The translations under genes were made by a program, and so were the position numbers. A DNA stretch of 64,000 nt from Candidatus Poribacteria bacterium (GTDB lineage: Bacteria; Poribacteria; WGA-4E; WGA-3G), in NCBI GenBank assembly GCA_965205015.1, contig OZ242029.1:4416001-4480000 (forward strand). Direction: 5' to 3'. This document shows, one piece after another, positions 1 through 64,000 of this stretch. The number at the start of each line of letters is the position of its first letter. Within the stretch, counting starts at the first letter, position 1. A model generated the notes under the pieces. It made no database searches. It had not been told where the DNA came from and saw only the letters and a list, made by a program, of their open reading frames with translations.

Positions 1-1698
1 AAGGTGACCGCTGTGGACGAAGAACAGGCGTGGGCAATCGGTGATTCCGGCTACATTTTGCACACCAAAGACGGAGAGACATGGGAGGTCCAAAAAGGCT
101 ATGACTGGATCGGTCTGCACGATGTCCAGTTTCTAAACAGTCAGCGGGGTTGGGCTGTTGGGGATATGGGGGGTATCTTTTATACCAACAACGGTGGTGA
201 AAATTGGATTGAGCAACGGGGTTATATTTTTGAGCTCTTAAAAGGTCTCTGCTTTGTTTCACCGAATGAGGGATGGACGATCGGTTGGCCCGGCAAAATC
301 CTCCACACTGTCGATGGTGGGAAAACATGGGAACCCCAAGAGAGTGGGACATTTAACGAACTCTACTCGATCTATTTCATAGATACCGAACTCGGTTGGA
401 TCTCTGGACAATACGGACTCATCCTTCATACTGCTGATGGGGGTAAAACGTGGAACTCCCAGTATACTCGCACACAGGCGAATCTCAATAAAGTCTTTTT
501 CGCTTCTCCCACAGTAGGAATAGCCGTTGGTGACGAAGGAACGCTCCTCCTCACACAGGACGGCGGGAAGACATGGACACGGGAGGACAGTGGAACGGAC
601 AAAAATCTTAGCGATATCAGTGTCACGGAGGATAAAATATTTGCTGTCGGCGAAGACGGTATCGCTCTCGCCTATACGGTTCCGTCAATATCAAAATATA
701 CACCACGCAAACGATTCTTTGAGGAGACTGAAACCGAGCTGCCGAAGGTAGAGGTTGGATGGGAAATTTTACGCAACGACGGACCCTTCCGCATAATGGG
801 AGTAGAGTCCGGCATAAAACCAGCGGATATTTCCTTTATCAACGCTATTGAAGGATGGGCAGTCGGTAATTCCGGTACGATGCTCCACACCTTAGACGGC
901 GGGAACACGTGGAAAAGCGTTGAATCGCCTGCGGACACGCCTCTAATTGCCGTGCATTTTGTCTCTTCAGAAATCGGTTGGGTACTCACCCAAGACGCGA
1001 GTTTCTTATCCACAACCGACGGCGGCAAAACATGGCAGATTCTGAACGAAACCACTAAGCCCGTGATAAGTACCTACGACGAAGAAAGGCGTCCTATAGA
1101 AGAACCGTGTGAACTTTATACGGCACATTTTCAGGGTTTCGGTGAAGGGTGGGTTGTTGGTAAAGAAGGCGTTATTCTACACAACAAGGACGGAAATACA
1201 ATCTGGAGACATCAGGAAAACGAGACTTCAGCATCCTACCGCGACATCCAGATGGTGGAGGAGCATTACGGTTGGGCTGTTGGGTCGTGGGGAAAGGTTC
1301 TTTGGACGAACAACCAAGGCAATACATGGCATCTACAGACAACCAACACAGGATATGACCTGTACGGTCTATCTTTCCTGAATCGCGTAGAAGGGTGGAC
1401 TGTTGGAAGAGACGGCATCGTTCTCCGAACATCAGACGGTGGTTTGGCGTGGTCTGCAGTCAACACAGGGATAAGCACACACCTCTATGATGTCTCCTTC
1501 ATCAACAAAATGGAAGGCTGGATTGTTGGAGAAGGTGGACTCATCCTGCATACCAGGGACCGTGGAGAAACATGGGTAATCGAGGAATCCGGCACCAGCG
1601 AAGATTTGTACCACGTTGAGCATGTCAAAGGACTTGGTATCGTTGTGCTCGGTGCGAACGGCACTATCCTCAAGCGAAAGATAGAGACGCAATCTTAG
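1..1698 (+). CDS. YCF48/BNR-repeat beta-propeller protein, 5'-truncated by window edge
   Basis: Many repeats of GW-x-VG-x-x-G-x-I-L-x-T-x-D-G-G-x-T-W; frame open to position 1. Confidence 0.9.
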   Translation, partial: KVTAVDEEQAWAIGDSGYILHTKDGETWEVQKGYDWIGLHDVQFLNSQRGWAVGDMGGIFYTNNGGENWIEQRGYIFELLKGLCFVSPNEGWTIGWPGKILHTVDGGKTWEPQESGTFNELYSIYFIDTELGWISGQYGLILHTADGGKTWNSQYTRTQANLNKVFFASPTVGIAVGDEGTLLLTQDGGKTWTREDSGTDKNLSDISVTEDKIFAVGEDGIALAYTVPSISKYTPRKRFFEETETELPKVEVGWEILRNDGPFRIMGVESGIKPADISFINAIEGWAVGNSGTMLHTLDGGNTWKSVESPADTPLIAVHFVSSEIGWVLTQDASFLSTTDGGKTWQILNETTKPVISTYDEERRPIEEPCELYTAHFQGFGEGWVVGKEGVILHNKDGNTIWRHQENETSASYRDIQMVEEHYGWAVGSWGKVLWTNNQGNTWHLQTTNTGYDLYGLSFLNRVEGWTVGRDGIVLRTSDGGLAWSAVNTGISTHLYDVSFINKMEGWIVGEGGLILHTRDRGETWVIEESGTSEDLYHVEHVKGLGIVVLGANGTILKRKIETQS

Positions 1699-1722
1699 AT
1701 TCGATCAGGAGAAGTTTTATTG

Positions 1723-2676
1723 ATGAAACGAATATTATTTCTATTGATGGTACTATTCAACAGTAGTCTGTTGATAATCAACGTTTGGGGCAGCGGTAGG
1801 GTTTCCTTCACCTCCGATAGGGCAGGAAACCTTGACATTTACATCATAAATATAAATGGTAAGAATCTCACCAACTTAACCAATCATCCATCAGACGATT
1901 TCTCACCGACCTGGTCTCCAGACGGTCGCGCTTTTGCCTATGTCTCAAACAGAGACGGGAATCCAGAGATTTACGTAATGGATGTGGATACGAAAGAATC
2001 CCGAAGAATCACAAACCATCGAGCGACTGATGTGGATCCCGCATGGGCCCCGGATGGCAAGTGGATCGCATTCGCATCCAACCAAGCGCGCGACCATGCC
2101 GCCGACACTGACATCTACAGAATGGACGTGAATGGCAAGAAGGTTCAGAGACTCACAAACAAAGGTGGACACAATTCAACGCCCGCATGGTCCCCGGACG
2201 GAGAGTGGATCGCGTTTCGTTCCACGCAAGATGGCATCGGCGGTATCCACGTCATGAACGCTGATGGTGAAAAACAGAGAGCACTCACACAGGTTTCCGC
2301 AACAGGTCCCACTTGGGCTTCCAACGGAAAACAGATTTATTTTTCCAGCGAGAAGCTGGGCGGTGTAAAAATGCCGGCACTGTTCGCAGTGGATGTTGAT
2401 GGAGAAAATCCGAAAAAATTGACAGACGCGGGACACGCTTGTGAAGAACCTGATGGATCCCCCGACGGTCAGTGGATCGCCTATGTATCCGTTCAAGACG
2501 GGAACAAAGACATCTATCTTATCCGTGCGGCGCGGGGTGGTCTCCGAAAATTGACCCAAGATGCGGGACTGGAATTTTCTCCCGCTTGGGTCCCATCTGC
2601 GTTTAGTGTTTCACCGAACGCGAACACACAGATAATGCTCTGGGGAATACTCAAGCGAACAACAAAGAAAAAATAA
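1723..2676 (+). CDS. TolB-like PD40-repeat secreted protein with C-terminal tail motif
   Basis: Signal peptide; repeated P-x-WSPDG-x-x-IAF; ends SVSPNANTQIMLWGILK; AGGAGA RBS. Confidence 0.85.
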   Translation: MKRILFLLMVLFNSSLLIINVWGSGRVSFTSDRAGNLDIYIININGKNLTNLTNHPSDDFSPTWSPDGRAFAYVSNRDGNPEIYVMDVDTKESRRITNHRATDVDPAWAPDGKWIAFASNQARDHAADTDIYRMDVNGKKVQRLTNKGGHNSTPAWSPDGEWIAFRSTQDGIGGIHVMNADGEKQRALTQVSATGPTWASNGKQIYFSSEKLGGVKMPALFAVDVDGENPKKLTDAGHACEEPDGSPDGQWIAYVSVQDGNKDIYLIRAARGGLRKLTQDAGLEFSPAWVPSAFSVSPNANTQIMLWGILKRTTKKK

Positions 2677-2842
2677 TTCACTGTAAACACCCTACAGAAC
2701 CCAAAATGTAGACTGGGTTTCCTACCTTAGTACCTTCCTTAGCTTTGAAAAATTGTCCATAAATTGAACACTAAAGAACATTCTATCGGGTAGAATCACG
2801 AGAAAACTACCTTTAAACCCAATTTTTCACCCGAATTGCCTT

Positions 2843-2857
2843 TGGCATGAAAATTGC
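2843..2857 (+). promoter_or_regulatory. sigma54 (-24/-12) promoter
   Basis: TGGCAT-gaaaa-TTGC with correct GG/GC spacing, intergenic, upstream of 3001. Confidence 0.65.
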
Positions 2858-2914
2858 TCTTATATTATCAAACGCTGCGTAAACTTGGGAGAGCCTGCCT
2901 CCTTGGAAATATAC

Positions 2915-2961
2915 GGAGCGATGCAATAGGCTTTCCTATATCTCAATTGCTGCATCGCTCC
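2915..2961. repeat. Inverted repeat in 5' leader
   Basis: GGAGCGATGCA (2915-2925) / TGCATCGCTCC (2951-2961), perfect 11-bp arms. Confidence 0.55.
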
Positions 2962-3000
2962 TCCTATCAATCGGAAACACTGTGTGTAAGGAGAACAATC

Positions 3001-3393
3001 ATGAACAGATGGAGATGCTTGCTCTTTATACTTGCTTGTTTATCACAGATGGGGTGTGCTGCGCTTCTCACGGAGCAGGAATACATCCTCATCGATCAGG
3101 ATATAGAAGAAAAGATGACTTTCCATGGGGAAATTTATTCGCTGCCAGAGAGAGCGGACATTCGGAAAATTGTGCTTCTCGGTTCTGGAAAAATCCGAAA
3201 CATTGAACTTCACGTGCGTGATAAGAGAAACCGATGGACACCCGCCAAGAAAGTACCGGGCGGAATTCAGTTTCCGTATGAAATCCTACTTATTGCTAAA
3301 ACAGACGCTATCAAAATTATAAAACACTCAATGACTGGAGCCGGTCGCATTGAGAAGGTGCAATTTTACACAATTGCCGATAAAGGAGATTAA
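3001..3393 (+). CDS. Small hypothetical lipoprotein
   Basis: AAGGAGA RBS before ATG 3001; hydrophobic leader with MGC lipobox-like motif. Confidence 0.7.
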   Translation: MNRWRCLLFILACLSQMGCAALLTEQEYILIDQDIEEKMTFHGEIYSLPERADIRKIVLLGSGKIRNIELHVRDKRNRWTPAKKVPGGIQFPYEILLIAKTDAIKIIKHSMTGAGRIEKVQFYTIADKGD

Positions 3394-3395
3394 AA

Positions 3396-4286
3396 ATGAT
3401 ATACCGGCAACTCTTTACATGCCTCCTTCTGCTAACATTGATCGCGCGCAATGGCACAGCATTTCCACCCTCTTCACCCGCGGGTGGAAACTATTTAGCC
3501 CTTGATGGTGTGGACGATTACGCCGTTTTAGACTTTAAAACCTTTGATGTACTCTTACCGAAAGGCACGAATGAGTTCACTGTTGAAGCGTGGGTATACC
3601 CAACGACCCCACCTAATAAGAATACAACAGCAATGATTCTCAGTCAACAGGTACAGATGCGCGTCGTAAGCTATGAGTACGAGGGATACGAGAAGCTGAA
3701 AAAGGCTATTGATTGGCGGAGGGGAGACCTACTTCTGATAGTCGATGGCTACGTTCCGTTCGCAGGAAAAACTGGCAAGGTACCTTTTTTCCCAATCACG
3801 ATTTCTCCGAACCAATGGTATCACATCGTTTATCAGGCGAAAAGAAAACAGACAACGACTATTGTCAATAGTCTTGCACAGACATTGCCGCAAGGAACAA
3901 TTATCGCACATGATCTTTCAACACTCTGGCATCCAAGAGATTTTACACTCGGAGGGTTTGGAAAGAAAGTTGACGTACGCAATGTGGCGAATGCCTTTTT
4001 GGGATCCTTTACAGGATATATTGATGAGGTTCGCATCTCGACCATCGCCCGCTACGATGTCGCTAAAAAGGCTTTCGCACCGCACAGAAGGTTCAAGACT
4101 GACGCAAAAACGGTCGCCTTGTGGCACTTTGATGAACCCGGTGGCATACGAAAATTCTCAGATGCGTCGGGCAACGCATATCATCTGATAGGGAAAGGTG
4201 GCGCAAAAACCGGCATCCCGCTCGCCGTCGAAGCACAAGGAAAACTGGCAACTACATGGGGCGCAATGAAGCAGACGCAGCCATAG
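3396..4286 (+). CDS. Secreted LamG-like jellyroll protein
   Basis: LALDGVDDY, FTVEAWVYP, WYHI, F-x-GYIDEVRIS, LWHFDE; tail AVEAQGKLATTWGAMK. Confidence 0.88.
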   Translation: MIYRQLFTCLLLLTLIARNGTAFPPSSPAGGNYLALDGVDDYAVLDFKTFDVLLPKGTNEFTVEAWVYPTTPPNKNTTAMILSQQVQMRVVSYEYEGYEKLKKAIDWRRGDLLLIVDGYVPFAGKTGKVPFFPITISPNQWYHIVYQAKRKQTTTIVNSLAQTLPQGTIIAHDLSTLWHPRDFTLGGFGKKVDVRNVANAFLGSFTGYIDEVRISTIARYDVAKKAFAPHRRFKTDAKTVALWHFDEPGGIRKFSDASGNAYHLIGKGGAKTGIPLAVEAQGKLATTWGAMKQTQP

Positions 4287-4414
4287 ATTGCAATCCGTCG
4301 GATCGGAAAGTCGGTCCGTTATTGAGACGGGTTCCCCTCTGAGGCATAATGAATTGCGCTACTACGAACCGCTACGCTGAAAATCGAATCGTGACGATTC
4401 ATGGAGCCATTCTG

Positions 4415-6607
4415 ATGATCCGGCACTCCAGCATACTCTTACTAACGCTTCTATCTATTTCGGTGAGTCAACTCGATGCCGCGGAACCGCTGCTCACTAT
4501 CGGCAAGCCGCCACTCGATGACATCGCATACACACCCGATGGGCGTTTTTTGGCAACGTTGTCCATTTCATATTGGATTGAATTGTTAGATGCAGAGACC
4601 TTCGTTCCGGTGCATCACATTGACACGGTTGAGGGAGAACATCTCCGGTTTTCACCCGATGGCGCGCAATTGGCAATTTTCGGAGATAGAGCAAATATTC
4701 AACTCTGGGACGTCGACCCTCCTCGACTGCGGGCTACGATTCCCGTGAAAACGGTGCACGTCACATTTTCACCCGACGGCAAGTATCTCGCCTACACCGT
4801 TCGTGATACTGTCTACCTATGGCACCTCAGAGAAAAGCAAGTGGTTATGGAGTTGACCAATGGAGCGCCGATCACGGCAATCGAATTTCACCCAAACCTC
4901 CCGATTCTTGTCAGTGGTCATCCAGAAGATCCCGTGACATTCTGGAATGTGGACACCGGGCAGATTCAACGACGATTCCCTACGGTTTTACGACATCCGA
5001 AAAAACTCCGGTTCAGTCCTAATGGCGCATTTCTCGGTGTTCTATTGGAACACACAGATGTTTATCTCTTTGAAACCGCCACAGGTGCCTTACGAGAATA
5101 TTTCCATTCTGCTCTTGACTTCGGTTTCTCACCGGATGGCACCTACTTTTTCCTCGGCACAAGCGGCGCGATGCTCCAGCGACTCCACATCCCGACGGGG
5201 GGATGGGATAGCCAGTCCGTTGTTGATAAGCCAACGGAGTTCCGTGGAATGAGACGGGTTAAACGCCTCACTTTCCACCCCAATGGCTCCGAGTTTGCAA
5301 GTCAAATCGATTCTTACCGTATTAGCGTTTGGGACGTTAAGAAATTGTCTCGCCTAAAAACGCTTTCCGGCTGGGAGCAGACTTATACACAGGCTGCTTA
5401 TCTACCGAAGATTAATCGCTTAGTTACGGGCTTCAACACCAACATACTCCATTTCTGGGACACCCGCACCGGTAATCTGTTGAAAACGGTTGAGTTTCAC
5501 TCAAGGCTTTATCAAGTCGTCCCGAGTCCGGACGGACGGTCGGTTGCCCTTGATGTTGAGGCAACAAATCAGATCTGGGACGCGGCGTTAATGGAGCCGC
5601 GTCACGTCTTTCAAATTCGAGGCTATTTAGGAACACAGGCTGTGAATTTTTCGCCTTCTGGGAAGTACCTCGCCTCAAATACCTACCGCGGCACGTTTAT
5701 CTGGGAAGTGGACACCGGAAGACAGGTGAATTTGATTGACACTGACTGGTCAGATTTCTCACTCTTGCTGTTTACACCTGATGAACGGCAGATTGTATTG
5801 ATTCCACCTAACGATGAAGACCTCCAGCCGGCAGGCGATTTCATCGGGTTATGGGACATTCAAACAGGAGAGCGGGTTCGCAGCGTCGACGCGATCGGCC
5901 CACTCCTGTTCGGACGAGACAATTTCTTGCAAGTGCGTGATAGCCAAGAGGCTTTGGAGATTTTTGATATGGCGAGCGACAGGGAACTCAGCCAGATTCC
6001 GAAGCCGATACCGTTTCAACTGATACGCCGCTTTTCCGACATCCAATTCCATCCTACCGGGCGCATGGTTGCCGTTCGTTGGCCTGTGCGGACAACACCT
6101 GATAAACAACGATTTTATGATACCCAAACAGGACAGCGCTTAGCGGTTATGCCAGGGGCAGATTTACGGTTTGCAGGGAAAGGTGAATTTCTGCTCCTCC
6201 ACAACGAAAGTAGCAGTCAATTGGAAATTTACCGAACCCGGGATATAGTGAACGTTCCGGAATCGGCCCGTGTTGAGCCGCAGGCGCGACAGTTGGCACA
6301 ATGGGGTGCTATCAAAAGGAACGCGCTGCTACAAAACTTCCCTAACCCCTTCAATCCAGAAACATGGATTCCGTTCCGTCTTGCAAATGAGAGTCACGTT
6401 ACGATCCAGATTCATAATTTCGCAGGTCAGCTGGTGCGTCGCTTATCCCCTGGAACAATGCCTGCGGGTAACTATTCTTCACAGGCGCAAGCCGTCTATT
6501 GGGATGGACGCAATCAAGTGGGAGAGCCCGTGAGCAGTGGTGTCTATCTCTACACCATCAACGCAGGCAACTTCTCCGCAACCCGTAAAATGCTCATTTG
6601 GAAGTGA
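4415..6607 (+). CDS. WD40-repeat secreted protein with FlgD/T9SS-like C-terminal domain
   Basis: FSPDG WD40 repeats; C-terminal LLQNFPNPFNPETWIPF...YWDGRN...SGVYLY; start moved to ATG 4415 (signal peptide follows). Confidence 0.88.
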   Translation: MIRHSSILLLTLLSISVSQLDAAEPLLTIGKPPLDDIAYTPDGRFLATLSISYWIELLDAETFVPVHHIDTVEGEHLRFSPDGAQLAIFGDRANIQLWDVDPPRLRATIPVKTVHVTFSPDGKYLAYTVRDTVYLWHLREKQVVMELTNGAPITAIEFHPNLPILVSGHPEDPVTFWNVDTGQIQRRFPTVLRHPKKLRFSPNGAFLGVLLEHTDVYLFETATGALREYFHSALDFGFSPDGTYFFLGTSGAMLQRLHIPTGGWDSQSVVDKPTEFRGMRRVKRLTFHPNGSEFASQIDSYRISVWDVKKLSRLKTLSGWEQTYTQAAYLPKINRLVTGFNTNILHFWDTRTGNLLKTVEFHSRLYQVVPSPDGRSVALDVEATNQIWDAALMEPRHVFQIRGYLGTQAVNFSPSGKYLASNTYRGTFIWEVDTGRQVNLIDTDWSDFSLLLFTPDERQIVLIPPNDEDLQPAGDFIGLWDIQTGERVRSVDAIGPLLFGRDNFLQVRDSQEALEIFDMASDRELSQIPKPIPFQLIRRFSDIQFHPTGRMVAVRWPVRTTPDKQRFYDTQTGQRLAVMPGADLRFAGKGEFLLLHNESSSQLEIYRTRDIVNVPESARVEPQARQLAQWGAIKRNALLQNFPNPFNPETWIPFRLANESHVTIQIHNFAGQLVRRLSPGTMPAGNYSSQAQAVYWDGRNQVGEPVSSGVYLYTINAGNFSATRKMLIWK

Positions 6608-6616
6608 GACGGTTTG
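6332..6616 (+). repeat. C-terminal-domain DNA duplicated at 8978-9262
   Basis: Colinear, highly similar sequence with constant 2646-nt offset, including the stop codon and following GAGACGGTTTG. Confidence 0.8.
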
Positions 6617-6787
6617 ATGGCGTCGCAAACCTTTTGACTCATAAGCAAAAATTGGAGTTCCAAATAGGTTCCCTTCAGCATCACGTCTCTGCACCATTTT
6701 GTGCTATTCGGTCCAAGGTATGCCCTATTTTGTGCAGTTCTTCCTGGAATATCGCTAAGAATCCCTCCCAGTGTTGTATTTTCAGAT

Positions 6788-6802
6788 TGGCACGGAATTT
6801 GC
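6788..6802 (+). promoter_or_regulatory. sigma54 promoter
   Basis: TGGCAC-ggaat-TTGC, consensus match about 110 nt upstream of ATG 6914. Confidence 0.8.
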
Positions 6803-6913
6803 CATAGTAAAGTCACATACTTTGAGTATTACGCTTAGGAGTATTGAAGTTCAGCAATTTATCGCTCCTAATCACTGATTCATCCCTATCGTTGCACGCC
6901 CTGGAGGTTTCTC

Positions 6914-9253
6914 ATGAAAACGCGCATCGTCCTTTCAAAACGAAGCTTGCGAGCTTATATTGCAGTCATCAGTGTTATTTGCATCTCCTGCTGTGCTTTT
7001 GCGATGGAACCGATCGGCACAGTTGGGCAACCCTTTCCAGAGAAGCACGCGTTTCTCTCCAATGAAGCGATTGTACGTGTGACCCCAGCACGCATTCAAA
7101 TTATTGATACGAATACCGGCGCGCTTATAGATGAATTCGCCGAACGCGAGTATTGGAGCGACGTCGTACTGAGTCCAGATGCCTCACATTTAGCAATTTT
7201 TACACATGCGCATGATGGAAAGAGTGCTATTGTCAGTATCTGGGATGTCAATGCGCGCGAGCAAATCAGCGAATGGAAAGTCGAATTCCGCATCTATGAT
7301 GTCGCGGCATTTAGTCCAACGGAGCCACTGTTCGCAATCCCTTCTGAGGATGGGATTCATCTCTGGAATTGGAAAACAGGCGAGTCCCTTGGAAAGATGG
7401 TAGGCACACGGCGTCCATTGAAATCGTGTTATTTTTTCGACGGCGGCAGCAGTTGTGTAGGAGATCCGCGTGATCGCACCGCGATTTTTAGTCCCGATGG
7501 TCACTATTTGATCGTCGCCTCCATGCGACCTGACATTGAACTCTGGAATGTTGAGACGCGCCAGTTAGAAGGACACTTTGAGGGACACACAGGAAACTGG
7601 GTTGAAAAGGTCGCTATCAGTCCGGATGGAAGATATATCGCATCGTTCGAGAGGGGACCAACTTCCGTCCACCTGTGGGATGTGGCATCAAGGCAGTTAC
7701 GCTGGAAGGCACAAAGCGGCATTGGCAGGATTTCAGATGTGGTCTTCAGTCCGGATAGTCAACACTTGTATGTTGCGAACGAGACGGCTGGACTGACTTG
7801 GATTGATCCCGGACCCTGGCAAGGGTGGGATGACCGGGTCCGCGTCTGGAACGTCAAATCGGGGCAATACATTGACACGTTTGGCAGTGAGTTCCGCGAA
7901 TTGGAAGAAATAACGCTATCACCGAACGGGAAAATTGCGCTCTTGCACTATTGGGATGCTGTCGTGATGTGGGATATCGAGAAAAAGCGACCCCTGAACG
8001 TGTGGACTGATTTCCTCAGAGATCGGTTCTACAATGTGGTGAAATTGAGTCCTGATGGACGGACCATAGGTGCCACCTCCCGATATTTTATTAAGACATG
8101 GGATGTCGCGTCCCAGCAAATGAAAGGCATCATTTCTGCAGAAAACACCAGGTTTGAAGGGCTCGCAATCTCCCCAGAGGGTCGGAAACTCGCTGTCCAC
8201 AGGGACCGGTGGATGGAGGTCCGCAATCTTCAGACGGGTAACATTGAACTCCAATTCCCACAGCATATTGGGGAGCCTGAAGAAATTGTCTTCAGTACCT
8301 CTGGAAGGTGGATTGCGACAGTGGGGATCTGGCAGTCTCTCTCGATTTTGGACACCCAGAATCCGGAGAAACTCCAGAAACTTACATCAAAAAATGGACC
8401 TGTACCGCTCGATACGCATCAGATCGTCTTTAGTGAAAATGACGCGTATTTCGCTGCTTCCGGCAGAACGGAAGACGATCAAGATTCGATTCAATTATGG
8501 AAACGCGAGGGCGACACTTTCATCTTTCAATATACATGGCAGGTCCCAAAACTGCTTTATAGCTCAATTCCAACGCTCGCTTTTACCTCTCACACAGATG
8601 GTTCAACGGTGTTAGCCGCATCCGAAGAATTGGAACTCCACATCTGGAAACTCTTGTCAGACGGTCCCCAGCTTCTAACAACCTTGGAGGGAGGCTATCA
8701 GCCAGTGCACTTTAGTCCAGATGGTCGCTATCTCTTTGCCCGACGAGACGGTTCCACCCAGGTCTGGGACTGGCAGACAGAAACACCGCTTGAGCATCCG
8801 TCTATTCCAATATATTTTGACATCAGTCGAGATGGATCCGTTCTGCTTTCGGAGACAGTCAGCGGTCAAATCCGCATCTGGGATGGAAGCGCGCTGCTAC
8901 CTTCGCAACCGGTTGCCGTTGAGCCGGGGGATAAACAGATTGTTATACTGGGAGAAGTGAAACGAAATCAACTCCTCCAAAACTTCCCGAACCCTTTCAA
9001 CCCGGAAACCTGGATCCCGTTCCGACTCGCAAATGAAAGCCACGTTACGATCCACATTTATAACGCCACGGGTCAGTTGGTGCGTCGTTTATCCGCGGGG
9101 ACACTGCCTGCAGGCGACTATTTCTCACAGGCACAAGCCGTCTATTGGGATGGACGCAATCAGACCGGCGAACCCGTGAGTAGTGGCGTCTATCTCTACA
9201 CCATCAACGCAGGCAACTTCTCCGCAACCCGCAAAATGCTCATTCGGAAATGA
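6914..9253 (+). CDS. WD40-repeat secreted protein with FlgD/T9SS-like C-terminal domain
   Basis: GGAGG RBS; WD40 repeats; same C-terminal domain as 4415-6607. Confidence 0.9.
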   Translation: MKTRIVLSKRSLRAYIAVISVICISCCAFAMEPIGTVGQPFPEKHAFLSNEAIVRVTPARIQIIDTNTGALIDEFAEREYWSDVVLSPDASHLAIFTHAHDGKSAIVSIWDVNAREQISEWKVEFRIYDVAAFSPTEPLFAIPSEDGIHLWNWKTGESLGKMVGTRRPLKSCYFFDGGSSCVGDPRDRTAIFSPDGHYLIVASMRPDIELWNVETRQLEGHFEGHTGNWVEKVAISPDGRYIASFERGPTSVHLWDVASRQLRWKAQSGIGRISDVVFSPDSQHLYVANETAGLTWIDPGPWQGWDDRVRVWNVKSGQYIDTFGSEFRELEEITLSPNGKIALLHYWDAVVMWDIEKKRPLNVWTDFLRDRFYNVVKLSPDGRTIGATSRYFIKTWDVASQQMKGIISAENTRFEGLAISPEGRKLAVHRDRWMEVRNLQTGNIELQFPQHIGEPEEIVFSTSGRWIATVGIWQSLSILDTQNPEKLQKLTSKNGPVPLDTHQIVFSENDAYFAASGRTEDDQDSIQLWKREGDTFIFQYTWQVPKLLYSSIPTLAFTSHTDGSTVLAASEELELHIWKLLSDGPQLLTTLEGGYQPVHFSPDGRYLFARRDGSTQVWDWQTETPLEHPSIPIYFDISRDGSVLLSETVSGQIRIWDGSALLPSQPVAVEPGDKQIVILGEVKRNQLLQNFPNPFNPETWIPFRLANESHVTIHIYNATGQLVRRLSAGTLPAGDYFSQAQAVYWDGRNQTGEPVSSGVYLYTINAGNFSATRKMLIRK

Positions 9254-9398
9254 GACGGTTTGGTGGAGTTGTAAATTCCTCGATGGATAAGGGGTACACC
9301 TACGCCTGTTTGATTGGCGGAAGATTCACGGTTCTATTCGGAGAATTCACAAATTTGAACACCTTCAATTGATTCGTCCGTAAGGAGGAACACAACGC

Positions 9399-12300
9399 AT
9401 GGATAAGTTAAAACGAGCGATTCATTTTATGCTTGTAATGCCTTGCGTCCTGAGTACGGCTGTGTTCTATGGGTGTGGTGCCGATCCTCTCGGACCGTAT
9501 GTACCGCTCCTACCTGCAATTGAAAGCGAAGCGAAATTCTCAAGCAGATTCCAATTGGAAGAAGAACCGCAGTTCTTCCATGATCTTTATGGTGCAGAAA
9601 TCGTGGAAGGCAGCGAACTCAATGCATACACCGATCAGAAAAAATTCGATCAGAACGGCAAATTAATCGTTGGGTGGGGCGGTCAGCTGGATAGTCTTCG
9701 CTTCACAACGCAACTTGACCGGACAATCTTGGTTGAAGAAACCTTTCTCGGTAGATATACTGACTTTGCTATTGGTGATCACCTGCGCCTCAAACCTGCT
9801 ACCCTGTTTCCAAACCGATATATTCTCTACAAGACGGAGTTCGATGGACTTCGGTGGGACATCTCTTTTGCGCAGGAACACCATCTCTTTAGTCTCATCC
9901 ACTCACGTATTTCTAATCCTATTAAACTCACAGATGATACCTTAGTGCAAAGACTCGCAGGAGATCTTGGACGCCGGAACGGATTGAACCAATCAAGCGG
10001 TGTCAGGAATATCGAAAACGCGCGCCTCATCGGTTTTCGTGGACAAGGGCTTTTCGGTGAAATGTTCCGTATCGGATTTACGTATGTCAATTTGTATAAA
10101 GAACATCCCGAACGTTTGATAAATTCATTCATGGGGACAGTTGCCAATACACCCCCTGAAACAATATCCGTTGTTTTCCGTGATGACTCGCCTGAGGATA
10201 ATCACACGAGTGCATTCACAGATTTTCGTTCTTATGATCCCGACTTACATAGCGATCATATCCAAGAGGGGGTTGGTGCGGCTTTCAAAAGCATGAAAAT
10301 TACGATCGTCACACAATCACTTCACAAATTACCCCCCGCCGCGATAGCGGAAGGCATTGAACCCGAACTGCTACCAGAAAGGACGCACCAATTCGAGGTC
10401 TTCGCGGACGAACTGGTTCCGGTTGATCACAGCGGCGGTCCCTCCGAAATCCGAAATTCCGTTGACGGGAAGTGGAAAATTGTCACCGGTTTCAATAAAA
10501 TGAAATACGATCTTATGCTGACGGATGAGAAGATTAACATTGACCCGCGGACAGTCAAATCGGTTGTCTTTGACATGGTTGTTGCGGGGGATTACAATAT
10601 AGCGGTTATCGGTTTTAGTGAAGCAAATAGAGCCGAAGATGACCCCGACCTACAAGAGTGGATTAAAACGACAGACGGTCGCATTCAGATGCCGTATCGT
10701 GACGTAATTGAGGCACCGGGGAATTACGGTCAATCTCCGGATTACATCAAAAATAGAAAAAAACTTGCAGACGATCCCACGCAATGGAAAGGTGAAGGGA
10801 GACCTCGAAAAATCCGATATCGTTATGGCGCCGCACGTGCAGCAACGCTCTACGGACTTGATCTTGAAGGCACTATCAGTAATGTTTTCATCAGGGCACA
10901 CTACTCTATTAATGGAAAATACAAACAGTACCCGACGATCCCGAAAGATAAAGTAGGTTTCAGTCGAACCAAAACGACTCTTCAGATGCCCGATGGTGAG
11001 GAAGAAACAGGTGTCACTATTGATCTCGGCAGCCAACTCCCAGTCGATGCAAATGGGATCCCGACATACTCGGAAACCGAGGGCGAGCGTTTTGAGGCTT
11101 TTTTAGGGGGTGACGGCACAGATGAAGATGGCAACGGGAAACTCGGTAGAGAAACCGCCTGGTTCGTCCAACTTAAGTCTCGTTTTGACAAACTCCACTT
11201 AGAAGGGGTTTTGTATCATATTGATCCAGGCTATACAACCAACTATCTGAATTTTGGCGCGCATCCGAATCGTGGTCAAATTTACACACTTGAACGCGGC
11301 CAACCTAATAGACCCTTGGAAGACCGACTTCCAGAAGAACAAATTCCGTGGGACGTAACCAATTATACACTGATTGAGGATGACGATGATGACGATGATT
11401 GGCCCGATGATAGTGACTTTGATGGCGTCATTCCACGCGCTGATGACCGAGACCAGAATGGGGTATTAGACTATCAAGAAGATTTTCTCATTTTTGATGC
11501 TGACCCGCCTGTGTTTGGCAATCCTATCGACCTGAACAATAACGGTATTGTTGATACAATTGAGGATGATTTTGAACCGGAATACGAATACGGGATAGAC
11601 CGTCAGGGGTATCACCTTAAAGCAAAATACGATCTGCTTGATAACCTTGTTATTCAAGTGGGTTGGTTAAACGAAAGCGAAATTTCCAGCCGACGGAAAA
11701 ATAACGCGAAATACATACATGTCACTTACAAACGCAGCATTCCCGATTTTGGGAGCTTTCACTTCCAAAATCGATTCGTCCGAGTCCATGATGATATTCC
11801 AGATTACGCAATCGCCTTGCCTGTTGGAGAATTGGAGTCGATTCACATTAATGATGAACTCGATTTTTACAACGCACGGGTGAATACAACGACGTTCCAA
11901 TGTCTCTATACCGCAGTGCGAGACTTGACCCTTGAAGCCAAGTTCTTTGTTCTCATGCAAAAACAGTTTGAACAGGATCAAGAAAAGGCACTTTTCAGGG
12001 ATATTGAATACGACTCGATATCAGAGGAATTTGAAGCCGATGAACGCGTCGACTTTATGGTGCCAATTGAGCAGGTCAGAGCTTACGAAGAAGGGCGGGC
12101 ATACCCGTTCTATCCCGATCACGGCATTAACGCACTCGACCCGACTGACACGGGTTTAATCTATGACGACACGAATTGGAAAAAACGGCGTTATCCCGAA
12201 CGGAACATCCGGAATCAACTCACGATTCTGAAGGCAAAATACGAAATTCCACTTGTGGATCTTCCATTCGTCAACAAAATTGTTGAAGATTTAACGCTAA

Positions 12301-12752
12301 CGCCTATGGTGAAGTACGTCTGGGACCGCGCTTTTGACCGGAGTGCCGAGGAAATTCCCAAAACACTCAATCCGGACCTGTTTCTCCCAACCGATGCTGA
12401 ACCGATTGAGTATTTGCGATTCAATCGTCAAAGTCGAGAGGATATTCTTGGGGTCCGTCTTGATTATCAGTTTACACCGCGATTGAATATCATTGGCGGA
12501 TTCCAATACCGGAAGTTTTCCAACCGGGATAAAAACTTCAAGAACTACCTACAAATTTTCTCAGATGACGTTAAAGTTCCAAACCTATATCGACCTGACC
12601 TGCGAACCCGTATTTTTGAAATCCACGCCATCAACAGAGGCGAATGGCTCGGTTTCTATATCGTCATTCTCGCCGGTCACCGTAGAACCACGCATCTGTT
12701 TGAACGGACGACCAGTAATACAACGTTTGTTCGAGCGATGATGGGTTTCTAA
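9399..12752 (+). CDS. Large hypothetical outer-membrane (lipo)protein with Asp-rich Ca-binding-like region
   Basis: AAGGAGG RBS; FYGC lipobox; DDDDDDDWPDD / DRDQNG / DLNNNG motifs; amphipathic strands and terminal Phe. Confidence 0.75.
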   Translation: MDKLKRAIHFMLVMPCVLSTAVFYGCGADPLGPYVPLLPAIESEAKFSSRFQLEEEPQFFHDLYGAEIVEGSELNAYTDQKKFDQNGKLIVGWGGQLDSLRFTTQLDRTILVEETFLGRYTDFAIGDHLRLKPATLFPNRYILYKTEFDGLRWDISFAQEHHLFSLIHSRISNPIKLTDDTLVQRLAGDLGRRNGLNQSSGVRNIENARLIGFRGQGLFGEMFRIGFTYVNLYKEHPERLINSFMGTVANTPPETISVVFRDDSPEDNHTSAFTDFRSYDPDLHSDHIQEGVGAAFKSMKITIVTQSLHKLPPAAIAEGIEPELLPERTHQFEVFADELVPVDHSGGPSEIRNSVDGKWKIVTGFNKMKYDLMLTDEKINIDPRTVKSVVFDMVVAGDYNIAVIGFSEANRAEDDPDLQEWIKTTDGRIQMPYRDVIEAPGNYGQSPDYIKNRKKLADDPTQWKGEGRPRKIRYRYGAARAATLYGLDLEGTISNVFIRAHYSINGKYKQYPTIPKDKVGFSRTKTTLQMPDGEEETGVTIDLGSQLPVDANGIPTYSETEGERFEAFLGGDGTDEDGNGKLGRETAWFVQLKSRFDKLHLEGVLYHIDPGYTTNYLNFGAHPNRGQIYTLERGQPNRPLEDRLPEEQIPWDVTNYTLIEDDDDDDDWPDDSDFDGVIPRADDRDQNGVLDYQEDFLIFDADPPVFGNPIDLNNNGIVDTIEDDFEPEYEYGIDRQGYHLKAKYDLLDNLVIQVGWLNESEISSRRKNNAKYIHVTYKRSIPDFGSFHFQNRFVRVHDDIPDYAIALPVGELESIHINDELDFYNARVNTTTFQCLYTAVRDLTLEAKFFVLMQKQFEQDQEKALFRDIEYDSISEEFEADERVDFMVPIEQVRAYEEGRAYPFYPDHGINALDPTDTGLIYDDTNWKKRRYPERNIRNQLTILKAKYEIPLVDLPFVNKIVEDLTLTPMVKYVWDRAFDRSAEEIPKTLNPDLFLPTDAEPIEYLRFNRQSREDILGVRLDYQFTPRLNIIGGFQYRKFSNRDKNFKNYLQIFSDDVKVPNLYRPDLRTRIFEIHAINRGEWLGFYIVILAGHRRTTHLFERTTSNTTFVRAMMGF

Positions 12753-12792
12753 ATGGCAATCAGTTGTCGGCTTCTTTGCTGACGGCTAACGG

Positions 12793-15700
12793 CTATCGCT
12801 GGCGTGCGGGGAAAAGTGTTCCCAATAGACCTATTACCGACTCGTTGACTGTCGGTGTAATGTGTAACTGATTCTGTAGATAGGCTTCGTAGAGCGGAAC
12901 GACTCCCAAAACGAACCGAGTGAGTGTGTCATCGTCCATAGAGAGGTGAATTGCAGTCTCTTCTGAAACTCCGTCCGATATGCGAATTTCACCGGCTCTG
13001 ATGATAAGGCTTGCTTGATGTTCCAAACCTTTGATGCCGATTGTCCCTTGCCAGCTCTTGTAATCATCGCTCTCGCTCAGTCGTTTGGAAAGCAATGGGG
13101 AAAGCTCACGAAGGAGCATAGGTAGATTGAGGATCTTGAACATCCATACCCACCCTGCCGCCGCCGATGTGTATCCAAAATTGTGGAACAACTTTCTGAC
13201 ATAATTCTTTTCCACCTCTCCTTCGGGTCCCCAGCTTATCTGTTTATATTTACGTTTCACCAGTTCGTTGTGCAACACGCAAAGCAGAGAAGTGCCAACC
13301 TCCTCAAGAAAACTCTCCGAGTGTGGGGAATCCTTGGAAGGTTGAGGACTAAGACAGAATTCCCTGATTGATGCGTTCTCTTTTCCGTCGCATCGCGCTT
13401 GCACATACCCAAGCACCTCTCCATCTTTTTCTGCGAGATAAATCAACCAGGTTTCTGACGTTCTAGGTCTTTCGGCACGCTTCGGTCTAAGTTCCACCTG
13501 GTCAGCGTGAAATGCCTTGAATACGCGTGCCATTGCGGCTTCATCCCCCTGCGAGTATGGACGGATGGCTAAGCCCTCAACCACTTTCGCCTGTTCGTGC
13601 TGCAAGGTTTTGGTGAATTCCCGCGCTACGAACCCATCAACGAACCCAAAACTTCTGTACATCCCGTGGGCAGTGTTTTCCGTGCCGGTATGAAGCGAGA
13701 TACAAGAGTGCCGGCGGACCAGTTCATGCGCCATTGACGCGCCGAATATCCACCGCGACAATCCCCTCCGACGATATTTCGGGTGGGTATGCACCCATCC
13801 TACGTAAGTGCCGGGAGCATGCGTGTTGTGAGGGAAGTGATGTGTATGGAGATGTAAATTGCAGACGGCAACGCGATAGCCTGCGATCATCGGATGTAGA
13901 TGTAAGTCCGTAGTACGTTTGACATCCATCGTTTCCATATTGCGTCTGACATCCATCGTTAGGAGAGGTATCCCATTTTCGTCCGCGAGTTCTTCATAAG
14001 AGAACACTTCGGCAGCTGGATGGTCGATTTTGGCAAGGAGGTATCCGGTTTCGAGTTGGTATCTGTAATCTTGATGTGGCGCGATCTCTACGAGCCGATC
14101 CAAGGTTCCCTCCACGCGACCGCTACGAACCAACATCAAGACCGCCATCGCCACAAGTCCATCATCTCCCGTTTCGACCGTCAGCTCTTCAAGCACTTCC
14201 ACTGCCCGCTCATCACAACTGTTGATGAGTTTTGTCGCGGCAGTCAGTCGTTCATATCTGTCTAACGCGTCCAGTTTAGCAACTAACCCCGAAATCGTAT
14301 GCTCAGATTCGTCAGCGATTTCGAGAAGACTGTCAAGTGCATCGATTCTGTCGCTTGTGTCTGCGGTTGTGTCGCGAATCACTCCATTGAGGTATTTACG
14401 GACTTCCGTCACAAATTCGTCGCTGTCATTCGGCAACAGTGGGAGCGGATGGACAGTCGTGCCGATCTCCTCAAACCATGGAAACAGGTCTTCACTTACC
14501 GCTCGGCTGAGGTAATAGATGAGTCTATCCACCGATGAGAAGGTTGTGTCCGGCATGTTCTTTTCTGTGTCGCTTGATTTTTTCGACAACACTTCAGCGA
14601 GCCGGACGAACAAGTCGTCCCCATATTTCTCAAGTAGTGCCTTCAGTATCCAGATGGGTTTGCGATATCGTTGCTCGTAAACCCTCGCGATGTCAATGGG
14701 TTCCTCCGCTTGGGCGTTTTTACGAAATTGTTGCTCGGCTTCCGCGAGCATCTCTGCCGCCTCTGTTTCAAATCCGAGCAATTTCATTGCCCAGATACCG
14801 AAGAAAAACGGGAATCCCTCTCCATCAAAAATAAGCTCAGTCACCTTTCCAAATGGCGTTTTATGAGCAAGCAATTCACTCGCCTCGACACCGAGCGCAT
14901 AAGCGAGCCTCGGAGGACTGACACACGCCCCAATTGTCATTACCGAAGCTTTCGTCCAACCGAGGTCGTATTCATGAACACACGACGGTGTCAGATCGAT
15001 GTCCCATTCAATTTTCTCACCTTCAGGGAATTTCGAGAGCATCTCCGCCGCCAGTTTCTCAGCAAATGCCATACAGGTATCCACACGGTCCTCAACGAAG
15101 TGCGTATAGTAAATCTTGATCTTTCCGTCCTGTTTGCCCTGTTCTGCAATCGGAATTTCATCAGGAATTGCTTGATTACCCGTTGCCGAAGAGACGCGAT
15201 TGACTCCTAAGCAATCGATGAAGTGTCGAGATACAGGATGATTCTCCTTTTGAAAGAGCTGCGTGTTGATCAGCAGGACGCGTCCTGCCCCAAAATGGAG
15301 ACAGGCGCCAACGGGTTCTCCCGTCTCGTTATGTTCAAGAAAAACGCTGCTATCCTTAGGAATATCAAGGATACCGCAATGCGTGAGCCCCAGGTCATCA
15401 ATCCCCAATCCATCGACAATTTCATCGTCAGTGAGACGCAGATTTTTCTTTGTATAACCGCGTAACGGATTCGCGTCAATATCCATCTCTCCTTGTCCTT
15501 CAGGTACCGGAAGAAATCGTGCGCCGAAAAGAGCCGCGACGTGATTAACCCCCAATTCCGAGATCGGTTCACGAACATCTCGCTCGAACCGACTTGTGCT
15601 GGAAGTTAAGAGCAGTCCGCCCCCGTTTTCTACAAACTCTTGGATAAGTCGGAGCTCCACCTCGGTGTATTTTAAAGGCGTGTTGCTGCAAATCGTCAGT

Positions 15701-15849
15701 ACATCGTAGTTTTCTACCACTGCTTCACTGAGATAATCCCGATTGTTAGTGGTATGATAGATGCTATCCGGCTCAATCCGTATCAATCCATCCGACCAGC
15801 CGGTATCACGTGAAGTATCAACTAAGATTCGAATTTGTTCTTTTGCCAT
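12793..15849 (-). CDS. Multidomain protein: GATase-like N-terminus, helical/HEAT middle, Eis-like tandem GNAT plus SCP2-like C-terminus
   Basis: FVENGGGLLL (class I GATase-like/DUF4350); VHTHPKYRRRGL and MYRSFGF acetyl-CoA motif; KILNLPMLL Eis-like segment. Confidence 0.75.
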   Translation of the reverse strand: MAKEQIRILVDTSRDTGWSDGLIRIEPDSIYHTTNNRDYLSEAVVENYDVLTICSNTPLKYTEVELRLIQEFVENGGGLLLTSSTSRFERDVREPISELGVNHVAALFGARFLPVPEGQGEMDIDANPLRGYTKKNLRLTDDEIVDGLGIDDLGLTHCGILDIPKDSSVFLEHNETGEPVGACLHFGAGRVLLINTQLFQKENHPVSRHFIDCLGVNRVSSATGNQAIPDEIPIAEQGKQDGKIKIYYTHFVEDRVDTCMAFAEKLAAEMLSKFPEGEKIEWDIDLTPSCVHEYDLGWTKASVMTIGACVSPPRLAYALGVEASELLAHKTPFGKVTELIFDGEGFPFFFGIWAMKLLGFETEAAEMLAEAEQQFRKNAQAEEPIDIARVYEQRYRKPIWILKALLEKYGDDLFVRLAEVLSKKSSDTEKNMPDTTFSSVDRLIYYLSRAVSEDLFPWFEEIGTTVHPLPLLPNDSDEFVTEVRKYLNGVIRDTTADTSDRIDALDSLLEIADESEHTISGLVAKLDALDRYERLTAATKLINSCDERAVEVLEELTVETGDDGLVAMAVLMLVRSGRVEGTLDRLVEIAPHQDYRYQLETGYLLAKIDHPAAEVFSYEELADENGIPLLTMDVRRNMETMDVKRTTDLHLHPMIAGYRVAVCNLHLHTHHFPHNTHAPGTYVGWVHTHPKYRRRGLSRWIFGASMAHELVRRHSCISLHTGTENTAHGMYRSFGFVDGFVAREFTKTLQHEQAKVVEGLAIRPYSQGDEAAMARVFKAFHADQVELRPKRAERPRTSETWLIYLAEKDGEVLGYVQARCDGKENASIREFCLSPQPSKDSPHSESFLEEVGTSLLCVLHNELVKRKYKQISWGPEGEVEKNYVRKLFHNFGYTSAAAGWVWMFKILNLPMLLRELSPLLSKRLSESDDYKSWQGTIGIKGLEHQASLIIRAGEIRISDGVSEETAIHLSMDDDTLTRFVLGVVPLYEAYLQNQLHITPTVNESVIGLLGTLFPARQR

Positions 15850-15995
15850 TGTCTTATTCCCTATTCATCAAATTTATTAGGCCCATCTCAGGGTTAGATT
15901 TTAATCTTCAGTGTTTCAGATTTTGCTTAGATCACATGATAATCGATCCTTTCTTGTATTCAACTATATCAACAACACTTTCTTCAAATTTTTTG

Positions 15996-16024
15996 TTGCA
16001 CTCCAGCTCTGATGTTGCTATGAT
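15996..16024 (+). promoter_or_regulatory. sigma70 promoter
   Basis: TTGCAC-17 nt-TATGAT with extended -10 TG. Confidence 0.55.
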
Positions 16025-16069
16025 AGGTGTAAACAAGCACACTCTTTTTGGCAAACTTCGGAGACACAC

Positions 16070-17203
16070 ATGAACAACTATCGTATTGCAATCATCGGTT
16101 TAGGTGGCATGGGCGGGAGTCATGCCGAGGCGGTGCAGTTAGAAGGAAACTGTGAACTCGTCGCTGGGGCGGAGATCAATCCAGAACGCGCAAAAGCCTG
16201 GAGCGAACGATTTAGCGTCAAAGCCATCTATGACGACTATGAAAAGATGCTTGACGAACAACAACCTGACATCGTCATCGTCCCAACGCAGGCACCGATG
16301 CACCACCCACCAACGATCGCCGCGGCACAGCGCGGTATCCACGTCTTCTGTGAAAAACCGACTGCTCTCAACCTTATTGAAGCCGATGAGATGGTTGAAA
16401 CCTGCGATCAGCATCACGTCAAGTTTGCCATTAACCACATTAAGCGTGCCAGTCCTTATAACCGTCACGTCCTTTCACTGATCGAAAAAGGCGAGATCGG
16501 TGAGGTGGTGTTGCTGAAGGCGACAGACAAAGGCGGACGCAAGGTAGGCAATTCGCTAATGGAGATGGGCACCCATCTCTATGATTGGTTACGTCTCTTC
16601 GCTGGCGATGTTGAGTGGACACACGCGCACCTCGTGCAGATGGATGGACGCGAGTCAACCGTCGACGACATCAAACACACCCAGGAAGTCCACGCATTCG
16701 ACCGCGACGCGGGGCTTGTGCTCGGTGAACGCGGACACGCCGCTTTCCGCTTCAAGAACGGTATCCATGCCGATGTGCAGTTCCTCGCGCAACCAGAAAC
16801 AAACGATAACGCCTACGGCATCGACATTATCGGCACTGAAGGACGAATTGCGATTCGAGAGAGCGTCGGCACAACGATGTTTATCCACAAAGGGCAACAT
16901 AAGACACCGGCAGAAGCCTGGGAACCGGTGCATCTATCCGCCGAAGACTTGGACGAACAAGGTAATCCACGAGATAAAGCGTCAATACGGTTGCTATTGC
17001 AACGTCTCATGCTCCGCGATCTCATTGAAGCGATTGAAGAAGACCGGGATCCGTTCGCGAGTGGCAGAGACGGTCGCGATTGCCTTGAAATGATCCACAC
17101 GACATGGGAATCACATAGACAGAAGGCCCGGGTATATATGCCACTTACGCCCCGCGAACACCCACTCGAACGGTGGCAAAGAGAAGCAGACGCACGAAAA
17201 TAG
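16070..17203 (+). CDS. Gfo/Idh/MocA oxidoreductase
   Basis: IAIIGLGGMG Rossmann motif; HVFCEKP. Confidence 0.92.
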   Translation: MNNYRIAIIGLGGMGGSHAEAVQLEGNCELVAGAEINPERAKAWSERFSVKAIYDDYEKMLDEQQPDIVIVPTQAPMHHPPTIAAAQRGIHVFCEKPTALNLIEADEMVETCDQHHVKFAINHIKRASPYNRHVLSLIEKGEIGEVVLLKATDKGGRKVGNSLMEMGTHLYDWLRLFAGDVEWTHAHLVQMDGRESTVDDIKHTQEVHAFDRDAGLVLGERGHAAFRFKNGIHADVQFLAQPETNDNAYGIDIIGTEGRIAIRESVGTTMFIHKGQHKTPAEAWEPVHLSAEDLDEQGNPRDKASIRLLLQRLMLRDLIEAIEEDRDPFASGRDGRDCLEMIHTTWESHRQKARVYMPLTPREHPLERWQREADARK

Positions 17204-17212
17204 GAGATCTTT

Positions 17213-17893
17213 ATGCAACGTTTGGATATTCTTCATCCCTCAATTGACGACTACCTACTCGACATCATTCCTGAACGCGATGCGGTGCTAACCGAAATGG
17301 AGGCACACGCACGGGCAAACCGCTTTCCAATTGTGGGACCACTCGTCGGGCGCGTCTTGCACCAATTGGTATTGCTGACGAATCCAACACGGATTTTCGA
17401 GATGGGATCGGGCTTCGGATATTCGGTGTATTGGATGGCGAAGGCGTTGCAAAAACCGGAAGCCTCTATCATCTGTACCGACGGTTCACAGGAGAATGCT
17501 GATCGCGCAGCAGATTACCTCACTCGCGGTGGTATCGCAGATCGCATCGACTATCGCGTCGGCAACGCACTCGAAATCATCGAGGAAACCGAAGGCGAAT
17601 TTGACATCATCTACAATGACATCGACAAAGACGGATATCCTGAAGCCTTCCACAAGGCGATCCCACGGCTCAGAAGTGGTGGATTGTTTATCACGGATAA
17701 CATGATATGGGGTGGGCGCGTCGTCACACAGGCGTCCGGTAACCCTCCAGAAGGACTTGATGAACGGGAGCGATGGTTCCATGCAGCGACAATTGGTGTC
17801 AGAGAATTGACACGCCTGCTCTATAGTTCCCGCGATGTATTCACGACGATTATTCCGCTCCGAGATGGCGTCTCGGTTGCGGTGAAACGTTAA
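17213..17893 (+). CDS. O-methyltransferase (COMT/YrrM family)
   Basis: FEMGSGFGYS; DIDKDGY; GGLFITDN; IPLRDGV. Confidence 0.9.
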   Translation: MQRLDILHPSIDDYLLDIIPERDAVLTEMEAHARANRFPIVGPLVGRVLHQLVLLTNPTRIFEMGSGFGYSVYWMAKALQKPEASIICTDGSQENADRAADYLTRGGIADRIDYRVGNALEIIEETEGEFDIIYNDIDKDGYPEAFHKAIPRLRSGGLFITDNMIWGGRVVTQASGNPPEGLDERERWFHAATIGVRELTRLLYSSRDVFTTIIPLRDGVSVAVKR

Positions 17894-17952
17894 TCCCTGA
17901 AAGAAACCTATCTTTGCTTTTTACGGCGAAGAATATCAAGAGGAGAGTCACA

Positions 17953-18969
17953 ATGTTTTTTGAAAAAAAATCGTTTTCTGTTAAAGTCAATCTGCTCGCT
18001 ATTGTTTGCTGTCTTTTGTTCACACTGTCTACGCTGCCTGTGATGGCACATTCAGGCGGCGAGGTAACATGCAAAAAAACCGAGGGACCTATCACGATCG
18101 ATGGAATGATGGATGAGGCGGAATGGGACGCAGCATTTCAAGAATCTTCACCCTTACAAGACATCGTCGTAGACCCACGCGATCCGAAGCATAACCAAGA
18201 GTGGTATCAAATTATTCCCGGCGGTGGTGCTGGTAGCGATACCAACGATGGCGGTCTGCGTGTCAGTCGCGGCAAATTCGATGGCGACGATGATTTTCTG
18301 GCACGCTGGGCAACCCTATGGGATGACGACTACCTCTATTTCGCATTCGATATTACCGACGATACCCACCACGCATACGCCAATGATCTCGCTTCTCGGG
18401 ACGGCGACATTGACGGGATATGGTTGCTCTTCGACACCAAGCATGATGCCCCTGTCTTTGAGTTTCCGCACCATGAGTTCGAGACGAAACATGTCGCCAA
18501 TAACAGCAGCTATGAAGCCGACGACCACTATTGGATCTTCGCGCCTGTAACGACTGAAGATGTAAGCGGTGCATGGTCACAATCGTTGAGTGCGGGACGT
18601 GATCCAGAGTTAGGCGAACCCGGCAATGGACACGTCGCAGGTCAGAAGACAGGAAGCGGTTATGCTGCTGAGATGCGTCTACCTTGGTCGATCTTTGAGC
18701 CGTTTTTCGGTGCAGCACTCGCCCCAACAGACGGCTTAGTCATCGGATTCGACATCACAATTACAGACATCGACGGGGACGCGCCCGGCACGTATGCCGC
18801 ACCCCTTGGTGGCGCGGTCGCTTGGTCGAGTGATTTTGAAAACGATAACAGTCCGGGTGTACTCGGTGACCTCCTTATCTCCAACGAGGTTATCGGCAGT
18901 GCAACGTCTGTCGATCCTACGGGCAAATTGCCTGTGACATGGGGTAAGATTAAGGGCACCTATAAATAG
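17953..18969 (+). CDS. Secreted CBM9/DOMON-like sugar-binding protein with C-terminal tail
   Basis: ITIDG-x-x-DE-x-EW, WDDDYLYF, GY-x-x-EMRLPW, IGFDI; tail VDPTGKLPVTWGKIK; AGGAGAG RBS. Confidence 0.8.
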   Translation: MFFEKKSFSVKVNLLAIVCCLLFTLSTLPVMAHSGGEVTCKKTEGPITIDGMMDEAEWDAAFQESSPLQDIVVDPRDPKHNQEWYQIIPGGGAGSDTNDGGLRVSRGKFDGDDDFLARWATLWDDDYLYFAFDITDDTHHAYANDLASRDGDIDGIWLLFDTKHDAPVFEFPHHEFETKHVANNSSYEADDHYWIFAPVTTEDVSGAWSQSLSAGRDPELGEPGNGHVAGQKTGSGYAAEMRLPWSIFEPFFGAALAPTDGLVIGFDITITDIDGDAPGTYAAPLGGAVAWSSDFENDNSPGVLGDLLISNEVIGSATSVDPTGKLPVTWGKIKGTYK

Positions 18970-19000
18970 TCCAAAATTAATTATTTTCATATACAGAAAC

Positions 19001-19023
19001 AGGGCGGGGACATTCCCCGCCCT
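19001..19023. terminator. Hairpin between convergent genes, probable terminator
   Basis: AGGGCGGGGA-cat-TCCCCGCCCT. Confidence 0.65.
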
Positions 19024-19102
19024 TAACAAATCAATGGAATTCAGTAACTCCAGCCTGAAGGCTGGAGATTGAAGCAATACGCGCATTTAGCGTTGACCCG
19101 TA

Positions 19103-20023
19103 TTAATCCGCTCGTTTCAAATGTTTTTTAAGGAACACTTTCGTCAATTCCGGGACCTTGGGATCTTTAAACCAGCCATGCCCGCCGCCTTCCACTTTGT
19201 AAAACGTAACCGGTACCCCCGCTGCTTCCAAGGCATCCTTCAATAACACGCTCTGTTGATACGGGACAAGTTTGTCTCGATCCCCATGGATAATTAGAAA
19301 AGGCGAATCGTCTTTGGACACATAAGTGATTGGGTTCGCTCTTGCGACGCGGTCCTGATGTTCCTGGATAGGTCCTCCTACCAATTGAGACTCTGGAGAG
19401 TCAGGCGCGTCATGCACCAGGCCCTCTGGAAGGCTTTGCGCGTCCATCTGAAGGAAGTCTGTGGGACCGAAGTAGTCAACAACGGCTTGCACCCGACTGG
19501 ACACCTTCAGGTTTTCACCGACCTCAAATTCCGCTACATCGCCTGTCGTGCCGAGCATGGCGACGAGATGTCCACCAGCGGATGAACCCCACGCTGCGAA
19601 ACGGTTCGGATCAAGGCGGTAGGTTTTCGCATTCGCGCGCAGCCACCGGACAGCGGCTTTCACATCTTCGATTTGCGCGGGAAAGATGGCGTGCTGGCTC
19701 AAGCGATAGTTGAGACTCGCTCCGGCATAACCGGCTTTGAGATATTCCATCCGGATGGTATGTGTCTTGTCTCCACCGCGCCAAGCGCCTCCATGCACCC
19801 AGATAATAAGCGGTAAGTCTTCCCCCATTTCTGGGATATACAGGTCGAGTTTCTGACGTTCGTGTCCCTCCGGAACATAAGCCACGTCGCGATACACCGT
19901 TACACCTTCGGGGACTTTCGGCGCCTCGGCGGAACCTCGACGTTGGGTCAGCACCAAAGTCGCGGCTACAAGAAATAGTATCAAGACAAGTGTGGCTACG
20001 ATCTGCATCATCAGCTTTCGCAT
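19103..20023 (-). CDS. Alpha/beta hydrolase (esterase/lipase, BD-FAE-like)
   Basis: HGGAW, GSSAGG, HGDRD-x-LVP, GGGHG. Confidence 0.92.
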   Translation of the reverse strand: MRKLMMQIVATLVLILFLVAATLVLTQRRGSAEAPKVPEGVTVYRDVAYVPEGHERQKLDLYIPEMGEDLPLIIWVHGGAWRGGDKTHTIRMEYLKAGYAGASLNYRLSQHAIFPAQIEDVKAAVRWLRANAKTYRLDPNRFAAWGSSAGGHLVAMLGTTGDVAEFEVGENLKVSSRVQAVVDYFGPTDFLQMDAQSLPEGLVHDAPDSPESQLVGGPIQEHQDRVARANPITYVSKDDSPFLIIHGDRDKLVPYQQSVLLKDALEAAGVPVTFYKVEGGGHGWFKDPKVPELTKVFLKKHLKRAD

Positions 20024-20043
20024 TGACTTTCTCCTCCGTTATC
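20004..20043. repeat. 40-bp direct repeat, copy 1 (copy 2 at 27873-27912)
   Basis: tgcatcatc(a/g)gcttt(c/t)gcatt(g/a)ac(t/c)ttctcctccgttatc, 36/40 identical by manual alignment. Confidence 0.75.
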
Positions 20044-20055
20044 GAGGGTTTCATT

Positions 20056-22017
20056 TTAACTAAGCAAGATTCGATAACCCGTGCTGACGCCCGTTGCCAT
20101 TCCAATAAGTGCCCAGATGCCAGCGCAGATCATCTCGCCAAGTACAAGCCCAAGGAATATCGGCCTCGCACCTCGATACATTCTCAATCCCCCGTACCTG
20201 ACGAGACTATACTTCATCATCCAGCCGAGAAAGATTGAGGGCCACAGCTTTAAGGAGGCCCAAGAACTCAGCATTGTATACCCGATTGGATGCAGGGGCC
20301 ACCACACGAAAATCCTTCTCAGCCACATCAACAGCCCCATGAAAAGGCTGCCGCCGACCATAAAACCTGTGTTCGTCCAGTCCGTCCCGGTCTCGGCGCT
20401 AACGAGTACAGACGTCAGCCATCGCATGTCGCCCGCCCCTCCTGTGTACGGCGCACGATGGGCATAGCTGACCTGGAGGACGGAATAATATGAGACAAGG
20501 GTTCCGATAACCATCGCTGCGCCCATCGCTACTAACAACCCCCTCCGTCTGACCTTGACTTCATCGGCCGCCTTGAGACCGTTTGCCACATACGGCATCA
20601 TAATCTCCCGCAAGTCGCGCGTTAGAGAGACCGGATGCATAAACAGCGAGGTCATGGTTGAAGGATTGATTCTCGCCGAACCCAGCGTCGTAAAGAGAAC
20701 GTAATGCGCTGAATACGAAGGATTGACGAAAGGAATTCCGCCGTGAATGACTTGCCATGTCAAGACAATATAAATGCCGAGAAGCACCAGCACAAAAAGC
20801 AGTGCGAATCCCAACGACATTCCCATCAGATGATTGGCAAACGCCAGCAGCAATATCCCGCCGACGAGACCGATAATTGTCAAACCAGCGGGCATCGCCT
20901 CGTTTGCGTCATCGCTTTTGCGAAAGGCACTGACAAGCATGTTTCTGATGTGATGCCGTGCTTTGAAAAGGGTGTAGATGACAAAGGTGAGGCACGCACC
21001 GATTTCCTGAGAAGCGCTGAACGAATACGCGTTCCACTGCACGCCTGGACCTTTGGTGATTTGGAAACCGAGTATCGAGCCGATCAGACATTGGAGTTTG
21101 AAGAAGAGAAAGAAAAACCACAGGCTAAACGATACCTCAAGCGGCAGTAAATAGCTGAACCCCACGATCGAACAATACAAGTTGAGTTGCAAAGGTCTCA
21201 GCGCACTCCAAGGCTGTTCAACTAAGTAGGGATGGGGATTGAATCGGACGGGAAATTCCGGTACGTTAGGGAAGAACGCATGAAGGCCGTTCAACATGTG
21301 AATGCCTACGGGAATGGCAAATCCGACCCATAATACCCTGCTCCTGAAGAGTGAATTTCTCGCGCCCGGTGGATTATTTGCCATCTCTACAGGCAACACA
21401 ACCAGCGGAAAGCTACACCGCTCAATCTCGACCCATTGTCGGCGCAGCAGCACCGAGAGGCATATCACAACGAAGTAGAGGACAAACACATAAAGTGTCC
21501 AAGCGAATAGCGGTATCAGCCATGCCCCCCAGGGGATGGATTCACCCGAAGAGATGCCTTCATAAAAGAATTTGATAGCATTCTCATCCCGAACAACGCG
21601 CCAGTCGGGAATATAGTGATGGAAAAGGGCTTCCCAATCATTTTCGGGTGTCGCAAAATACTGGTAGGCGACAAGCGGGCGAAACGCATATCTCATCATG
21701 CCTGTCGAAGGAATGCCGGAGGCGGCTGCCATGATGCACCAGATCGTCACCAATTCACCCGCCGAGAGTGCGAGTTTGGGAGAAACTGCGCTCAAGATGC
21801 GGTTGCCGATCAGCACGAGGAGGGCCAGGACAAAAAATGGACCGACAGGAAAATGACCGCCAGCGAGAAAGACATTGCGAATCACGTAATCATTGTAAGG
21901 CGCAATCAGACATTCCCCGGCGGCACAGACGAGCCCAATGAGAACTGCCCGCGATGAGATGCTAACAGATTTGCTCGCGGGATTTAAGGAGGTATCGAAC
22001 CGTTTTGACGTGTCCAT
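20056..22017 (-). CDS. Polytopic membrane protein, DUF6785/DUF6784-like (putative transporter)
   Basis: Many TM segments; RRQWVEIER-x-x-FPL; WWPLHPIGY; PIFLGLVLGE. Confidence 0.8.
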   Translation of the reverse strand: MDTSKRFDTSLNPASKSVSISSRAVLIGLVCAAGECLIAPYNDYVIRNVFLAGGHFPVGPFFVLALLVLIGNRILSAVSPKLALSAGELVTIWCIMAAASGIPSTGMMRYAFRPLVAYQYFATPENDWEALFHHYIPDWRVVRDENAIKFFYEGISSGESIPWGAWLIPLFAWTLYVFVLYFVVICLSVLLRRQWVEIERCSFPLVVLPVEMANNPPGARNSLFRSRVLWVGFAIPVGIHMLNGLHAFFPNVPEFPVRFNPHPYLVEQPWSALRPLQLNLYCSIVGFSYLLPLEVSFSLWFFFLFFKLQCLIGSILGFQITKGPGVQWNAYSFSASQEIGACLTFVIYTLFKARHHIRNMLVSAFRKSDDANEAMPAGLTIIGLVGGILLLAFANHLMGMSLGFALLFVLVLLGIYIVLTWQVIHGGIPFVNPSYSAHYVLFTTLGSARINPSTMTSLFMHPVSLTRDLREIMMPYVANGLKAADEVKVRRRGLLVAMGAAMVIGTLVSYYSVLQVSYAHRAPYTGGAGDMRWLTSVLVSAETGTDWTNTGFMVGGSLFMGLLMWLRRIFVWWPLHPIGYTMLSSWASLKLWPSIFLGWMMKYSLVRYGGLRMYRGARPIFLGLVLGEMICAGIWALIGMATGVSTGYRILLS

Positions 22018-22153
22018 TTGTCAGGGTACAGCAAAACTACCCATGCTCTTTCCTGATTTCCCAACCGTCGGTCGTCTGGGTAGGGGGTGGCGCTTTGTTA
22101 CCAAAGTCAGTCTCGACGCTTTGGCTGAAGCCAGATTTTGTCCATATATCCAA

Positions 22154-23278
22154 TCAGTCGAGCGGATTGTCCGCCTCAAGCACGCGGCGTGCCGCAGCGG
22201 AGAGCCTGCCTTCCGCCGCGGCCCGTTCCACCCAATGGGTAGGTATGCCATTTGTCCACTTGGCTGGGCTTGCGTCGGGGTCGGGTGTCCGATACGCGAT
22301 CAGCAAACCCCATCGGGTTGGGGTTCCGGGCTTGCGATGGCCGACATGATGCGGCATGTGATGCGGAAACGAGACCATGCTCCCGGGCGGTAGCGAGAAG
22401 CGTACCATTTCCAACGGCTTGCCGGTGAAGGCGTGGATCTTTCCCTTCAGCCAGCCCGCTTTCATGGCGGCGTCATCATCGGGTCGCTCGGTGCTCCATT
22501 TGTACGGAATGCGGTAGAGATGGGCGCCCGGGATGACCCCAAGCTCCCCACCCTCCTCGAGGGTTGCACCTTCTGGATAGCAGAGCGTCCGAATACACTG
22601 CCGTTGCAGAAACTCGGTGGTCAGGGCGTGTCCGGTACCGATCGGATCTTCGACCTCGTACTGCCCCTGCCGATACTGGTGCGCATGCCACCGCCGTCCT
22701 ATTGAGCCCGGCGTCCGGTTGAGCATGTTGCAGTGGTCGAGGATGAAGCGGTCACCGAAAAGTTTGGTGAAAAGCTCCATCATCTGAGGGTGGGCGGTAG
22801 CGACATCCCTGATGAAGTCGTCGTATCCAATCGAGAAAAATTCCGGCATGACGCCCTGCGACGCGTACCCGCGTGTCACCAACGCAGGACCTGGGCCGAA
22901 CAGCCCGTGGTCGCGCATGTATCCAAGCAGTCCTCGGGGTATGAAGCGCATCTGCTCTGAGCCCCCGCAACACGTCGCCAAAAACTCCGGGGTGATGTGC
23001 TCCGGCAGCGGTGGCTGTAGCCCCCGGCCCGCGAAGTCGATGGCAGCCCAGTCGGTGTCCATGACAATCTCATCGTTCATCTGCTGTAACTTCTGCAAGC
23101 TCTCCGTCCACCGCTTGCGGCCAGCATCGGTCAGTATACCCTCCCACACCCAATAGCCTTCGCGCTCAAAGAATGTGCGGTCAAATGCCTGAAGCACTTC
23201 CGGCCGCAGCAGGTCATGCACGCGGCTTGCTGGGACGACGGTGTCGGTTTGACGCCGATGTATAGATGCTGTGTCCAT
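22154..23278 (-). CDS. PhyH-like 2-oxoglutarate/Fe(II) dioxygenase fold protein
   Basis: FFEREGY, RRWHAH, GELGVIPGAH, PGSMV-x-F-x-x-x-x-PH; visibly GC-richer than neighbours. Confidence 0.7.
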   Translation of the reverse strand: MDTASIHRRQTDTVVPASRVHDLLRPEVLQAFDRTFFEREGYWVWEGILTDAGRKRWTESLQKLQQMNDEIVMDTDWAAIDFAGRGLQPPLPEHITPEFLATCCGGSEQMRFIPRGLLGYMRDHGLFGPGPALVTRGYASQGVMPEFFSIGYDDFIRDVATAHPQMMELFTKLFGDRFILDHCNMLNRTPGSIGRRWHAHQYRQGQYEVEDPIGTGHALTTEFLQRQCIRTLCYPEGATLEEGGELGVIPGAHLYRIPYKWSTERPDDDAAMKAGWLKGKIHAFTGKPLEMVRFSLPPGSMVSFPHHMPHHVGHRKPGTPTRWGLLIAYRTPDPDASPAKWTNGIPTHWVERAAAEGRLSAAARRVLEADNPLD

Positions 23279-23307
23279 TCGATGCTCCTTTGATAGAAGT
23301 TCGACAG

Positions 23308-24915
23308 TTAGTGATTGGCCAATACAGAAGAGCCAACGGTATCAATGGCAGTGCTAAATCCTGGACCTCCAGCCGCCACGTAGCCATCGCTGGCGCCTGT
23401 TAAATCGGGACTGACCCAGAAGGAATATAACTGTCCGTTTGTTAAATAAAACCTAAATTTCACCGGCTTACCCGTTAGAGAAGATACATCGTCTCCTGTT
23501 TTCCACCTGACGAATTGACAGGTCGTATCCTTGCTGATGGGAACGCAGTTTCTATGGGAATATGGTTCAATCACATTGCCTTGATCGCCTAAAATTTCAA
23601 CTTGGAGCATACCCTTTTTTGTATTCGTATTCACAAAAAGATGCTTGCCCTTATTAAATATCATGGGCTTCGTTGTTAAAGATTCAGTCGATAAACCGGC
23701 ATTCATGGACGCAAAACCGTCTCGGCGAAGGATTGCGAGTCCCGTCGTACCGCCTGCATACATATGTCTACCGAGTGTCGGTGATTCTCCCGACCAGGCG
23801 CCAAAATAAAAGTAAATCTTATCCTTCACGACCAAACATCCACCCCCTGCCGCATGGATATAACCCCTATTCCAGGTGCCTTCCTGTCGCGATCCGGCTA
23901 TAAAAGGACTGCGAACAGGTCTATGCCAGTGGAAACCATCGCGGCTATACCCTAACACCAGTTCATTCGTCTTAGGGAATCCCCCTATGGCACAGAGTTC
24001 ATTGGGTGGACCTTTAAAAATTGCAAACAAGCCCAGAAGCACGCTCTCATAGGCAACTGCGTTAACGTCATAGAGCTGAGGTGCGTATCCGAGGTCAGGG
24101 TCCGCTGGGTCGAGTTCATCAGCTCTCGTCCAGAATACCACATCTTCCTTCTTCCATGAACCGCCTTTGATAAAATCCTCGTGTTCGCGATAACTTCGGG
24201 TGCGTCCCAGCGTACGATTCGAGGTCCGAATACTGTAAACCCACTTTTTCCTGAAGGCATTATAGAAGAACGTCGTATTATCCCCACAAGGACCCGTTTT
24301 GACGGGCTGCCCCCAGTGGATACCATCAAATGAGGTATAAACTTCCCCGCCTGACCAGTCAGGAGAACGGAAGTATGCAAACATTTTAAACCTTTGATCC
24401 GGGTCGTCTGTTTCGGGGTCTAACCAGACTGCGACTCCATCTCGCCGATATCCTTTCCTTACCGGAAGGACCCTGTTCGTCGCTGGCGCTACATCTAACA
24501 TGGGTCTATGCCAATGTAAGCCATCTTCACTGGTTGCATACCCCAGACCATCGAACCATCCCGCATGATACCACATTTTAAATAACTGTTCTTCGGCATC
24601 ATAAAAAACGCCGTCATTGAACGGAGAGGCAACCGGATATTTCCCATTATTGATCTCCAGTTGCGTTTCAGGCTTTAAAATCGGATTACCTTCATATAAG
24701 CGTGGGGTGTGAAAATCCCTTTTTAGATCGGTATTTTCAATGAGAAAGTCATCTACAAACAGTTGTCTTCCCTTATCTATATAAATAACTGTCGGGGGAT
24801 TTTCTAAGTATGGTACTGAGATAGGTGAAAGGGTTGTGTCACACAAATTTCGTGGGGGCCACTCTTCCGGCAGACGAATTCCATTATATAGAATTTCTTT
24901 CTCATTATTTTCCAT
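23308..24915 (-). CDS. GH32/43-like five-bladed beta-propeller glycoside hydrolase
   Basis: RQLFVDDFLIE, FKMWY, SEDGLHW, SRDGFHW, LRRDGFAS, VKFRFYL; visibly AT-richer. Confidence 0.8.
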   Translation of the reverse strand: MENNEKEILYNGIRLPEEWPPRNLCDTTLSPISVPYLENPPTVIYIDKGRQLFVDDFLIENTDLKRDFHTPRLYEGNPILKPETQLEINNGKYPVASPFNDGVFYDAEEQLFKMWYHAGWFDGLGYATSEDGLHWHRPMLDVAPATNRVLPVRKGYRRDGVAVWLDPETDDPDQRFKMFAYFRSPDWSGGEVYTSFDGIHWGQPVKTGPCGDNTTFFYNAFRKKWVYSIRTSNRTLGRTRSYREHEDFIKGGSWKKEDVVFWTRADELDPADPDLGYAPQLYDVNAVAYESVLLGLFAIFKGPPNELCAIGGFPKTNELVLGYSRDGFHWHRPVRSPFIAGSRQEGTWNRGYIHAAGGGCLVVKDKIYFYFGAWSGESPTLGRHMYAGGTTGLAILRRDGFASMNAGLSTESLTTKPMIFNKGKHLFVNTNTKKGMLQVEILGDQGNVIEPYSHRNCVPISKDTTCQFVRWKTGDDVSSLTGKPVKFRFYLTNGQLYSFWVSPDLTGASDGYVAAGGPGFSTAIDTVGSSVLANH

Positions 24916-24956
24916 TATTTGAAAGCCTCCTTGCCTCTTCGTTCCCTCGGACTTTT

Positions 24957-26408
24957 TTATTGCTCATACATTGGATTTGGGGGTATGCCCTGATCTCTGA
25001 ATCGCCGGTAATCTCCGCTCCGAATGGGAATAAAATTACCGCGGATGCCGTAGATCCTGCCGTTGAAGAGTTTTACCTCGAGCCGCACCACCTTCTCCAT
25101 AAATTCTGAGACGGATGGGTGATTCTTCCACTTTGGTTTCCAAAAGAGATCATCACCCGTAAACGGTATGCAATCTTCAAAGGTATAACCTGGGTGAGGT
25201 TTCCCATCTGGATCTGTTATCTGAACCCGGACTTCCCCCTGAGGGACCTGGACGTTGAGGGTGAGTTCTTCACCGTGGACGAAGAACAGCCGCGTCGTAA
25301 AAGATCCTGGACCGCCCTGCGGTTCAAAATAGGAAAATCCATCGAGCCTTAACTCGTGGGTTAATATTGCCCCCTCCCCTAAATCCGGACGTGCGTGGAT
25401 CTGGGCGTGTTCTCCCTTTGAGGCACTGGAATAGATCCTGATCTTTTTGTCTTCCGTAATGACCATACTCGATGGGTAGATACAACCATACCCGAATTCA
25501 CCCGGCTCGGCGTTCGGTAAAAACGGCTCTCTGAGGGCTCGCTGGAAGTGCAACCCATTATAACTGTAAGATAGTTGACACCGCACCTTCCCATGTATGT
25601 ACTTATTCGGGCTGTCAACAATCGGGGACACTTGATATATCCACAGGAATCCGACAAATATGCGCTCATAGGGGAAAACGGGCATACCATAGACCTCAGC
25701 GGCTGGCGTATCCTGGGCATCAGTCCGGATAGCCACTTCGGGTTGGGAGAAGGTACGCCAATCCTTGGTTTCATAAACCGAGATCCGGCGATCTCCGCCT
25801 TTCGGCCTTGCTGCAATAACGTAGCTCCCCCGGATAGGGTTCCAAAAACCCGATACCGCCGGGTCTATTCCAAAGGGGTGCCACTTGGCATCTTCGATGC
25901 GTTTCCAAGATAAACCATCGGGTGAAACATACAAAGGAGAGTGGCTTTGGGAGCCTTTTTTTACGTTACTGGCACTGACAAAAGCCTTAATCCGCTCAGC
26001 GGCGTTATCTGTATGGGCATCAAAGAAACACGGACCCCATTCGCCGAACCCTTCAAGCGGAAGAATCTGGTGAGAACACGCACGATCTGGGATTTGTATT
26101 TTATCCGATAGGTCTACAATCTCCCATCTGACGCCATCATCGCTTTCGATGGCTACCGCGACGTGCTGCATCCGACGGCCTGGCCTTGCGTATTGCGTAT
26201 CGAGTTGCCCCTGATACAGACACCGCCAGCGACCGGTATAGGCGTCTACAAAGACAGTTGGATAGCCCCAGGAAGGATCGAGATGCGGGTCGATAAATAT
26301 CCCCTCAGTTACTAATTGAGGACGTCCGACATGACGGACGAGGTTTTCTCGGCGATGCAGGTACCAATCGTCAAAAAAGAGTAGGGTCGAACTCCCGTTA
26401 GTGTCCAT
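24957..26408 (-). CDS. GH32/43-like beta-propeller glycoside hydrolase
   Basis: LFFDD, SDDGVRW, SPDGLSW, YGMPVFPY, LRLDGF, LTLNV. Confidence 0.78.
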   Translation of the reverse strand: MDTNGSSTLLFFDDWYLHRRENLVRHVGRPQLVTEGIFIDPHLDPSWGYPTVFVDAYTGRWRCLYQGQLDTQYARPGRRMQHVAVAIESDDGVRWEIVDLSDKIQIPDRACSHQILPLEGFGEWGPCFFDAHTDNAAERIKAFVSASNVKKGSQSHSPLYVSPDGLSWKRIEDAKWHPFGIDPAVSGFWNPIRGSYVIAARPKGGDRRISVYETKDWRTFSQPEVAIRTDAQDTPAAEVYGMPVFPYERIFVGFLWIYQVSPIVDSPNKYIHGKVRCQLSYSYNGLHFQRALREPFLPNAEPGEFGYGCIYPSSMVITEDKKIRIYSSASKGEHAQIHARPDLGEGAILTHELRLDGFSYFEPQGGPGSFTTRLFFVHGEELTLNVQVPQGEVRVQITDPDGKPHPGYTFEDCIPFTGDDLFWKPKWKNHPSVSEFMEKVVRLEVKLFNGRIYGIRGNFIPIRSGDYRRFRDQGIPPNPMYEQ

Positions 26409-26674
26409 GAGATTTTCTCCTTAATGCGTCAGAAATCTTTAGGGCAGTGTTCTCTCCATGCCTTTCGTGGGCTATCAGAAGAATGGATCCGGGAAAGGGA
26501 TGTCAACCCCAAAAGGAAATGCAGCGCGGGATTACAAGCTCAGAGGCGAAGCGGGAGAATGTGAAGTTAACCGGGAAAGTAAGAAAGCGGTGAAACCTCC
26601 GCCTTCTCACTTCCAAAACTCGGCTTATGCGCTTCGCGGAGCATCCAATCTGCCGTTCGCGCCATAAGTTTCGT

Positions 26675-27487
26675 CTATTGGGAAGCCTGCTTAACCTGAC
26701 CCCATGTGGTCGTGAGGTGCCCCAATGGCGACACTGGGAGAAATTCCTCCATATTATTCATGACCGTCTCGATATCGTCTTCATCCAGCTCGCCTTTGAA
26801 AACGGCGACCTCGTCAATGACGCCGTTGAAAAATGAACCGCCTCTGTGATCACCCATGCTGACGCCGATTGCAAAGCCATTCTCGTGATCAATGCTACCT
26901 TTGACGGAGCTATGGTCAATCGGGTTTCCCTGCTGTTCTCCATCGACGTAGACATATCGCTCACCCTTTGTTCTGCTAAAAACCACCGCAAGATGATGCC
27001 ATTTCCCGTCGTCAAGACCTGCGCCTCTGTTGTCACAAACTGTGACAGGTTCAGTCTGCAGTCAGGTCCTGATCTGTCCGCCGCCGCTGAACTTGACTTC
27101 AAACCCAGTCCAGTCTCCAGCCAGCCGTGTTTTACTCATTACGAAACCCGTGCCCGTATCCGTTTTAAACCAAGCGGTAACAGTAAAGTCGGTCTTATCG
27201 CCGAGTTCAAACGCCTTCAGTTTGTCAGCACTTTCCGTCTCGACCGAGGTCCCGCTGCCATCAAATTCCAGAGCACTGCCGAACTTACCTTCAACCCATT
27301 TCGGTCCAGCTATGAGCTCGCCGTCATTGCCATTGGGTGAGGAATCTTTAGCGACATTTCCTTTACCTTCGTCAAAGAGCCACACCCCGATTGCGTCATC
27401 TATGCTCACTTCAGCTGCGCTGAATAACGGAAACGCAGAAGCCAGACCTACGTAAACCATGACATTTATCACCAATACCCGTATCAT
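26675..27487 (-). CDS. Secreted LamG-like protein, 270 aa with in-frame TGA at codon 142 (candidate selenoprotein; alternatively a nonsense pseudogene)
   Basis: ORFs 27062-27487 and 26675-26986 are in the same frame, joined by TGA plus 25 sense codons (LQTEPVTVCDNRGAGLDDGKWHHLA) that supply the LamG DGKWHH motif; AAGGAGG RBS; tail VSPLGHLTTTWGQVK. Confidence 0.8.
27019..27061 (-). promoter_or_regulatory. Candidate bacterial SECIS element
   Basis: Directly 3' of the UGA: CUGC-aga-CUG-aacc-UGUCACA-GUU-UGUGACA-a-CAG-aggc-GCAG; apical GU begins 21 nt after the UGA. Confidence 0.55.
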
Positions 27488-27554
27488 TGAGAGTTCCTCC
27501 TTACTTTCTGAGATAGAATAGAAAATGGAAAAACCGTCCGCTTACGGCTTAATC

Positions 27555-27731
27555 TTACCTTATAGTAATGGCAAGATTACCATACAGTTTGACAACCGTA
27601 ATGAAAACTGCCAGCCCCTGCATCAGGGTTCTCATATCAGCATCGGATAGAGCGATGTTGCAGAGGGCGACCGCATTGATGACTCTGTTGAAAAACGATC
27701 CTGCTCTGCGATCCCCCAGACTCACGCCACC
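27555..27731 (-). pseudogene. Degenerate 3' fragment of a LamG paralog
   Basis: Translates GVSLGDRRAGSFFNRVINAVALCNIALSDADMRTLMQ...YGNLAIT, aligning to GVSMGDHRGGSFFNGVIDEVAVFKGELDEDDIETVMN...LGHLTTT of the adjacent gene. Confidence 0.7.
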
Positions 27732-27764
27732 GTTTCCACGTTGGTTTCCAAACTGTATTATCTC

Positions 27765-27793
27765 ATTATACCGAACTCGATATATAATGTCAA
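27765..27793 (-). promoter_or_regulatory. Consensus sigma70 promoter
   Basis: TTGACA-17 nt-TATAAT on the minus strand, pointing toward the TGA-containing LamG gene. Confidence 0.75.
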
Positions 27794-27872
27794 GTTAACG
27801 CCTCGATTTCGCCCAAATAAGTTAGTTGTCGATTGCAAAGATAACAGGAGTTGACCCAGCAACACTTCATCT

Positions 27873-27912
27873 TGCATCATCGGCTTTTGCATTAACCTTC
27901 TCCTCCGTTATC
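27873..27912. repeat. 40-bp direct repeat, copy 2
   Basis: 36/40 identical to 20004-20043. Confidence 0.75.
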
Positions 27913-28130
27913 ATCAAATTAAATTTCTCGTGTAGATTATAAACACCGCGTTCTGCAGGAAACCGAGAACCAAATAGTCCCAATTAGAAAAATTGACATC
28001 CATTGTCATTTCGCTTACAATAGTTTTCAAAGAATTCATAGAACGTTCTTCTAACCCAATTTGGACAGCTGATGTTCCAGCGTACTTAAAAACTGCCATC
28101 CATAAACGTCTACGTATTTAGGGAAAAGTG

Positions 28131-29624
28131 ATGGAATCGACCGGAGCGCATTTCAAACGGTTTATCTTTATCTTGATCGATGGGGCACCCTACGAAATCT
28201 TTAAAACGTTGATTGAGAATGGGGATCTTCCAAACATCAAGAAACATGTGGTGGATCGCGGCAGCTTGAACAAAGCCATCTCTGCCTTTCCATCAACGAC
28301 GGGACCTGCCTTTATTCCATTTTTGATGGGGTTGTATCCCGGCACAGCAAATGTTCCGGGCATTCGATGGCTCTCCAAATCCAATCTCCATATCCCTCAC
28401 CGTTTCAAACGTCCCGGCATCTGCAGTTATATGGGGTTTGATGGTTTGCATTTTGAAGCCGATTTGCCCCTAAGTTCTCCCACACTTTTTGATTTTTTTT
28501 CACCCGTCAGCAATATTTATAATCTGCTCGCCCGCGGGTGTCCGCCCTCCAAAAACCTGACGCGCTGGATCAAACCCTTTGCATATACGTACGCACATTT
28601 TTCTCATCGCTGGCGATTCGTTAATCAGATTGCAGTCCGTCACTTACACAATGCCGTTGAAGCAGGGAACAAGTTTGTGATGTGTCTTTTCCCCGCAGTC
28701 GATACCTTTTCACATCTCACAGAGATACAATCCCCACAGGTACTTCAGACGTACCGAGAGATAGACACCGCGGTTGGAAACCTGGTCTATACTTTGCAAA
28801 AGATGAACACTCTCCAAGAAACGCTGATTCTGATTACCAGCGACCATGGAATGACCGACACACATACGCATATTGATATCCCGCAGCATTTAGACGATGG
28901 CGGCTGGCGATGTTTGCATTATCCAAAAGTCTGGCGGCAAGATGCTGTATCTGCCAGCATGGTATCAGGTAATGGGATGACACATCTCTATTTTAAAAAT
29001 AACTCGGATGGAAAGGGATGGGGCGAACGAACACCTTTCGAGGAACTCCACAAAATGGGTGTCATTGGTTCCTTGATTGAACTGCGAGGATTGGGGCTCG
29101 TTGCAGGACAAAGCGAAACTGGAGACATCATCGTCCAGAACCGAAGTGGACAAGGAAGAATCTCCTGTCACTCAGAGTACACAGGCGACGGAGAGCTACA
29201 AAACGTAACGACGACTTTCAAATGCGCAGACGCATTGCGCTTCTCCTACCGGTTTACTGGGAAAGATCCACTCGGTTACGGTGTGTCTTATGAGAATCTA
29301 TCCTCACGGGAAGCACTCCGTGAGACCTACAACAGTCCATATCCAGATGGCATCGTTCAATTGTGGCAGATTTTCAACAGTGAGCGGACGGGTGATCTCG
29401 TCCTAAGCGCTGAGAGCGGTTATGACCTACGCGCTCGCTATGAAATACCAAAGCATCACGCGACCCACGGTGCCTTGATTGCGGAGCATCTGTGTATCCC
29501 GCTTGCGACGAGTTATCCAATCGCAGAACAGTACATCCGGTCCGTTGATGTCTTCCCAACAGTGCTGAGTCTATGTGGACATAACGTTGCGGTGCGTCAC
29601 ATTGATGGTAGGGTTGTTAAGTAG
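28131..29624 (+). CDS. Alkaline phosphatase superfamily / nucleotide pyrophosphatase-phosphodiesterase
   Basis: ILIDGA, FPSTT, D-x-x-SH, ITSDHGM, HATHG, DVFPT. Confidence 0.88.
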   Translation: MESTGAHFKRFIFILIDGAPYEIFKTLIENGDLPNIKKHVVDRGSLNKAISAFPSTTGPAFIPFLMGLYPGTANVPGIRWLSKSNLHIPHRFKRPGICSYMGFDGLHFEADLPLSSPTLFDFFSPVSNIYNLLARGCPPSKNLTRWIKPFAYTYAHFSHRWRFVNQIAVRHLHNAVEAGNKFVMCLFPAVDTFSHLTEIQSPQVLQTYREIDTAVGNLVYTLQKMNTLQETLILITSDHGMTDTHTHIDIPQHLDDGGWRCLHYPKVWRQDAVSASMVSGNGMTHLYFKNNSDGKGWGERTPFEELHKMGVIGSLIELRGLGLVAGQSETGDIIVQNRSGQGRISCHSEYTGDGELQNVTTTFKCADALRFSYRFTGKDPLGYGVSYENLSSREALRETYNSPYPDGIVQLWQIFNSERTGDLVLSAESGYDLRARYEIPKHHATHGALIAEHLCIPLATSYPIAEQYIRSVDVFPTVLSLCGHNVAVRHIDGRVVK

Positions 29625-29926
29625 ACCCGAATCTCACCACGCATTGACAAACCACCCCTCTTCTGTAGGAGCGAGTTGTGCGCGCGACACCTCCTAACAG
29701 CTAAACATCCCTGTCCCTGTGTAAGTATCCCACACATTTTCATTTTTCTGTTACCATATTGCATGTTGATATAACACCAGAGCAGAATCTGGAAATACAT
29801 TAAGTTAAATTGGGTTAGTCTTTTTTTGTTTCATAGGTAAAATTCTCAACCTCATCCACTACTATTTCTCTGTTTTATGCCCAACCATCCAACAGATATT
29901 TTTGCATAAGAATTCCACTTTTTTCC

Positions 29927-29968
29927 AAAATTGTGTTCGCTTTTATCCCGAAGTCGCGTCACTATATA
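29927..29968 (+). promoter_or_regulatory. ECF-type promoter motif, copy 1
   Basis: AAAATTGTGTTCG-N15-CGCGTCACTATATA upstream of an ECF gene. Confidence 0.55.
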
Positions 29969-30008
29969 CCAAATACTACACGAAGCACTTTCCTTTTCGA
30001 GGTTTTTG

Positions 30009-31590
30009 ATGAAAAAAGATTATACCGAACTGATCCAACGCACCCTTGAAGGCGATAATGATGCTTTTGCCTGCTTGGTTAGAAAGTACCAGAAGAGGGT
30101 TCACGCGCTCGCATGGCGGAAAATAGGAGACTTCCACATTGCTGAAGATATTACACAAGAAACGTTCCTACAAATCTATCGGAAATTGCCGACCTTGAAA
30201 GATCCGTGTCGGTTTCCGGGGTGGCTTTATGTTATCACCAATCGTCGCTGCCTCGCGTGGCTCCGCAAGAAACGGATTCAAACGCAACGCTTGGAGGAGA
30301 TAGATACAGCAATGTCAGAGAAGACATCCTATTCCAGACATATCGCTACAGAGCAGGCGAAAAATGCAGCGGAAGCACAACGCGAACTTGTTAAAAACTT
30401 ATTGGCGAAGTTGAAGGAAAGCGATCGGACCGTCATAACTCTCTACTATTTGAGCGGGATGACTTATGCAGAGATAGGTGAGTTTTTAGGTGTGTCAGCG
30501 GATACCGTTCGAATGCGGGTCCGCCGTGCGCTGCAACGCTTAAAGAAGCATGCCCCGCTGATTCGAGAAGCACTCGGTAGTTTCCAACTGTCTCCCAATT
30601 TAACTGAGAATATCATGCGTGAAATTCCGCGTATCAAACCCCTACCTCCTACTGGAGGAAAGCCACCGGTTGTACCGTGGGCAATTGCCACCTCGATCGC
30701 CATTTGTATTGTAATAATGCTCGGAGCCAGCAACCAATACCTAATGCGTTTCCAACAGCCCTACAGTTTTGATGCCACATCCGAAATAACGGTGGAGCTT
30801 ATTGATAGCCCCTTTATTCTTGATCTCTCACCAAAACCAGATGTGCGAAATCAGTTTGGAAATTCCGGTATACTTGGTCAGCATGATAGTACTGGTAAGA
30901 AACTTGAAGATATTCTTGAATCACACTTCAATGCTATGGGTGGTCTAACACGGCTATCCAAGATTCGGAGTTTAAAACGTTCCGGTCCCGCACAACTAAC
31001 GCAATTGAGCGGGCGACCTACAAAGTTCCTAGGTATGGTCGAAATAGCAACAGTGATTGGAAAAAAGTCTTATCTCAAACTCGACTTCGGGAAGTTCTTC
31101 AATGAGACGACTGTTCTGGAACGGCATAGAAGGTTGGAAATCCATTTTGAAATCCACTGTATACGATGACACAAGAGAATTGTCAGCAATGGAACTTGAG
31201 ATTGCTAAACAGAGAGCCTATATCACACCGTTTCAGCGAAGTTACGAACAACACGGCGGCAGTGCGTTTAAACAACGCGAAGACGAGACGTTCCAAGACA
31301 AGGAATGCTTCGTGATTCAGATCATTGGGGTAAAAGGTGTAGAGAACATTTTCTATTACATCGACAAAAAATCCAACCTACTTATTGGAATTAAAGCCCC
31401 GAACACTGATTCTACCTTTAACAGTGATACTGTGATTATTCATTTAGGTAATTACGCTAAATATAATGGTGTAATGTTCCCCAATTTCCGGCAAGTGTCT
31501 ATCGGGAACAATGAATTAAATGCCAATTACACTTTTACAGAGACAGAAATTAATGTTACGTTGGATGAGACGATTTTTGAGAAGCCATAA
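30009..31590 (+). pseudogene. ECF sigma factor with TM and LolA-like/outer-membrane-lipoprotein-sorting C-terminal extension, frameshifted near 31116
   Basis: Region 2 AEDITQETF, region 4 TYAEIGEFLGVS; FFNETTV joins WNGIEGW of ORF 31057-31590 if one base at about 31116 is removed. Confidence 0.7.
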
Positions 31591-31660
31591 CAGTGGCATA
31601 AGCATTGTAGAATAAAAATTTGAGTTCTGTTACGAGAACGCCGTAAGAGGTATCTTTCAC

Positions 31661-31707
31661 TGGCGAGGTTGGCAAGAACCCTCACGCTGTGCTTTTTAAC
31701 CTCGCCA
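31661..31707. repeat. REP-like palindrome
   Basis: TGGCGAGGTT...AACCTCGCCA, perfect 10-bp arms; related to 33124-33173 and 42515-42537. Confidence 0.6.
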
Positions 31708-31746
31708 CCTACCTTCTTTTTCATCCTCGATCCCAACTCACTGTCC

Positions 31747-31791
31747 AGAATTATGCACCTATTCACCCGTAATTCGCGTCATTATATAGTG
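31747..31791 (+). promoter_or_regulatory. ECF-type promoter motif, copy 2
   Basis: AGAATTATGCACC-N15-CGCGTCATTATATAGTG. Confidence 0.65.
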
Positions 31792-31895
31792 TGGTGTGGA
31801 TGGATAGGCGTTCTTCGCGCTTTATAAGCGTCCGCACCCGCAAAACGTGTAAGTTATTAAGCTGCTAATACAAACAGCCTTTCTGGAGATGTCTG

Positions 31896-33110
31896 ATGAA
31901 AAGTGATGATGTTGAATTGATCCAACGTATCCTTGCTGGCGATGAGACTGCCTTTGCAAACTTAATCAGAAAATATGAACGGCAAATCCATGCGTACGCC
32001 TTACGAAGGATCGGAGATTTCCACATCGCCGAAGATATTACACAGGAGACCTTCCTGCGCGTCTATCAGCACTTGAAAACCCTGAACGATCCGACCCAGT
32101 TTACAGGGTGGCTTTATGCGATTGTGAATCACCTTTGTATCGCATGGCACCGGAAAAATCAGCTACAGACCCAACCGCTGGAAGAAACCCACATTTCGGA
32201 AATAGAAAGAGAAGCGTATTCCCGATATATTACGACGGAACATGCGAAGACGATTACCGAAGCACAGCGCACTCTCGTCGAAAAACTTCTTACAAAGTTA
32301 AAGGAAAACGATCGCGAGGTTATTACACTCCACTACTTTGAAGAGATGACCTCTTCAGAGATAGGAATGTATTTAGGTGTATCCGAAAATACCATTAAGA
32401 GTCGGCTACACCGGGCGAGACAGCGGTTAAAGAAGTACGAATCTATGATTCAAGAGATGTTAGACATTACGATTGAAGGGGAACACCGTTCCCGAAACCA
32501 GTTGAAAGGGGAAATGAGTGTGACAAAAGAAGCTAAAGATGAAGCCAAAATCGAAGCAAGGCTGAAGAAACTACAGCGTCAGATTGCTGATCTGCAAGAA
32601 GAAATTAAGGTTATCGCAGCTGAATCAGACACTTTTCACCCTGATAACATGGAATTCCTTGATCCGGAAAAAAGTGTAGCTCTTAGGACGTTATGTCGCC
32701 TCTCCGATAGTGATGAAAGGGCAATTTCGTGGGGTTATGTCGGCGGCTATCGGACCTCTCCCGGCAAAACAACTGCCCGCGTTGCATTCTGGGGGGATAA
32801 CCTCAATAGTTTCCTGACGAAAGCACCAGACACTGAAATCGTGAATCTTGCAAGTCTCTTCACAAATCCCACGATAGTTGCCGTTTTAAGACAATTAGTA
32901 GCAGGGAAGCAATCCATTGCGGATCTGGCAAACAGGTGTGACCTCTCTGAAAGTGAAGTAGGGAAAGCCGTGGAGACGTTAATGGAAGCAACCTTAGTGG
33001 TACGCACGGAAAACGATCTCATTGAACCGAAAAACGATGTCGTTTCCTTCTTCCTGAACTTTGTGAGTATGACAATCGTACATCTCGGGCACATCAGACC
33101 TGAGAATTAA
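31896..33110 (+). CDS. ECF sigma factor fused to coiled coil and ArsR-like winged helix
   Basis: AEDITQETF; EIGMYLGVSENTIKSRLHRAR; C-terminal NPTIVAVLRQL...SIADLA...L-x-x-x-x-LV. Confidence 0.88.
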   Translation: MKSDDVELIQRILAGDETAFANLIRKYERQIHAYALRRIGDFHIAEDITQETFLRVYQHLKTLNDPTQFTGWLYAIVNHLCIAWHRKNQLQTQPLEETHISEIEREAYSRYITTEHAKTITEAQRTLVEKLLTKLKENDREVITLHYFEEMTSSEIGMYLGVSENTIKSRLHRARQRLKKYESMIQEMLDITIEGEHRSRNQLKGEMSVTKEAKDEAKIEARLKKLQRQIADLQEEIKVIAAESDTFHPDNMEFLDPEKSVALRTLCRLSDSDERAISWGYVGGYRTSPGKTTARVAFWGDNLNSFLTKAPDTEIVNLASLFTNPTIVAVLRQLVAGKQSIADLANRCDLSESEVGKAVETLMEATLVVRTENDLIEPKNDVVSFFLNFVSMTIVHLGHIRPEN

Positions 33111-33123
33111 ACTTAGTTCTCAC

Positions 33124-33173
33124 TGGCGAAGGTCTTAGAAGAACCAAAACTCGGTTTTTTCTGACCTTCGCCA
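33124..33173. repeat. REP-like palindrome
   Basis: TGGCGAAGGTC...GACCTTCGCCA, 11-bp arms just after the stop codon. Confidence 0.6.
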
Positions 33174-33234
33174 CTGCAACGCCATATCTTAGGCAAACCT
33201 TCTAACAAATATTTCCTTCCAAACCTATTTTTCC

Positions 33235-33278
33235 AAAATTATGCACCCTTTTCTCTCAATTCGCGTCATTATATAGTG
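33235..33278 (+). promoter_or_regulatory. ECF-type promoter motif, copy 3
   Basis: AAAATTATGCACC-N14-CGCGTCATTATATAGTG. Confidence 0.65.
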
Positions 33279-33382
33279 AAGCGAATCAATAGGAGGTTTC
33301 TTTGTGCTCCATGCGTGCATCTATCAGCGAAACGGGCAATTGCACAGGACCCGTGGTAAAATAGTCTTTCTGGAGATGTCCA

Positions 33383-34558
33383 ATGAGAAATGATGACGTT
33401 GCCTTGATCCAGCGTATCCTTGCAGGTGATGAATCTGCTTTTGAAAATTTGATTAGAAAGTACCAGAAACAGGTTCACGCGTTCGCATTTCGGAAAGTAG
33501 ATGATTTTCAGACCGCCGAGGATATTACACAGGAGACTTTCCTGCGCGTCTATCAGAAACTTGCAACGCTAAACGACCCAGCAAAATTTTCAGGGTGGCT
33601 CTATGCGATTGTGAACCATCTGTGTATCGCATGGCACCGAAAAAACCGGTTACAAACTGAGTCGCTGCAAGATATCCATATCTCGGAAATAGAGACAGAT
33701 GCGTATTCTCGATACGTCGCCGTAGAACACGCAAAAACGACTGCTGAGGCACAACGTGCCTTGGTCAAAAAGCTGCTTACCAAGTTGAAAGAAAGCGATC
33801 GCGAGGTTATCACACTCCACTACTTTGAAGAGATGACATCTTCGGAGATAGGGATGTATTTAGGTGTGTCTGAAAATACGATTAAGAGTCGACTTCACCG
33901 CGCTCGACAGCGGTTAAAAAATTACGAGTCTGTGATTCAAGAAATGTTAGACATTACAACTGATGGGGAACATCGTTCCCAAGACCCGTTGAAAGGAGAA
34001 ATTAACATGGCAGATGCAAACAAACTCACGGCAGATCTTGAAGACATACAGCGTCAGATTGCCGATTTGCAGGAGCAAATTCAGGTTATCGCAGGTGAAT
34101 CGGATGCCTTTCTTAGCGCCGAAAAAAAAGAAGCAGTGTCAACATTATGCCGACTCCCCCATAATGCTGAAAGACCCATCACCTGGAGCTACGGGGGCAG
34201 CTATCGCACCCGCGCCGGAAAGATGTGGAAACGTATCTCACTCTGGACAGATAGCATTGACGATTTCATATCTCGAGCACCGGATGACGCGATTGCGAAC
34301 CTCGCTAATATCTTCACAAATCCGACTGTCGTCGCTGTTTTAAGACAGTTGGTGGAGGGTAAGAAATCGGTTGAAGACTTGGTACACGGATGCGACACCT
34401 CGGAAGGTGAAATAGAGAAAGCTGTGGAAACCTTAATAGACGCGCAGTTAGCCGATCGCACGGAAGACAATCTCATTGAACCCAAAAACGATGCCGTGTT
34501 CTATTTTCTGAATTTCGTAGGTATGACAAGAGTCCATCTGGATCCAAAAGACCACTAA
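33383..34558 (+). CDS. ECF sigma factor fused to coiled coil and ArsR-like winged helix (paralog of 31896)
   Basis: Highly similar to the preceding gene over its whole length. Confidence 0.88.
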   Translation: MRNDDVALIQRILAGDESAFENLIRKYQKQVHAFAFRKVDDFQTAEDITQETFLRVYQKLATLNDPAKFSGWLYAIVNHLCIAWHRKNRLQTESLQDIHISEIETDAYSRYVAVEHAKTTAEAQRALVKKLLTKLKESDREVITLHYFEEMTSSEIGMYLGVSENTIKSRLHRARQRLKNYESVIQEMLDITTDGEHRSQDPLKGEINMADANKLTADLEDIQRQIADLQEQIQVIAGESDAFLSAEKKEAVSTLCRLPHNAERPITWSYGGSYRTRAGKMWKRISLWTDSIDDFISRAPDDAIANLANIFTNPTVVAVLRQLVEGKKSVEDLVHGCDTSEGEIEKAVETLIDAQLADRTEDNLIEPKNDAVFYFLNFVGMTRVHLDPKDH

Positions 34559-34637
34559 TCCGAGTCCAGTACTGAAAGGGAAGACTGGGACAGTCTGTCT
34601 CCAGCCTTCCCTCCTTCTATCCAAAGGGAACCATTCA

Positions 34638-36149
34638 ATGTTTTTGGTGTTACTGAGGCGTGAGATTCTCGCGCATCTGATCACATTCCGTTTTGCGGTG
34701 ACCGTAATTGCCTGTCTGCTGCTCGTTGTCATAACCACGCTTATCAGAATCGACGATTACGAGAAACGATTGGCGGGTTACAATACCGCCAGAAATGCCA
34801 ATCATGCAGAACTGTTGTCCACCCGAACGTATTCCCTTTTAATGCCAAGGGTCGATCGACCCCCGAATCCACTGAGCATCTTTAATGCGGGTATGGACAA
34901 CCGACTTGGTAATACGTTGCGGATCTATTACACGAATGTCCCTGTCCTCTGGGACGCTCAAACCCACAGTTCAGGCAATATTTTCATCGATCACTTCTAT
35001 CAAATTGACCTCATCTTCATTTTTCAGTTTGTGCTTTCATTGCAGGCACTCCTGTTCGCCTATGATGCGATTGCAGGCGAACGTGAAACCGGCACAATGC
35101 GTTTGACGATGAGCCATCCCGTAAGACGGGGAAGCGTCTTGGCAGCGAAGTACCTCGGTGCAATGACGTGTCTAATCCTGCCACTGATCATCAGTTTTAT
35201 CATCGCTCTGGTTTGGATCGTGTCAACGGGTTCGATTGTTTTCAGTAGCGATGATTTTCTACGTATCGCCGGCATCCTGCTAACTTCGATTATCTATCTT
35301 TCTGCAATCTACCTGATAGGATTGTTGATTTCCGCTTGGGTACACCGCACCGCCACAGCACTCATGATTTCTCTGTTTGTCTGGGTGGTACTGGTGTTGG
35401 TTTATCCTTCTCTTAGCGTGTCTGTGGTTGATCAACTGATAAAACCTCAAGGGAGTAGGATAGATTCCAGTTACGATGCGATGCGGCAAATACGACTGGC
35501 AGTCAATAAAGAAGAGATGGAATATCTTAACAACGATCGAATCGAAGGCGAAAGTGATCGCTTTAACTTGGATGGGGCTCTTGCACGTGGATTACATGTC
35601 GGTATTGGCAACAAACCGACACTGATGCGTATAGATTTCAAAGGGTATGATTGGCAACACATCAGCTCGGAATCTGAAAAATTCATTCCTCATGCCATTC
35701 GCTATCATCAATTCTTAACACCCTTACGCATTGATGCAGCAGAGAAAATAGGATTGATACGCCTGCCTACACTGAAGCAACTCCGATTTCGGAGAGCCAG
35801 AATTGCTCGGAACCTGCTTCGGCTCTCACCGGCGGCGATGTATAACCTCGCAACACAAGCATGGGCAGGTACCGACCTCTATGGGGTCGAGGATTTTTTT
35901 CAGACAGCACGCCACTATCGCCGGACGCTGGTCAATTACTTTTACGACAAAGACGCCTTTTCAAGCAGGCAATGGTTTGCCAGTGATAAGGGCGCAATTG
36001 ATTTAGATGATCTCCCAAGATTTGTCTACCAGCGTGCGGATCTCTGGACAAATGCTTCACGAGCACTCCCTGACTTGCAGCTGCTTCTACTGCTCAACGT
36101 TGCGTTGTTCCTGGCGACATTCACGATTTTCGTCAGACAGGAAATTTAA
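34638..36149 (+). CDS. ABC-2 type transporter permease
   Basis: YDAIAGERETGTMRL...P-x-x-R-x-x-VLAAK. Confidence 0.85.
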   Translation: MFLVLLRREILAHLITFRFAVTVIACLLLVVITTLIRIDDYEKRLAGYNTARNANHAELLSTRTYSLLMPRVDRPPNPLSIFNAGMDNRLGNTLRIYYTNVPVLWDAQTHSSGNIFIDHFYQIDLIFIFQFVLSLQALLFAYDAIAGERETGTMRLTMSHPVRRGSVLAAKYLGAMTCLILPLIISFIIALVWIVSTGSIVFSSDDFLRIAGILLTSIIYLSAIYLIGLLISAWVHRTATALMISLFVWVVLVLVYPSLSVSVVDQLIKPQGSRIDSSYDAMRQIRLAVNKEEMEYLNNDRIEGESDRFNLDGALARGLHVGIGNKPTLMRIDFKGYDWQHISSESEKFIPHAIRYHQFLTPLRIDAAEKIGLIRLPTLKQLRFRRARIARNLLRLSPAAMYNLATQAWAGTDLYGVEDFFQTARHYRRTLVNYFYDKDAFSSRQWFASDKGAIDLDDLPRFVYQRADLWTNASRALPDLQLLLLLNVALFLATFTIFVRQEI

Positions 36150-36265
36150 AGATAGATGTGTTTGTCATGTAGAAACCATTTATTGGCCACCTCACTTAGG
36201 ACTTTCAAAATGATCGCGAGCAGGAGATCGCTCCTAGAAAAACAAGAGGCAACTGGAGATAGCAG

Positions 36266-37738
36266 ATGATTTTCCACATCGTCAAACGCGAACTTTATGA
36301 TCACCTGAGCAGCCTCCGTTTCGCGCTGACAACGCTATTGATCCTCGTACTGATGATCGTTAATGCTGTCACATATCTCGGAGAATACAAACAGCGAATG
36401 GGCAAATATCAAGGACAAGTTGCTTGGTCACGGAACGAGTTGAAATCTCGAGGATCGAGTCTGTATCGTCTGGTTCTAAAGGGTCCGGGACACCTCTACA
36501 AAAAACCGAGTCCTTTGGCTTTCTGTGCGGACGGCGGAGAAAAAGTCTTACTTGGCGAAGTCCGTGGCAATACTGCGGGTCGGACACGTCGATGGCGGAG
36601 TGGCGACGCTACGTATAAGTTCACAGAAATCTGGGGGTTAATATATCCGCCCAATACCGACCTTCTGTTTATTTCGGAGCAGATACCCACGGAAAGAAGC
36701 ATCATGCCGGCTTATATCAAAATCGATTGGGGATTCGTGACTGCAGTGCTATTGAGTTTCATGGGCATCCTGTTTACATTCGATTCGATCTCGGGTGAGC
36801 AGGAACGTGGCACGCTACGGTTGATGCTGGCAAACAGTATTTCACGGAACACCCTGCTTTGCGGCAAGTTTCTCGGCGCGTTTTTCACCATCACTATTCC
36901 CTTCCTGATTGGAACGATCGTCAGTCTCTCCATCATATACCTTTCCGAAGCTGTTCAGTTCAACAACAGTCATTGGATGAGGGTGGGCGCCATTGTTTGT
37001 GTCGCGCTGATCTATACCTCAATATTTATTTTCTTGGGCCTCTTCGTTTCCAGTCGTGTTAAAGAGTCTTCAACGAGCCTCGCGATTCTCTTGTTGATTT
37101 GGACGGTTTGGGTGGTGCTGCTGCCAAACGCACTGGGGTCTCTCGGTAACCGGTTGCAGCCCCGACCCACTCCCAAAGAATTCATGGCGCAGGTTCAAGA
37201 TTCGCGCCAAGATTTGCAGACCCGTTATTTTGCGAGGATGAAAGAACCGCCCCGACGAGAAACTCCAACGACAATCGCAACAGCGTTAGGTGCGGAATAT
37301 GTTAATAAAGACGCAGAATTGCGCGATCGCTTGCGTGCAGACTACCTTTCCGCCGAACTCCGCCAAATCCAAACTGCTCGGTCCCTGACCCGCATTTCAC
37401 CAGCAGCGGTTGTGCAGTACGCTTTTGAAGGGTTTGCAGGCACAGGTTTTGCTCGCCATTTAGACTTCATTTCTCAAACACGCCAATACGCAAAACAGTT
37501 TCGACAGTTCCTCATCGATACGGATCGGTCAGATCCAGAAAGCCCGCACGCCGTTGGTATCCTGGAAGGCACATCACAGAAACCTGTGAACTTCGATGCC
37601 ATCCCTAAATTTGAGGATCAACACCGCTTTGGGACGGATCTTAATGCCTCAATTGTCGATCTGCTGCTATTGATCCTGTTCTTACTGGTGCTGTTCATTG
37701 GCACCTTCCTCTCTTTTCTCCGCATGGAGATTGGGTGA
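36266..37738 (+). CDS. ABC-2 type transporter permease
   Basis: FDSISGEQERGTLRLML...LLCGKF. Confidence 0.85.
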   Translation: MIFHIVKRELYDHLSSLRFALTTLLILVLMIVNAVTYLGEYKQRMGKYQGQVAWSRNELKSRGSSLYRLVLKGPGHLYKKPSPLAFCADGGEKVLLGEVRGNTAGRTRRWRSGDATYKFTEIWGLIYPPNTDLLFISEQIPTERSIMPAYIKIDWGFVTAVLLSFMGILFTFDSISGEQERGTLRLMLANSISRNTLLCGKFLGAFFTITIPFLIGTIVSLSIIYLSEAVQFNNSHWMRVGAIVCVALIYTSIFIFLGLFVSSRVKESSTSLAILLLIWTVWVVLLPNALGSLGNRLQPRPTPKEFMAQVQDSRQDLQTRYFARMKEPPRRETPTTIATALGAEYVNKDAELRDRLRADYLSAELRQIQTARSLTRISPAAVVQYAFEGFAGTGFARHLDFISQTRQYAKQFRQFLIDTDRSDPESPHAVGILEGTSQKPVNFDAIPKFEDQHRFGTDLNASIVDLLLLILFLLVLFIGTFLSFLRMEIG

Positions 37739-37804
37739 TTTTCAAACGCTATCATACCACTGAAGGTTAAGAGATCGACCTACTACAAACATTCATTCCT
37801 TGAT

Positions 37805-37833
37805 TTGACTTTTCTTGCTAAATGTGCTACTAT
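37805..37833 (+). promoter_or_regulatory. sigma70 promoter of the TA operon
   Basis: TTGACT-17 nt-TACTAT. Confidence 0.55.
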
Positions 37834-37926
37834 CTTAAAATTGACCGTGGCGACGCGCGGTTCAACAGGTTTTCCGTGTGTCCTGTAATATCGGTATAAT
37901 GTGTTTCAACACACAAAAGGTTAGGA

Positions 37927-38265
37927 ATGCGGAACACAGCACCCAGAAAACTACAAGTCTACCGGGACCAAAACAAACGACAGCCTTTCACGGAATGGTT
38001 TTACGCAATTCAAGATATAAAGACGCGAACGAGAATTCGCAAACGATTGGACCGGCTTGAAGATGGGAATTTTGGCAATTGCAAATCTGTTGGGGACGGT
38101 GTCTTTGAGCTACTTCTCCACTTTGGTCCAGGCTATCGCATCTATTTTGCCCAAAGCGATAACACGCTCGTTCTTTTACTCTGTGGTGGTGACAAATCAT
38201 CGCAGAAACAAGACATTGCGCGTGCAAAGAGCTATTGGTTACAATATAAGGAGACACAACGATGA
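37927..38265 (+). CDS. RelE/ParE-superfamily toxin (addiction module killer, HigB-like)
   Basis: PFTEWF...RLDRL-x-x-GNFG-x-x-KSVG-x-GV-x-EL...GPGYRIY...LLCGGDKSSQ-x-x-DI. Confidence 0.92.
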   Translation: MRNTAPRKLQVYRDQNKRQPFTEWFYAIQDIKTRTRIRKRLDRLEDGNFGNCKSVGDGVFELLLHFGPGYRIYFAQSDNTLVLLLCGGDKSSQKQDIARAKSYWLQYKETQR

Positions 38266-38660
38266 CAGAACTCAGAACATGGCACGAGGTCTTAATAGCA
38301 GATCTCGCTGCTAATCGAGCTGAAGCAATCGACTATTTTGATTTGTCACTGCAGGAATACCAACTTGACGGTGATACCTCCTTCTTTCTCAAAGGGCTCC
38401 GCAACATTATAGAGGCACTCGGTGGTGTCCCCGAAATTGCAAAACAAACGGGTACGGAACCGGAAAGCCTCCTTGAAGTCCTATCCAGCGACGATCCGCC
38501 ACGACTTGATACACTCAACATTCTTGCTAACGCATTGGGATGTCGGCTGTCAATCGAACCGCTGGAGACTGTAGAGCCAAGCCATCAAGTTGAGGATAAG
38601 GAGTATCCGGTTACGGCCCGAGAGTCCGAACGTCTCGGTCTCGGAATTGCTACCGACTGA
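38262..38660 (+). CDS. Addiction module antidote protein (HTH)
   Basis: ATGA overlap with the toxin; GG-x-x-x-IA...P-x-LDTL-x-x-L-x-x-ALG. Confidence 0.85.
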   Translation: MTELRTWHEVLIADLAANRAEAIDYFDLSLQEYQLDGDTSFFLKGLRNIIEALGGVPEIAKQTGTEPESLLEVLSSDDPPRLDTLNILANALGCRLSIEPLETVEPSHQVEDKEYPVTARESERLGLGIATD

Positions 38661-38689
38661 GGACAAACAGAGAAAGGAAATAACCCATT

Positions 38690-38914
38690 ATGGACGGCTT
38701 CAGTATAGGTTTAGCCATAGGTATCGGTGTGGGCTTTAGCGGAGGTTTCGGTGGAGGAATGGCTGCAGGAATCGCAAGCGCGCGTGAGACACTTCAGAAG
38801 CAGCTGCGCAAAGCAAAAAATGATAACGAGGTTTCCATTTGCGATAAGAATGGCGATCCATTGACGGTCGACGCACTTTTCGTGATGCTCGACAAAAACT
38901 ACAAAAAGGTTTAA
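38690..38914 (+). CDS. Small Gly-rich membrane protein
   Basis: AAGGA RBS; Gly-rich TM followed by a charged tail. Confidence 0.6.
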   Translation: MDGFSIGLAIGIGVGFSGGFGGGMAAGIASARETLQKQLRKAKNDNEVSICDKNGDPLTVDALFVMLDKNYKKV

Positions 38915-38950
38915 TCCTGTAAAGATAAGCTCTCAACGTTCAAAGTAACT

Positions 38951-39739
38951 ATGCCAATACCGAATTTCCCCGATAAATATAAATCGCGTCCCATCGTCAC
39001 GCCACAACAGCACGTCGCGTACTTCCGTCAACAAGGCTTTATCCCCGATTTCCCGATTCCTGAGAGTGTCATTTTCTGCTATGAAGGGAATCTTCTGGAT
39101 CGTATTACCCGCACTGAAAGTGTGGAACAGGTTCATGGCGTAGGTGGAGGCTTCTATCTGCTGACTGAAACCGACAATCGCGTGGCAGTTAGCGGAAATA
39201 ACGGCATCGGTGCGCCCGGTGTCTCAATGATTCTTGAACTTCTGATAGAATTGGGGGTTAAACGATTTATCAACGTAGGCATCGCTGGTGGATTACAAAA
39301 AAGTTCTCACATTGGTGATGTCGTTGTTTGCACCAGTGCCATTCGCGATGAAGGTGTTTCATACCACTACTTAGAAGACCCTTCGGCACCCGCATTGCCA
39401 TCTGAAAATTTGACGGAGACACTTAGACAGACGCTTGAACGTGAAGGGATCCCTTATACGCAGGGACCAACATGGACGACCGATGCCTTTTTTCGTGAAA
39501 CGATTGGAGAAATTCAACACTATCAACAGGAAGGGGTTGTCACGGTTGAGATGGAGGCTGCCGCTTTATTCGCTATCAGTACGCTGCGGAGCGTGGATAT
39601 GGCATCAGGGTTTGTCATCAGTGACCTGGTAGCAGATTTGGTATGGGATCCACAGATCCTCACCCAAGAAACATACGAGCGTTTATTTCGTTTGTATCAG
39701 GCGGCGCGTGCAACCTTAAACGAAACGAATAAAAACTAA
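38951..39739 (+). CDS. Nucleoside phosphorylase (PNP/UDP family 1)
   Basis: GIGAP, AIRDEGVSYHY, WTTDAFFRET, VEMEAAA. Confidence 0.92.
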   Translation: MPIPNFPDKYKSRPIVTPQQHVAYFRQQGFIPDFPIPESVIFCYEGNLLDRITRTESVEQVHGVGGGFYLLTETDNRVAVSGNNGIGAPGVSMILELLIELGVKRFINVGIAGGLQKSSHIGDVVVCTSAIRDEGVSYHYLEDPSAPALPSENLTETLRQTLEREGIPYTQGPTWTTDAFFRETIGEIQHYQQEGVVTVEMEAAALFAISTLRSVDMASGFVISDLVADLVWDPQILTQETYERLFRLYQAARATLNETNKN

Positions 39740-39752
39740 TAAGGAAAAATAA

Positions 39753-40574
39753 ATGGCAATTTTAACACAAGCACACCGTGAACACTTCGACGCATACGGC
39801 TACATGGTCATTGAAAATGCCGTTCCAACTGAACTTTGCGATGAAGTCGTCGATGCAATCTTTGCGTTCTTAGAAATGGACCCTTCAGACCCAAATGGCT
39901 GGTACCGCGCCCCTCACAAACCCGGCGCGGGCATGGTGGAGATGTACCAACACCAAGCCATGTGGAACGTCTATCAACATCCACCGATCCATCAAATCTA
40001 TACCGAGGTCTACGGCACCCACCGGATTTGGGTACACCCCGACCGCGTCAACATGAAACCCCCGAAACATCCCGACTATCCTGACTGGGATCATAAGGGG
40101 ATGTACCACTGGGATGCGGACACCTCGAAACTACCAATCGGTTTCGGCACTCAAGGTGTCCTGTTCCTGACCGACACAACCGATAATCAGGGGTCTTTTG
40201 TGTGCTGGCCCGGCGCACATAAGTCGCTGATTGACAAGGAAAACCCATGGGTACCAGAAATTTCGCCGGAACATTTCATTCAAGTGCCTGCGAAGGCGGG
40301 TGCCTTGCTTATATGGCATAAAGCACTTCCGCACGGCAATGGTCGCAACACCTCCGACAAACCACGGCTGGCGCAATACATGAACTTCTATCCTGTCCCT
40401 GACCCAATAGATGAGGAGCGACGGCAAGAACGCATTACACTATGGCGGGAGCGGAGAGCATTGGGACGAGGTCCCTATCCAGGCGACCCACGCGGTTGGG
40501 AAGCGAAGAACTATGGACCGGCAGAACTGACATCCTTGGGACGAAAACTGCTGGGACTTGATGTATGGGACTAA
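39753..40574 (+). CDS. PhyH-family dioxygenase
   Basis: HFDAYGY, HWD, PGAH, WHKALPHG. Confidence 0.9.
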   Translation: MAILTQAHREHFDAYGYMVIENAVPTELCDEVVDAIFAFLEMDPSDPNGWYRAPHKPGAGMVEMYQHQAMWNVYQHPPIHQIYTEVYGTHRIWVHPDRVNMKPPKHPDYPDWDHKGMYHWDADTSKLPIGFGTQGVLFLTDTTDNQGSFVCWPGAHKSLIDKENPWVPEISPEHFIQVPAKAGALLIWHKALPHGNGRNTSDKPRLAQYMNFYPVPDPIDEERRQERITLWRERRALGRGPYPGDPRGWEAKNYGPAELTSLGRKLLGLDVWD

Positions 40575-41374
40575 TACTTCTTTATCATTGCCCAACTCGT
40601 GGCTAATTTCCCTTGCGGGTCCACACCGAGTGCTGCTTGTAATCCGTTGTCCATGATTGCCTTAATCTGTTTTTCAGTCAAATCCACGTTGAAAATAGCG
40701 ACCTCATCGAAAAGACCGAACATAAACTGGTGGTGTGCCAGAAAATCACCCATGTTAACCTCCTGGTCCTTAGCATTCGTGTCCATTGCCTGATCGCCGC
40801 CTTCCTTGCCCTGAAGTTCACCATCAACATAGAGGTCATGATCTTGCACGGAGTCCGAACCTTTGGGAAAGACGACCGCCATGTGATGCCACTCTTTATC
40901 ACACACGTCGTCTGCTCCGTAATTTTGCCCTCCAGCAACCTCAACCCTCAAGTTGCACTCCGCACCCCGTAGGTGCGCACGGACGTAGTATTTTTCTCCC
41001 GTCAGGTTTGGTCCCCATTTTACCCACGAATGCTCTCTTGTATCCCCGGCTTTAAACCAGAAGACCGTCGTCCTCGGATCTGTGCCACCAATCCCTGCGT
41101 AACCCGTAACAATCAAATTGTCATCTTTGCCATCGTAGTCCAGACACTGCCCGAACACACCTTTGGTGTATTTCGCACCACCAGATATCTCCCCGTCTCG
41201 ACCGTTTCCAGAAATGTCCTTGGCGACGGTCCCTTTTCCCTCGTCAAAGAGGTATGCAACCTCAACAGTCTCGGGATCCAGTACAGCGGTATGGCTGGGA
41301 CTCGTAATCAATACTCCGAAAGTGACAACTATTAACCAAATCAGTGCCAAACCGGCTCGACCTTCAAGTTTCAT
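40571..41374 (-). CDS. Secreted LamG-like protein
   Basis: YLFDEGKG, EWHHMAV, GLFDEVAIFN; tail VDPQGKLATSWAMIK; ATG 41374 after GGGAGG. Confidence 0.88.
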   Translation of the reverse strand: MKLEGRAGLALIWLIVVTFGVLITSPSHTAVLDPETVEVAYLFDEGKGTVAKDISGNGRDGEISGGAKYTKGVFGQCLDYDGKDDNLIVTGYAGIGGTDPRTTVFWFKAGDTREHSWVKWGPNLTGEKYYVRAHLRGAECNLRVEVAGGQNYGADDVCDKEWHHMAVVFPKGSDSVQDHDLYVDGELQGKEGGDQAMDTNAKDQEVNMGDFLAHHQFMFGLFDEVAIFNVDLTEKQIKAIMDNGLQAALGVDPQGKLATSWAMIKKY

Positions 41375-41586
41375 TTTTCCCTCCCATGTCAAAAATACGA
41401 TTCAGATTTCAGACCTACACCCCACTATTTTAGTGTAGGATATAGAGTTGCTTTCGCATATCGATCTAAGAGTTTTCTAAAGAGGGGATTTTAGCAAAAT
41501 TGCGCAAAATAGGCAAGCGAAAAAGTAGGAGCAGCGTGCGACCTGAGTTGATTCTACGCAGTAGAGTCAGGTATAATATAATATGA

Positions 41587-41778
41587 TTTAGAACAAACTT
41601 CCAAGACCTGAAAACTTGGTGTTTGGGTGCCAGACGCCTCCAAAAACAAGCCGACAGCGTTTCTGAGGCGTGGGTTCAGCAATATCGTGCCGATAAACAG
41701 AAACGAGAAAATTGTAACCAAACATACTCACCTTTCTCTATCACTTCTTGGGACTTCAAAACGCCTAATATTCCCTGA
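41587..41778 (+). pseudogene. Possible remnant of a Stf0-type sulfotransferase C-terminus
   Basis: Start-less frame reading RRLQKQADSVSEAWVQQYR; family similarity recalled from memory. Confidence 0.3.
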
Positions 41779-41823
41779 ATATCTTTGAGAAAATAACCGA
41801 GGCAAAAATTTTTGAAAAAAAAT

Positions 41824-41852
41824 TTGACAAAGAGAAAAACGTATGATATAAT
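41824..41852 (+). promoter_or_regulatory. Consensus sigma70 promoter of tetR
   Basis: TTGACA-17 nt-TATAAT with extended TG. Confidence 0.85.
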
Positions 41853-41853
41853 A

Positions 41854-41870
41854 TTAACACTGTAAAGTTA
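41854..41870. promoter_or_regulatory. TetR operator copy 1
   Basis: TTAACACTGTAAAGTTA directly after the -10 element. Confidence 0.7.
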
Positions 41871-41898
41871 GATAACTTTGTAAACAAAGGTTAGAGCA

Positions 41899-42504
41899 AT
41901 GGGCACTAAAGAGCGAAGAGCAAGAGAAAAAGAACAATTACGGCGGCAAATTCTTGTTGCAGCACGAGAGCTGTTTGTCAATGAAGGGTATGAAAACGTC
42001 TCCATGCGAAAGATCGCCAACAAGATCGAATACTCTCCGACAACGATCTATCTCTACTTCAAAGACAAGGCGGATCTTTTGGATTCGGTTTGCCAGGAAA
42101 CACTCTTGAACCTGTTGAACACACTTGAGCAGCTAAAAAGAGATAAGAGCGACCCCCTCGAGACCTTGAGAAAAAGTGGACGCACCTATGTCGACTTCGG
42201 CTTAAAATATCCACAAGATTACAAATTGACATTTGTCATCCGTCCCCAGTTCCAGAAAGGCTTAGGTCTGGAGGAAGGATCCGTTGGCGAAACGGTGTTC
42301 AATTACTTACGTGAAATGGTTTCCGAATGCATCCAGCAACAGAAATTCCGGCAGATGGATGTCGAAACCACCGGTCAAGTGCTGTGGTCAGCCGTTCATG
42401 GTGTCACACTGCTGCTGATTGATTTCCCAGATTTCCCTTGGACCGAGAAAGACAAATTGATAGACACAGTAATTCACACGACAATCGAGGGTTTGAAGGC
42501 ATAG
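41899..42504 (+). CDS. TetR/AcrR transcriptional regulator (WHG-type C-terminus)
   Basis: SMRKIA-x-x-IEYSPTTIYLYFKDK; WSAVHG. Confidence 0.95.
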   Translation: MGTKERRAREKEQLRRQILVAARELFVNEGYENVSMRKIANKIEYSPTTIYLYFKDKADLLDSVCQETLLNLLNTLEQLKRDKSDPLETLRKSGRTYVDFGLKYPQDYKLTFVIRPQFQKGLGLEEGSVGETVFNYLREMVSECIQQQKFRQMDVETTGQVLWSAVHGVTLLLIDFPDFPWTEKDKLIDTVIHTTIEGLKA

Positions 42505-42514
42505 TCTACTCTCC

Positions 42515-42537
42515 TGGCAGGGTTTGTAACCCTGCCA
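42515..42537. terminator. Hairpin after tetR (terminator or REP-like)
   Basis: TGGCAGGGTT-tgt-AACCCTGCCA. Confidence 0.6.
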
Positions 42538-42604
42538 ATCTCCGGCTGTTTAAGGAATTCTAAAGTCTACGATATTTGTTGACGGTCGTTTATGCTTTTG
42601 CTCA

Positions 42605-42625
42605 TAAGTTAACACTGTAAACTTA
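42605..42625. promoter_or_regulatory. TetR operator copy 2
   Basis: Near-palindrome TAAGTTAACACTGTAAACTTA. Confidence 0.75.
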
Positions 42626-42654
42626 TTTACCTATGTTAATATATGGAGGATAAA

Positions 42655-44301
42655 ATGAAAAAGCGAAACCTATTCTCAATACTCACCCTTGGTGTCCTTC
42701 TATCTGGATACCTCAGCCTGTTTGGCGAAGAGGTTGAGCAGACACCACCTGCCCCTGTGGAATTCACTTTCGATCCGTATGAAATCGTTATTGGCACAGC
42801 GAAACGCCAGACCGTTTTGACGGGATTTCTCCTCGGCGGTGCTATCGCGGAAATTGCCGTGGTGCACGTTGACGAGAACGACAATCGGCACTTACGCATC
42901 TACGTATTCGGCGACGGCACTTGGACCCTGAAATTCAACGCAACCCTGCGTCCCGACGTGTTATTCGTTGATGTCGCAAATATCGGCGGACGCGATCGAT
43001 TGATTGTGTATGGACCCGACCACCTAAACTGGTTCGATCCGGACGCAGCGACGGAACGCCCATTGGTAGCGGTTACTTCCAACTTCAAGCCGCCTCGTAA
43101 AGACGAAGTTCCGCATGTAGACCTTACTCGGGACGTGAATGCTGACGGCCGCGATGACTTGGTAGTGCCTGATTCCGATGGCTTTTGGGTGTTCATTCAG
43201 ATGAGCGACGGCACGTTCGCCGATCCAGTGAAACTCGGTCCGCCCACTGAGATGGAGAGGATCCTCGGTGCCGACGGATATCGATACGATCCTTGGTCTC
43301 AGAGCCGTATCCATGAAATCGACTACGACAGAGATGGACGCGTCGACCTGACCTTCTGGAACGAGGACCACTTCGAGGTTCATCTCCAGGACGCGCGCGG
43401 GCTGTTTACACCGAAAGCCATAACCTTCACCACCGATGTGGCATTCGACACCGACCGGCTCTCTTCACTCACCGCCCGGGACATGACAGGGAAGGTGCTG
43501 CACGCGTTGGCTGACCTGAGCGGCGACGGTATCGCCGATTTGGTCATTTTCAAACTTTCGGGCAGAGACATCTCCAGTAAGCATTCCAGTTACGAGGTGC
43601 ATTTCGGCGCGCCAACCCGCGATGGTGGCACTACTTTCGCGCCGGATGCTGACATCACATTCCGGGCGGACGAGAGAATCCAACTTGAGATGAACCGACA
43701 CGACTTCAATTGTGACGGTCAAGTTGACCTGATGATCACGACCCTCCATACCAAGCACCTCAAGGGGAGCCTCTGGAAGCGCCTCAAGGGGTTCATGGGG
43801 GATGACATCGGGCTGGGACTTGAGTTCTACCAAATGGATAAAGGTCGCTATCCCGACACACCCAATACCACCCGTGGCATAGCGTTGGACGGAGTCCCCA
43901 GCCATCGCGAACCGGGGTGGGTGCCACTGGGTATTGTGCTCCGAGGGGCGACACATGAGAGACGGAACACGCAAAAGAGTTACCCGCGCGCCTTCAACAC
44001 AACCTTGCGCATTGGGGATGTTACTGGTGATGGTCTCTCAGATCTGCTTATCGCCGATCATCCTCGGATCATGGTCGTCTTCGTCGGCGTACCGGGACCA
44101 GAAATATTCGCCCAGCAGCCTCAGAGGGTGGCAGTTGCGCTTCCCAATGACGAAGAATACACCTATCTGGTGGACCTCAACAAGGACGGCGTGCAGGATA
44201 TTCTCATGCATCACCCATTCACTTTACGGGACCTTCACGGAGCACGGAAACTGCCTCTGGGAACTGAACCGCATCGGGTGCAGCTGCTGATCGCCCGATA
44301 A
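42655..44301 (+). CDS. Secreted FG-GAP/VCBS repeat protein
   Basis: Signal peptide; DVNADGRDDLVV, DYDRDGRVDL, DLSGDGIADL, DFNCDGQVDL, DVTGDGLSDL, DLNKDGVQDI. Confidence 0.88.
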   Translation: MKKRNLFSILTLGVLLSGYLSLFGEEVEQTPPAPVEFTFDPYEIVIGTAKRQTVLTGFLLGGAIAEIAVVHVDENDNRHLRIYVFGDGTWTLKFNATLRPDVLFVDVANIGGRDRLIVYGPDHLNWFDPDAATERPLVAVTSNFKPPRKDEVPHVDLTRDVNADGRDDLVVPDSDGFWVFIQMSDGTFADPVKLGPPTEMERILGADGYRYDPWSQSRIHEIDYDRDGRVDLTFWNEDHFEVHLQDARGLFTPKAITFTTDVAFDTDRLSSLTARDMTGKVLHALADLSGDGIADLVIFKLSGRDISSKHSSYEVHFGAPTRDGGTTFAPDADITFRADERIQLEMNRHDFNCDGQVDLMITTLHTKHLKGSLWKRLKGFMGDDIGLGLEFYQMDKGRYPDTPNTTRGIALDGVPSHREPGWVPLGIVLRGATHERRNTQKSYPRAFNTTLRIGDVTGDGLSDLLIADHPRIMVVFVGVPGPEIFAQQPQRVAVALPNDEEYTYLVDLNKDGVQDILMHHPFTLRDLHGARKLPLGTEPHRVQLLIAR

Positions 44302-44327
44302 ATCCGTCAATGATATTTTTTTGTCAA

Positions 44328-44348
44328 TAAGTTAACACTGTCAACTTA
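44328..44348. promoter_or_regulatory. TetR operator copy 3
   Basis: TAAGTTAACACTGTCAACTTA within an about 44-bp block repeated from 42604-42647. Confidence 0.75.
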
Positions 44349-44452
44349 ATTATCTATGTTAATATATGGAATATCTAAAGGAGGATGAAATGAAAAAGCC
44401 AAACCCATCCCATAAACGCTTGATCGCTCAATCAACCAAAAGGAGAAAGACA

Positions 44453-45004
44453 ATGACACGCCCAATTTTTTGCCTCATCTGCATGTTTGCAGGAATAACC
44501 CTCAGTTTCTCGGCTCAGGCACAAGAAACTGATCTTAACAAAAATAGTGTAAAGCAAGATAAATTCCTCATGGATGACTCGGAATTTGGTATCGGACTTC
44601 AGGGCGCCACTTCTGAATTTGGCGGCATTAGTTTGCGTTACACCGGACTGGCACCGATATACTTTCAAACGGTTGGACGTTTTATTCTCAACGACCAGAG
44701 TAGCGATCACATGTTCGGAGGCGGCGTTTCTTACGCCATATTCGAGCACCACGGAAGGTGGCATACATCACGCCTCTATTTCACCTTAGAAGGGGGCTGG
44801 CGATACAACAAAGAACGGGAACTCCTTACCACCACGTTAGGAGGCGGACTCGCTTTTGGAGGCGAACTCGTGTTCTCACTCGGCGGCATTCCGCTCGGTT
44901 TGAACGTCGCTGTCGGTCAAGGATTCGGCAGAGAAAAAACCGACGCTGAATCCAAAGGTCTCGCTGGGGTTTACGTAGGCATGGGTATACATGCCTATTT
45001 CTAA
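44453..45004 (+). CDS. Small outer-membrane beta-barrel protein
   Basis: AAGGAGA RBS; signal peptide ending AQA; Gly/aromatic alternating strands; ends GIHAYF. Confidence 0.75.
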   Translation: MTRPIFCLICMFAGITLSFSAQAQETDLNKNSVKQDKFLMDDSEFGIGLQGATSEFGGISLRYTGLAPIYFQTVGRFILNDQSSDHMFGGGVSYAIFEHHGRWHTSRLYFTLEGGWRYNKERELLTTTLGGGLAFGGELVFSLGGIPLGLNVAVGQGFGREKTDAESKGLAGVYVGMGIHAYF

Positions 45005-45032
45005 TGTAAACTCGATATGAGCATTTGCGGGA

Positions 45033-45079
45033 TGGAAGATTGGAAGGTTGGGGCTTTTCTCCATCCTTCTAATCTTCCA
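45033..45079. repeat. Palindrome with GGAAG-repeat arms between convergent genes
   Basis: TGGAAGATTGGAAGGTTGG / CCATCCTTCTAATCTTCCA; related to 34578-34611. Confidence 0.55.
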
Positions 45080-45148
45080 GTCCGCCAGTCAAATGCTTTT
45101 ACGCGTTGCCTTCCCTTCTTTTTCACGTGATCGCCAGTCACCTACTGT

Positions 45149-46054
45149 TCACCTTGACCTACGCGCCTGCTGCGCTGAAACCAATGCGTGCCACTCCTGC
45201 CACGTCGGTTTACGACCTTCAGTCAGCACGACAAGCGGGACTCTACCGCCTGCCAAGGCTTTGTCCCTCACGAATTCGGCGGCTTCGCGCGCCTCGGCGG
45301 TCAGGTCAGCCCGGTCAGGTGTTGGGAAATAGCGGAAGTCGATGCTCCAACGGGATCTCCGTGTTGTGTTCACTTTGCTGGTATGTACGCAAAGGTTCGA
45401 CATGAACAACGCACCACCGGGTTTCAACGGAATCGGGACGGGCGTGCCACGCGCCTCGACATCCGCCTCCATCCGGACGTTTGAATCCGCACCGCGCGCA
45501 CCGTCCAGCAACCCCCAACGGTGGCTCCCGGGAATCACCCAGCAACATCCATTCTCGACCGTCGCTTCGACCAACGGCACCCACACCGTAACCATGTGGA
45601 GACCGCCTGTATGCTGCTCCTTTTTCCCGATAGTCGACTGGTCCAAATACTGGCTGTCTTGGTGCCACGGGAACGAGGTAATTACGCTGCCGGGGAGCTT
45701 CGTCCGTAATGCCGGTGTGCCGATATTCGAGACTTCAGGACCTAAGAGAAGGCGCAGCACGTCCAGAACACCCGGGAGGTTGTAGAGATCGTAAAACTCA
45801 CGTCCATACATACCAAAACTCCAGTTGCGAGGCAATATATCCAACTCTTCGCAGATCACAGCATACCGCCGCTCAAAGGATTCGTCTTCATAGCGCGACG
45901 ACAGCTTCCCCTCACTATACAGTTCACGGCTATACGCATCAACCTTTGCCTTGATGAAGTCGCGCATCGGCTCTAAATCCCGATTGTCAATAAGGTTTCT
46001 GACGACCACATAACCGTCCTGCTCATAAGCCGTCTTAATTTCCTGATCTGTCAT
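45149..46054 (-). CDS. PhyH-family dioxygenase
   Basis: YEQDGY, PWHQD, TVWVPL, NGC-x-x-VIPGSH, VHTS, RWSIDFR. Confidence 0.92.
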   Translation of the reverse strand: MTDQEIKTAYEQDGYVVVRNLIDNRDLEPMRDFIKAKVDAYSRELYSEGKLSSRYEDESFERRYAVICEELDILPRNWSFGMYGREFYDLYNLPGVLDVLRLLLGPEVSNIGTPALRTKLPGSVITSFPWHQDSQYLDQSTIGKKEQHTGGLHMVTVWVPLVEATVENGCCWVIPGSHRWGLLDGARGADSNVRMEADVEARGTPVPIPLKPGGALFMSNLCVHTSKVNTTRRSRWSIDFRYFPTPDRADLTAEAREAAEFVRDKALAGGRVPLVVLTEGRKPTWQEWHALVSAQQARRSR

Positions 46055-46174
46055 TAGCTAATCTCCTTCCGTCGCTGTTGCACAATCTCAAACGATATGC
46101 TATCATGAATGCTTAGCAGGCGCAATACGAATTGATCGATTTTTTTCCAATTCCATACATGAAGGGGTCCAGAT

Positions 46175-47308
46175 ATGAAAATTACCGATGTAAAAGCGAT
46201 GACACTCAAGGGATACAAACAGTGGAATTACGTCCAAATCGAAACCGATGAGGGATTGATGGGGATAGGCGAAGCGCATCCCGGCGCAGGAATCGCTGAT
46301 ATTATCCTGCAATTCAAGAACACACTCGTCGGTGCAGATCCAAGAAATATAGAACCCCTCTACCACCGAATGATCGGTGCCGCGAGCAACCGACACGCAA
46401 TGGGTTTATCGGCTATCGGTGGGATAGAAACGGCACTGTGGGATCTGCTCGGAAAAAGCCTCGGTGTGCCGGTCTATCAACTGTTAGGTGGAAAGTATCG
46501 CGACCGTATCCGACTCTATGCCGATGTCGGACACGGAAAAGGGAACACGCCTGAAGGTTGGGCACAGCGCGCCAAAGAAGGTGTTGCCGATGGCTACCAA
46601 GCGATTAAATTCGACATCGATAACTCCGCAAACGAACTCAAGCAGGATGCGGTCAATCGGGAACTCAGCACAGCGGAGTTACAGAAAATGACAGCGTTAG
46701 TCGCCGCCGCACGCGAAGCCGCTGGTGATGGCATCGACATTAGCATCGACTGTCATAGTCTATTCAGTACCCATTCAGCGATGAAACTTGCCGAACGCTT
46801 GGAACCGTTCGATCTGATGTTCTTGGAAGACCCTGTCCCGAATGATAACGTCGAAGCGATGGCGAAGGTTACTGCCGCCACTTCTATCCCCATCTGTACC
46901 GGTGAATTCCTGTTCCGACGGGACGGCTTCCGAGAGCTGATCCAGACCCAAGCCTGCGATATGCTTCACGTCGATGTATCTGGAACGGGAGGAATGCTTG
47001 AGGCGAAGAAAATTGCAGATCTGGCGGACCTTTACTACATCCCATTTGCGGCACACAACATCACATCGCCAATCGGGATGACAGCGACAGCGCATGTTTG
47101 TGCAGCCGTGCGGAATTTCATCGTTATGGAACTCCCATATCACGCCGATCAGGTTGAATGGCGATGGGATCTCGCACTTTCCGACGAACCGCTCATGCAA
47201 GAGAGTGTCTTTGTGGTGCCGGAGCAGCCAGGACTGGGTGTCGAAATCAACGCAGACGTTGCGAGAGAACATCTCATGCCCGGATCCGATCACTTCGGTG
47301 TGTCTTAA
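46175..47308 (+). CDS. Mandelate racemase/muconate lactonizing enzyme family (acid-sugar dehydratase-like)
   Basis: ALWDLLGK-x-LGVPVYQLLGG, IDCH, FLEDP, CTGE, AHN; upstream TTGCAC-17-TATCAT at 46078-46106. Confidence 0.92.
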   Translation: MKITDVKAMTLKGYKQWNYVQIETDEGLMGIGEAHPGAGIADIILQFKNTLVGADPRNIEPLYHRMIGAASNRHAMGLSAIGGIETALWDLLGKSLGVPVYQLLGGKYRDRIRLYADVGHGKGNTPEGWAQRAKEGVADGYQAIKFDIDNSANELKQDAVNRELSTAELQKMTALVAAAREAAGDGIDISIDCHSLFSTHSAMKLAERLEPFDLMFLEDPVPNDNVEAMAKVTAATSIPICTGEFLFRRDGFRELIQTQACDMLHVDVSGTGGMLEAKKIADLADLYYIPFAAHNITSPIGMTATAHVCAAVRNFIVMELPYHADQVEWRWDLALSDEPLMQESVFVVPEQPGLGVEINADVAREHLMPGSDHFGVS

Positions 47309-47392
47309 TTTTCCCGTATTAACCGTGTCATTGTCCGCCTCGAATGATGTCTCCCACGAATTTGAGGCGGGCTTTACTATCTGCTGTTGAAA

Positions 47393-49306
47393 TCATCCGG
47401 GTAAGGCACCTTGGTAGTTCACACCGGTAAACATCCCAACCACCATCCAAAATCCGACGATGCCAAACTCACCGATGATCAATCCCATAAACAGCGGTCG
47501 AAGCCTTCGATAGGATCCAATGCCCCCGGATTTTAATGCCAGATACTTCAAAAACCAGCCGATACATATACAGGACCAGAGGAAATAGGAGGAATACACC
47601 GCGCCCATCACATATCCAATCGGATGAAGGTGCCACCACATAAATTGACGCTGCATAATCAACAGGAATCCGGTGATGCCGGCTCCCAAAAGCATGCTGT
47701 ATGCCTCTCCCAATTTCGGGTCTTTCGGATACTGAATCAGGGAAACGATATGATTGAAGTATCTCGGTGCACCGGTAAAGGGACCCCTTTGCAGATTCAA
47801 GCCGCCCTTTTCATAAATTAAGGGCAGCGATGCCGCATAGGAGACGCCGATAGCAACAGCAATAGCCAGCACCATCGCACCGAGGACGCTTCTTCGATTT
47901 AATCCGACAGGATCCGCCGCTTTAAATCCGTGTAGAACGCTCGGCATTAAGATACCACCCCAGTCGCGCATCATTACCCGTTGGAACCCTAAGAGTGCCA
48001 AACTGTTCGCATTGATAATCCTTGAGCCGGCAGTAATCTCAAAGTATTCTACGGGATACATCGGTGCCTGAATCAGTAGCATACCGCCATTGACGACCAT
48101 CCACGACAGTGCCGTAGAAGCGATAAGGAACAGTGCAATAATGCTACAAGCGACCCAAAGCGACATCCCCGCGTAGACGCAGAGACCCGCAAGCAGCAGA
48201 AAACTAAACACCGTTCCCAGCACTGCCCATCTATACGGTAATACCTCATCTGAATCGTCGATCGTTGTGGAGGCAGCGGACGCCAGAAACGTCCGTCTCA
48301 GGAGATCCCTGATATGGCTCCGACTGTTAAGCAGGAAGGCGAGAACCATAACCACATAGGCAGCCATTGTTTGTCCTCTGGCAGAGATCCACGGACTGAT
48401 AGGGATCGCAAAGGCGTTGATGATAATGTACTGTAACTTGAAGAATAGGAAGAAAAACCAGCAACTGAAAGACACGTCCATGGCGAGAAAGTAGGTGATA
48501 CCGATAACCGAGAAATAGAGAAAGAACCGAAATTGGGGCCACCACCCCATCACAATCCAGGGACGCTCTGTGAAGGGAGTATACAGGTCATACCGATTCG
48601 GAATGCGTGGGAGTGCGGGGAAATACTCGTGTAGTCCATTGAGTAGATGAAAGAAGGCAGCGATTCCAAAACCTACCCACACGAGCCGATTCCTGAACAA
48701 ACTATCCAGACCGGCGTGCATTGAGGTCTGCTGAACCATCTCCACAGGCACCGTAACGAGTGGAAAGATGAACCTTTCGCGTTCAACCCACTGTTTCCTT
48801 ATCACAACCGATACGCAGATCGTCAGTGCGTAGAGCAGTAAGATGAAAACTGTCCAAACAAAGAGCGGTTTTGCCCAGAGTACCCACGGAACAACCGATT
48901 CCCCCTCATAGAAATCGATAACGGCATGTTCATCCCACACAATTAGCCATTCAGGGAAGTGCGGATGCAGCGTTTCTGCCCACTCATTCTCAGGTGTAGC
49001 GAAATAGACCGGTGCCGCCAGATAGGGGAGTAAGTATCCGATCATTCCTTTCGATGGAATCGCCGAACTGATGACCATCATCACCCAGACGATCATCAAT
49101 TCGCCCGGATTTAACACTGCTCGAGGAAAGGCTTTTTTCAGAATGGGATTGACGACCAGGGTGAGAAAAATCAGTGTAAACACCGTCCCCAAAGGAAAAT
49201 GGTTTCCGGCGATATCTGTTCCTTGGAGATAGTAGTCGTTATAGGGGGTAATTGCTGTCTGTATAATGACGAGTGCCAAACCGATCAGAATCGCTCTCAC
49301 GCTCAT
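47393..49306 (-). CDS. DUF6785/DUF6784-like polytopic membrane protein
   Basis: Paralog of 20056-22017: RKQWVERER-x-x-FPL, WW-x-LHPIGY. Confidence 0.8.
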   Translation of the reverse strand: MSVRAILIGLALVIIQTAITPYNDYYLQGTDIAGNHFPLGTVFTLIFLTLVVNPILKKAFPRAVLNPGELMIVWVMMVISSAIPSKGMIGYLLPYLAAPVYFATPENEWAETLHPHFPEWLIVWDEHAVIDFYEGESVVPWVLWAKPLFVWTVFILLLYALTICVSVVIRKQWVERERFIFPLVTVPVEMVQQTSMHAGLDSLFRNRLVWVGFGIAAFFHLLNGLHEYFPALPRIPNRYDLYTPFTERPWIVMGWWPQFRFFLYFSVIGITYFLAMDVSFSCWFFFLFFKLQYIIINAFAIPISPWISARGQTMAAYVVMVLAFLLNSRSHIRDLLRRTFLASAASTTIDDSDEVLPYRWAVLGTVFSFLLLAGLCVYAGMSLWVACSIIALFLIASTALSWMVVNGGMLLIQAPMYPVEYFEITAGSRIINANSLALLGFQRVMMRDWGGILMPSVLHGFKAADPVGLNRRSVLGAMVLAIAVAIGVSYAASLPLIYEKGGLNLQRGPFTGAPRYFNHIVSLIQYPKDPKLGEAYSMLLGAGITGFLLIMQRQFMWWHLHPIGYVMGAVYSSYFLWSCICIGWFLKYLALKSGGIGSYRRLRPLFMGLIIGEFGIVGFWMVVGMFTGVNYQGALPG

Positions 49307-49511
49307 CTATGTTCCCCCCTTGTGTTCCTTCTGGCAGCTAAGAATCTTTGTCAACCATTCTATCAAATCCTCTCTTTTTGATTAAGAAAAATCTTGGCTT
49401 GAAAAATCGACAACAGACTGGTATACTCACTGAGTGCCATTCCCATGGTTGGGAACATTTAATGACAGAGTAACCGTTCATTGCACGGCGTGCTAAAATA
49501 TGGAGGTCCCG

Positions 49512-50999
49512 ATGAAGACGTTGATACTAACCAACATAAACGCGTTGACGGAAATCTATCCCCAAGAAGCATTGGATATTCAACAAGCGGTCAAGACATT
49601 TGCGCGGGCCCATAACGCCGAAGTGCATGATATCGATCAGGCTTATCAAGCAAAGACAGGACGCCATCTTTCAGTGCCGACGTATCCTAACGCCGCGTTG
49701 ACAGCAATAGCGAGGGAAATCAAAGCGGAAGTGATTTCACAATTCTCCGGCTCACTGGATACTCTCATATTGGTTGGAGATGAATCTGTCATTCCGATGT
49801 GGGAAATCAATTTAGATGGAACGCACATCCATACCGATTCCTTCTACTCAGATTTGGATGGCGACGGGCTCCCGGAGGTCGCCACGACGCGAGTGCTTGG
49901 AAGTCCCGAGGCGATGCAGCGACAACTGAGCGATACAATCGAAATCGGTGGACCGGAAGCGACGATTCTATGCTCGGAGGACACCCGTATCCATTTGGAG
50001 ACGCAGCGGTTTCTTGATGCACTCGCACAACAAGGACATGAAGTCTCTGTTCTCGGAAGGGGTGGCGCGGAAAGGTTCCCGCAGTCAGATCTGATCATCC
50101 ATTTCGGGCATGGCAGCCCCCAATCTCTGAGCAATCGATTCGGCGAAGACTTTGTAACAGCAGAAAGTATGCCAACATTGCCGCGTCATCCGATTGCGAT
50201 TGTTGATGGATGTGCCACGACTCCGCCCGGTTCAGAACTGTTACACACATTTTTGAACAACGGCGGTCGCGCCTACCTCGGTAGTACCGAGACTGTCTTG
50301 GGCATGATTCCTGCTCGGCACACCAACCAGTTGGTGATGCACTTTATGGACGCTTACGAAGCGCATCCAGACTGGTATATGGCGAAGCTGCTCGCTGCAG
50401 CGCGCACCGAATACGCCAGCGTGACACACCTCCCTGAAATACTATTGGAACTTGAACAGACGGGAACCCTCCATCAGTCTGAGAAATACGACCTAAACGC
50501 CCATCTACTGACGTTTCTGGAGTGGCATGCTTACGGAACACCGTTCGCTCGCCTCCATCAAGGAGCGGCTCGTCCGATTTTCAGCAAACACCCCTTGGTC
50601 GAAACTTCGATCTCTTTGAAAGCACGCGAACAGAACGTTGTGGAAGCGACCTTCGACTTAACGGACGTGGACGGTCAACCCATTCTTTTTCTGCGCGCAG
50701 ACTGGTTGAATTCAACATCAGCCGCGCTGACCCTTCATATCTATCAAAACGAACAGATCCTTCATAAACTGCAGGGCGATGCACACATTATCTATCAACG
50801 CATCGAAGATATTTGTGTCGGAGGCTACATCGATGGGGACCTGTATCACGCGTACTGGTTATTACCGCTGAAAAGAAAAGTAGGGAAAAATCACCTGCGG
50901 GTTGAACTCGCGAGTGGAGGAACGACGTTGACGCTTTTGCCAGAATCCGTAATTGAAATTTGGCCCGAATGGGAGACCATCACGGCACCTCAAGAATAG
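49512..50999 (+). CDS. Peptidase C25 (gingipain-like) family protein
   Basis: LVGD-x-x-x-IP, D-x-x-YSDLDGDGLPE, catalytic-type GHG and DGC; GGAGG RBS; TTGAAA-17-TATACT at 49399-49427. Confidence 0.75.
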   Translation: MKTLILTNINALTEIYPQEALDIQQAVKTFARAHNAEVHDIDQAYQAKTGRHLSVPTYPNAALTAIAREIKAEVISQFSGSLDTLILVGDESVIPMWEINLDGTHIHTDSFYSDLDGDGLPEVATTRVLGSPEAMQRQLSDTIEIGGPEATILCSEDTRIHLETQRFLDALAQQGHEVSVLGRGGAERFPQSDLIIHFGHGSPQSLSNRFGEDFVTAESMPTLPRHPIAIVDGCATTPPGSELLHTFLNNGGRAYLGSTETVLGMIPARHTNQLVMHFMDAYEAHPDWYMAKLLAAARTEYASVTHLPEILLELEQTGTLHQSEKYDLNAHLLTFLEWHAYGTPFARLHQGAARPIFSKHPLVETSISLKAREQNVVEATFDLTDVDGQPILFLRADWLNSTSAALTLHIYQNEQILHKLQGDAHIIYQRIEDICVGGYIDGDLYHAYWLLPLKRKVGKNHLRVELASGGTTLTLLPESVIEIWPEWETITAPQE

Positions 51000-51088
51000 T
51001 TGTCAGTGGAAAAAGTTGTTAATCTTCGCAGGCACCAAAAGGTTTATCGTTTAACGGAAGACGCTTGTACCTGATAACCGAGAACCCC

Positions 51089-53701
51089 TTATGGACTCTC
51101 ACCGAACACCGGCTCTTTCGCCGGTCGAACCACCCACGCTGCAAAGGCAGCCTCAAATGATGCTGTCGTGTCTCCGAGATAGAGATGCTGGATACTTTCA
51201 GTCGGAACCCTTATCTCTCCGTAGACGGGTGAACGTCCCAATAAGGCATCCTCTTTGACTTCAAGTGGTTCAAAAATCAGAATGGAACCATCGGTTAATC
51301 TGACACAGACATCAGACTGGACGGTTCCCGACTCTTGACTCTCATTATAAGAGGCTTTCGGTCGATTAATGGTTTCTTGACTGACTGCCGACTGCGACGC
51401 AGGCCTCCGCGTGTGGGAAACCTGTGGGACAATGCTGACGGCTTCTTTGCTGACATCAACGACCCGTGCTACACGGTCTATAGGAACGGAAAACTGGCGT
51501 AGCTTAGAATCAAACTGGATCGTTTCTCCATTGAAACCCAGTAGTTTCCCACGTTTCATATCACCGTTCTCCGCCACGAGAATGTGGTTCGGTGGGGTGT
51601 CGCGATTGAAACGCGGGACGGTTAACGCACGCTCTAATTTCACGTCTAATTTGCGGTTTTTAGAGGGGACGCCAGCAAACGCCCCTCCAAAGACGAACCC
51701 TTCGCCTAAATTCTGGCCCGGGCGGAGTTCCACTTTCTTGCCATCCGCCATGTGTATCACAATGTCATCTTTCAACGCCAGATCACCAGGATCTACCTCC
51801 ACCCATTCGGCTTTATCTATCCATTCAGCCCCTTCGATTTTGATATTTATGTTCGCTTCGCCGCCCCGTCCAAGAACAGTATAGGAACGTTTGCTGTTGG
51901 TCGAATGTGCCGTATCGGTATAGTTCGCGTGCGTTCTACCAGAGAATTCCAAGGCTTTCACGTCCGCTGAATCCATAAGGTGCGCGCGGATAAAAGGAGA
52001 CTGGAAACCGACGGTCTTTTCATCGTATGACAAGATTTGACACGGAATAATCTCTCCACTCTTCAGATGCAATATATGGCGAAACTGTGATGTGTCAAAA
52101 GGATACATTTTCGATGCCCGCCTGTTGTTGCGCTCTATGTGCGCTCTCCGAACCTTCGCCAGTCGTACCGCTTTCGAGGCACCGACGGGTTTCCAGCGAA
52201 TGAATGATCCATCCTCCACGTCAAACAGCACACGACCACGGAGATTCCCTGACGAGTGAAATAATCTATCCTCGTCTTCAATCTTGCTATGATTCTGTGA
52301 AGATCCGGAAGCTTCCACACGCAGCAGTGAAGCACCCGCAAACACACATTTTATCGGTTCATTTGCGAACGCGGTCTGCAACAAGACACTCTCTGGGTTC
52401 ACTTGTGCAATCTTGCCGCGTAAAACCGCACCGTCGGGATATGTCAAAGCAACGGGGTGTTCCCTTTCAACTAAGGCGGCCCCCGGTTGAACAACACGGT
52501 CAATTTGCTGGATATCAATGTTATGCCGATTTTCGTTGTCATCAAGAACGTAAGTGTTCTCCTTTTTGGCAAATAACTTGCCATAAATAACTTGTCCATT
52601 CATCATGTGGACCCGCGGTTTGGAAGCGTCAATCTGTTGCTTTGTGGAACCGACAGGCTGCCGGTAGACCCTTAACCGCCGCACCGTCAGATTTTGACCT
52701 CGGTTGTAAATATAGACACCTGATTCTTCAACCGTCTGCCCGACCTCGTCCAATTTTAGAAGCAAATTGCCAGCAAAATCGAAGACCTCCAGTACGCGGG
52801 CGTCGCCATTATAGACAAGACGCAAACGGAAGTTTCGTCGATCTGGTTGGATCGTCAATACCGGCTCGAAGAGTGTGCCTTGAACGACGACGAGTTCGTT
52901 AACCCAAGTCTCTAACCGTAATGCCTCGTATAAATTTTTGCCGAGTGCGAAAACAAAACCTGGAGGACGCATCGCAGATGCTAACTCCAAGTCAATCTCA
53001 AAATGTTGGGGCCAATCAAGGGCATAGAACATTTTTGACTTGACTTTATCTGTGCGTGGATGACCGCCGCGATTGGCATACCAATCCGGTAGCGCATTCC
53101 CACCAAACAGCAATATGGGCTGGTTCGCATCCCGTTTGGGTAATTCCTGCCGAAGCACTTGACCCGCAACTCGTGCTTTATTGTTTTGTATCGGAGGCAA
53201 GTTGCGGGTCAAATCACCAGGATCGGGATCGCGTGACTTCCGCCAATTCGTCATTTGGGAACCGTCGAAGATCAGATTCGGGTGCGCCCGACGTTCGAGG
53301 GTATAAATCGCCTCACGATTCACTCGAAACCGACCGTGTCGCTCACTGGAAAAGAGAAAGGTATCCTCATCCGAATCAATTATGTCGGCGATCCAGATAT
53401 CCCCCGCTACGGTGCCGACGCGAAACGCCTCCATCGCTGGAACAGACTGCTTTGGAAAGACAACCGACTCCAATACACCGATATCAACAACCAGATCGTC
53501 CGAAAAATAGGGGGATGCCCAGCGAATCTGCCCAGACGCACTTTCCAGCAGTTTACCGGGAAGGGCATCGCCATTTTTCCAACGCAAGGTCTGGTACCGG
53601 GAATCGGAGTTCGCTCCTACCTGAGCTTGTATTGTTGGAAACCATAACATCCCCACTGTAGTGGTAACCATAACAAGCAGTCTCTTTAGATTCGATTGCA
53701 T
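51089..53701 (-). CDS. Secreted hypothetical protein with repeated (N/D)G-x-x-L-x-G-x-L beta modules (Planctomycete-type)
   Basis: Signal peptide; repeats such as NGDALPGKL, NGQVIYGKL, DGAVLRGKI, NGDMKRGKL. Confidence 0.7.
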   Translation of the reverse strand: MQSNLKRLLVMVTTTVGMLWFPTIQAQVGANSDSRYQTLRWKNGDALPGKLLESASGQIRWASPYFSDDLVVDIGVLESVVFPKQSVPAMEAFRVGTVAGDIWIADIIDSDEDTFLFSSERHGRFRVNREAIYTLERRAHPNLIFDGSQMTNWRKSRDPDPGDLTRNLPPIQNNKARVAGQVLRQELPKRDANQPILLFGGNALPDWYANRGGHPRTDKVKSKMFYALDWPQHFEIDLELASAMRPPGFVFALGKNLYEALRLETWVNELVVVQGTLFEPVLTIQPDRRNFRLRLVYNGDARVLEVFDFAGNLLLKLDEVGQTVEESGVYIYNRGQNLTVRRLRVYRQPVGSTKQQIDASKPRVHMMNGQVIYGKLFAKKENTYVLDDNENRHNIDIQQIDRVVQPGAALVEREHPVALTYPDGAVLRGKIAQVNPESVLLQTAFANEPIKCVFAGASLLRVEASGSSQNHSKIEDEDRLFHSSGNLRGRVLFDVEDGSFIRWKPVGASKAVRLAKVRRAHIERNNRRASKMYPFDTSQFRHILHLKSGEIIPCQILSYDEKTVGFQSPFIRAHLMDSADVKALEFSGRTHANYTDTAHSTNSKRSYTVLGRGGEANINIKIEGAEWIDKAEWVEVDPGDLALKDDIVIHMADGKKVELRPGQNLGEGFVFGGAFAGVPSKNRKLDVKLERALTVPRFNRDTPPNHILVAENGDMKRGKLLGFNGETIQFDSKLRQFSVPIDRVARVVDVSKEAVSIVPQVSHTRRPASQSAVSQETINRPKASYNESQESGTVQSDVCVRLTDGSILIFEPLEVKEDALLGRSPVYGEIRVPTESIQHLYLGDTTASFEAAFAAWVVRPAKEPVFGESP

Positions 53702-53719
53702 CGTATTTCTCCTTATATT

Positions 53720-53845
53720 GGTTATCAGTTATCGGTAACAAGAGGTTTCTGGCAACAATTCACCTCTCCCTGGAATATACCAAATTTGCGAAGATTGTTG
53801 CAAAACGTCTCTTAACCGACAACCAACAACTGACAACTGACAACT
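53720..53845. repeat. Folded palindromic element with heptamer-repeat arms
   Basis: GGTTATCAGTTATCGGTAACAAGAG ... CTCTTAACCGACAACCAACAACTGACAACTGACAACT. Confidence 0.6.
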
Positions 53846-53847
53846 AT

Positions 53848-54918
53848 TTATCTTTCATAGATAGGCAAGAGCCGATAGTTCAACGCCAAAGCGAGGATAG
53901 CCATACCAGTGCCGTAGGCTCTCCCATGGGAACTCGCGAAACTCCCGTCTTCTGCTTGGGTTTTCTGGAGCCACTCGATGGTTCTTTGGTTCCAAGCCTT
54001 CCACGCCTCAAAGTCACTTTGAAACAGTGCCTGCGCCATATAGTAAAGATTGTAGAACAGGTGCCCACTGCCGCGCTGGTCAATCCGACGCTTGATGAAC
54101 TCGGCAGCGGCTTTGTATTCAGGCGTATCTTTTCTTTTCGCAATCGCATAAATCAGGGTGCCGATTGCCGTCCGAGTGAGTCCGCCCCCATGACTGCTTG
54201 TCATCTGATACGTTACACTCCCGTCTTGCATCGTGTGTGTCTGAAAAAAACTTACCGCCTTGTCAACGGCTTCATTGGGAATCTCAATACCGGCGTTTCG
54301 AGCACCGAGTATGCCCATCAACACGGTTCCAGCCACGGTTGTATCAGCATCTTGGGATTCCGGTGAGTAACGCCAGGCACCCCATGGATTCTTTCGCTGT
54401 GAAGTCAATGAGGAACGCACTGCGAGTTCCAACGCCTCGCTCAGAGTGCTCCGCCGTTCAGGCGGAATGTTGCTCCCTTCCCAGAGCAATCGCTCGCTGA
54501 CTGCGCCATACGCTTCTGAGAGTGCCAACAAGGCAAAACCGTGCTGGTACATGGATCCATGTCCGCCCCAAGTGCCACCGATGTATCCCGTTCTTGCATC
54601 CTGATTGGAAATGATATTGCATAAAGCTTTACGGATGTTCGTCGCATAAGGACCGAAGTCCGGGTCTTCGCCACTCGCCATCAATGCCATAACACAAATC
54701 CCCGTCACACCGGGACCGCTCCCTGCTCCCGACCAACTGCCGTCCTCCATCTGCGAGTTCGCGAGATAGCGTAAACCGCGGTCATTGATGATACGAACCG
54801 CCGCGGGGACACCTGTTCCATAGCGGAGCGCAACATCCTGCGCATTCGCAGACTCAAGGGAAAATAGGACCAGCACTCCTACAAGGAAATAACAAAAAAG
54901 TTCGCGAATGTTCATCAT
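53848..54918 (-). CDS. Prenyltransferase/squalene-oxidase repeat protein
   Basis: GLRYL-x-x-x-Q-x-x-DGSW, MYQHGFALLALSE, G-x-WRY, Q-x-x-DGS. Confidence 0.85.
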   Translation of the reverse strand: MMNIRELFCYFLVGVLVLFSLESANAQDVALRYGTGVPAAVRIINDRGLRYLANSQMEDGSWSGAGSGPGVTGICVMALMASGEDPDFGPYATNIRKALCNIISNQDARTGYIGGTWGGHGSMYQHGFALLALSEAYGAVSERLLWEGSNIPPERRSTLSEALELAVRSSLTSQRKNPWGAWRYSPESQDADTTVAGTVLMGILGARNAGIEIPNEAVDKAVSFFQTHTMQDGSVTYQMTSSHGGGLTRTAIGTLIYAIAKRKDTPEYKAAAEFIKRRIDQRGSGHLFYNLYYMAQALFQSDFEAWKAWNQRTIEWLQKTQAEDGSFASSHGRAYGTGMAILALALNYRLLPIYER

Positions 54919-54920
54919 CG

Positions 54921-56747
54921 TTATCTCCTCCACACCATCGGACTGAATATACGTTCAAACTCTCTCCGCTGCCAAGGTGTTAGAATTTCAAAATCTACCG
55001 TCTGTGGGAAAAGTTGGAAAAACATAAATTCTGACGATATCTTCTCCTCAAGCGGACCTGGGATCAACTGCGATGCTGACGTTTCTAACGCCTCTCGTTG
55101 TATATCGTCCAAAAGCAACTGTGTATCCAGGCACCCCACCACTACATCCCGCAAAGCTTGTTGATGCAAAATCGCTCTCTCGGCTTGGTGCTCGCTATAT
55201 CGCGCAAACGCCTCTTCAGAAAGCACATCTTTGATAGCCTGTTGGTACAGCGGATACTCTGTAATGTCGATCTGCATCCCTTCACTTCCGGGCAATCCAG
55301 CCATCACATTTTTCACAGTGAATTCAAGCATAGCAGCAGCCTCTTTACGAGTCATTTTACCATCTTCGACTTTCTGTCTGAGATTCGCTTGGATTTCCGG
55401 GGATAGTGCATCACGAACTTCTTCGTGGGCTTCAAAGTACTGTTGCACCACACCTTTGGCAACGAGTGCCAAACGTCGAGTAGCACGTTCATTGAGAGTG
55501 CCTAACAACTCGGTATGCGCTGCGAGTTTGGCTTCGGCGGTTTGCTTCATTTGCACTTCAGATTCCGCCGGATGCCCTTCATTCCAATCATTCCAAAGTT
55601 GCATCCTTCGCATGTCAATCTCATCAATTACTATGTCAACCCGTTTCTCTATGTTGACAAACTTAGGCGCATCTTTACGGATAAATGGACGCTTCTTATT
55701 TTCGTCCGCCCCTTTTTTTTCCTTTTCATCCTCAGCGGCCATCTTGACGTCGACCTTTGGTAGATCAACGATAACAATATGCTTTGCTCTCACCTTTGCG
55801 TTAACCAACCCTTCCCAAACTTTAGACTGTGCTTCACTCAATACTCCGTCCAGCGAGACTTTCAGCCTGTAGTGTGCCAGCTGTGCCGCCTCTTGTGATC
55901 TCAACCGCAATGCGTTCATTGAGGTCGGAAAAAGTTTGTTCTCTGTTGCCTTAAGGAGCGACTGTACAACCTTTTCGCGCTGATCTGCTCTCAAACTGAG
56001 TTCCTTATCGAGAGTAGCAGTGATCCAATGAACGACTGCGTGTCGATCTCGCTGTCGCCATGCTGCTGTAAATTCCGTATAATCCTTAAACTGTACTTCG
56101 CTCAAGTGTTTAGCGAATGCCGCTTGGCAGCCTGGATGCAAGAATACCGTTTCAATTAACGACATGTTCCCTTCCTCAACCGACTTCGTGAAGATACTCA
56201 TATCGCCATCCTGCTCCAAGGCACTCTCAATTGAATCGAGGATTGACCGATGAAGTGTTTTAACAGACGCCTCGTCCAGATCGTAACGCTTGCCGATACC
56301 TTCAGCAATGCGTTCGAGAAGGGACACAATTCGATGTTTGATGACGAGGTTCATTCTTCCATCCCGTTGCACTTCAAAGAATGGTTCGATATTGCCTTTT
56401 TGTCTCATTTTGAGCGGGACAAAATGGGTGCCACCCTCAACGATCATAACAGGTTTTCCACCCCGCTCATCGTATCCTTCTTTAGATATACTAATCAGGT
56501 AGCGTCCTGCGGGAAGCCCAGACTGTGCGTACTCGCCGTCGGCATTCGTTTTTGTTGTCCATTCCTTTCCGCTGTTTTGGGCAACAATTTTGACCTCAAC
56601 ACCCTCAATCGGTTTCTGAGCTGGCGTTAAGTCAGTAATCAGTCCACGGACGGTCCCCCCCTTCAGAGCATCGTCCTGTGCAAAGACGATACCGAACGAC
56701 ATACTGACACAACCAACCACTATTAACATATATCGTAAATGACGCAT
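54921..56747 (-). CDS. Secreted protein with carboxypeptidase-regulatory-like N-terminal domain and helical C-terminus
   Basis: G-x-VRG-x-ITD, TNADGEY-x-x-x-GLPAGRY-x-I-x-I-x-KEGY. Confidence 0.75.
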   Translation of the reverse strand: MRHLRYMLIVVGCVSMSFGIVFAQDDALKGGTVRGLITDLTPAQKPIEGVEVKIVAQNSGKEWTTKTNADGEYAQSGLPAGRYLISISKEGYDERGGKPVMIVEGGTHFVPLKMRQKGNIEPFFEVQRDGRMNLVIKHRIVSLLERIAEGIGKRYDLDEASVKTLHRSILDSIESALEQDGDMSIFTKSVEEGNMSLIETVFLHPGCQAAFAKHLSEVQFKDYTEFTAAWRQRDRHAVVHWITATLDKELSLRADQREKVVQSLLKATENKLFPTSMNALRLRSQEAAQLAHYRLKVSLDGVLSEAQSKVWEGLVNAKVRAKHIVIVDLPKVDVKMAAEDEKEKKGADENKKRPFIRKDAPKFVNIEKRVDIVIDEIDMRRMQLWNDWNEGHPAESEVQMKQTAEAKLAAHTELLGTLNERATRRLALVAKGVVQQYFEAHEEVRDALSPEIQANLRQKVEDGKMTRKEAAAMLEFTVKNVMAGLPGSEGMQIDITEYPLYQQAIKDVLSEEAFARYSEHQAERAILHQQALRDVVVGCLDTQLLLDDIQREALETSASQLIPGPLEEKISSEFMFFQLFPQTVDFEILTPWQRREFERIFSPMVWRR

Positions 56748-56762
56748 CTGCTCAGTCCTCCT

Positions 56763-57710
56763 CTAATTTTCTCGGATTGTCGCCAAGCCCGTCTGCCATT
56801 CCTCGCCTTTTTTACCTGCGTAGAGCATAGCGTAGGTGTCTCCAACTTCAAATATCTGACCCGTCAAAACGCCATCGCAATCGAAAGCATCGGGATCGTC
56901 CGACGGCGTGAATACCGGGTTATAAGGATTCGGCTCGAAGGTATGGAAATCTCGGGTGCGTACATGTCCGATCCGCCACACTTCACCATCAAATCCACCG
57001 TAAAGAATGTGGAAGTATTCTGGACCTTTGAACAATTCGGTTTCACGAACGGATCGACTGTCCCACGCCTGTCCGCTCCCCGTAAAAACGGGATTGTCAG
57101 GATTTTTCCTGACCGACGCAGGATCGTTCGTCGGGGCAGTCGCATGACACATCGTCAATCCTTCTCCGAAGGACCGTGTCGCCTTCCCTGTATAAACGAT
57201 GTGGATTGTGTCATCCTCTATCGCAACCGAAGGGTGACTTGCGCCGTGCCGTTCGTGTTCGGTATCCGCAGGAATGACAGGTGTACGGCAGACACGCTGC
57301 CACTCGCCAAGGTCGCCATCGCTCACAAGGAGTCCCGTCTGCTCAGGGGTCGTTTCTCCCTTGCCCCGATAATACATGTAGAACTTACCGTCAGTAGGAT
57401 TTAGGAATGGGAAGGGGTACTCAACGGCTGCGCCATCAAAACCGTCCGCTGAAGGCTCAAGGACAGGGTTACGTGTATCCTGTGTGATGTCAGTAAGATC
57501 ACTGATCGGAGCCGTCGCGTGCATTATCAACCATCGCACACCAAGGTCGCGCTTACACCAGATGTAGTGTACCGTCTCATCAACGATAATCGCATGAGTC
57601 GCCGCCGCCCAAAGTGGTGGTGGCAGAGAAATAATCGGATTGCCCGTCTCGATTCTCTTGAAACTGGCGAACACCTCAAATGGAATAGGCTCTTTCCGTG
57701 GATTTGTCAT
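56763..57710 (-). CDS. GH32/43/130-like five-bladed beta-propeller hydrolase
   Basis: Repeated NPV(L/F)-x-P, D-x-x-x-V-x-x-P, YMYY-x-G blades. Confidence 0.75.
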   Translation of the reverse strand: MTNPRKEPIPFEVFASFKRIETGNPIISLPPPLWAAATHAIIVDETVHYIWCKRDLGVRWLIMHATAPISDLTDITQDTRNPVLEPSADGFDGAAVEYPFPFLNPTDGKFYMYYRGKGETTPEQTGLLVSDGDLGEWQRVCRTPVIPADTEHERHGASHPSVAIEDDTIHIVYTGKATRSFGEGLTMCHATAPTNDPASVRKNPDNPVFTGSGQAWDSRSVRETELFKGPEYFHILYGGFDGEVWRIGHVRTRDFHTFEPNPYNPVFTPSDDPDAFDCDGVLTGQIFEVGDTYAMLYAGKKGEEWQTGLATIREN

Positions 57711-60700
57711 TGGGTTCTCCCTTCCAAGGCGTCAAAATAAGCATCCAATCCTTGGCGAAATTCTTCCGGTAACACGCGCCCCGTTTTCCCGGTTGCCTGT
57801 CTGGGTGAACGATTTTCGATAGAAGCTCTGCCGCTGTCATCCCCGACCCCGAGGAGACTCAAAGCAGAAGCAGTGGCTGGCGGGGCAGTGATTATCATGG
57901 GAGCGTTTGGAATCCGTCCGGTTTCGAGTAGGATTTCAATCACTTCCGTTATAGCGGCAATCGCTCTGGGACCCGTATCCGGTTCTGCGAGGATGTCTTC
58001 GACCTCCTCCATAACCTCCGCGGCTCGTGCCACTTTCGCAAGTTGCCCTTGGATGAAGCGTTCAGTCGCGTTAGGCAGAAGGCTAATCTGTGCTTCTACC
58101 TCGCGGGTATCCTCGGTGAGCGTGATTTGTGTATCGTACAGTGCGATGCTACGCTCGCTATATTCATCAGCAGTCAGTGCCGCCTTCGCCTGCTCAAGTT
58201 CTCGTGTCTCTTCCCGCAATTGTATCTCGCGATTGATGATACGCATCACTTCCACGACGATTTCTGGTGGCAGGTTCGGTAGTTCTACCAGTCCCATCTC
58301 TCCAGGGGGTTCTCCCTCAGGTAAGGGCGGCACTAACTGCTCTGCCCACCGATCCAACGTATCTGCCCAGAATTCCGCTTCAATCGTTGATTCACCGATA
58401 AAATTGTCTTTAACAATCGCTTCCGCGATGCCCTGCATCTGGTCCGATACAATGGCATCTTGCATCTCCGACAACACACGCGAGAACCCCTCAGAGGGTC
58501 GCCGATCCGCATAAGCAACCATGTCCTGTAGGAGTGTAGATGCGACCTTAGCCTCAGCGATCTCTTTTTCAGCCAAACGCCTGCGGTCAGACGCATCTTC
58601 TACCGCATCAGTTGCATCTTGACCGAAACCGTCCAGATTGTTCAGATCCACTGCGATGTCGATCTGCCGTCGCGATGCCGCTTTCAGGCGTTTCACGAAC
58701 GTGCTATTTTCAAAACCGGTGAGCAATTTGTTCATTTCTTCCGCCAACTCGGCAAAGGCATCCAACAATTCTTGCTGTTCTTTGACGGCTTCCAAGACGA
58801 GCTCCGCCGTCTGAGGCGCTGGTGGTTCCTCCTCCTCATCGTTCCGACCGCTCCCTCTGAGGGTTGTCGCAGGGATTCCCAGACCCCCAACGACTTGCGG
58901 TGCCTGTCCCGCCTCTTCTTCCTCATTGAAACCGGATTCAACATCAACAACACGCGGTGTCGGGTTGGCGGGTACATACCCTGGCTTACCTTCTGGCTGT
59001 TTGCTTCGATTCACGATGACGCTCGCGCCAGGCGTATTCGGATCTTCTGGGATCTCGTCTAACCCTTCGGGCGGAGTCTTGCTCTCGGGTCCGTATTTTT
59101 CCACCTTCTCCAAATTATTGGGTTCACTCTTGGAAGATAATGGAACTCCCCCTGCTGTCGGAGGAGAGGTTTCTTGCTGACTGCCGACTGCTGACTGCCG
59201 ACTGCTACTCAGTCCGGGTGCCTCAGCCGCACGTGCCAGTAAATCAGCGACAGAGGGCATTCTCTGCCCCGCGATCTCCTCTAACTTCTGGAGTATCTCC
59301 GCCCACGATTCAAGCTGATTCGGATCGAATTCCTCGTTTTTTGTTGCTTCTTGTACCAACTCCGTGCCGAGTTGAATGAGGCTCTCAAGTCGCGCTGCAT
59401 TGGCACGCTCCGCAGCGGCTTGATTTTGCAGTTTCCTGCGCTGCGCGGGATCGTCAAGTGCTTCGGGCGGTAGGTCACGCAGTTCGCGATTCGTTTCGTG
59501 CAACTGCAATTCTTTGTCATGGACCTCCTGTGCCGCGCCCATCCAGAGTTCCATCTGTCCGACCAACCACTTGAAATGTTCCGCCGGGGTCAGCACATGT
59601 ATGACGAGGTCAGGTGAACGAACACGCTCGCGACCGGGAAGATAATCCTCAGCGAAGGCGCGTAGGCGTAAACTCTGCGGACGCACATTTTCACGCACGG
59701 CAGAGAATGTGGCAGCGACGGTCATGAGTTCCGTGGTCGGTGTACCTGAGGATACTGTTTTCTCGCCACGTGTCGGTTCAGGATTGTGAATCGGGTTACC
59801 AATGCCTTCCCATTCTAAACCCACTCGTTTCACGCCAAAATCATCCGCTGCTTGAATCTCAAAGGTGAGCACCTCACTCGAAAGTACAACACGATTGTTC
59901 TTGAGTTTGTTGAAGTTAACCGTCGGGGATCCGTCTTCTTGGATCTCTAACCGTATCACTTGCGGTTCACGTGCAACGAGACCAAAGCGATCACGCCACG
60001 CCAACTGGAGTAAGGAATCGGGTTGTTTTTGCTTGGAGGGTTCCCCAGAAGTCCCTCCGACGACGCTGATAGGCTCAGTCGTCACACGCGCGCCATCAAC
60101 CCGTTGTGGACGATCGTTCAAAGTCGCTTCCGCGAGTTCCCGGGTTGCTGTGGCTTCTAAGACTGCGGTGCTTCCTCTCAACAAATTGAGGGTCCCGCCA
60201 CGAACATCCTCCACCAGTGGTTCGCTGCGTTGCAAATAGGTCGGCAATTTAACCTCAGCGATAAGCTGCGTCAGTGCAGGACGCAATTTCGGTTCAATTG
60301 GAATAGACCGTCGGGCATCTCCGACGCGAAGTTTGAGTTGCCCATCCCTTGTTTGCGGCGGTAATTGGAATCGGTATGTTGCTTCCTCTCGCGTCGCAAC
60401 CACTGGGACCTGTTTTGCGTAACGGGCCTCTCCCGACTCAGGCTTCCACGGCGAATCGTCTTTTAAGCGTGCTTCTACATCAAAGGGTTCAGCGTACGGA
60501 ACCACACGCAGTCCTGATTCACCCTCCAATTGTGCAAAAGTGTAACGTTCCACGGCACGCCACGGGGTCAACCACCGAGCGAAGGTATTCCAACTCGTTG
60601 CGGGTATTACAACGGAAACCCCGACCACCAACACCAGTGGGAGAACTGCCGTCCATGCCCAACGACGGTGCCTCGGATTGGGAACCGCATCTGCCAAATT

Positions 60701-61138
60701 ATGCCGTGCGACCTCGGCATCCACCTGACGCATGGCTGCCTCAACCAGCGTAGGACTTGACAATTGGTCCTCTCTACTACGCGCTAATTCTACGATGCCG
60801 AGCACGTGATCCCCAAAACGCGGAAACTTGTGCTGCAACAACCGAGCAACACCCTCCAATTGCCGGTGTTTCCAAACCCAATTGTAGTACTTCATGGGTA
60901 AGAGAAAGACCATCCCTACCAGACCAATTACCAAAATGAGGACCCGCACAAGCGTAGGTGTGTCAAAGACACGGTCTAAGCAAAAAACGATGATATATGA
61001 AACCAGGATACCAAAGATTGCTGCCAACGCACCTTCAGCGAGCTTGATCGTCCATACCCGCTTTTGGTACTGTTCGAGTGCCGTTTTCATGCGAGGTGGC
61101 AAGTTGACTGTATTTCTTTGGGGTTGCGCTTGATTCAT
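57707..61138 (-). CDS. Membrane-anchored large coiled-coil protein (DUF4175-like)
   Basis: N-terminal TMs, P-x-Y, A-x-DDFGV, long helical repeats, PEEFR-x-x-L-x-x-YF-x-x-L terminus. Confidence 0.78.
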   Translation of the reverse strand: MNQAQPQRNTVNLPPRMKTALEQYQKRVWTIKLAEGALAAIFGILVSYIIVFCLDRVFDTPTLVRVLILVIGLVGMVFLLPMKYYNWVWKHRQLEGVARLLQHKFPRFGDHVLGIVELARSREDQLSSPTLVEAAMRQVDAEVARHNLADAVPNPRHRRWAWTAVLPLVLVVGVSVVIPATSWNTFARWLTPWRAVERYTFAQLEGESGLRVVPYAEPFDVEARLKDDSPWKPESGEARYAKQVPVVATREEATYRFQLPPQTRDGQLKLRVGDARRSIPIEPKLRPALTQLIAEVKLPTYLQRSEPLVEDVRGGTLNLLRGSTAVLEATATRELAEATLNDRPQRVDGARVTTEPISVVGGTSGEPSKQKQPDSLLQLAWRDRFGLVAREPQVIRLEIQEDGSPTVNFNKLKNNRVVLSSEVLTFEIQAADDFGVKRVGLEWEGIGNPIHNPEPTRGEKTVSSGTPTTELMTVAATFSAVRENVRPQSLRLRAFAEDYLPGRERVRSPDLVIHVLTPAEHFKWLVGQMELWMGAAQEVHDKELQLHETNRELRDLPPEALDDPAQRRKLQNQAAAERANAARLESLIQLGTELVQEATKNEEFDPNQLESWAEILQKLEEIAGQRMPSVADLLARAAEAPGLSSSRQSAVGSQQETSPPTAGGVPLSSKSEPNNLEKVEKYGPESKTPPEGLDEIPEDPNTPGASVIVNRSKQPEGKPGYVPANPTPRVVDVESGFNEEEEAGQAPQVVGGLGIPATTLRGSGRNDEEEEPPAPQTAELVLEAVKEQQELLDAFAELAEEMNKLLTGFENSTFVKRLKAASRRQIDIAVDLNNLDGFGQDATDAVEDASDRRRLAEKEIAEAKVASTLLQDMVAYADRRPSEGFSRVLSEMQDAIVSDQMQGIAEAIVKDNFIGESTIEAEFWADTLDRWAEQLVPPLPEGEPPGEMGLVELPNLPPEIVVEVMRIINREIQLREETRELEQAKAALTADEYSERSIALYDTQITLTEDTREVEAQISLLPNATERFIQGQLAKVARAAEVMEEVEDILAEPDTGPRAIAAITEVIEILLETGRIPNAPMIITAPPATASALSLLGVGDDSGRASIENRSPRQATGKTGRVLPEEFRQGLDAYFDALEGRTQ

Positions 61139-61199
61139 TGAAGTTCTCCTTTGGTATGGCTGTTGACGATCAACTGTCTATCAATCATATCCCTGATAA

Positions 61200-63410
61200 C
61201 TATATTGCCCCCGTCATTTTTCTCGCAATCCAGAACACCCCAAGAAGTAGGATGAGCAGTCCCGCCCAAAGGGGGTGTGCCCAGATCCGTGTGCGATGCA
61301 CCGTCGGCTCAGGCTCCGGTAAGGCTGCGAGCTCATCCAACAGACTTCGCACCTCAGAAATCGGTACTAACTTGCCATTTGTAATCTTGGCGATTTCGTC
61401 TAAAACCTCAAAACGCGCCAAACGTCCTTGTTGTTCCCGATTTAAACCTTGGACTGACAGATCGGTCTGTACTGAAGCACCAGTTTCAGTGCTACTCGCA
61501 ACGAGTTTATAATTGCCAGATTCTTTTGGCACAAACGCCCCCGTGAACAACCCGATCGCATCTCCTTCACCCGGTTGCAACTGAATGGTTTGTGTTTTAC
61601 CTGACGGCGAAATCGCCTGCACAACAACCGAGCCTTTATCCAACGGAGCCCCCAACGGATCGTTCACGTTGGCGTTTAACGTTACTGCATCATCGACGTG
61701 GGGTCGATCTGGCGAATAAAACAATCGCATCGACTCGCCTTGTGCCATCTGCCGACGATACGCCATCCACCGAGCAACTTGGCTCCAGAAGCGGTAGTGG
61801 TACTTATCCTCAACACCTTGTCGCCAACGCCATGCGCTATCCGTTCCCATAAATAACACTTTACCCGCCCCATACGTTTTGGTCACAATAAGCGGCACCC
61901 GTCCGGAAGCCGTCGCCACTTCGTCGTGCACGGCTAAAGTCTCTGTCCCCGCCTTGGCACGTTTGACCCCAGTATACCAGTAGAAGCCCGGCAACGTGCG
62001 CCACACCTGCTGGTTGATCTCCTCCGTCTCCCCGAGTCGAGTTAATAAACTACGTTGTCCCAGCTGCGTGAGCGCGAAATATCCCTGCGTTCCCGATCCA
62101 ACACCATACGAGGTTGCAGCGTCCAAAACTACGGGATAGAGGTCCGCAAGCGGCCCCGACATCAAAGACGCATGCATCCCCGTCCGCCCCGGCATAAAGA
62201 CGAGTCCGGACGCCTGAGCACTGACAAGTTGCCGTAAGTCTCGTGTCTGCTCGAGTGTTAACTGTTTCTCTCCGATACCGACATCACCCAAGAACACCAC
62301 GTCGTAGCGACTCAGTTCGTTCGTCGTAGGGAAGCTTTTAATGTAACTACGCCCTCCGCCGACTTTGGGCAATTTGGGATGAAAAAGTAGGCATGTTAAT
62401 TCGACCCCTGGATCCCGTTCTAACGCGTTGCGGAGATAGCGGTACTCCCACCGTGGATAGGATTCGACAACAAGGACTTTCAATTGTTCCTTGCGCACCG
62501 ATATCGGAATCTCAGAAATCTCATTGTTTTCCGGGATTAACTCCTGTGTATCCAGCGGGATACGCATTGTCAGTGTGTAATCACCGGGTGTCGGTGGTGT
62601 CCAGATCATGTTCTCTTGTGCTTGGCTCATCGCGGGAACACGGATAAGTTTGCTAATCGCCGGTTTTTCGTTGATACTGAGCGTAACATTTACATCCCGG
62701 TCCTGACCCAAAGTACTGCGAACAACAAAGGGAATACGCAGCTGCTTGTTCAAAACTGCAAAAGTCGGAGCATCCATACTCACCAACTCGAGATCAGGTA
62801 ATGGCACTTTACTGCCCACTCCAACAGCAAAAACGGGAATTCCTCTCATCCGAAATCGTGTCGCCGCTTCAACAGGGGAGTTCCCGATATTCCAATCACC
62901 GTCCGACAATAGCACGACACCGCGAAGGTTTGCATGCGTGTCCAAAACCTGTGATAAGCCAGCATTCAAATCCGTAGCTTCCTCCGCTGGATCTAACTGT
63001 GAAGAGAACGGTTCAAAAACGACACTAAGATCGTTAGCATTCGGAGGTTTCCAAATCTCCTCAGATATCAGCGGTTGAATCGTCTCGGCACGGCTCTTCG
63101 GCCTGTTCGAGAGGTCTGGCCCCTCAACTACATCCCGCGTTTTCATGCTGTTAGATGTGTCCCAAAGCACGGCGAGCGTGGAACGTCGATCTGGTAATTG
63201 TGTTTGCAACCATTCAGGCTGGTTCAAGGTTACAACGACCAAGCAAATCAACACAAAGCGCAGCAACTCAAGCACTGCTGTCTTTATACTATAGCCGCTC
63301 CGATGCCATGCCAGCCAGCACAATACACCTGCTACAATTATAACAACCAAACTCAAACCCAAGAAGGTTCCGCTTGAGAAAAATTCAAGGCTTCCCTGCT
63401 GTTCCTGCAT
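61200..63410 (-). CDS. Membrane protein with vWA and GATase-like domains
   Basis: MIDAS DTSNS, LLSDG, PRWEYRYL, YG-x-GKV, WRWR, FW-x-Q. Confidence 0.85.
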   Translation of the reverse strand: MQEQQGSLEFFSSGTFLGLSLVVIIVAGVLCWLAWHRSGYSIKTAVLELLRFVLICLVVVTLNQPEWLQTQLPDRRSTLAVLWDTSNSMKTRDVVEGPDLSNRPKSRAETIQPLISEEIWKPPNANDLSVVFEPFSSQLDPAEEATDLNAGLSQVLDTHANLRGVVLLSDGDWNIGNSPVEAATRFRMRGIPVFAVGVGSKVPLPDLELVSMDAPTFAVLNKQLRIPFVVRSTLGQDRDVNVTLSINEKPAISKLIRVPAMSQAQENMIWTPPTPGDYTLTMRIPLDTQELIPENNEISEIPISVRKEQLKVLVVESYPRWEYRYLRNALERDPGVELTCLLFHPKLPKVGGGRSYIKSFPTTNELSRYDVVFLGDVGIGEKQLTLEQTRDLRQLVSAQASGLVFMPGRTGMHASLMSGPLADLYPVVLDAATSYGVGSGTQGYFALTQLGQRSLLTRLGETEEINQQVWRTLPGFYWYTGVKRAKAGTETLAVHDEVATASGRVPLIVTKTYGAGKVLFMGTDSAWRWRQGVEDKYHYRFWSQVARWMAYRRQMAQGESMRLFYSPDRPHVDDAVTLNANVNDPLGAPLDKGSVVVQAISPSGKTQTIQLQPGEGDAIGLFTGAFVPKESGNYKLVASSTETGASVQTDLSVQGLNREQQGRLARFEVLDEIAKITNGKLVPISEVRSLLDELAALPEPEPTVHRTRIWAHPLWAGLLILLLGVFWIARKMTGAI

Positions 63411-63438
63411 TTTTTAAATTATGGCCTCAGTTAATAGT

Positions 63439-64000
63439 TTAAAAATCGATTGAAGGCGTGGTTCTGACTCTCTTACTGGGTAAACTCAGTGCCGCCTCTG
63501 CAAGCAGTGCGACTATCATTGCGATGAGAAAGATGCGCCACAATTCACTCGCTAAGGCAGATGTGTCGCCAACATCAACATCAATCCGCCGATACGACAT
63601 TCCATCAAAGAGTGCATCCACCGTTTCGACAGGAACCGCCGTAGCCGTGTCTTCAATTTGGCTACGGTTCACAGCCGTCCAATACGCTTCTTCGCGGTAT
63701 ACGCCAGCGTGTAGCCCGCGTTGTGAGGATAAATACAGCGGCGCGTCGGAATTGTCCGCAGGCGCCACTAACTCCCAGTCGTTCCGGTCTGCCAACACGC
63801 CAGGACCCGCGTCGCGTTGAGATGCTACAGCTAACGCCCGGCAGCCTTGATCCAACGCCCGCTGTAAAATCACGTAAAAGATGACACCTTCGCGTTCGAG
63901 AGAGGAAAATTGTGCCGTAGGGAGCGTGCTACAGAAATATACCGCGCCACGATCAGTCGCGACACGTGTCAACAGAGGAGCATCGTCATCATACCTCGCC
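63439..64000 (-). CDS. C-terminal part of a BatA/vWA-type membrane protein (5'-truncated)
   Basis: Frame open to the window end; terminal ELWRIFL...LLAE TM; operon context. Confidence 0.7.
   Translation of the reverse strand, partial: ARYDDDAPLLTRVATDRGAVYFCSTLPTAQFSSLEREGVIFYVILQRALDQGCRALAVASQRDAGPGVLADRNDWELVAPADNSDAPLYLSSQRGLHAGVYREEAYWTAVNRSQIEDTATAVPVETVDALFDGMSYRRIDVDVGDTSALASELWRIFLIAMIVALLAEAALSLPSKRVRTTPSIDF

Follow-up and report, generated by a model that had tools for sequence, protein, structure and literature searches.

The gene described here lies on the minus strand of the window (the whole 64-kb stretch of DNA that was analysed), where it appears as two open reading frame fragments, one of 141 aa at 27487..27062 and one of 103 aa at 26986..26675. 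The fragments have a common frame, and between them lie a TGA at 27064-27062 and then 25 sense codons. From the ATG at 27487, the frame past the TGA remains open until the TAG at 26677-26675, and translation through the TGA gives a protein of 270 aa with a single recoded codon, U142. An earlier note on this DNA had described two same-frame fragments that are joined by read-through into an intact 270-aa protein, free of further lesions, preceded by an AAGGAGG ribosome-binding site and similar in length to a LamG paralog at 40571. Our analysis agrees on each point: the coordinates are the same, orthologs contain neither indels nor an extra stop, the ribosome-binding site is present at 27502-27496, and the paralog (40571..41392) has 273 aa, with 31% identity to the read-through protein. 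The features of the gene itself are as follows.

27496..27502, minus strand: ribosome-binding site AAGGAGG, 8 nt ahead of the ATG, read from the sequence; its GGAG core is conserved at orthologous loci.
26675..27487, minus strand: full coding sequence, 270 codons plus TAG, with UGA142 read as selenocysteine (Sec); predicted signal peptide and a single Laminin_G_3 jellyroll; no indels or extra stops in 20 unique ortholog sequences.
27413..27487, minus strand: predicted signal peptide, residues 1-25; the translation has a hydrophobic core and S-A-A ahead of the likely cleavage site, where cleavage is presumed.
27062..27064, minus strand: proposed Sec codon, in-frame TGA at codon 142; the 3'-adjacent base is C, and homologs P0002-P0008 have Cys at this column.
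27035..27037, minus strand: codon TGT of Cys151, the proposed selenenylsulfide partner of Sec142; invariant in 20 orthologs.

The read-through product matches the Pfam family Laminin_G_3 (PF13385) with an E-value of 4.9e-23 and a score of 82.4 bits, where the cut-off is 27.6 bits, and the UGA falls inside the match, which covers residues 94-239. Its N-terminus (residues 1-30) has low pLDDT in the AlphaFold2 model, and the signal peptide predicted there suggests that the protein is exported. Laminin_G_3 genes are numerous in these bacteria, with 97, 90 and 87 matches in three complete sibling genomes. Among the 150 matches listed for those three genomes, only 3 genes bear a stop, and all of them are orthologs of the gene described here. 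The neighboring genes are unrelated (an esterase, a DUF6785 protein, a phosphodiesterase, ECF sigma factors and ABC-2 permeases), with no evident redox partner among them. Members of the wider protein family are mostly labelled Poribacteria in a protein atlas, an assignment that we treat as a lead.

The 5' leader holds three further features.

27765..27793, minus strand: sigma-70-type promoter-like site TTGACA-17-TATAAT, 12/12 positions, about 278 nt upstream of the ATG; in aligned orthologous loci TTGACA is invariant and the -10 hexamer largely kept.
27555..27728, minus strand: decayed LamG relic, corresponding to the C-terminal third of another paralog; 45% identity to residues 208-261 by tblastn.
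27531..27550, minus strand: terminator-like hairpin with a T-run, between relic and gene; its 7 pairs include 3 G-C pairs; the region has one site of this type where 2.0 are expected, which is not significant.

The perfect TTGACA-17-TATAAT promoter that the earlier note had assigned to the gene is indeed present at 27793..27765, but it stands about 278 nt from the ATG, on the far side of both the relic and the terminator-like hairpin. The relic itself lies about 70 nt upstream of the gene, within the leader. In 13 of 17 loci (relative to L005), its 171 nt contain 1- or 4-nt indels, cannot be aligned or are lacking altogether, and the relic serves as an internal pseudogene control: the adjacent 813-nt gene has 0 indels.

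The in-frame TGA is conserved wherever the gene is found. A direct search of 175 Poribacteria species genomes located an ortholog in 18 of them, at 88-94% amino acid identity, and in all 18 the gene is interrupted by a single stop, which is a TGA; the matches that rank next are ordinary paralogs at 39-42% identity, which have no internal stop. When one genome of each prokaryote species was scanned, the ortholog turned up in 15 Poribacteria genomes, and a metagenome scan added two TGA-bearing contigs (L078 and L079). At the DNA level, 16 of 16 loci align over 813 nt with 0 gaps and 92-94% identity, and in every one the TGA is at codon 142 and the other stop is at codon 271 only. The more distant L079, at 77% amino acid identity, likewise has TGA at codon 142. 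The idea that the TGA might be shared by several genomes is thus borne out by 18 of 18 species genomes and by both contigs. For the comparisons below we used 20 unique ortholog sequences, which are 92.1-98.6% identical in pairwise nucleotide alignments (differences of 1.4-7.9%).

The TGA was also recovered in independent data. A contig identical to the window over 26400-27660 comes from an independent run (X1) of a study other than that of the possible source sample, and contigs from two RNA libraries (X16 record 15 and X20 record 21) bridge the TGA; contigs of this kind attest presence only and are no proof of transcription, and the stretches that they leave uncovered (for example, 26400-26650 in X15 and X16) do not mark transcript ends. 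Among the differences listed between run contigs and the window, none falls at 27062-27064. At least 20 runs, which belong to 10 studies and are for the most part sponge metagenomes, contain the stretch or part of it. In the protein database, N-terminal fragments with a length of exactly 141 aa (79-89% identity) make up 14 clusters, and one further cluster has a length of 142 aa. The exact fragments of the window fall into clusters of 153 and 122 members that are named 'hypothetical protein', and the gene is therefore divided into two in public annotation.

Downstream of the TGA, the codons evolve as coding sequence. Over 190 pairs of the 20 unique sequences, codons 2-141 have a dN/dS of 0.261 and codons 143-270 one of 0.196, with a value of 0.029 for codons 143-158. 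Variable sites in the downstream part number 25, 14 and 57 of 128 at codon positions 1, 2 and 3, respectively, and 41 of the 76 variable downstream codons vary synonymously only, where random single-base changes would give 21.6% (P = 7e-10). Past the TGA, the frame has no ATG, GTG or TTG before GTG168 (26986). Of the 25 codons that lead from the TGA to this GTG, 9 are invariant, 11 show synonymous-only variation and 5 change the residue, a degree of conservation that a restart at GTG168 cannot explain. Judged from these substitution patterns, the region 3' of the TGA is translated in frame.

Homologs without an internal stop indicate which residue belongs at the recoded position. The nearest uninterrupted homologs (P0002-P0008) are 265-270 aa long and 51-74% identical to the read-through protein. 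The earlier note had asked whether the TGA column is Cys in other genomes; Cys occupies it in all 7 of these full-length close homologs, and the Cys151 column is Cys in them as well. In a family alignment of 118 sequences, columns 142 and 151 have Cys in 8 sequences each, and these are P0002-P0008 plus the query (with Sec/Cys at 142); the other 110 aligned members have neither Cys. Because both Cys are confined to the same 8 sequences, columns 142 and 151 go together. One partial variant of the Cys lineage (P0010/P0124) has Ser at column 142, and one copy from a Logan assembly (P0011) reads as frameshifted. The Cys-containing LamG subfamily resembles the gene described here in having a signal peptide, a Laminin_G_3 domain, a matching pair in the form C-x8-C and 51-74% identity over the full length, but its members have uninterrupted ORFs, with Cys instead of TGA (the P0002 cluster alone counts 90 members). 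It was not found in any of the 175 Poribacteria species genomes searched, where a query with P0004 returned only the 18 TGA orthologs and one paralog at 40% identity, and no Cys form. A tblastn search with the central 100 residues against more distant loci found no C-x8-C member of the subfamily.

The capacity to decode UGA as Sec is present in sibling species whose locus is 92-94% identical to that of the window. The four genes that the earlier note had singled out, tRNA-Sec, selB, selA and selD, are all present in each of the five complete sibling genomes examined, which also carry the ortholog. In these five genomes, tRNA-Sec scores 78 bits against a cut-off of 47 and has the anticodon TCA according to ARAGORN, selB adjoins tRNA-Sec (346-354 bits against 242), selA scores 593-601 bits against 268, and selD, which has one in-frame TGA within it, scores 355-365 bits against 125. 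More broadly, 162 of 175 Poribacteria genomes have a selA match above the cut-off. Among the 18 that bear the ortholog, 17 have one, the exception being a fragmented assembly (G130) with no selA match. Scans of the 64-kb window for tRNA genes and Rfam families gave no match, which is uninformative at that size. In the text of a 2026 paper, Poribacteria are among the phyla with Sec-containing group 4 hydrogenases (PMC13582414). A reassigned code in which TGA is a sense codon was rejected, as TGA terminates 8 of the 41 window ORFs of at least 200 aa. A scripted scan of the window also listed 12 further candidates for read-through of a single TGA, of which the longest, at 47393, is antisense to another gene.

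Sec insertion by SelB together with a bacterial SECIS element (bSECIS) is an established mechanism, and a candidate for such an element follows the TGA.

27031..27047, minus strand: candidate SECIS upper stem-loop UGUCACA-GUU-UGUGACA, with a 7-bp stem and a GUU loop; the loop starts 21 nt past the UGA, and the Cys151 codon lies in the 3' arm.

The stem-loop begins after 14 nt 3' of the UGA. Of the fold that had been proposed earlier, the perfect 7-bp UGUCACA/UGUGACA stem with its GUU loop 21 nt from the UGA is exactly as described, whereas the lower stems CUGC/GCAG and CUG/CAG, which do form in the window, lack conservation among orthologs. The bacterial SECIS model set out in PMC13188914 has a loop of 3-9 nt, a stem of 4-16 bp, a G among loop bases 1-2 and a spacing of 16-37 nt from the UGA, and the geometry of our hairpin (7 bp, GUU, 21 nt) lies within it. 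The minimum free energy (MFE) called for in a bSECIS is -7.5 or below. The MFE of the 48-nt segment ranges from -9.1 to -13.8 kcal/mol across orthologs, and the isolated hairpin has -6.7 kcal/mol; calculated in the same way, the hairpins of selD in the sibling genomes have -3.0 (four genomes) and -7.4 (one genome). All 7 bp of the stem are present in 18 of 20 unique orthologs as well as in L079; L187 has 6 pairs, and L012/L197 have an uncompensated U-to-C mismatch. No compensatory change was seen in the stem among the orthologs examined, and covariation cannot be assessed because the stem is invariant save for that one change. The fold of an 81-nt segment is only modestly above chance (z = -1.96, with 7 of 200 shuffles folding equally well), and an equally good SECIS-type hairpin occurs at 63 of the 2289 TGA triplets (2.8%) in the window. 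Taken alone, the hairpin is therefore weak evidence and is not statistically distinctive. We infer that it probably acts as the SECIS. The gene would then have in common with SelB/bSECIS selenoproteins, such as Poribacteria SelD, an in-frame UGA, a stem-loop with a loop G 16-37 nt downstream, Cys homologs and the Sec genes.

The predicted structure suggests that the two residues of the pair lie opposite each other. AlphaFold2, run with the 118-sequence alignment, gave an all-beta model with a pLDDT of 85.1 and a pTM of 0.82, in which strands 138-144 and 149-154 form a beta-hairpin. If the strand ends 144 and 149 pair, residues 142 and 151 would be in register, with the geometry of a cross-strand disulfide or selenenylsulfide, and the model leads us to favor, with moderate confidence, a Se-S bond between Sec142 and Cys151. 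Foldseek returned 356 PDB matches at E <= 0.001, of which the best listed are concanavalin A (ConA)-like domains with 12-18% identity, including jellyroll subdomains of clostridial neurotoxins, NTNH and sialidases and an accessory domain of GH43. We do not take these neighbors as a sign of toxin function, as what they have in common is the generic ConA-like fold. The fold points to binding over catalysis. A plausible guess is that the Se-S bond acts as a staple, redox-sensitive or resistant to reduction, within a ligand-binding domain and not as a classical oxidoreductase site.

Together, the conserved TGA, the selection downstream of it, the Cys homologs, the Sec machinery of sibling genomes and a bSECIS-compatible hairpin lead us to conclude that the gene very probably encodes a genuine selenoprotein, with Sec inserted at UGA142. 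These observations suggest a model in which translation starts at the ATG at 27487 and the hairpin 14 nt 3' of UGA142 recruits SelB and Sec-tRNA(Sec), such that Sec would be inserted in place of termination and the ribosome would proceed to the TAG at 26677-26675. The resulting 270-aa precursor would be exported by way of its N-terminal signal peptide, leaving a mature protein of about 245 aa that would consist of a single concanavalin-A-like (Laminin_G_3) jellyroll. It would be the only Sec user among the roughly 90 paralogs per genome, as judged from the matches listed. Sec142 and Cys151 would oppose each other on adjacent antiparallel strands, where they would most likely form an intramolecular selenenylsulfide, with a disulfide taking its place in the Cys homologs.

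Other readings of the locus have to be weighed against this one. The UGA could be passed without Sec, either through decoding of a leaky UGA-C with a near-cognate tRNA for Trp, Cys or Arg, or with most ribosomes terminating and a minority of the product being full length. UGA-C is the weakest termination context in E. coli, and the base past this UGA is C; the lack of statistical distinction of the hairpin also agrees with such decoding. We nonetheless consider it unlikely, given that sibling genomes have the full Sec machinery, that homologs have Cys, the sulfur analog of Sec, at the exact column and paired with Cys151, and that 18 species have retained TGA though a Cys codon is a single base change away.

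The two fragments could instead be products in their own right, with the 141-aa protein and a second, C-terminal protein, whose translation would restart at GTG168 (26986), assembling into one jellyroll. Public annotation has exactly these fragments, in the clusters of 153 and 122 members, and yet the codons from the TGA to the GTG are under strong in-frame purifying selection (dN/dS of 0.029 for codons 143-158; 11 of 16 variable codons synonymous-only), and a restart at GTG168 would lose Cys151 and the WHH motif, which are common to the uninterrupted homologs. We regard a split gene as highly improbable for these reasons. A pseudogene, in which a Cys codon would have changed from TGY to TGA, or an error of sequencing or assembly deserves next to no credence: a Cys codon is indeed one base from TGA, a decayed LamG relic lies adjacent and one Logan copy (P0011) is frameshifted, but 20 unique orthologs that differ by 1.4-7.9% have 0 indels and 0 extra stops, downstream dN/dS is 0.196, the true relic is damaged or absent in 13 of 17 loci, and the TGA recurs in independent assemblies from several studies. 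The conservation data effectively refute this last explanation.

If the gene does encode a selenoprotein, it differs from those described so far. Known bacterial selenoproteins almost all catalyze redox reactions, and their Sec is part of an active site of the UxxC type. In contrast to the SelB/bSECIS selenoproteins with a thioredoxin-like or other redox fold, the protein described here has a lectin-like jellyroll, and its pair is U-x8-C over a beta-hairpin in place of UxxC or CxxU. With the Laminin_G_3/ConA-like lectin superfamily (PF13385) it shares an HMM score over the cut-off and the predicted jellyroll, but the other 110 aligned members are without Cys at both columns, and Sec is unreported for this fold in the literature searched. 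A further parallel is the secreted trypsin-like serine protease predicted as a selenoprotein from the GOS data, which, as presented in PMC2398784, is likewise exported, belongs to a family with no known redox function and has Sec in place of a conserved Cys; Cys homologs far outnumber Sec forms in that case as well, according to Table 4 of the same paper. That protein is a protease, however, whereas ours is a binding domain, and the folds differ. Exported selenoproteins described in the texts of PMC12013277, PMC2398784 and PMC13188914 include, besides the GOS trypsin-like protease, DsbA-like and DsbG-like proteins, an outer-membrane beta-barrel and a TonB-dependent receptor, and export alone is therefore not unprecedented.

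The earlier note had held that this is not a described selenoprotein family, and the sources that we searched agree, with the proviso that supplementary tables may list more. No selenoprotein model of NCBIfam matched the protein, and the sole hit, TafC, scored 36 bits, far below its cut-off of 410. There is no mention of LamG, laminin, concanavalin or lectin in the main texts, supplements aside, of BSepDB (PMC13326102), a 2026 catalog review (PMC13188914), the deep-Sep paper (PMC12013277), the GOS paper (PMC2398784) and a 2022 review (PMC9312934), and PF13385 is absent from the main text of PMC13188914. A full-text search of the literature found no LamG or Laminin_G_3 selenoprotein, and for Poribacteria the relevant report was the one on hydrogenases. 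What is new is the lectin-like fold together with the U-x8-C hairpin pair; the mechanism itself is known. New bacterial selenoprotein families are still reported regularly, nine of them in the text of the deep-Sep paper (PMC12013277), and the surprise is tempered accordingly.

A more far-reaching and rather doubtful possibility is that selenium acts outside catalysis here. A cross-strand selenenylsulfide in an exported lectin-like binding protein might act as a reduction-resistant staple; alternatively, it might be a reactive Se-S 'hook' and undergo exchange with thiols on a host-matrix or glycoprotein ligand. The protein would then be the first ConA-like selenoprotein, and one of few in bacteria in which Sec has a structural or adhesive role. 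If this is true, one of about 90 paralogs per genome would have been converted from Cys to Sec and then kept throughout the clade.

In summary, the reading of this gene as a selenoprotein would widen the range of folds and cellular locations in which selenium is used, across 18 species of an uncultivated phylum of sponge symbionts, and it would correct an annotation that now gives two 'hypothetical proteins'. The subfamily would offer a clean natural comparison of Sec and Cys within one group of related proteins. With selA in 162 of 175 genomes, Poribacteria appear to use Sec phylum-wide.

Small LamG proteins with a single domain are very greatly expanded in three sibling Poribacteria genomes. 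Searches of these returned 97 (G001), 90 (G002) and 87 (G004) Laminin_G_3 matches, mostly open frames of 250–300 aa. The read-through protein of the gene, P0001, has a close relative in P0011, a 241-aa Logan-assembly protein with 88% identity over its N-terminal part. Past residue ~121, P0011 shifts frame, and the alternative frame is then read across the TGA region; P0011, known as a protein sequence, reflects either an error in assembly or a pseudogene at strain level.

The family shares a C-terminal tail motif, which forms the last 20 residues of P0001 and is also present in most of the 118 members of the alignment (A2) behind its AlphaFold2 model:

26675-26740, C-terminal tail motif of P0001

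The tail consensus is AVSPxGKLxTTWGxIK, in which W262 is invariant and K266 nearly so. Despite this family-wide conservation, pLDDT is only ~41–44 over the tail in the model. The motif may act in sorting or docking, as a signal common to the ~90 LamG paralogues per genome.

Two features mark the 5' leader of the gene across 17 aligned loci (the window, L001–L015 and L078). One is a relic of another LamG paralogue, flanked by the conserved perfect promoter on one side and by the gene on the other:

27555-27728, minus strand, C-terminal third of a LamG paralogue

The relic is absent or carries 1- or 4-nt indels in 13 of the 17 loci, and it is covered by contigs from RNA libraries, which attest to the presence of the sequence rather than to its transcription. 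The other is a direct duplication of ~27 nt, which lies immediately 5' of the ribosome-binding site, in the part of the leader beside the terminator-like hairpin, and is found in nine loci (L001, L002, L004, L007, L008, L010, L014, L015 and L078); the window lacks it.

The surroundings of the gene in the window comprise the following:

22154-23278, minus strand, intact ORF of 374 aa, downstream of the gene
23308-24915, minus strand, intact ORF of 535 aa, downstream of the gene
24957-26408, minus strand, intact ORF of 483 aa, downstream of the gene
29931-34558, plus strand, three consecutive genes of ~400 aa each, starting with an ECF sigma-factor domain

A Pfam search gave no match for the three downstream ORFs at the thresholds applied. 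In each of the ECF genes, the sigma-factor domain occupies approximately the first 200 residues and the long C-terminal extension matches nothing in Pfam. The three genes are followed by two that encode ABC-2 permeases.

The Sec genes of the five complete sibling genomes are covered by loci L158–L162, L166–L170 and L176–L180, where tRNA-Sec is directly adjoined by selB. SelD of these siblings, which carries the motif VKCAGUASKL, is itself a selenoprotein, and a small hairpin lies 16–17 nt 3' of the UGA in its gene; the hairpin of G004 is unlike that of the other four genomes. Since selA scores above its cut-off in 162 of 175 Poribacteria species genomes, nearly the whole phylum appears able to decode Sec.
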